DNA from: an uncultured archaeon
GTDB taxonomy: Archaea; Asgardarchaeota; Thorarchaeia; Thorarchaeales; Thorarchaeaceae
Assembly: GCA_964590575.1 (NCBI GenBank)
Contig: CAZPWM010000097.1
Span: forward strand, 1-11,936
Length of the DNA: 11,936 nucleotides
Direction: 5' to 3'
Part shown: positions 1 to 11,936 of the stretch, one piece after another
How the letters are laid out: each line of letters begins with the position of its first letter
How positions within the stretch are numbered: the first letter of the stretch is position 1
Translations under genes and position numbers: made by a program
Notes under the pieces: generated by a model
What the model saw: the letters and a program-made list of their open reading frames with translations, nothing else
What the model was told of the DNA's origin: nothing
Databases searched by the model: none

Positions 1-814
1 CCCATTTCTGATAAACAGCATCGATGCCATCACCTACGACTTCTATATCCGTAATCTCTCCCATGCCAGCTTCATGGAGCCATCGAACATGATCAATTGT
101 GCAGGGATTGATGCCAATGCATCTTGCAGCTGTTGCATCTGCAGCTACTGGATCGGTACTCGCTATGATTGTGTCCATCTTCACTGGTGTGCCACTCCAT
201 GGACCACTACCAGACTTGCCGTAAAAGCCATCGATAACACTGAGAGTGGGTGGTAGGGTCTTACAGATATCGTAGACGAAGTTATTCGTTCCAAATTGGT
301 GCATGGAGTATTTGTTACGTGTAGTGAGCATACCGAACATATTCTTCAATCCCATAGTGATTGTTGTATGATGCAGCGTCTTCATTGTTGGTACCGTGAT
401 GATAGCTGACTCCACAGCGATTCGGGCCACCTTAAATTTCGCAATTCCTCGAGGGGTCTCCACCTCTAATTCGACCTTGTCAACAAGCTTCCCCATGTTG
501 ACATACTCAGAACCCAATCGATCAATCACTTCCATCATACCTGTTTCAATAATTGCTTTGTCTGGTGATGTTATCCCACCCTCTGTTTCAACCACTATGG
601 CTCTCTTGTCAAGCTCCATGATCTTCATTATCACTGCTTCAACAACAATGGGGTCGGTTGTTATCCCGGTTTCGAAGGTGTGCCCTGTGATGAGATTCGG
701 CTTTACCAGGACAGTCTCATAGGGCTCAAGAGCCTCCTTGAACGGTATCAATTCCATAGCTCTGAATACTGGTTCAAGGCCACGTTCTCCCTTTACAACA
801 GATACTAATGACAC
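1..814 (-). CDS. DUF362 domain-containing protein (putative Fe-S cluster-binding family), 3' end runs off the window
   Basis: Not in the ORF track; translated by hand from GTG at 814: MSLVSVVKGERGLEPVFRAMELIPF...VLVKPNLITG...GITTDPIVVEAVI...IITVPTMKTLHHTTITMGLKNMFG...LSVIDGFYGKSGSGPWSGTP...IIASTDPVAADATAARCIG...IEVVGD. Open to position 2. The VKPN, T.GLKN.FG, IDG...GP and S.DPVA.D motifs are typical of DUF362. Confidence 0.88.
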   Translation of the reverse strand, partial: MSLVSVVKGERGLEPVFRAMELIPFKEALEPYETVLVKPNLITGHTFETGITTDPIVVEAVIMKIMELDKRAIVVETEGGITSPDKAIIETGMMEVIDRLGSEYVNMGKLVDKVELEVETPRGIAKFKVARIAVESAIITVPTMKTLHHTTITMGLKNMFGMLTTRNKYSMHQFGTNNFVYDICKTLPPTLSVIDGFYGKSGSGPWSGTPVKMDTIIASTDPVAADATAARCIGINPCTIDHVRWLHEAGMGEITDIEVVGDGIDAVYQKW

Positions 815-907
815 GGCTCTATTTACAGAATGTCGGCTATTTAAATCTAAAATTGGAGAGAATGTGTTCGTTTGGCAGATTTAAGTGATCATTGATTTAC
901 CAGTTCA

Positions 908-966
908 GGCAAGAAGAGATATTCGGACCTGATTATCTACAGTACAGGCAAGAGAAGCAGATGTTG
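908..966 (+). repeat. Gene-tail repeat copy 1 (degenerate)
   Basis: g GCA AGA a GAG ATA TTC GGA CCT GAT TAT CTA CAG TAC AGG CAA GAG AAG CAG ATG TTG = AR(+1 nt)EIFGPDYLQYRQEKQM; stop changed to TTG, ATG lost; only a weak hairpin relic at about 982-1002. Confidence 0.9.
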
Positions 967-1089
967 TATCCTCAAACAATAGATGAGAAGCCATTCCTCT
1001 TCGTAACCTATAATCTTAAAGAAGTTGATTCCCAATTCTAAGGGAACCAGTGAGAAACGGAATACGCTTCATTGAAAGGATGTGACGTT

Positions 1090-2412
1090 GTGAGTAAACA
1101 GGAATCACAGATGCTAGAGAGAGTGCATAGAGAAGAAATCAGCTTCATTGACCTCATGTTTTCAGATTTGTCGGGTCAGCTGAAATGTGTGACCATCTCA
1201 CCGAGGGAATTAGAAGTATGCTTAGAGCAGGGCAAATGGTTTGATGGTTCGTCTGTCGAGGGGTTTACCAGAATCCATGAGAGTGACATGTTGCTGATTC
1301 CTGATGCAGCAACCTATATCAAGTTGCCTTGGCTGCGAGACGGAAGAAAAGCGGCAAGAATCATTTGTGATGTCTGTGAACCTGACAGAGTACCTTTTGC
1401 TGGTGCACCTCGAAACATTTTAAGACGCATTTTCGAGAAGACTGAGACCAAGGGCTGGTTCTACAAGGTTGGCCCCGAAATCGAGTTCTATCTATTTGGA
1501 TCAAAAAGTGAAGGAAACTACCAAGATAGTGCGAGTTACTTCGATTTTTCCCCAAAGGATTTGGGCACCGACATTCGAGCAGTCATCGTTTCCACCTTGG
1601 AGGACCTCGGAATACAGGTGGGGATGTCGCATCATGAGTGTGGTCCCAGTCAGCATGAGATTGACATTGGATATAGTAACGCGTTGAATTGTGCAGACAA
1701 CATCTTGGTTGCTAAGCAAGCCATCAAGACTGTTGCCAGTAGCAGGAATCTTCATGCCTCGTTTATGCCAAAACCCAGATCAGACGTGGCGGGTAGTGGA
1801 ATGCATACTCACCAATCCATATTCAACAGTAGTGGGGAGAACCTTTTCCATGATGAGGACGACCCATATCGACTCTCCTCTCTCGCGTACCATTTCATGG
1901 GGGGACAATTACAACACATCAGAGAGATGGCTGCCATCCTCTGTCCAACAGTCAACAGCTATAAGCGACTAGGTGGATTCGAGGCGCCAGTCTACGTTTG
2001 TTGGGGACTACGAAATCGGTCTGCGCTGATTCGAGTCCCAAGATATGGTAAGAATCGACAAGAGCCTGCGAGACTGGAACTTAGATGTCCAGATCCAAGC
2101 TGCAATCCTTACATTGCATTTGCAGTTATGTTGGCAGCAGGAATGAAAGGTATCGAGAAGAAGATAGAACCCCCGGAACCTGTAGAAGAAGATGTCTTTG
2201 ATTTCGACGATGCCAAACTTGCACAGTTCTATATCAAATCCTTGCCCTCTGATCTTGGCGAAGCACTAGAAGAGTTTGAGAAAAGTAAGTTCATGAAAGA
2301 AACTTTGGGCGAACATGCGTTTAACAAGTATCTCGGACTCAAACTAGTAGAATGGACAGAGTTCAAGCGATGTGTTTCTGATTGGGAACGAGAACGCTAC
2401 ATGGATTTGTGA
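1090..2412 (+). CDS. glnA: Glutamine synthetase type I (GSI-alpha-like)
   Basis: Motifs FDGSSVEGF, GPEIEFYLF, HHECGPSQHEI, FMPKP, GSGMHTHQS, NSYKRL-GGFEAP, NRSALIRVP, RLELRCPDPSCNPY; about 440 aa. ORF opens at TTG 1072, but GTG 1090 follows an AGGATGTGA RBS-like motif and is the likelier start. Confidence 0.95.
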   Translation: MSKQESQMLERVHREEISFIDLMFSDLSGQLKCVTISPRELEVCLEQGKWFDGSSVEGFTRIHESDMLLIPDAATYIKLPWLRDGRKAARIICDVCEPDRVPFAGAPRNILRRIFEKTETKGWFYKVGPEIEFYLFGSKSEGNYQDSASYFDFSPKDLGTDIRAVIVSTLEDLGIQVGMSHHECGPSQHEIDIGYSNALNCADNILVAKQAIKTVASSRNLHASFMPKPRSDVAGSGMHTHQSIFNSSGENLFHDEDDPYRLSSLAYHFMGGQLQHIREMAAILCPTVNSYKRLGGFEAPVYVCWGLRNRSALIRVPRYGKNRQEPARLELRCPDPSCNPYIAFAVMLAAGMKGIEKKIEPPEPVEEDVFDFDDAKLAQFYIKSLPSDLGEALEEFEKSKFMKETLGEHAFNKYLGLKLVEWTEFKRCVSDWERERYMDL

Positions 2413-2420
2413 CTCAATAA

Positions 2421-2448
2421 TCGCTCTCGTTACCGATAGCGAGGTTTT
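2421..2448 (+). terminator. Possible stem-loop terminator after glnA
   Basis: TCGCT-c-TCG-ttac-CGA-t-AGCGA (8 bp stem, one mismatch) beginning 9 nt after the stop, followed by ggtttt. Confidence 0.45.
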
Positions 2449-2571
2449 CGGAATTGTCTTTCCACTATCTAGAGTATGCCAATTATCTCAACAGACGGGG
2501 GGTATGAAATGAGTGGTCAGCAGCAAATGGCATAACAACGCATCATCTCGAAAACAAGGAAGTGGAAAAGC

Positions 2572-2604
2572 GTCATGGCACGCGAGATACTCGGACCTGA
2601 CTAT
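2572..2604 (+). repeat. Gene-tail repeat copy 2 (3'-truncated)
   Basis: GTC ATG GCA CGC GAG ATA CTC GGA CCT GAC TAT = VMAREILGPDY; similarity ends 15 nt before the stop of the convergent gene at 2620. Confidence 0.92.
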
Positions 2605-2619
2605 AGGCCGGTTGGAGGA

Positions 2620-4665
2620 TCACCACTGAATATCTACCCAATACGCAGGATGGTCTGATTGTGGGTCCGTAACGTATTCGCAATCCGAAACGGTTGTTCC
2701 TGGAGAGAGGAAAATGTGGTCAATTTCCCTGCTATTGTTCTCTCCAAGGCTGTTTGTTCCTGTTGGCCACTTGACCCACCAGGAATCAGCTAGAACATCT
2801 GTTGTGAGGTTGTATGGCTCACTGTTCGGTCTAAAATTGAAATCACCCATGAATATCACGTTGCTTTTCCCACTAGACGCATCCAGAATATCATTTTGTA
2901 GAATCATCTTGGTAGATGTTCGTCCATATGTATGCGTTACGTAAACAGTGAATGTTGTCGAACCAACAGTTATCTCAGCCTCGATTGTGGCGGTCTGCTT
3001 CTGGTCGACATCCTCATTATAATGATAGATGGTTCTAGGATTCTCAATCGGATACTTTGACAGTAGCGCAACTCCTGTTGTCCCTGTGACTCCTTTTGGT
3101 CCGAAGTACGAATAAAGGTTCAATTTGTTAGCCAAGTATCTCACAACATCGCAATTTCCCGCAATCTTGCTTGTTTCTTGGAGGCCGATGATATCTGCGT
3201 CGATGTTTCTAATAACCCCGAGCTGGCCATCGTAGTTCTTATTCTGAGCATCGCTGACTCCTTGTTGTAGATTGTAAGTAAGGAGTCGCAAAGAAACAGC
3301 ATCGCCCGATGGGGCTATAGGGTGAGCCTCAAACACAATAGAACCTGTAAGAGTTCCTAGGAACATGACTATCAAAAGCCCCGCGATGATGGTTTCTGTT
3401 CGAGGGAGTTGATGTTGTGTTTCAAAGGAGGGTATATTGTCCTTTACCTTGTAGATAGCTATCAGGAGCACTATCCCAGCTATGAGAAATATGAACCAGA
3501 ACATGTCTCTGAGCAACGGACCAATCACTGGAATAAAACCCCAGACAGAAGTGAGTATTAATGTGAATAACAACACGAGCATGTATAATCCACCTCCTAA
3601 CGTGAAGGCTATGCAAGCTGCCCGTGATGTTGGTACTAACTCAAGACTTGCTAATTTGTGACAGAGGAGAATGAAATCGAATAGAACGATTGGGAACGTG
3701 GCTATCATCAGGTACAACAAGATCGGATGCAGAAACGTTGTAGGCGGAGATAGGATTGGATAGAGGGCCGGGATATCTGGAAAGGGAATTTGATTGACAT
3801 AGACCGTCAAGACAAACAAAGCCACAAACGAGATATTCCAAAGTAAAACTGCCTTTGGCTTCAATCTAGATATTAAGTGTGGACGGTACAACAGAGTGAG
3901 TGCAAACAGTGTGGTCATCAGTGCAACGCCAGATACGACAGCTACATAGTTACTTTCAGTCCATCTAGAGATTACGACAGGGCTACTGAATGCAAAACTG
4001 ACAAAGAATAGAATGCTTGTCAGCCCGAGGGTGATTCCTGCAAGAGTTCTCTTTCGTAAGCGCTGTGGGGCACTTGTCGGTGTAGCAAGGCTGGATTGAG
4101 GGGTCGATGATGCCACATCTTGTACTTCCTTTGAAAAGCCGACCAACATGAAAACTCCTATCGCAGCTAATACCCATCCAATTGCTTGACCCCACCCATA
4201 TGTAGAGAGGTCGATAGTGAAGTTCAGCGTCCTAAGAAGGACAGATGCTGCTAAAGCTAAAGAGAAGCCAATCCCAAACTTAAGGACACGTTGGTTCTTT
4301 TTATCCGACTTACCAAACAACAAGAAGGCAGGAAACAGTATGAAGAAACAGCCAACACCGAGACCTGAGAATGCCATTCTCATCACGGAATCAAAGAGCG
4401 GTTCAACTACTCTGCATGCAATCATGACACCTCCTGCTACAATGAGAATCTTGTCAGGGATCGACTTCCTGAATGCAAGGAAAATGATAGGTGAGAACAT
4501 GAACAACAGCGCGATAGTATTCTGGTTCAGTGATAATGTCATGAGAAGGAGGATGTATGTAGATTCTACATAGTCGGAGAATAGCTGGAGGAAAAACAGC
4601 AACATTATGGTAGTGAAGATGACATCGGAATAATATTCCTCAAAGAGCTCGGCGTTTACTGGCAT
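2620..4665 (-). CDS. Polytopic membrane protein with C-terminal endonuclease/exonuclease/phosphatase (EEP) domain
   Basis: About 445 aa of successive hydrophobic helices, then EEP motifs LLTYNLQQG, DIIGLQE, GVALLSKYPI, VIFMGDFN, IDHIF, SDHPAYW. Confidence 0.9.
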   Translation of the reverse strand: MPVNAELFEEYYSDVIFTTIMLLFFLQLFSDYVESTYILLLMTLSLNQNTIALLFMFSPIIFLAFRKSIPDKILIVAGGVMIACRVVEPLFDSVMRMAFSGLGVGCFFILFPAFLLFGKSDKKNQRVLKFGIGFSLALAASVLLRTLNFTIDLSTYGWGQAIGWVLAAIGVFMLVGFSKEVQDVASSTPQSSLATPTSAPQRLRKRTLAGITLGLTSILFFVSFAFSSPVVISRWTESNYVAVVSGVALMTTLFALTLLYRPHLISRLKPKAVLLWNISFVALFVLTVYVNQIPFPDIPALYPILSPPTTFLHPILLYLMIATFPIVLFDFILLCHKLASLELVPTSRAACIAFTLGGGLYMLVLLFTLILTSVWGFIPVIGPLLRDMFWFIFLIAGIVLLIAIYKVKDNIPSFETQHQLPRTETIIAGLLIVMFLGTLTGSIVFEAHPIAPSGDAVSLRLLTYNLQQGVSDAQNKNYDGQLGVIRNIDADIIGLQETSKIAGNCDVVRYLANKLNLYSYFGPKGVTGTTGVALLSKYPIENPRTIYHYNEDVDQKQTATIEAEITVGSTTFTVYVTHTYGRTSTKMILQNDILDASSGKSNVIFMGDFNFRPNSEPYNLTTDVLADSWWVKWPTGTNSLGENNSREIDHIFLSPGTTVSDCEYVTDPQSDHPAYWVDIQW

Positions 4666-4733
4666 GGCAGAGGATATACTCTACCCACCTAAAATGTGTG
4701 TCTAAAAAAAGCAGGAATACTAATTTTATCGCT

Positions 4734-4793
4734 ATGGCACGAGAGATACTCGGACCTGACTATCTGCTGTACAGGCAAGACAAACAGATGTAG
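4734..4793 (+). repeat. Gene-tail repeat copy 3 (intact frame)
   Basis: ATG..TAG, 60 nt = MAREILGPDYLLYRQDKQM*. Confidence 0.95.
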
Positions 4794-4803
4794 ATTTACA
4801 CGA

Positions 4804-4841
4804 AAGAGGGGATTCATACTCCCCTTTTCTCTTTCTTTTTT
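4804..4841 (+). terminator. Stem-loop plus pyrimidine tract belonging to repeat copy 3
   Basis: AAGAGGGGA-ttcatac-TCCCCTTTT (9 bp including one G:U) followed by ctctttctttttt. Confidence 0.7.
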
Positions 4842-4979
4842 AATTCTCATACTCGTAACCATTCGTACCAATGGAAAGATTGCGTGGGTTGGTGAGTCAT
4901 CATCCACTACCGCATTTGTATGCCACCTAGAGGACGATAGATGAAAGGGATGGAAAATTTACGGACCGGAGTAATTGCC

Positions 4980-4987
4980 TTTTATAT
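4980..4987 (+). promoter_or_regulatory. Candidate archaeal TATA box for the MBL-fold gene
   Basis: TTTTATAT about 25-30 nt upstream of the GGTGTGAT RBS-like motif (5011-5018); motif and spacing only. Confidence 0.45.
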
Positions 4988-5023
4988 GGTGAAAGTGCAG
5001 TGAAAGTACTGGTGTGATCTGAA

Positions 5024-5671
5024 ACGAGATTCACAATAGTGTATGATAACGAGGCAAAGCCAGGTTTCAAGAGTGGTTGGGGATTCTCTTGTCTTATTGG
5101 AGAAAGCGTGTTATTTGATACTGGACCGGATTCCAGAGCACTACTGTACAACTTGGAGAAGCTGGAGATAGAGCTCCAAGAGATTGATGCAGTTGTACTC
5201 TCTCACAGTCATGGCGATCATACAGGTGGTATTGAGATTGTGGGGCTGCTTGATGATGTCCGAGTGTTTGTTCCAAGATCGTTCTTTAAACCCTTGAGGA
5301 GAAGACTCTCCAGATTTGACCATGTAGAGCTGGTAGAAGTCAGTGATGTGATGAATGTCATGGAGGGAATCACTTCAACTGGTGAGATTGGCAGAATAGG
5401 AGAACAGTCCTTAGTAGTGCGAACCCCCAAGGGACTTGTGTTAGTAACGGGTTGCAGTCATCCGGGTCTAGATACAATAATGAATATGACACAGCAGTCT
5501 GGAGTCATTTATGGTGTCATTGGCGGATTTCATGGGTTTGATAAGCTTGAGATTCTCAACGATGTTCGGATGATAGTTCCATGTCACTGCACAAGACTGA
5601 AGAAACGCATTCTCACACACTATCCTGAAACTAGTAGACAATGTGCTGCAGGCAGTATCTTTGACATCTAG
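5024..5671 (+). CDS. MBL-fold metallo-hydrolase (COG1237 / DHPS-like MBL subfamily)
   Basis: Motifs (RFTI)VYDN, GWGFSCLI, LFDTG, LSHSHGDHTGG (HxHxDH), TGCSHPG, GGFH, PCHCT. First canonical start is GTG 5039, but family-like sequence extends to an ACG at 5024 (see findings). Confidence 0.9.
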   Translation, partial: TRFTIVYDNEAKPGFKSGWGFSCLIGESVLFDTGPDSRALLYNLEKLEIELQEIDAVVLSHSHGDHTGGIEIVGLLDDVRVFVPRSFFKPLRRRLSRFDHVELVEVSDVMNVMEGITSTGEIGRIGEQSLVVRTPKGLVLVTGCSHPGLDTIMNMTQQSGVIYGVIGGFHGFDKLEILNDVRMIVPCHCTRLKKRILTHYPETSRQCAAGSIFDI

Positions 5672-5765
5672 CTAATCAAGGCGGTAAAATGGTGTTGAGT
5701 GTGCTTAATCATTATTTCTGAGCGAAGAGATCATCTGTTTCATTCAGATGAGTACATGCTCTTTG

Positions 5766-5792
5766 GACAAGAGAAGCAGATGTAGTTTCGAA
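5766..5792 (+). repeat. Gene-tail repeat copy 4 (5'-truncated)
   Basis: ga CAA GAG AAG CAG ATG TAG tttcgaa = QEKQM*; no clear terminator hairpin retained. Confidence 0.85.
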
Positions 5793-5817
5793 TTTCTACT
5801 TAGCCATTCTACACAAT

Positions 5818-6069
5818 TCAGAATGCTCGAATACGACCAGACTCAACAATATCTATTGGGACCCCCTCAATCTCATCAGGGATGATATCACACTCTTCAA
5901 GTTCTCCTACTGGTTTCTTTTGTATGACATAGCAGATAATACAGAGCTGGTTAGTCTTGATGCCATCGATATGCTTGTGACCGATTGCTACACCTACGAC
6001 TCCGGATTTCCTCATGAGCTCCTTTTCATACTCTGCCTTTACCCGTTTGACTTCTTCCAGCGTGACCAT
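5818..6069 (-). CDS. Small protein homologous to the N-terminal domain of the adjacent serine protease
   Basis: 83 aa, GAGGT RBS, starts 9 nt after the protease stop; aligns by eye over its whole length with protease residues 1-79 (EEVKR/EEVRR, VVGVAIGHK/VVGVMIGYK, IICYV/IICLV, DIIP/DLIP, GRIRAF/GKLRAF). Confidence 0.88.
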   Translation of the reverse strand: MVTLEEVKRVKAEYEKELMRKSGVVGVAIGHKHIDGIKTNQLCIICYVIQKKPVGELEECDIIPDEIEGVPIDIVESGRIRAF

Positions 6070-6078
6070 GGAACAACC

Positions 6079-7092
6079 TCAATCAGTGATTAGTTCCGCA
6101 TCCAGTAAGTCCAGATAGTTTTGCACCTGATTTGCTATTGTAATGTTCTGCTCGTCACTACCAGCGAAGAGATTGCCCACTGCATATCCCTCCATGTCCA
6201 AGATTAGACTTCCTGAGTCGCCTCCAGCACTGAAACCCTCCTTGCTTATAACTATCTGATCTCTGAAATACGCAAGTCTCCCTCCGTAGTCTATAGGACC
6301 CAAGGTGGCATCTATACCAGTTACCACTCCATCAACTGTATGGCATGACGTTCTTCCCGACTTCTGTACAAGCATGTCTAATTGAGTTTGTCTAATACCC
6401 CGTGGCACTCCAATGTCCACAATGCTACTTGAAACGTCAGTCTCAGTCACTTCAATCATGGCAGCATCTACTATGTTATACTCAGGATACGCAACCACTG
6501 GTTGTAGCCTTGTCATCCTTCCAAAAGCCCTCGCAGGAACATTATAAATCCCGCTCCAGAACCTTGCTGCTGCACATTCGCTCTGGTCCAAAGCGAAGCT
6601 TATTGGTACGAATCTCAAGAGATGTCCTATCGTGTCGTTTTGAACAGTACCGCCATCATACGATCCAGGCTGGAGATAGGGGTCTCCGATCTTGGCATTA
6701 TTTGAGTTTGCTCCAACGTGATTGTTAGTTCCAATGCATGTCTTGCCTGTCTTCTTATCTCTGAGCAGCTCTCCATTCGTGCCTGCAGTAACCAAATAGT
6801 GACCTCCTGAGGTGCCCATGGGGCAAGGTCTGTGCCGAGCCTTTTTATCTATTTGAAAGGCCCTCAATTTCCCAACCTGTATCACATCAATCATTTCTTC
6901 ATCTATGATAGAGGGAATAAGGTCTTGTTTTTTCAAGTCCTGTTCCTTGACTTTCCTCTCTACTAGACAAATTATGCTTAATGTATCGGTCTTTTCACCT
7001 GCTGATACCTTGTATCCTATCATCACTCCTACTACATTGGCCATCCTCAATAGCCTCTTCTCATGAATCCTCCTTACCTCTTCAATCTTCAT
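6079..7092 (-). CDS. Trypsin-like (clan PA) serine protease, Nal1-like architecture
   Basis: Catalytic triad motifs TNNHV (His), VDAA (Asp), GDSGS (Ser); also QPG..DGG, VQKSGRT, VGNLFAG. AGGTGG RBS upstream; no signal peptide apparent. Confidence 0.9.
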   Translation of the reverse strand: MKIEEVRRIHEKRLLRMANVVGVMIGYKVSAGEKTDTLSIICLVERKVKEQDLKKQDLIPSIIDEEMIDVIQVGKLRAFQIDKKARHRPCPMGTSGGHYLVTAGTNGELLRDKKTGKTCIGTNNHVGANSNNAKIGDPYLQPGSYDGGTVQNDTIGHLLRFVPISFALDQSECAAARFWSGIYNVPARAFGRMTRLQPVVAYPEYNIVDAAMIEVTETDVSSSIVDIGVPRGIRQTQLDMLVQKSGRTSCHTVDGVVTGIDATLGPIDYGGRLAYFRDQIVISKEGFSAGGDSGSLILDMEGYAVGNLFAGSDEQNITIANQVQNYLDLLDAELITD

Positions 7093-7269
7093 ACTGCTTA
7101 ACCACCTATTAGGACTCTCACCTCAGACAATCTAGAATGACATCTATCATGCAAATTGTGGTCCCGTAATGAAGATGCGGTAACTTCTACTTCAATCTTT
7201 TCACAAATTTAGGAAATAGGCATATAGATTGGATTCCAATCCTTCCTTGAAGATGGAACCACTCGGTTC

Positions 7270-7340
7270 GTCATGGCACGAGAAATATTTGGACCCGAGT
7301 ATCTGCCGTACAGGCAAGAAGAAACAGATGTAGTTTCAAG
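7270..7340 (+). repeat. Gene-tail repeat copy 5 (1-nt insertion near the end)
   Basis: GTC ATG GCA CGA GAA ATA TTT GGA CCC GAG TAT CTG CCG TAC AGG CAA GA(a)G AAA CAG ATG TAG tttcaag = VMAREIFGPEYLPYRQE..KQM*. Confidence 0.95.
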
Positions 7341-7349
7341 AATTCAATG

Positions 7350-7373
7350 AGAGAGGTGAATCCTCTCTTTTCT
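7350..7373 (+). terminator. Stem-loop plus pyrimidine tract belonging to repeat copy 5
   Basis: AGAGAGG-tgaat-CCTCTCT then tttct. Confidence 0.7.
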
Positions 7374-7496
7374 GACCAAGCAGCTAAGAGCAATCGTCAA
7401 CCGGAAAGTGGATTCCTAGAAATGCTTCACTGCGATGACGGACGGAGCTATTGAAGTCGCTGTAGTGGTAGTAGTCATTTTCTTTACTTGAATTGG

Positions 7497-7715
7497 TTAT
7501 CCAGTTTTTCGTCCCTTTGTGAGATAATAAACCACCGAGATGGCGAAGAGGATGAGACCTCCTATATGAATCAAGGTAATAGTCCACCACTCAACTACCA
7601 AGTTCTCAGGAGGAGTTACCCAAATACCTAAGGGAATTCCCAGAATGAGCTTCCAGACTAATCCGATTATAAATAAGACAAAGCCCACTATTGCTACTTT
7701 TCCTGAAATATGCAA
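7497..7715 (-). CDS. Small hypothetical membrane protein (about 2 TM helices)
   Basis: 72 aa, TTG start preceded by purine-rich GGGAGAGGAAGAG, two hydrophobic segments and a basic C-terminus (TKGRKTG); fills the space between repeat copies 5 and 6. Confidence 0.72.
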   Translation of the reverse strand: MHISGKVAIVGFVLFIIGLVWKLILGIPLGIWVTPPENLVVEWWTITLIHIGGLILFAISVVYYLTKGRKTG

Positions 7716-7774
7716 GACTCTTCCTCTCCCGTGTATGTCAAACAGGTATCTAATTAGTATTCCGTTCAGTTTAT

Positions 7775-7849
7775 CTTTTAAGAATCATCATGGCGAGAGA
7801 GATATTCGGACCTGAGTATCTACCGTACAGGCAAGAGAAACAAATGTAA
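7775..7849 (+). repeat. Gene-tail repeat copy 6 (intact frame, TAA stop)
   Basis: CTT TTA AGA ATC ATC ATG GCG AGA GAG ATA TTC GGA CCT GAG TAT CTA CCG TAC AGG CAA GAG AAA CAA ATG TAA = LLRIIMAREIFGPEYLPYRQEKQM*. Confidence 0.95.
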
Positions 7850-7859
7850 CTTCCATCAT

Positions 7860-7892
7860 TTGAGAGGGGCATTCCCTCTCAACACTTCTTTT
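7860..7892 (+). terminator. Stem-loop plus pyrimidine tract belonging to repeat copy 6
   Basis: TTGAGAGGG-gcatt-CCCTCTCAA (perfect 9 bp) then cacttctttt. Confidence 0.72.
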
Positions 7893-8012
7893 CATAATAG
7901 ATTGATTAATTATTTCTATCTTAATCTCACTTGTGCTTCACTTCTTCTCAGAACAAAAGGCAGAAATTACAATTCATCCATACCTAAGATGGATGCTGGT
8001 GGAGTTGAGGTT

Positions 8013-8969
8013 TTGAATAAATCGTATTTTCAGAGCTTTTTGATTGTTGTTTCAAGCTTAGTATTTCCATGTGCTGTTATGGAGTATAGTACACCACTAT
8101 TCACATACGTTCAAGTATGGATTTTCCCTTTTGGGGCTTTTTTTCAAGAATTCGGGATTGGTAATTATCCTACATCCAGCCAATTTGTTATGCTATTCTC
8201 TCAGAGCTATCTGATTCTATTCAGTATAATAGAACTAGTGACAAGCGTGGCGATTGGACTGATTCTTGCCACAATAGTAGTTACATTACAAGAAAGCACA
8301 GATATCATTAAGAAAATATATGTCTTCACGATTTTATTATTATTAATTACAATACAAGTTGCTCTCGCTATTGATGTGGTGACATTATTTGCGTTAGGTG
8401 GATCCTTATTATGGGCTAATTACATCTTCCCTCTACCAATCCCACTTCTCATAGCGATCCTATTGTTAAAGCATAAAGGCTTTAGATTTATGCGTGAATC
8501 GTATTTTCAGGGGTTTTTAATTTTTATTTCAAGCCTAATGTTGCCATTCGCTGTCGTGGGCTTTGAGACTAATAGCCAAAATTGGCTCTTCCCATTTGGT
8601 GTGTATCAACTAAGTTTTAGTGAACATCTAGTAAGGAGTGGATTTCTTATGCCATTCTATCGTGAAAATTGGTTTCCTTATTTCATCATATTTGCAGTTG
8701 TCTGGGGGGCGATAGGACTGATTTTTGCCGCAGAAGTGATTAAATTATGGGGAGGTAAAAAATTCACTAAGAAAGCATTTTCTATTTCTATTATATTGCT
8801 TACATTGGAAATTGTTGGCCCCATTGTAGCGGTATTATTGATGTATGGCTGGACCTTAGCATATATTTCATATATCATTCCTCTACCGATTCCATATCTC
8901 GTAGCAATTCTATTACTGAGGCGTCGCGGTGTCACGCTTATGTCTGTAAAGAAACTTAGAAGATCTTGA
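8013..8969 (+). CDS. Hypothetical integral membrane protein made of two tandem ~159 aa homologous halves
   Basis: Hydrophobic throughout; both halves carry SYFQ.FLI..SSL..P.AV, W.FPFG, IGLI.A, YI.PLPIP.L.AILLL. Start placed at TTG 8013 (GGAGTTGAGG upstream; aligns with ATG 8490 of the second half); ATG 7989 is an alternative. The ORF-track start at 7860 lies inside the repeat hairpin and is unlikely. Confidence 0.82.
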   Translation: MNKSYFQSFLIVVSSLVFPCAVMEYSTPLFTYVQVWIFPFGAFFQEFGIGNYPTSSQFVMLFSQSYLILFSIIELVTSVAIGLILATIVVTLQESTDIIKKIYVFTILLLLITIQVALAIDVVTLFALGGSLLWANYIFPLPIPLLIAILLLKHKGFRFMRESYFQGFLIFISSLMLPFAVVGFETNSQNWLFPFGVYQLSFSEHLVRSGFLMPFYRENWFPYFIIFAVVWGAIGLIFAAEVIKLWGGKKFTKKAFSISIILLTLEIVGPIVAVLLMYGWTLAYISYIIPLPIPYLVAILLLRRRGVTLMSVKKLRRS

Positions 8970-9008
8970 AATAACTCATGATATACTTTAGATTCAATTC
9001 ATTATTCA

Positions 9009-9032
9009 TACAGACAAGAGAAGCAGAGGTTG
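9009..9032 (+). repeat. Gene-tail repeat copy 7 (short, degenerate)
   Basis: TAC AGA CAA GAG AAG CAG AGG TTG = YRQEKQ(R)(L). Confidence 0.75.
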
Positions 9033-9119
9033 CCTTCTCCATAGTAGCCAGTGTTTGCTACCAACTAGCCTCTTGAGGTGAATGGTCAATCACTCTTGGT
9101 ATAGTTGAACTATACATCT

Positions 9120-9188
9120 AGAGAAACAGATGTAGTTTCAAGTTCAGATCCAGAGATGGGCTTCCTTTCTCTTCATTCTTCTTTTTCT
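9120..9188 (+). repeat. Gene-tail repeat copy 8 (5'-truncated) with imperfect terminator hairpin
   Basis: a GAG AAA CAG ATG TAG tttcaag = EKQM*; then AGAGAtGG-gctt-CCttTCTCT (9152-9172) and a long T/C tract. Confidence 0.88.
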
Positions 9189-9202
9189 AACACAATCAAT
9201 TG

Positions 9203-10690
9203 TCATCGTAATCTATTGGCTTCCAAGAACTTAGCCCAATATCGCTCATTTCTGAAGATATAAGTGGTCGGAACTGCGGACTTAAAACCGATTCCGGATT
9301 TTTCCCGCCGAAAACCACTAGTCCTCTCTTGACAACTTCTGCAATAAGGCACGCCAAGCGCCACAGCGTACTGCCTAAGACCAGCAACAGCGAACTCCTC
9401 ACTATGGTCTATACGCACCTCAGCCGGACCGCAACAGAGACAACAGCAGTCAGGCCAGACCACATCCTTTCTGAGCGTTTCCACTTCGTATTCAGGCGAG
9501 GAGCTTACCTCGCCGCTGACTTCAAACGTGTCTATGACCGAGGAATCCTCCGAGCTGCGAAAAGCATGCAGAATCTTCCCATAAGACACAAAGACCATCC
9601 CGAAGCTAACTACTGGCCTGCTGATATCAGCCATCAACCCACCCGGGAGGCTCTCCGACTCCCACCGCTTGGTGACACGGGAAGTGTTGATGACGATGAT
9701 CTTGTCGATTGAGGTCACGAAAATGAATCCGTTCGCTATATCCCATGAGTCCCTGGTGACAAGTGATTTGATACAGGTGTGCCATTGCTCCTCTCCGGTG
9801 GAGAGATCGTAGGCCAATATGACATTCGCTGTGTGGAGCGGAATTGTTTTACCAACTAGTCCTTCTACGTAGAGAGTATTGCCTTGCACTACCATAGAGT
9901 CCATCTTCTCCATAGTTGGTGTGAACATTGCCGCAACTTTTCCGCTGGACAGATCTAGTCCAACCAGCTTCTTTGTACAGTATGCATATCCGCCGGCAAT
10001 CGTTGGGGGGCGACCGTAGTGCAGCACATCATGAGCCTCCCACAAGACAGCCCCGTTGTTGGGGTCAAGTGCATACAGGTTGTCATCTGCAGCAATCAGC
10101 AACTTGTCCTCGACCAGTATAGGAATGGAGTGGTTCTTGTGTTTTGACTTCCATATCCATCGTCTGGAACCATTAGAAGAATCAATTGCATAGACATGCT
10201 TGTCTTGGCATCCGAAGAAGACTGTCCCATAAGCCACAGTAGGGCATGATATTTCGCCCCCAGAAGAGAATTGCCATCTTCCTTTGCCGGTTTCCATATC
10301 AACAGCATGCAGCTTCTTATCCTTGGTTGTCACATAGACGACCCCTTCAGCCAAGACCGGTCCTTCGACCCAATTAATGAAGTCTTTACCAGAAGAGAAA
10401 TGCCAAATTTCAGAGCCTGTTTGGGAATCAAGAGCGTACATCTTCTTATCATTACTAGGGGCGAATATAATGTCGTTTTCCTCGATAAGAGGAAGCTTCA
10501 ACCCCTTGCCCATTTTGAAAGTCCACTTCACTGATCCTGACATAGCATCAAGCGCGTAGATGATACCTTTCTTGCTTCCAAAGATGATTGTGCTGCTCTC
10601 TGAGGTTGTGCCTCCTTGACGGAGGCCAAATATACTGCTATCTGCCTGAAACTCCCAAGACTTCTCCAACGGAGGAACTGGTTTTGACAT
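9203..10690 (-). CDS. PQQ-binding-like beta-propeller repeat protein with C-terminal Cys-rich domain
   Basis: Repeated YALD..(S/T)G...W.F units (YALDAMSGSVKWTF, YALDSQTGSEIWHF, HAVDMETGKGRWQF, YAIDSSNGSRRWIW, YALDPNNGAVLWEA, AYDLSTGEEQWHT); C-terminal WPDCCCLCCGP...VPYCRSC; no signal peptide apparent. Confidence 0.9.
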   Translation of the reverse strand: MSKPVPPLEKSWEFQADSSIFGLRQGGTTSESSTIIFGSKKGIIYALDAMSGSVKWTFKMGKGLKLPLIEENDIIFAPSNDKKMYALDSQTGSEIWHFSSGKDFINWVEGPVLAEGVVYVTTKDKKLHAVDMETGKGRWQFSSGGEISCPTVAYGTVFFGCQDKHVYAIDSSNGSRRWIWKSKHKNHSIPILVEDKLLIAADDNLYALDPNNGAVLWEAHDVLHYGRPPTIAGGYAYCTKKLVGLDLSSGKVAAMFTPTMEKMDSMVVQGNTLYVEGLVGKTIPLHTANVILAYDLSTGEEQWHTCIKSLVTRDSWDIANGFIFVTSIDKIIVINTSRVTKRWESESLPGGLMADISRPVVSFGMVFVSYGKILHAFRSSEDSSVIDTFEVSGEVSSSPEYEVETLRKDVVWPDCCCLCCGPAEVRIDHSEEFAVAGLRQYAVALGVPYCRSCQERTSGFRREKSGIGFKSAVPTTYIFRNERYWAKFLEANRLR

Positions 10691-10780
10691 GATATGTAGA
10701 ACTCCCTTAACTCACCGACTGTCTTGGGAAACGGATGGAATGGAGCTTCCTTGAAGATAAGGATGTCGATTCTGATCTTC

Positions 10781-10816
10781 TTGCTGCACCGACAAGAGAA
10801 ACAGATGTAGTTTTCA
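10781..10816 (+). repeat. Gene-tail repeat copy 9 (5'-truncated)
   Basis: TTG CTG CAC CGA CAA GAG AAA CAG ATG TAG ttttca = LLHRQEKQM*. Confidence 0.88.
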
Positions 10817-10825
10817 GTTTCAAGT

Positions 10826-10858
10826 GAGAGAGGGTTTCCCTCTCTCCTTTACTTTTCC
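10826..10858 (+). terminator. Stem-loop plus pyrimidine tract belonging to repeat copy 9
   Basis: GAGAGAGGG-ttt-CCCTCTCTC (perfect 9 bp) then ctttacttttcc. Confidence 0.72.
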
Positions 10859-10866
10859 AATTGCAG

Positions 10867-11802
10867 TCACAAAGGAAACTGTTTGGATAGCCAAGGACAG
10901 CAATCTCTGTTTGTCCTGTGGAAGTCCTCCCAGGTAAGCCATCCTAACCTACGGCGTATCTTAAGCCAATCCAGATTCTTCCTGTGAGGCAGGTCGACAG
11001 CTATGGATTCTGCATTCCTCTTGTAATCATTGAATTTGCATCCATATAACCTGCGAGAGGGATGGATTTTGAACATTTGAGGTGTCAACAGGAGGAACAG
11101 TGTGTTCTCAGGATTCCTCTTGGATAATGGTTCACAGAGATGTTTGTTTTCTTCCAACAGGACATCGATGATTCTAGAAATCTGGTTCCGAGTGGCGTCA
11201 TAGGTGATCTGATAGCTGATGTCTGACAACACCTTTGCTTCTACTAGCACTGCGAACCCGTTGCTGGGATTTATGAGCAAGGCGTCTAGGTGTGTGGGAC
11301 CTTCCACATTCTTCTTTCCATAAGCACTGCTTAAGACGTGGGGTACGAATTGGCGCTCATGTAAGTTTCGGCGAAGCCACGCCTTGTAGGAGGGCGGTGA
11401 GGGGAGGGTGGTTTCAAAGAATAGCTCTAAATCTCCTTCCAGACACTCTCGCCAAGAAGCCAAGCCGGTAAGAGGAGGAGTTTCACCAAAAGCCTCAATG
11501 AAGAGCTTCTGCAACCTCTGAAGTCGTCGTTCGTCATAGAACATTATCATCATACAGGAGGCAACCCAGAACCGTTCATCCTTCTCTATCTGACAGGGTT
11601 CCTTCATCTTTGACAGAGGTCTTCCTCTCATATCCGGGGTGTCAGCAAGAAAACGATGATACCTTTGGATGCTATTCTTGTAGTAGCTCAGATGCTTCTC
11701 ATTCCTAATGCATTCTCCTCGATACTTGACCTTGGCAAAATGGTTCATCAACTGCTCTTCCGTGAAAGGTAGATATGTATCATCTAAAACATCTTTCATC
11801 AA
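10867..11802 (-). CDS. Hypothetical protein, probable PD-(D/E)xK nuclease fold
   Basis: 311 aa, GGGAG RBS; EGPTHLDALL...AVLVEAKVLSDI...RNQISR resembles the D...ExK...Q catalytic arrangement of PD-(D/E)xK nucleases. Start TTG 11802 or ATG 11799. Confidence 0.7.
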   Translation of the reverse strand: MMKDVLDDTYLPFTEEQLMNHFAKVKYRGECIRNEKHLSYYKNSIQRYHRFLADTPDMRGRPLSKMKEPCQIEKDERFWVASCMMIMFYDERRLQRLQKLFIEAFGETPPLTGLASWRECLEGDLELFFETTLPSPPSYKAWLRRNLHERQFVPHVLSSAYGKKNVEGPTHLDALLINPSNGFAVLVEAKVLSDISYQITYDATRNQISRIIDVLLEENKHLCEPLSKRNPENTLFLLLTPQMFKIHPSRRLYGCKFNDYKRNAESIAVDLPHRKNLDWLKIRRRLGWLTWEDFHRTNRDCCPWLSKQFPL

Positions 11803-11840
11803 TGATTACTCCCTACTTCAAGAATAATTCGTTCGATATG

Positions 11841-11924
11841 AATCTGCTGAAGATTGTCATGGCACGGGAAATTCTCGGACCTGACTACTTATCTTACAGG
11901 CAAGAGAAACGGACGTAGTTTCAA
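11841..11924 (+). repeat. Gene-tail repeat copy 10 (longest, intact frame)
   Basis: AAT CTG CTG AAG ATT GTC ATG GCA CGG GAA ATT CTC GGA CCT GAC TAC TTA TCT TAC AGG CAA GAG AAA CGG ACG TAG tttcaa = NLLKIVMAREILGPDYLSYRQEKRT*; any hairpin would fall beyond the window edge. Confidence 0.95.
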
Positions 11925-11936
11925 TTATCAAATCGA

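Follow-up and report, generated by a model that had tools for sequence, protein, structure and literature searches.

We found that the window, that is, the whole stretch of DNA analysed here (11,936 nt, the entire contig C97 of the genome G000, beginning inside a cassette), is very probably the middle of an array lying downstream of an acyl-CoA dehydrogenase (ACAD) gene, in which copies of the native 3' end of this gene separate unrelated units of one or two genes carried on either strand. The array looks like a gene-capture platform without any recognisable integrase. We interpret it as an integron-like flexible island, the sites of which are copies of a gene tail and which would most likely be run by general homologous recombination, and we give this reading a probability of about 0.5. 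A family of Asgard archaea keeps, in other words, arrays which follow the logic of integrons with different parts: a site made of a gene tail and no detected integrase.

Repeat finding and an nhmmer profile built from five copies placed ten co-oriented copies of the repeat in the window, five of them full, one reduced to its 5' part and four to their 3' part, all on the + strand (Table 1); their number is far beyond chance. The first-pass annotation of this DNA had announced ten co-oriented + strand copies, with one in every gap between gene units, and had listed the gene orientations. All of this was borne out, including the sole gap without a copy, 6070-6078 within the protease pair; of the copy starts then given, 7775 and 11841 were 12-15 nt too early while the remaining ones agreed. 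Copy 1 begins CAGGCAAGA, with Gln replacing Met, and has lost its stop codon (TTG). Copy 2 is cut off beside the 3' end of the neighbouring minus-strand gene, copy 5 carries a 1-nt insertion near its end and loses the frame past RQEE, and copy 8, which is weak by profile (E 0.011-0.16), has one mismatch to the 22-nt 3' core. The three best terminator-like sites of the window are the hairpins which follow copies 3, 6 and 9. Profile and core search confine the repeat to the window and to one other contig, C100, of the 3.4 Mb of G000, so that it is not scattered genome-wide, in line with the first-pass annotation: outside these two contigs the profile gives no match better than E 0.3, and the core, with at most 4 mismatches allowed, has 8 matches in the window, two on C100 and a single one, at 4 mismatches, in the other ~3.38 Mb.

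Table 1. Repeat copies and cassette genes along the window.
Feature	Position	Strand	Evidence
DUF362 protein, running off the contig start	2-814	-	Pfam, E 8.6e-39
Copy 1, full	905-971	+	nhmmer, E 2.5e-18
Glutamine synthetase	1072-2412	+	Pfam
Copy 2, 5'-partial (model positions 1-33)	2572-2604	+	nhmmer profile
681-aa protein, C-terminal endonuclease/exonuclease/phosphatase domain	2620-4665	-	Pfam
Copy 3, full, MAREILGPDYLLYRQDKQM and stop	4732-4798; terminator hairpin 4804-4828	+	Profile, folding
Metallo-beta-lactamase-fold protein	5039-5671	+	Pfam
Copy 4, 3' part only	5749-5790, clear core 5766-5790	+	Repeat finding, profile
Two-gene cassette, each gene with NAL1-like N-terminal domain	5818-7092 (5818-6069 and 6079-7092)	-	Pfam
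Copy 5, full	7270-7338; hairpin 7349-7369	+	Profile, folding
Small ORF of 72 aa, with an FtsX-like match too weak for the cut-off	7497-7715	-	ORF list, Pfam
Copy 6, full, MAREIFGPEYLPYRQEKQM and stop	7788-7855; terminator hairpin 7860-7882	+	Profile, folding
369-aa protein, no Pfam family	7860-8969	+	Pfam
Copy 7, 3' part only, diverged	9007-9036	+	Profile
Copy 8, 3' core only	9119-9140; with weak hairpin to 9172	+	Repeat finding, core search
PQQ-like beta-propeller protein	9203-10690	-	Pfam
Copy 9, 3' part	10780-10815; terminator hairpin 10826-10846	+	Profile, core search, folding
311-aa protein, no Pfam family	10867-11802	-	Pfam
Copy 10, full, MAREILGPDYLSYRQEKRT and stop; the contig ends (11936) in this copy	11856-11924	+	Profile

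What is repeated is the native 3' end of the ACAD gene, namely its last ~21 codons (IVMAREIFGPDYLPYRQEKQM and stop) and a GAGAGG..CCTCTC terminator hairpin; the sharp 5' start of the repeat, ATC GTC ATG, encodes the Ile-Val-Met of the final ACAD helix. At seven loci of related genomes (L014, L015, L017, L018, L023, L027 and L031) an ORF of 412-415 aa with all three ACAD Pfam domains has the first copy as its C-terminus, and in a further set of ACAD-bearing loci, 11 of 11, the array begins at the end of the gene and extends downstream, which makes 18 anchored loci in two sets overlapping in genomes. The genome G031 offers an empty site: its ACAD ends with IVMGREIFGKEYLPYRQKGQFD and a stop, followed by the GAGAGG..CCTCTC hairpin, with no second copy within 18.5 kb downstream and no match in a genome-wide repeat search. 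The anchored loci and the empty site confirm the earlier suggestion that the repeat is the 3' end of one host gene with its terminator. The first-pass annotation had, however, expected the parent gene to the left of the window. It is not there: its orthologue in G000 (80% identity) lies on contig C155 (3995-5188), which breaks off inside the repeat; the unusual CAGGCAAGA start of this resident tail is shared, among the copies, only by the one at 905. It had also been proposed that each event displaces the previous tail of the gene, and this does not hold in general: the displaced copies of G005 match a cross-species consensus and are separated from the resident tail by 9-14.5 synonymous differences, which means that most of them are not fossils of this tail. 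Finally, the complete chromosome of G061 bears a five-copy array, yet no ACAD orthologue was found in it. Hence an array can outlast its anchor, which we counted against our reading.

The GC content of the units of the window ranges from 0.35 to 0.50, and we counted this difference against a dedicated enzyme; the 369-aa protein, the GC of which is low (0.35-0.36), has an internal duplication. No tRNA was found in the window, at the repeat or elsewhere, and Rfam searches of the window, C100, L014 and L015 yielded nothing at gathering score. In the complete genome G061, a DUF362 gene directly precedes the last repeat copy.

The repeat was found in 32 of 61 related genomes, in 29 of the 36 which belong to the same Thorarchaeota family and in 23 of the 27 of the genus. 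A pattern scan of 185,579 species genomes gave 73 matches, of which 71 are archaeal metagenome-assembled genomes (52 titled Thorarchaeota) and two are bacterial, about what chance predicts. All copies are co-oriented at 22 of 22 loci. Over the 88 intervals of these loci the median size of a unit is 1188 nt, 90% of the units are not longer than 2.5 kb and 58 intervals hold a single ORF; 53 ORFs share the strand of the repeat and 59 lie on the opposite one. Glutamine synthetase and redox enzymes belong to the cargo, as do many secreted proteins of the beta-helix and beta-propeller types. From one species to another, the same units change their order and their neighbours. The whole unit 972-2571, which carries the glutamine synthetase gene, recurs between repeats in G004 and G014 (78% identity), the order of the units being NosD, rhodanese, glnA in G014 and rhodanese, X, NosD, GNAT, glnA in G004; the 1040-nt unit 10816-11855 recurs as a unit of 1040 nt in G018 (76%). 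Homology between recurring units stops within the flanking repeats. The first-pass annotation had suggested a search for such changes as a check, and units are indeed gained, lost and reordered among the relatives, the breakpoints falling at the repeats.

What moves these units was sought among known enzymes. The 219 ORFs (12 + 29 + 110 + 68) of the window and of the array loci contain no integrase, resolvase or transposase domain according to Pfam. Tyrosine recombinases (PF00589) gave no match in G000, G014, G001, G017 and G035, and serine recombinases (PF00239) none in G014, G004, G005, G017, G018 and G020; the controls of the PF00589 search responded in 14 of 14 genomes and G000 is 91% complete, but the genomes are metagenome bins throughout, so that a recombinase gene may have been missed. 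A PF00589 match is present in 16 of the 41 genomes of the family, in no case beside an array. We also folded six stretches from five copies as single-stranded DNA, one of them on both strands: the two ends of the 70-nt repeat do not pair with each other, the short terminal terminator hairpin is present, and two copies have an additional 5-bp stem. Neither a long attC-like palindrome nor an integrase or transposase was thus found, in support of the first-pass annotation, which had seen no attC cores and no integrase or transposase in any unit.

We propose that the tail copies serve as recombination sites. Two co-oriented copies would recombine and loop out the unit as a circle bearing one hybrid copy, and this circle, or a linear fragment of an array from another cell, would re-enter at any copy and restore the flanking direct repeats. 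Units would in this way be deleted, reordered and exchanged between strains and species, the orientation of the copies remaining constant. The engine would be the general homologous recombination of the cell, acting on 70-110 nt of homology, rather than a dedicated integrase, a point on which we see the chances as even or slightly below. A deletion could turn any displaced copy into the live end of the gene, and copies which make a working tail would then be favoured. This would explain the coding-type conservation of the copies: the variability at codon positions 1, 2 and 3 is 0.106, 0.094 and 0.287 (74 full copies), and 62 displaced copies give a pN/pS of 0.24. Partial copies have their breakpoints scattered over positions 13-59, and the boundaries of mosaics vary from pair to pair; both were again counted against a dedicated enzyme. 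Two observations fit less well with general recombination. The likeness of copies is 0.76 within one genome and 0.73 between genomes, hence homogenisation by gene conversion is weak. Moreover, nearly each single gene has its own copy, which goes beyond homologous recombination alone and means that a step joining tails to genes is needed.

The array might instead be an integron-like capture platform peculiar to Thorarchaeota, in which the coding end of a housekeeping-type gene and its terminator form the site, and in which an unrecognised recombinase, or general recombination put to a dedicated use, would attach the tail copy to single genes, to be traded between species. We consider such a platform rather unlikely, and we are just as doubtful of its site-specific form, where an unrecognised recombinase encoded elsewhere would recognise the 3' core and the hairpin and move circular one-gene cassettes. 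A series of observations nevertheless points to a specific site and at the same time away from general recombination. Nearly every copy, truncated or not, retains the 3' core (CAAGAGAAACAGATGTAG) and the hairpin. Third codon positions are less variable in the 3' core (0.21) than in the 5' half (0.32). Synonymous divergence across species is lower in displaced copies (pS 0.54) than in live tails (0.90), which suggests that the DNA itself may be under constraint, as for a protein-binding site, or that the copies may have spread recently. Two independent mosaic junctions coincide at about position 43-47, between TAC and AGGCAAGAG, and an inverted repeat with 5-bp arms, GAAAC-N7-GTTTC, extends across the stop codon. 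The site-specific form also accords with the fact that 3'-only copies keep the core although their 5' extents range from position 13 to 47, with the one sharp 5' boundary common to all 69 full copies, and with the one-gene size and strict co-orientation of the units. Against it, searches of several array-bearing genomes which are 88-97% complete detected neither a tyrosine nor a serine recombinase, and there is no recombinase beside the ACAD gene or within 24 array loci; the sole integrase on an array contig lies 20 kb off the array and has no adjoining repeat. The homology boundaries differ in other cassette pairs, the halves of a repeat are weakly linked to their cassettes (+0.05 over background), and the GAAAC/GTTTC arms measure just 5 bp and are missing from some copies.

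It is improbable that the array is the graveyard of integrase-bearing elements, which would have taken the 3' end of the ACAD gene as attachment site, integrated serially and then shed their integrases along with most other content. Integrative elements do classically leave direct repeats that equal the 3' end of their target gene. A preprint on Prochlorococcus (bioRxiv 10.1101/2020.12.28.424599) gives a precedent of serial integration with partial tRNA copies. However, none of the 88 units has a Pfam-detectable integrase or a fragment of one; the units are small throughout (median 1.2 kb), consisting of complete single genes and not of remnants; the same small units are intact in several species; the pattern was not found in 2.9 million viral contigs; and many array-bearing genomes lack any detected tyrosine recombinase.

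That the genes are resident and that a small mobile or spreading element, of MITE or REP type or else a terminator module, invaded the gaps between them is hardly credible: the repeat is short, purely intergenic and provided with a terminator hairpin, but it is restricted to two contigs of G000, its copies are strictly co-oriented, it is the end of the ACAD gene, and the genes between copies differ and are reordered across species while the unit boundaries are kept. REP/MITE dispersed repeats were likewise rejected as candidates, the copies of G000 being found only on the window and C100, all on the + strand, and those of relatives being co-oriented at 60 of 61 multi-copy loci.

Integrons are the textbook means for prokaryotes to gather single genes in one place, and the origin of their cassettes is still open. 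They have been described in archaea as well (Ghaly et al. 2022, PMC9668308). As in integrons and CALINs, the units described here are small, carry mostly single genes of unrelated functions and are each bounded by one co-oriented site; as in integrons, a single chromosomal place anchors the array, the cassettes of which are common to several genomes and reordered between them. We compared the sites with the R/L core consensus of attC. Unlike attC, the Thorarchaeota sites have no long imperfect palindrome and do not match this consensus by eye. They are made up of the coding 3' end and terminator of a host gene, no intI was found in the array loci or in G000, and, whereas integron genes mostly lie along a common promoter, the cassette genes point either way (53 versus 59).

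Streptococcal cis-mobilisable elements (CIMEs) integrate serially at the 3' end of a host gene. The tycheposons of Prochlorococcus, according to the same preprint (bioRxiv 10.1101/2020.12.28.424599), integrate serially next to tRNA genes and push older elements deeper into the island. The Thorarchaeota arrays resemble both in that direct repeats copy the 3' end of the target gene and the intact gene stands at one end of the island; in such a scheme older inserts lie farther from the gene and units without a recombinase may occur between two sites. They differ in that the target is a protein-coding tail of ~70 nt with a hairpin and not a tRNA as for tycheposons, that the units hold one gene, with no integrase-bearing member among the 88 units (22 loci) or in the array of G061, and that several hosts have no detectable tyrosine or serine recombinase. 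The pdif sites are 28-bp Xer sites of alternating orientation. The dif/pdif modules, like our units, contain one or two genes without a recombinase of their own and have host-type sites, and they, like Xer-dependent integrative elements, are moved by host enzymes such as XerA, XerC or XerD; the Thorarchaeota copies, in contrast, are co-oriented and measure 70-110 nt, and the search for the Xer type of protein (PF00589) found none in the five genomes named above, G000 included. A precedent for an island without its own enzyme is the microcin H47 island of E. coli, for which excision between flanking direct repeats without an island-encoded recombinase is reported (PMC3191183, PMC5426353). Short direct repeats and the lack of any visible site-specific recombinase are common to both cases, but these reports describe a single island with two repeats, whereas the Thorarchaeota arrays comprise dozens of gene-sized units and extend over a family. 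We found no description of such a Thorarchaeota array in the literature.

If general recombination drives the arrays, any gene tail could seed a cassette platform, and accessory genes of Asgard archaea would be shuffled without the classical enzymes of mobile elements. If an unrecognised enzyme drives them, there would be a new recombinase with a defined target of 22 nt. Should the platform reading be true, a second and independently evolved solution to cassette capture would exist in the archaeal lineage closest to eukaryotes. Lastly, this hypervariable locus breaks Thorarchaeota assemblies at a known sequence, which is useful for closing genomes and for following gene flow at the level of strains; C100, for instance, begins inside a copy near-identical to copy 10 (3 mismatches).

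The repeat which punctuates the window is the 3' end of a gene for an acyl-CoA dehydrogenase (ACAD). Its copies encode MAREI[LF]GP[DE]YLxYRQEKQM and then a stop. Where they differ from one another, it is mostly at third codon positions: in 74 full copies, taken from 16 genomes, minor letters make up 0.106, 0.094 and 0.287 of the letters at codon positions 1, 2 and 3, respectively. At seven related loci, the array opens with a copy which is the true C-terminus of an ORF of 412-415 aa, in which three ACAD domains are present (Pfam) and which ends in GAEGGSHVQKIVMAREIFGPEYLPYRQEKQM and a stop. The ACAD gene is present in 11 of 73 further loci, partly the same places as those seven, and in all 11 the gene end is the first copy, the remaining copies lying downstream. 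The genome of the window (G000) has an orthologue (80% identity) at C155:3995-5188, on a contig which stops within the repeat. In the related genome G031, of another genus (97% complete), we found the empty state: ACAD ends in IVMGREIFGKEYLPYRQKGQFD and a stop, behind which lie a GAGAGG..CCTCTC hairpin and a stretch rich in T, and no further copy occurs in the 18.5 kb downstream. From the gene-end copies of the relatives and the empty site of G031, we concluded that the array repeats the native 3' end of ACAD. Hence the first-pass annotation, which took the repeat for the 3' end of one host gene with its terminator, was right: the repeat comprises about 21 ACAD codons with their stop, plus the terminator that belongs to this gene. 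On the 5' side the homology begins sharply, at ATC GTC ATG, in 69 full copies. Three hairpins which follow repeat copies are the best terminator-like sites that the window has, and the motif GAGAGG-N2-10-CCTCTC has only 7 occurrences in G000, 3 of these in the window.

The copy at 905 starts with CAGGCAAGA, like the resident gene of C155 (Gln replaces Met), and could be a native tail that was really displaced. A 19-aa ORF, MAREIFGPDYLPYRQEKQM (ATG, 19 codons, stop), is intact in 38 of the 67 displaced full copies. We take its sequence to be the helix that canonically ends the ACAD protein, and we therefore tentatively set aside the reading of this ORF as a micro-protein. The genes adjoining ACAD vary by species (leucine biosynthesis, epimerase, antiporter, Ras-like GTPases, methyltransferase); in G035, three consecutive genes of Ras-family small GTPases (locus L014, 3249-5261) lie a few kb upstream of it.

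The window (contig C97) is one whole contig of a 3.4-Mb genome (194 contigs, GC 0.435). Repeat finding, together with a profile made from five copies, returned the ten co-oriented copies that had been announced, all on the + strand, and there is indeed a copy in each gap between gene units across the window.

Copies of the ACAD tail repeat in the window
Feature	Position	Strand	Evidence
Full-length copy	905-971	+	repeat finding, profile
5'-only copy	2572-2604	+	repeat finding, profile
Full-length copy	4732-4798	+	repeat finding, profile
3'-only copy	5749-5790	+	repeat finding, profile
Full-length copy	7270-7338	+	repeat finding, profile
Full-length copy	7788-7855	+	repeat finding, profile
3'-only copy	9007-9036	+	repeat finding, profile
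3'-only copy (weak)	9119-9140	+	repeat finding, profile
3'-only copy	10780-10815	+	repeat finding, profile
Full-length copy	11856-11924	+	repeat finding, profile

The cassettes between these copies carry unrelated genes on either strand. According to Pfam, they encode a DUF362 protein, a glutamine synthetase, a metallo-beta-lactamase-fold protein, a PQQ-type beta-propeller, a membrane protein with an endonuclease/exonuclease/phosphatase domain and a pair of proteins with NAL1-like domains; there are also a small ORF and two proteins of no Pfam family, of 369 aa and 311 aa. The GC content ranges from 0.35 to 0.50 from unit to unit. The 369-aa protein (7860-8969, +) has an internal duplication (8011-8082 and 8488-8559, 76%) and the lowest GC of the window (0.35). 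The 311-aa protein (10867-11802, -), whose unit recurs in G018, has a putative arrangement of the PD-(D/E)XK nuclease type, D...(V)EAK (HLDALL ... LVEAKV), read by eye. A tRNA search of the window returned nothing. The sole Rfam match of the window at E up to 1, to snoR160 (a C/D-box snoRNA family) at 8942-9015 (-), is below threshold (31 bits against a cut-off of 42, E 0.09) and probably due to chance; contig C100 and the loci L014 and L015 gave no match at the gathering score.

In the whole of G000, profile matches are restricted to C97 and C100, the next best having an E of 0.3. C100 holds four copies, all on the + strand. Searching for the 22-nt 3' core with at most 4 mismatches, we found 8 occurrences on C97, 2 on C100 and one, at chance level, elsewhere. 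This contradicts a repeat scattered genome-wide in both orientations, which had been named as grounds for rejecting the array. The end of C97 and the start of C100 both fall inside near-identical copies (3 mismatches), which means that the assembly was interrupted there; C97 and C100 may be adjacent. An assembly artefact is ruled out, as dozens of independent assemblies, a closed chromosome among them, share this architecture.

A 70-nt copy matches 32 of 61 related genomes, with 29 of 36 in the same family and 23 of 27 in the same genus; outside the family, only two weak matches were obtained. Among 185,579 species (one genome each), a degenerate 24-letter pattern was found in 73 stretches, of which 71 lie in archaeal metagenome bins (52 titled Candidatus Thorarchaeota, the remaining titles being Promethearchaeota, Hermodarchaeota and uncultured archaeon) and 2 in bacteria, about the chance expectation. 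The pattern has no match in 2.9 million viral contigs. Copies of one locus are co-oriented, in 22 of 22 loci and, in a second set, in 60 of 61 multi-copy loci. The sole exception, L066 (JAGXOC010000042.1), has copies at 1257 and 3094 (+) and at 5188 (-); the opposite copy may reflect an inversion between copies. Over 88 intervals, the copies are spaced by a median of 1188 nt (quartiles 754 and 1909), with 90% of the intervals no longer than 2.5 kb, and the number of ORFs of at least 90 aa per interval is one in 58 cases, two in 15, none in 10 and more in 5, with a strand split of 53 against 59. The closed chromosome, G061 (CP070761.1), bears a five-copy array at about 3,060,142-3,065,174 of its contig C1 (L107/L108) and has no ACAD orthologue, the best match being 35% identical. 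The last unit of this array (nitroreductase and DUF362 genes) resembles the left end of the window. Two arrays occur in G030, one linked to ACAD and a small second one on a different contig. At L030 (G030:C22:5000-20000), a lone tail copy stands amid defence-type genes (OLD-like TOPRIM/AAA ATPases, HEPN, GIY-YIG, DNA methylase, GmrSD). In G035, the first cassette after the ACAD gene (L014 8352-10172, -) has a product of 606 aa which weakly matches LAGLIDADG_3 (E 3.5e-5). Thorarchaeota have in this array a flexible, integron-like island that is lineage-wide; we give its anatomy, as described here, a probability of about 0.9.

We compared the units all against all (119 segments from 22 loci). 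Corresponding units, matching edge to edge, were found across species with changed neighbours and a changed order. A complete glutamine synthetase cassette is present in three species (78-94%): the unit of the window (972-2571) is 78% identical to those of G004 and G014, which are themselves 94% identical over 1481/1483 nt (L020 4155-5636 and L016, on the reverse strand, 8050-9532). The last unit of the window (10816-11855, 1040 nt) has a counterpart of 1040 nt in G018, and the second unit of C100 is also present in G012 and G014. The order is NosD, rhodanese, glnA, LVIVD in G014, and rhodanese, another unit, NosD, GNAT, glnA in G004. These reordered units contradict the second ground for rejection that had been put forward, a gene order conserved among relatives without polymorphism at the repeat boundaries. 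Cassette homology ends within the repeats, as seen in 12 aligned pairs among the matches listed and in 17 cassette pairs by segment identity, for which random repeat pairs served as background. In these 17 pairs, identity is 0.67 (background 0.58) on the hairpin side of the upstream repeat and 0.74 (background 0.55) over the 60 nt preceding the downstream repeat; past the downstream repeat it is 0.58, equal to the background, the homology being gone. For the 3' half of the upstream repeat and the 5' half of the downstream one, the excess identity is only +0.05. Judging from these sequences, units move or undergo exchange between species. The core of the first-pass annotation, a hotspot of small cargo units marked by a gene tail, was correct. 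At two loci, a unit resembles a fusion of two cassettes known from other genomes, the repeat being absent between them (L029 6951-8844, GNAT and alcohol dehydrogenase; L019 7548-9377, ferredoxin and an LVIVD protein), which suggests a lost repeat copy.

We examined 219 ORFs (those of the window and C100, of 20 array loci in relatives and of the closed genome) and found in none a domain of an integrase, resolvase or transposase, which extends the earlier remark that no unit of the window has an integrase or transposase. Phage_integrase (PF00589) has no match in G000, with control genomes positive in 14 of 14 cases (four of them archaeal); it is present in 16 of 41 genomes of the family and was not found in the array-bearing G014, G001, G017 and G035. 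In these four genomes and G000 (bins 88-97% complete), not even a Xer-type recombinase is detectable by PF00589. The lone match on an array contig (G030:C51) is 20 kb from the small second array, with no repeat adjoining. Resolvase (PF00239) occurs in 4 of 22 genomes of the genus, G000 apart, and was not found in G014, G004, G005, G017, G018 and G020. These classical recombinases do not track the arrays; the genomes being metagenome bins, their absence is unproven.

The arrays share the logic of integrons but depart from them in three defining features, namely intI, attC structure and cassette orientation. The archaeal integrons described by Ghaly et al. (PMC9668308) were detected by means of attC sites and show enrichment in Asgard archaea. 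The footprint is also that of serial integration, with copies of the 3' end of the target gene and older inserts farther out, as reported for tycheposon islands (bioRxiv 10.1101/2020.12.28.424599); unlike these, the array units are integrase-free and single-gene. Full-text searches on Thorarchaeota/Asgard integrons, cassettes, mobile elements and islands yielded no published description of such an array.

The evidence on the mechanism is mixed overall. We tentatively favour general homologous recombination between tail copies, to which we give slightly less than even odds. The point at which identity switches varies by pair (among the matches listed, near position 43 of the upstream repeat, after the hairpin, or at position 4 of the downstream repeat), the breakpoints of truncated copies are scattered over positions 13-59, two copies being internal deletions from one ACAG word to the other, and a coding-type pattern persists in 62 displaced copies (pN/pS 0.24), which is expected if a deletion can turn any displaced copy into the live gene end. 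Together with the apparent absence of an enzyme, these observations favour homologous recombination. Homologous recombination leaves unaccounted for how nearly every single gene acquired a copy of its own. An unrecognised site-specific enzyme acting on a dedicated site we consider less likely. Such a site is favoured by the retention of the 3' core CAAGAGAAACAGATGTAG and of the hairpin in nearly all copies, truncated ones included, by the lower variability of third positions in this core (0.21 against 0.32), by a 5-bp inverted repeat, GAAAC-N7-GTTTC, across the stop codon and by two independent mosaics which switch near position 43-47. Across species, synonymous divergence is lower among displaced copies (pS 0.54) than among live tails (pS 0.90), and the displaced copies of G005 match the cross-species consensus, the resident tail being off from these copies by 9-14.5 synonymous positions; both facts point the same way. 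Against it, enzymes of the PF00589 and PF00239 families do not follow the arrays in these metagenome bins. Decayed classical integrative elements, whose serial insertion would also leave gene tails behind, are improbable, as an integrase is missing from every unit and the units consist of single genes. What probability remains goes to other readings.

Finally, four salt-marsh runs cover most of the window as short contigs, at a depth of 2-8. In these contigs, other sequences are joined at repeat edges, with four joints at repeats which are not assignable among the repeat copies and the related species that share the samples; we give them no weight as signs of excision, of circles or of strain polymorphism. 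In one run, through a repeat common to many copies and related species, an ACAD end is joined to a copy resembling that at 7270.

Follow-up and report, generated by a model that had tools for sequence, protein, structure and literature searches.

Duplicated ends of an acyl-CoA dehydrogenase gene lie between accessory-gene cassettes in a Thorarchaeota family

The manner in which the Asgard archaea, the nearest known relatives of eukaryotes, acquire genes is still an open question. The locus described here contains a repeat that lies between accessory genes and varies among its copies as coding DNA would. The window, meaning the whole stretch of DNA analysed (the entire contig C97, 11,936 nt), carries ten copies or fragments of a unit of ~117 nt, all on the same strand (Table 1). 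The initial annotation took these for divergent alleles of one C-terminus, each having diverged as part of a functional gene and decayed after displacement, and offered a family of small peptides as an alternative.

The repeat unit and its parent gene

Copies were located with nhmmer, using a profile built from five window copies against all 194 contigs of the genome. This returned nine matches on C97 at E ≤ 0.01 and one more at E = 0.15 (9119-9141), together with four on contig C100, every one on the + strand. On the remaining contigs the best match reached only E = 0.38, and the unit is confined to the C97/C100 locus. The array runs on from the window into C100, which begins within a near-identical counterpart of copy 10 and holds four more copies. 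At 4734-11918, where the initial annotation had placed the array, repeats are indeed present, but the range excludes two copies on its left (901-973 and 2570-2604).

The unit extends from 7 nt 5′ of an ATG to ~50 nt 3′ of a stop codon, and sequence conservation runs from -7, including two codons 5′ of the ATG, to about +110. It contains the last ~23 codons of an acyl-CoA dehydrogenase (ACAD) gene (..K-I-V-M-A-R-E-I-F-G-P-E/D-Y-L-P-Y-R-Q-E-K-Q-M-stop) and a terminator-like hairpin. This hairpin, 3′ of the stop, has an MFE of -12.3 versus -7.6 in shuffles, lies at or below -8 kcal/mol in 68 of 84 copies and shows compensatory variants (GAGAGAGG/CCTCTCTC, GAGGGAG/CTCCCTC and AGGGG/CCCCT).

Table 1. 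Copies of the repeat unit and cassette genes in the window
Feature	Position	Strand	Remarks
Copy 1	900..1010	+	Degenerate full-length copy; CAG for ATG, which the ACAD gene of this genome also has; 1-nt insertion; stop lost; nhmmer 901-973, E 2.3e-19
Copy 2	2567..2604	+	5′ half alone (MAREILGPDY..); nhmmer match
Copy 3	4727..4840	+	19-codon frame intact with stop (4734-4793), then terminator-like hairpin and T-rich run
Copy 4	5749..5795	+	3′ part alone (..QEKQM-stop)
Copy 5	7266..7375	+	Full length; 1-nt insertion close to 3′ end causing frameshift; hairpin present
Copy 6	7783..7895	+	Frame intact, MAREIFGPEYLPYRQEKQM-stop (7790-7849); hairpin GAGAGGGG..CCCTCTC
Copy 7	9007..9039	+	3′ fragment; stop lost
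Copy 8	9119..9175	+	Final codons, stop and hairpin; nhmmer E 0.15
Copy 9	10781..10850	+	3′ part, stop and hairpin
Copy 10	11852..11936	+	Full frame MAREILGPDYLSYRQEKRT-stop; truncated by contig end
Glutamine synthetase, cassette gene	1072..2412	+	Counterparts in other arrays share 76-78% identity and sit among different neighbours
Membrane protein with Exo_endo_phos domain, cassette gene	2620..4665	-	Domain match
Metallo-beta-lactamase fold, cassette gene	5039..5671	+
Two-gene cassette, NAL1_N-like domains	5818..7092	-
Small cassette ORF, 72 aa	7497..7715	-	Weak FtsX-like match, nothing else
369-aa membrane protein, cassette gene	7860..8969	+	Internal duplication; no Pfam family
PQQ-like beta-propeller protein, cassette gene	9203..10690	-
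311-aa cassette gene	10867..11802	-	No Pfam or NCBIfam family; homologous cassette in another genome's array (L091)

The source of the unit can be read directly in three related genomes, G035, G030 and G012, where the locus is contiguous (L022, L024 and L028). In each, the array opens with a copy that forms the in-frame 3′ terminus of a 412-473-aa ORF that ends in ..KIVMAREIFGPEYLPYRQEKQM-stop and matches Acyl-CoA_dh_N, _M and _1 (PF02771, PF02770 and PF00441), each over its cut-off; no NCBIfam equivalog reached its cut-off on this ORF. An ACAD ortholog was found as a single match per genome in 26 of the 41 genomes of the family. The repeat is therefore a duplicate of the terminal part (the last ~23 codons together with the terminator hairpin) of a single-copy, 413-aa Thorarchaeota ACAD gene, and the proposal that it represents the C-terminus of a functional gene was borne out. 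A literature search found no description of an ACAD-anchored array. In the genome of the window (G000) the parent gene lies at C155:3995-5190, on a contig that breaks within the repeat, and in many MAGs the ACAD gene is located at a contig end. Since repeats break assemblies in this way, leaving the parent gene, C97 and C100 on separate contigs, accessory genome of this kind is probably under-reported. One observation counts against an ACAD anchor: the complete chromosome of G088 has a five-copy array with no orthologous ACAD gene adjoining it.

The copies are not simply duplicates of the resident gene end. The ACAD gene of G000 ends in ..IVQAREI, and most of its array copies read MAREI; the gene ends of G005 and G020 score 38.9 and 23.5 bits, versus 64-76 for their displaced copies, with a profile that was built from the window's copies and is hence biased. 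These differences fit an origin in other lineages, as the initial annotation had suggested in allowing for different donor lineages. Alleles are also genus-specific (PEN..QK-stop in genus g4 and PEC in g9).

A BLASTN search with a single DNA query gave a best E ≤ 1e-8 in 23 of 27 genomes of the same genus and E ≤ 1e-5 in five of nine from other genera of the family; 24 genomes outside the family gave no match at E ≤ 1e-3. Genera free of arrays include those represented by G031, G066, G070 and G063. Matches within a genome gather on single contigs and on one strand, at 10-15 or more copies per genome. Among the genomes searched, the array is limited to one Thorarchaeota family, in much of which it forms a variable array of cassettes with boundaries that are readable in the sequence.

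Coding signature and decay of displaced copies

All the codon variants listed in the initial annotation can be read in the window. Arg3 is CGC (copy at 2574), CGA (4734, 7273), AGA (7790, 907) or CGG (11859), and the other variants are Ala GCA/GCG, Glu GAG/GAA, Ile ATA/ATT, Pro CCT/CCC, Asp/Glu GAC/GAT/GAG, Tyr TAT/TAC, Leu CTG/CTA/TTA, Arg14 AGG/AGA/CGA, Lys AAA/AAG, Gln CAG/CAA and stop TAG/TAA. Its linked allele types, LGPD (2574, 4734, 11859), FGPE (7273, 7790) and FGPD (907), were likewise found, as were its frameshifts (one-base insertions in the copies at 907 and 7273) and lost stops (907 and 9009).

We then assembled 89 displaced copies from at least 16 genomes, leaving out live gene ends. 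Diversity at the three codon positions was 0.192, 0.165 and 0.406, and the third-position excess was matched by none of 100,000 permutations (p < 1e-5). The ratio pN/pS was 0.28 in the proposed frame, whereas the two remaining sense frames gave 1.38 and 1.57, with 1.10, 0.34 and 1.74 in the antisense frames; the coding signature expected by the initial annotation is thus specific to the proposed frame. The same ratio was 0.15 for the gene ends proper (n = 14) and, for the seven gapless copies of G000, 0.37 versus 0.97 and 1.48 in the other sense frames. In G035, one displaced copy differs from the live end at eight codons, all synonymously. The repeat varies like coding DNA because it is a duplicate of the ACAD gene tail. 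One feature falls outside the coding explanation: in the displaced copies of genus g1, third-position variation in the last codons, CAA GAG AAA CAG, is 0.07-0.35, below that of the gene ends (0.32-0.48 in five from g1, 0.34-0.54 in all 14), which hints at DNA-level constraint or homogenisation.

The displaced copies are also decaying relics: in 34 of the 89 (~38%) the ATG or the stop is gone or a stop has been acquired, in agreement with the decay after displacement proposed initially. What was not supported was the further idea that the array is an ordered record of successive allele replacements. No decay gradient was found as copies lie further from the gene (n = 30; pooled rho 0.11, p 0.55; the bit scores come from the window-copy profile and are biased). 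Moreover, cassettes and repeat halves reassort and junctions vary within the repeat, as described below, so that many copies are chimeras rather than ordered fossil termini. The earlier interpretation therefore stands as to coding origin and later decay, and is not supported as to order.

Two other accounts of the conservation bear on these data. The copies could be a family of genes for 19-aa peptides, each starting at the conserved ATG and carrying its own terminator; this would suit the 55 of 89 displaced copies that retain ATG, open frame and stop, and the hairpin that follows most copies. However, positions -50 to -11 hold at most 0.13 bit of information, with no shared promoter, TATA-like box or ribosome-binding site, whereas conservation with third-position wobble extends to two codons 5′ of the ATG (ATC GTC), as in an internal piece of a longer gene, which makes such a family unlikely. 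Given, in addition, the proportion of disrupted copies, the restriction of the unit to one locus in this genome and the identity of the sequence with an in-frame ACAD end, we find the peptide family, the alternative raised in the initial annotation, scarcely credible. Base pairing in some structured element, whether RNA or DNA, is also a very improbable source of the conservation (an attC-like folded recombination site, a regulatory RNA and a REP-like repeat would be examples), although the hairpin after the stop does vary in a compensatory manner and integron attC arrays are described from Asgard archaea (10.1101/2022.02.06.479319). RNAalifold found no conserved pairs over 60 copies, folding of the coding part is on a par with that of shuffles (-11.0 versus -10.5), and Rfam has no family on any copy, a lone sub-threshold snoR160 match falling off the repeats. 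The variation instead obeys the genetic code, including A/C at the first positions of Arg codons. As for attC features (an RYYYAAC...GTTRRRY core with a single-strand fold), the ends of the unit have no GTTRRRY/RYYYAAC pair, GTTRRRY being absent from the 3′ edge. Unlike integron cassettes, moreover, those of the array show no orientation bias, with 84 of 162 ORFs of at least 80 aa in the orientation of the repeat and 78 opposite.

Recombination junctions lie inside the coding part of the unit

Accessory cassettes follow the ACAD gene downstream, with one unit between neighbours and all units in the same direction. Each cassette comprises one or two genes and is mostly 0.4-4 kb long, a few reaching 9-13 kb; the cargo includes defence systems, giant surface proteins and metabolic genes. 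Twenty pairs of homologous cassettes have different neighbours, demonstrating that cassettes reassort between genomes. These pairs, which form the junction set, cannot be treated as independent, since there are two triples with a shared cassette and one genome may have supplied some of the loci.

Comparison within the pairs places the exchange. The 40 nt 5′ of the left repeat are unlinked in 18 of 20 pairs, whereas identity of the left hairpin is at least 85% in 11 of 20; among the 12 pairs with bodies at least 92.8% identical, 11 reach this level. At the other end, the 40 nt 5′ of the right repeat are at least 79% identical in 15 of 20 pairs, whereas the right hairpin is at most 66% identical in all 20. 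Over these non-independent pairs the junctions fall at about +17 to +45 on the left and about 0 to +60 on the right, an invariant 3′ core masking the exact points. These data show that recombination junctions lie inside the ~60-70-nt coding part of the unit; the right-hand cassette therefore takes the hairpin with it, and the left-hand cassette the sequence 5′ of the unit. Similarity in the 5′ part of the right-hand repeat often falls below that of the cassette body (median 79%, at least 88% in only five of 20 pairs), and in the left-hand repeat the 5′ part does not rise above background (median 70%), an asymmetry that no single-crossover model predicts. The partial copies were considered as proof of a fixed crossover and discarded as such, their break points being spread over model positions 20-53.

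Logan contigs from four salt-marsh runs are short, each at most 1.5 kb on the window, and of low depth. Four Logan joints were considered as evidence of excision and set aside; these joints lie at repeat copies, have short sides of 21-60 nt and are probably products of cross-mapping from one copy to another. Loose ends of Logan contigs at the copies lead into other contexts, including ACAD-like upstream sequence of a related population.

Searches of the arrays and their surroundings turned up no integrase. PF00589 had no match in the arrays of G080, G015, G035 and G030, nor anywhere in G000 or G035; PF16795 had none in five genomes; and PF00239 matches lie on other contigs or more than 200 kb off. 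Recombinase families are absent among the window ORFs and those of two 13-kb inserts and C100, and among the 25 Pfam families commonest in 150 cassette ORFs and in 70 flanking ORFs, a list that singletons could escape. The locus is an unusual gene-shuffling hotspot, with defence, surface-protein and metabolic cargo and no linked recombinase.

Cassette exchange and its relation to known systems

Together, these observations provide the basis for a model that we consider likely, in which a duplicate of the ACAD gene end serves as the cassette separator, recombination between copies brings cassettes in and removes them, and the copies are coding-like by descent. We infer the route of gain and loss, since neither a recombinase nor an excised circle was seen. 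Two direct repeats would loop out a circle made of one cassette and one chimeric repeat, and this circle could re-enter at any copy, the live gene end included. Copies would descend from functional gene ends of several lineages, and for that reason resemble coding DNA; exchange with the live end would pass segments through selection again and again, while displaced copies would drift, losing ATG or stop and acquiring frameshifts. An attachment site evolving under protein-level selection would in this manner come to look like a gene. Given the apparent spread of junctions over the unit, together with the lack of a linked integrase, we prefer homology-driven recombination, or the action of a recombinase encoded elsewhere, to a fixed cut of the integron type. 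Against the homology-driven view, the homology that units share (60-110 nt, 70-90% identity) is short by the standards of homologous recombination.

Serial site-specific integration would be another route to such an array. The cassettes would then be remnants of plasmid or virus elements whose attP carried the ACAD 3′ end, their tyrosine or serine integrase having been lost or being encoded elsewhere, and displaced ends would pile up downstream. The direct repeat is indeed the 3′ end of a target gene, complete with replacement stop and terminator, and the identical peptide encoded with eight synonymous differences in G035 fits an element-borne replacement end under selection. There are precedents as well: archaeal elements are described as entering 3′-distal parts of protein-coding genes and building arrays by re-use of sites (PMC6563490), and e14 occupies the E. 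coli icd gene in a comparable way (PMC6379469). However, no integrase was found in the cassettes examined or next to the arrays, the cassettes are mostly small and hold one or two ordinary accessory genes, and the junctions appear scattered across the repeat and not fixed. In addition, the live gene ends of G005 and G020 differ from the cassette-type copies beside them, and neither of two patterns (the 3′ core and the back-translated peptide) matched any IMG/VR viral contig. We therefore regard serial integration as unlikely, and prefer exchange between duplicated gene ends.

A second, non-coding repeat family, represented by contigs C102 and C137, forms similar arrays within the same genus. 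Given this second family, we tentatively entertain a broader proposal, which may well prove wrong: that the array is an integron-like platform for gene capture built without integron parts, its site being an ACAD coding tail plus terminator, its cassettes (defence, giant surface proteins, metabolism) being exchanged within a ~70-nt coding segment and selection on the live end keeping the site 'protein-like', and that gene flow in Asgard archaea may generally pass through platforms of this kind.

Among known systems, the insertion of e14 (and of phage 21) at icd is described as duplicating the 3′ end of a coding gene and supplying a replacement terminus, the original end remaining as a 163-bp pseudo-copy, icd′, with a conservative amino-acid difference (PMC6379469). 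There too the direct repeats are the 3′ end of the target gene, and in the array the proximal copy completes the gene. However, the e14 case involves a lone element that brings its own integrase and leaves a single displaced copy, whereas here 10-15 or more copies per genome separate tiny integrase-less cassettes, the arrangement is conserved across an archaeal family and junctions appear spread over the repeat. Other archaeal integrative elements, namely proviruses, casposons and cryptic elements, are many kb long and carry an integrase or casposase and short att/TSD sites, in contrast to a ~117-nt unit with no linked recombinase and single accessory genes between copies. In the pdif (dif-module) arrays of Acinetobacter plasmids, small gene modules without a recombinase of their own lie between repeated sites, and host recombinases are thought to move them. 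The small recombinase-less modules are shared with the present arrays; pdif sites, however, are 28-bp Xer sites in alternating orientation, whereas the ACAD unit is a 117-nt direct repeat from a gene end, and no PF00589-type (Xer-like) gene was found in G000 or G035. Integrons and CALINs (attC clusters without an integrase), including those of Asgard archaea, are described as comprising many arrays without a nearby integrase (10.1101/2022.02.06.479319). With these the ACAD arrays share small accessory cassettes split by a repeated site, a fixed anchor point and reassortment between genomes. In contrast to the imperfect palindrome of the integron, however, their site is coding sequence; they lack the R″/R′ core, IntI and the ORF orientation bias, and they are anchored at the end of a housekeeping-type gene and not at attI. 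The arrays thus resemble tandem-integration or integron-like arrays but differ from them in site and parts.

Array and parent gene

The window is one complete contig (C97, 11,936 nt) of the source genome, G000 (3.40 Mb in 194 contigs, 43.5% G+C), and a repeat search of it returned overlapping families of direct repeats, all on one strand. With a profile built from five window copies we searched all G000 contigs for the repeat unit; besides the window copies (table), contig C100 gave four matches, and no match better than E = 0.38 was found on the remaining contigs. The start of C100 lies within a copy that has just three differences from the copy ending C97, so this contig is most likely the continuation of the array, broken by the assembly at a repeat. 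Its cassettes (a cassette being the one or two accessory genes between successive copies) encode a 2Fe-2S ferredoxin, an MtrH-like methyltransferase, a beta-lactamase-fold protein and an HTH protein, and its flank from about position 9890 on (a CBS-domain gene and beyond) matches the sequence directly after the last copy in a relative, G016 (L081). The codon variants, allele types, frameshifts and lost stops described in the initial annotation were all found in the window, where two more copies lie to the left of the coordinates given there. The window also holds a 369-aa membrane protein gene with an internal tandem duplication, and a weak match, below the gathering threshold, to a C/D-box snoRNA family, immediately left of copy 7.

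Coordinates of the repeat copies and associated features
Feature	Location	Details
Unit copies, E ≤ 0.01 (n = 9)	C97	starts 901, 2570, 4726, 5749, 7265, 7784, 9007, 10781, 11852; profile search
Tenth unit copy	C97	start 9119; E = 0.15; profile search
Array	C100:1-8490 (L001)	copies at 1, 740, 1947; 5′ half at 6256; degenerate 3′ fragment near 8452
Membrane protein gene	C97:7860-8969	halves share a 72-nt stretch, 76% identity (8011-8082, 8488-8559)
snoR160 match	C97:8942-9015 (-)	31.2 bits, gathering score 42, E 0.09
G000 ACAD gene	C155:3995-5190	contig ends inside repeat, at ..IVQAREI
G088 array	C1:3060138-3065176 (L164)	5 copies
~13-kb inserts between copies	L064:2014-15361; L057:2411-15316	defence-type genes and others
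Single cassettes of one giant ORF	L023:589-8694; L025:3438-12644	2,701 aa; 3,068 aa
Second repeat	C102 (L166)	about 1049, 1917, 3471, 4125, 5845

On long contigs of three relatives (G035, G030 and G012), the left-most copy forms the 3′ terminus, in frame, of an ORF of 412-473 aa that carries all three acyl-CoA dehydrogenase (ACAD) domains and matches no NCBIfam equivalog at its cut-off; the protein ends in GAEGGSHVQKIVMAREIFGPEYLPYRQEKQM followed by the stop. In G012, leuA, leuC, leuD and leuB-like genes lie immediately upstream of the ACAD gene. A single match to the ortholog per genome was obtained in 26 of the 41 family genomes, frequently at a contig end, and in the G000 gene, as in window copy 1, CAG (Gln) replaces the ATG of the unit. 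BLASTN of a single unit against 60 relatives gave a best E ≤ 1e-8 in 23 of 27 same-genus genomes and E ≤ 1e-5 in 5 of 9 genomes from other genera of the family, with no match at E ≤ 1e-3 in the 24 genomes outside it; within a genome the matches were grouped on individual contigs, with a shared strand. When 185,579 species genomes were scanned for the pattern, the loci returned were titled almost exclusively Candidatus Thorarchaeota (Asgard archaea), a few stray matches being labelled otherwise.

Coding signature and decay of displaced copies

The repeat had been proposed to vary like coding DNA and to consist of decayed, displaced gene ends. We examined this in displaced copies, which lie between cassettes downstream of the gene: from 156 placed copies, 112 of them near full length, the 18 live ends completing the ACAD gene in frame were taken out and 89 gapless displaced copies were kept. 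Diversity at codon positions 1, 2 and 3 was 0.192, 0.165 and 0.406, and none of 100,000 permutations gave the observed third-position excess. In the proposed frame pN/pS was 0.28, versus 1.38 and 1.57 in the other sense frames and 1.10, 0.34 and 1.74 in antisense, where the frame at 0.34 has the same wobble position as the true frame. Fourteen live ends gave 0.15, and the seven gapless G000 copies alone gave 0.37 versus 0.97 and 1.48. Both Arg codons vary between A and C at the first position, as the genetic code permits, and in G035 a displaced copy and the live end encode the identical peptide with 8 codons differing, all synonymously. Substitutions are thus enriched at third positions in a frame-specific manner, and covariation in RNA is not a better account of them, RNAalifold having predicted zero conserved pairs among 60 copies; these results uphold the coding claim.

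Among 84 displaced copies, conservation starts 7 nt before the ATG and ends at about +110, spanning the 60-nt frame and a short TTTCAA motif and then increasing once more across a GAGAGAGG-loop-CCTCTCTC-type hairpin. The 65 nt past the stop fold at -12.3 kcal/mol versus -7.6 for shuffles (68 of 84 copies at ≤ -8), whereas the coding part folds no better than shuffles (-11.0 versus -10.5); no Rfam family matched any copy. The ATG, frame and stop are all intact in 55 of the 89 displaced copies and the other 34 are defective (ATG lost in 22, stop lost in 13, stop gained in 6, some with several defects); further copies are halves or bear indels. A family of 19-aa peptides starting at the ATG had been offered as an alternative, and is unlikely: there is no common upstream signal, information content from -50 to -11 being at most 0.13 bit in the 84 copies, and the wobble pattern extends upstream over the two codons preceding the ATG (ATC/ATT/ATA, then GTC), as would fit a segment from within a longer gene rather than a 19-codon gene. 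The signature and the defects together support the reading as coding relics. The further proposal of an ordered record of replacements is not supported: a decay gradient along the arrays was looked for and was absent.

Displaced copies bear the signatures of gene ends of their own genus: g4 copies read PENLPYRQEKQK before the stop and share the post-stop sequence of g4 gene ends, and PEC marks g9. Most g1 copies belong to one cassette-type family (GPDYLP in 22 of 79, GPEYLP in 11 of 79) that is near the live ends of G012 and G014 and differs from those of G005, G020 and G000 (the last being Q-type), so copies often do not derive from the resident gene end.

Reassortment of cassettes

The 117 non-redundant loci hold 290 unit copies and 189 cassettes, and of 162 ORFs of at least 80 aa between first and last copies, 84 are on the repeat's strand and 78 on the opposite one. 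A Pfam scan of 150 cassette ORFs (25 commonest families listed) gave 12 NosD/beta-helix proteins, three each of glutamine synthetases, LVIVD repeats, zinc alcohol dehydrogenases, methyltransferases and GNAT acetyltransferases, and many singletons. The two ~13-kb inserts carry type I restriction-modification HsdR/M/S and a GmrSD nuclease, a HerA-like ATPase adjoining a LAGLIDADG-like protein, an NB-ARC/TPR NTPase with a HEPN-like N-terminus, catalase, thioredoxin and a DprA and ComF-like pair. Single cassettes can be one giant ORF (table); giant genes of Thorarchaeota are mentioned in PMC8813620.

Homologous cassettes on different contigs formed 20 pairs at 85-98.7% identity, which cannot be counted as independent (a cassette is common to each of two triples, and one genome may be the source of some of the loci). 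The 40 nt upstream of the left repeat are unrelated in 18 of 20 pairs, and the hairpin after it is at least 85% identical in 11 of 20, including 11 of the 12 pairs with bodies at least 92.8% identical. Upstream of the right repeat, 40 nt are at least 79% identical in 15 of 20, and the hairpin after it is at most 66% identical in all 20. Mismatch maps place change-points at about +17 to +45 on the left and about 0 to +60 on the right. As judged from sequence comparison, these identities and maps indicate that cassettes reassort, with joints at variable positions within the coding part of the unit.

We favour a model in which the unit, itself a duplicated gene end, would act as the recombination zone of the array. 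Recombination between copies would loop out a circle of one cassette and one chimeric copy, able to re-enter at any copy; copies recombining with the live end would come under selection on ACAD, and displaced copies decay afterwards. Such selection, combined with an origin of the copies in the functional ends of several lineages, would account for the coding signature. Copy-to-copy recombination is preferred because the junctions are spread and no integrase is linked. The tyrosine recombinase family PF00589 was not found on the array contigs in any of four genomes, nor anywhere in G000 and G035 (91% and 97% complete), where no Xer-like gene was detected, while 14 of 14 control genomes were positive; PF16795 had no match in five genomes, and PF00239 matches were either on a different contig from the array or over 200 kb away from it. 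The 25 commonest Pfam families listed for the flanks contain no recombinase; methyltransferases, TPR proteins and small GTPases are among them. The repeat pattern did not occur in IMG/VR. Alternatively, a recombinase acting in trans may move the cassettes.

Several observations do not fit recombination between copies of a duplicated gene end. Decay shows no gradient; in the 20 pairs, similarity in the 5′ part of the right-hand repeat is often below that of the cassette body; and in G088, a complete Thorarchaeota chromosome, the array lacks an orthologous ACAD gene on its upstream side, with only a 27%-identical paralogue 12 kb downstream. Nor does the low synonymous variation of the last codons fit: in codons 16-20 (AGG CAA GAG AAA CAG) of all g1 arrays, synonymous sites are more uniform in displaced copies than in live ends, with CAA in 74 of 79 displaced copies versus CAA in 3 and CAG in 2 of a small sample of five gene ends. 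This uniformity could reflect a recombination core, gene conversion or shared ancestry.

A second repeat and known systems

A second, unrelated direct repeat of ~75 nt, GGGCGGGGTTGGCTAACGGGACC...GTTGAGCACCC followed by a T/C-rich tail, occurs on G000 contigs C102 and C137. It also separates small ORFs in same-strand arrays; of the genomes searched, 16 of 24 in the same genus have it, and none of 16 beyond that genus. Its position in G005, about 70 nt 3′ of a gene's stop, means that it is not coding. It ends in a GTTRRRY-like motif and may be an attC-type site of the kind reported for Asgard archaea.

Our literature search found no paper on an ACAD-anchored array, and the consulted sections of the Heimdallarchaeum mobile-element paper (PMC8813620) yielded no mention of one. 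Other sources describe related systems: the e14 element carries a replacement end for icd and leaves a displaced pseudo-end (PMC6379469); archaeal elements integrate into 3′-distal parts of protein-coding genes, where arrays are possible (PMC6563490); and integrons and integrase-less attC clusters are reported for Asgard archaea (10.1101/2022.02.06.479319). The array is of clear interest for gene flow in these archaea. It differs from an integron in having no IntI, attC fold or ORF orientation bias, and from classical integrative elements in encoding no integrase of its own, yet it has the logic of both.
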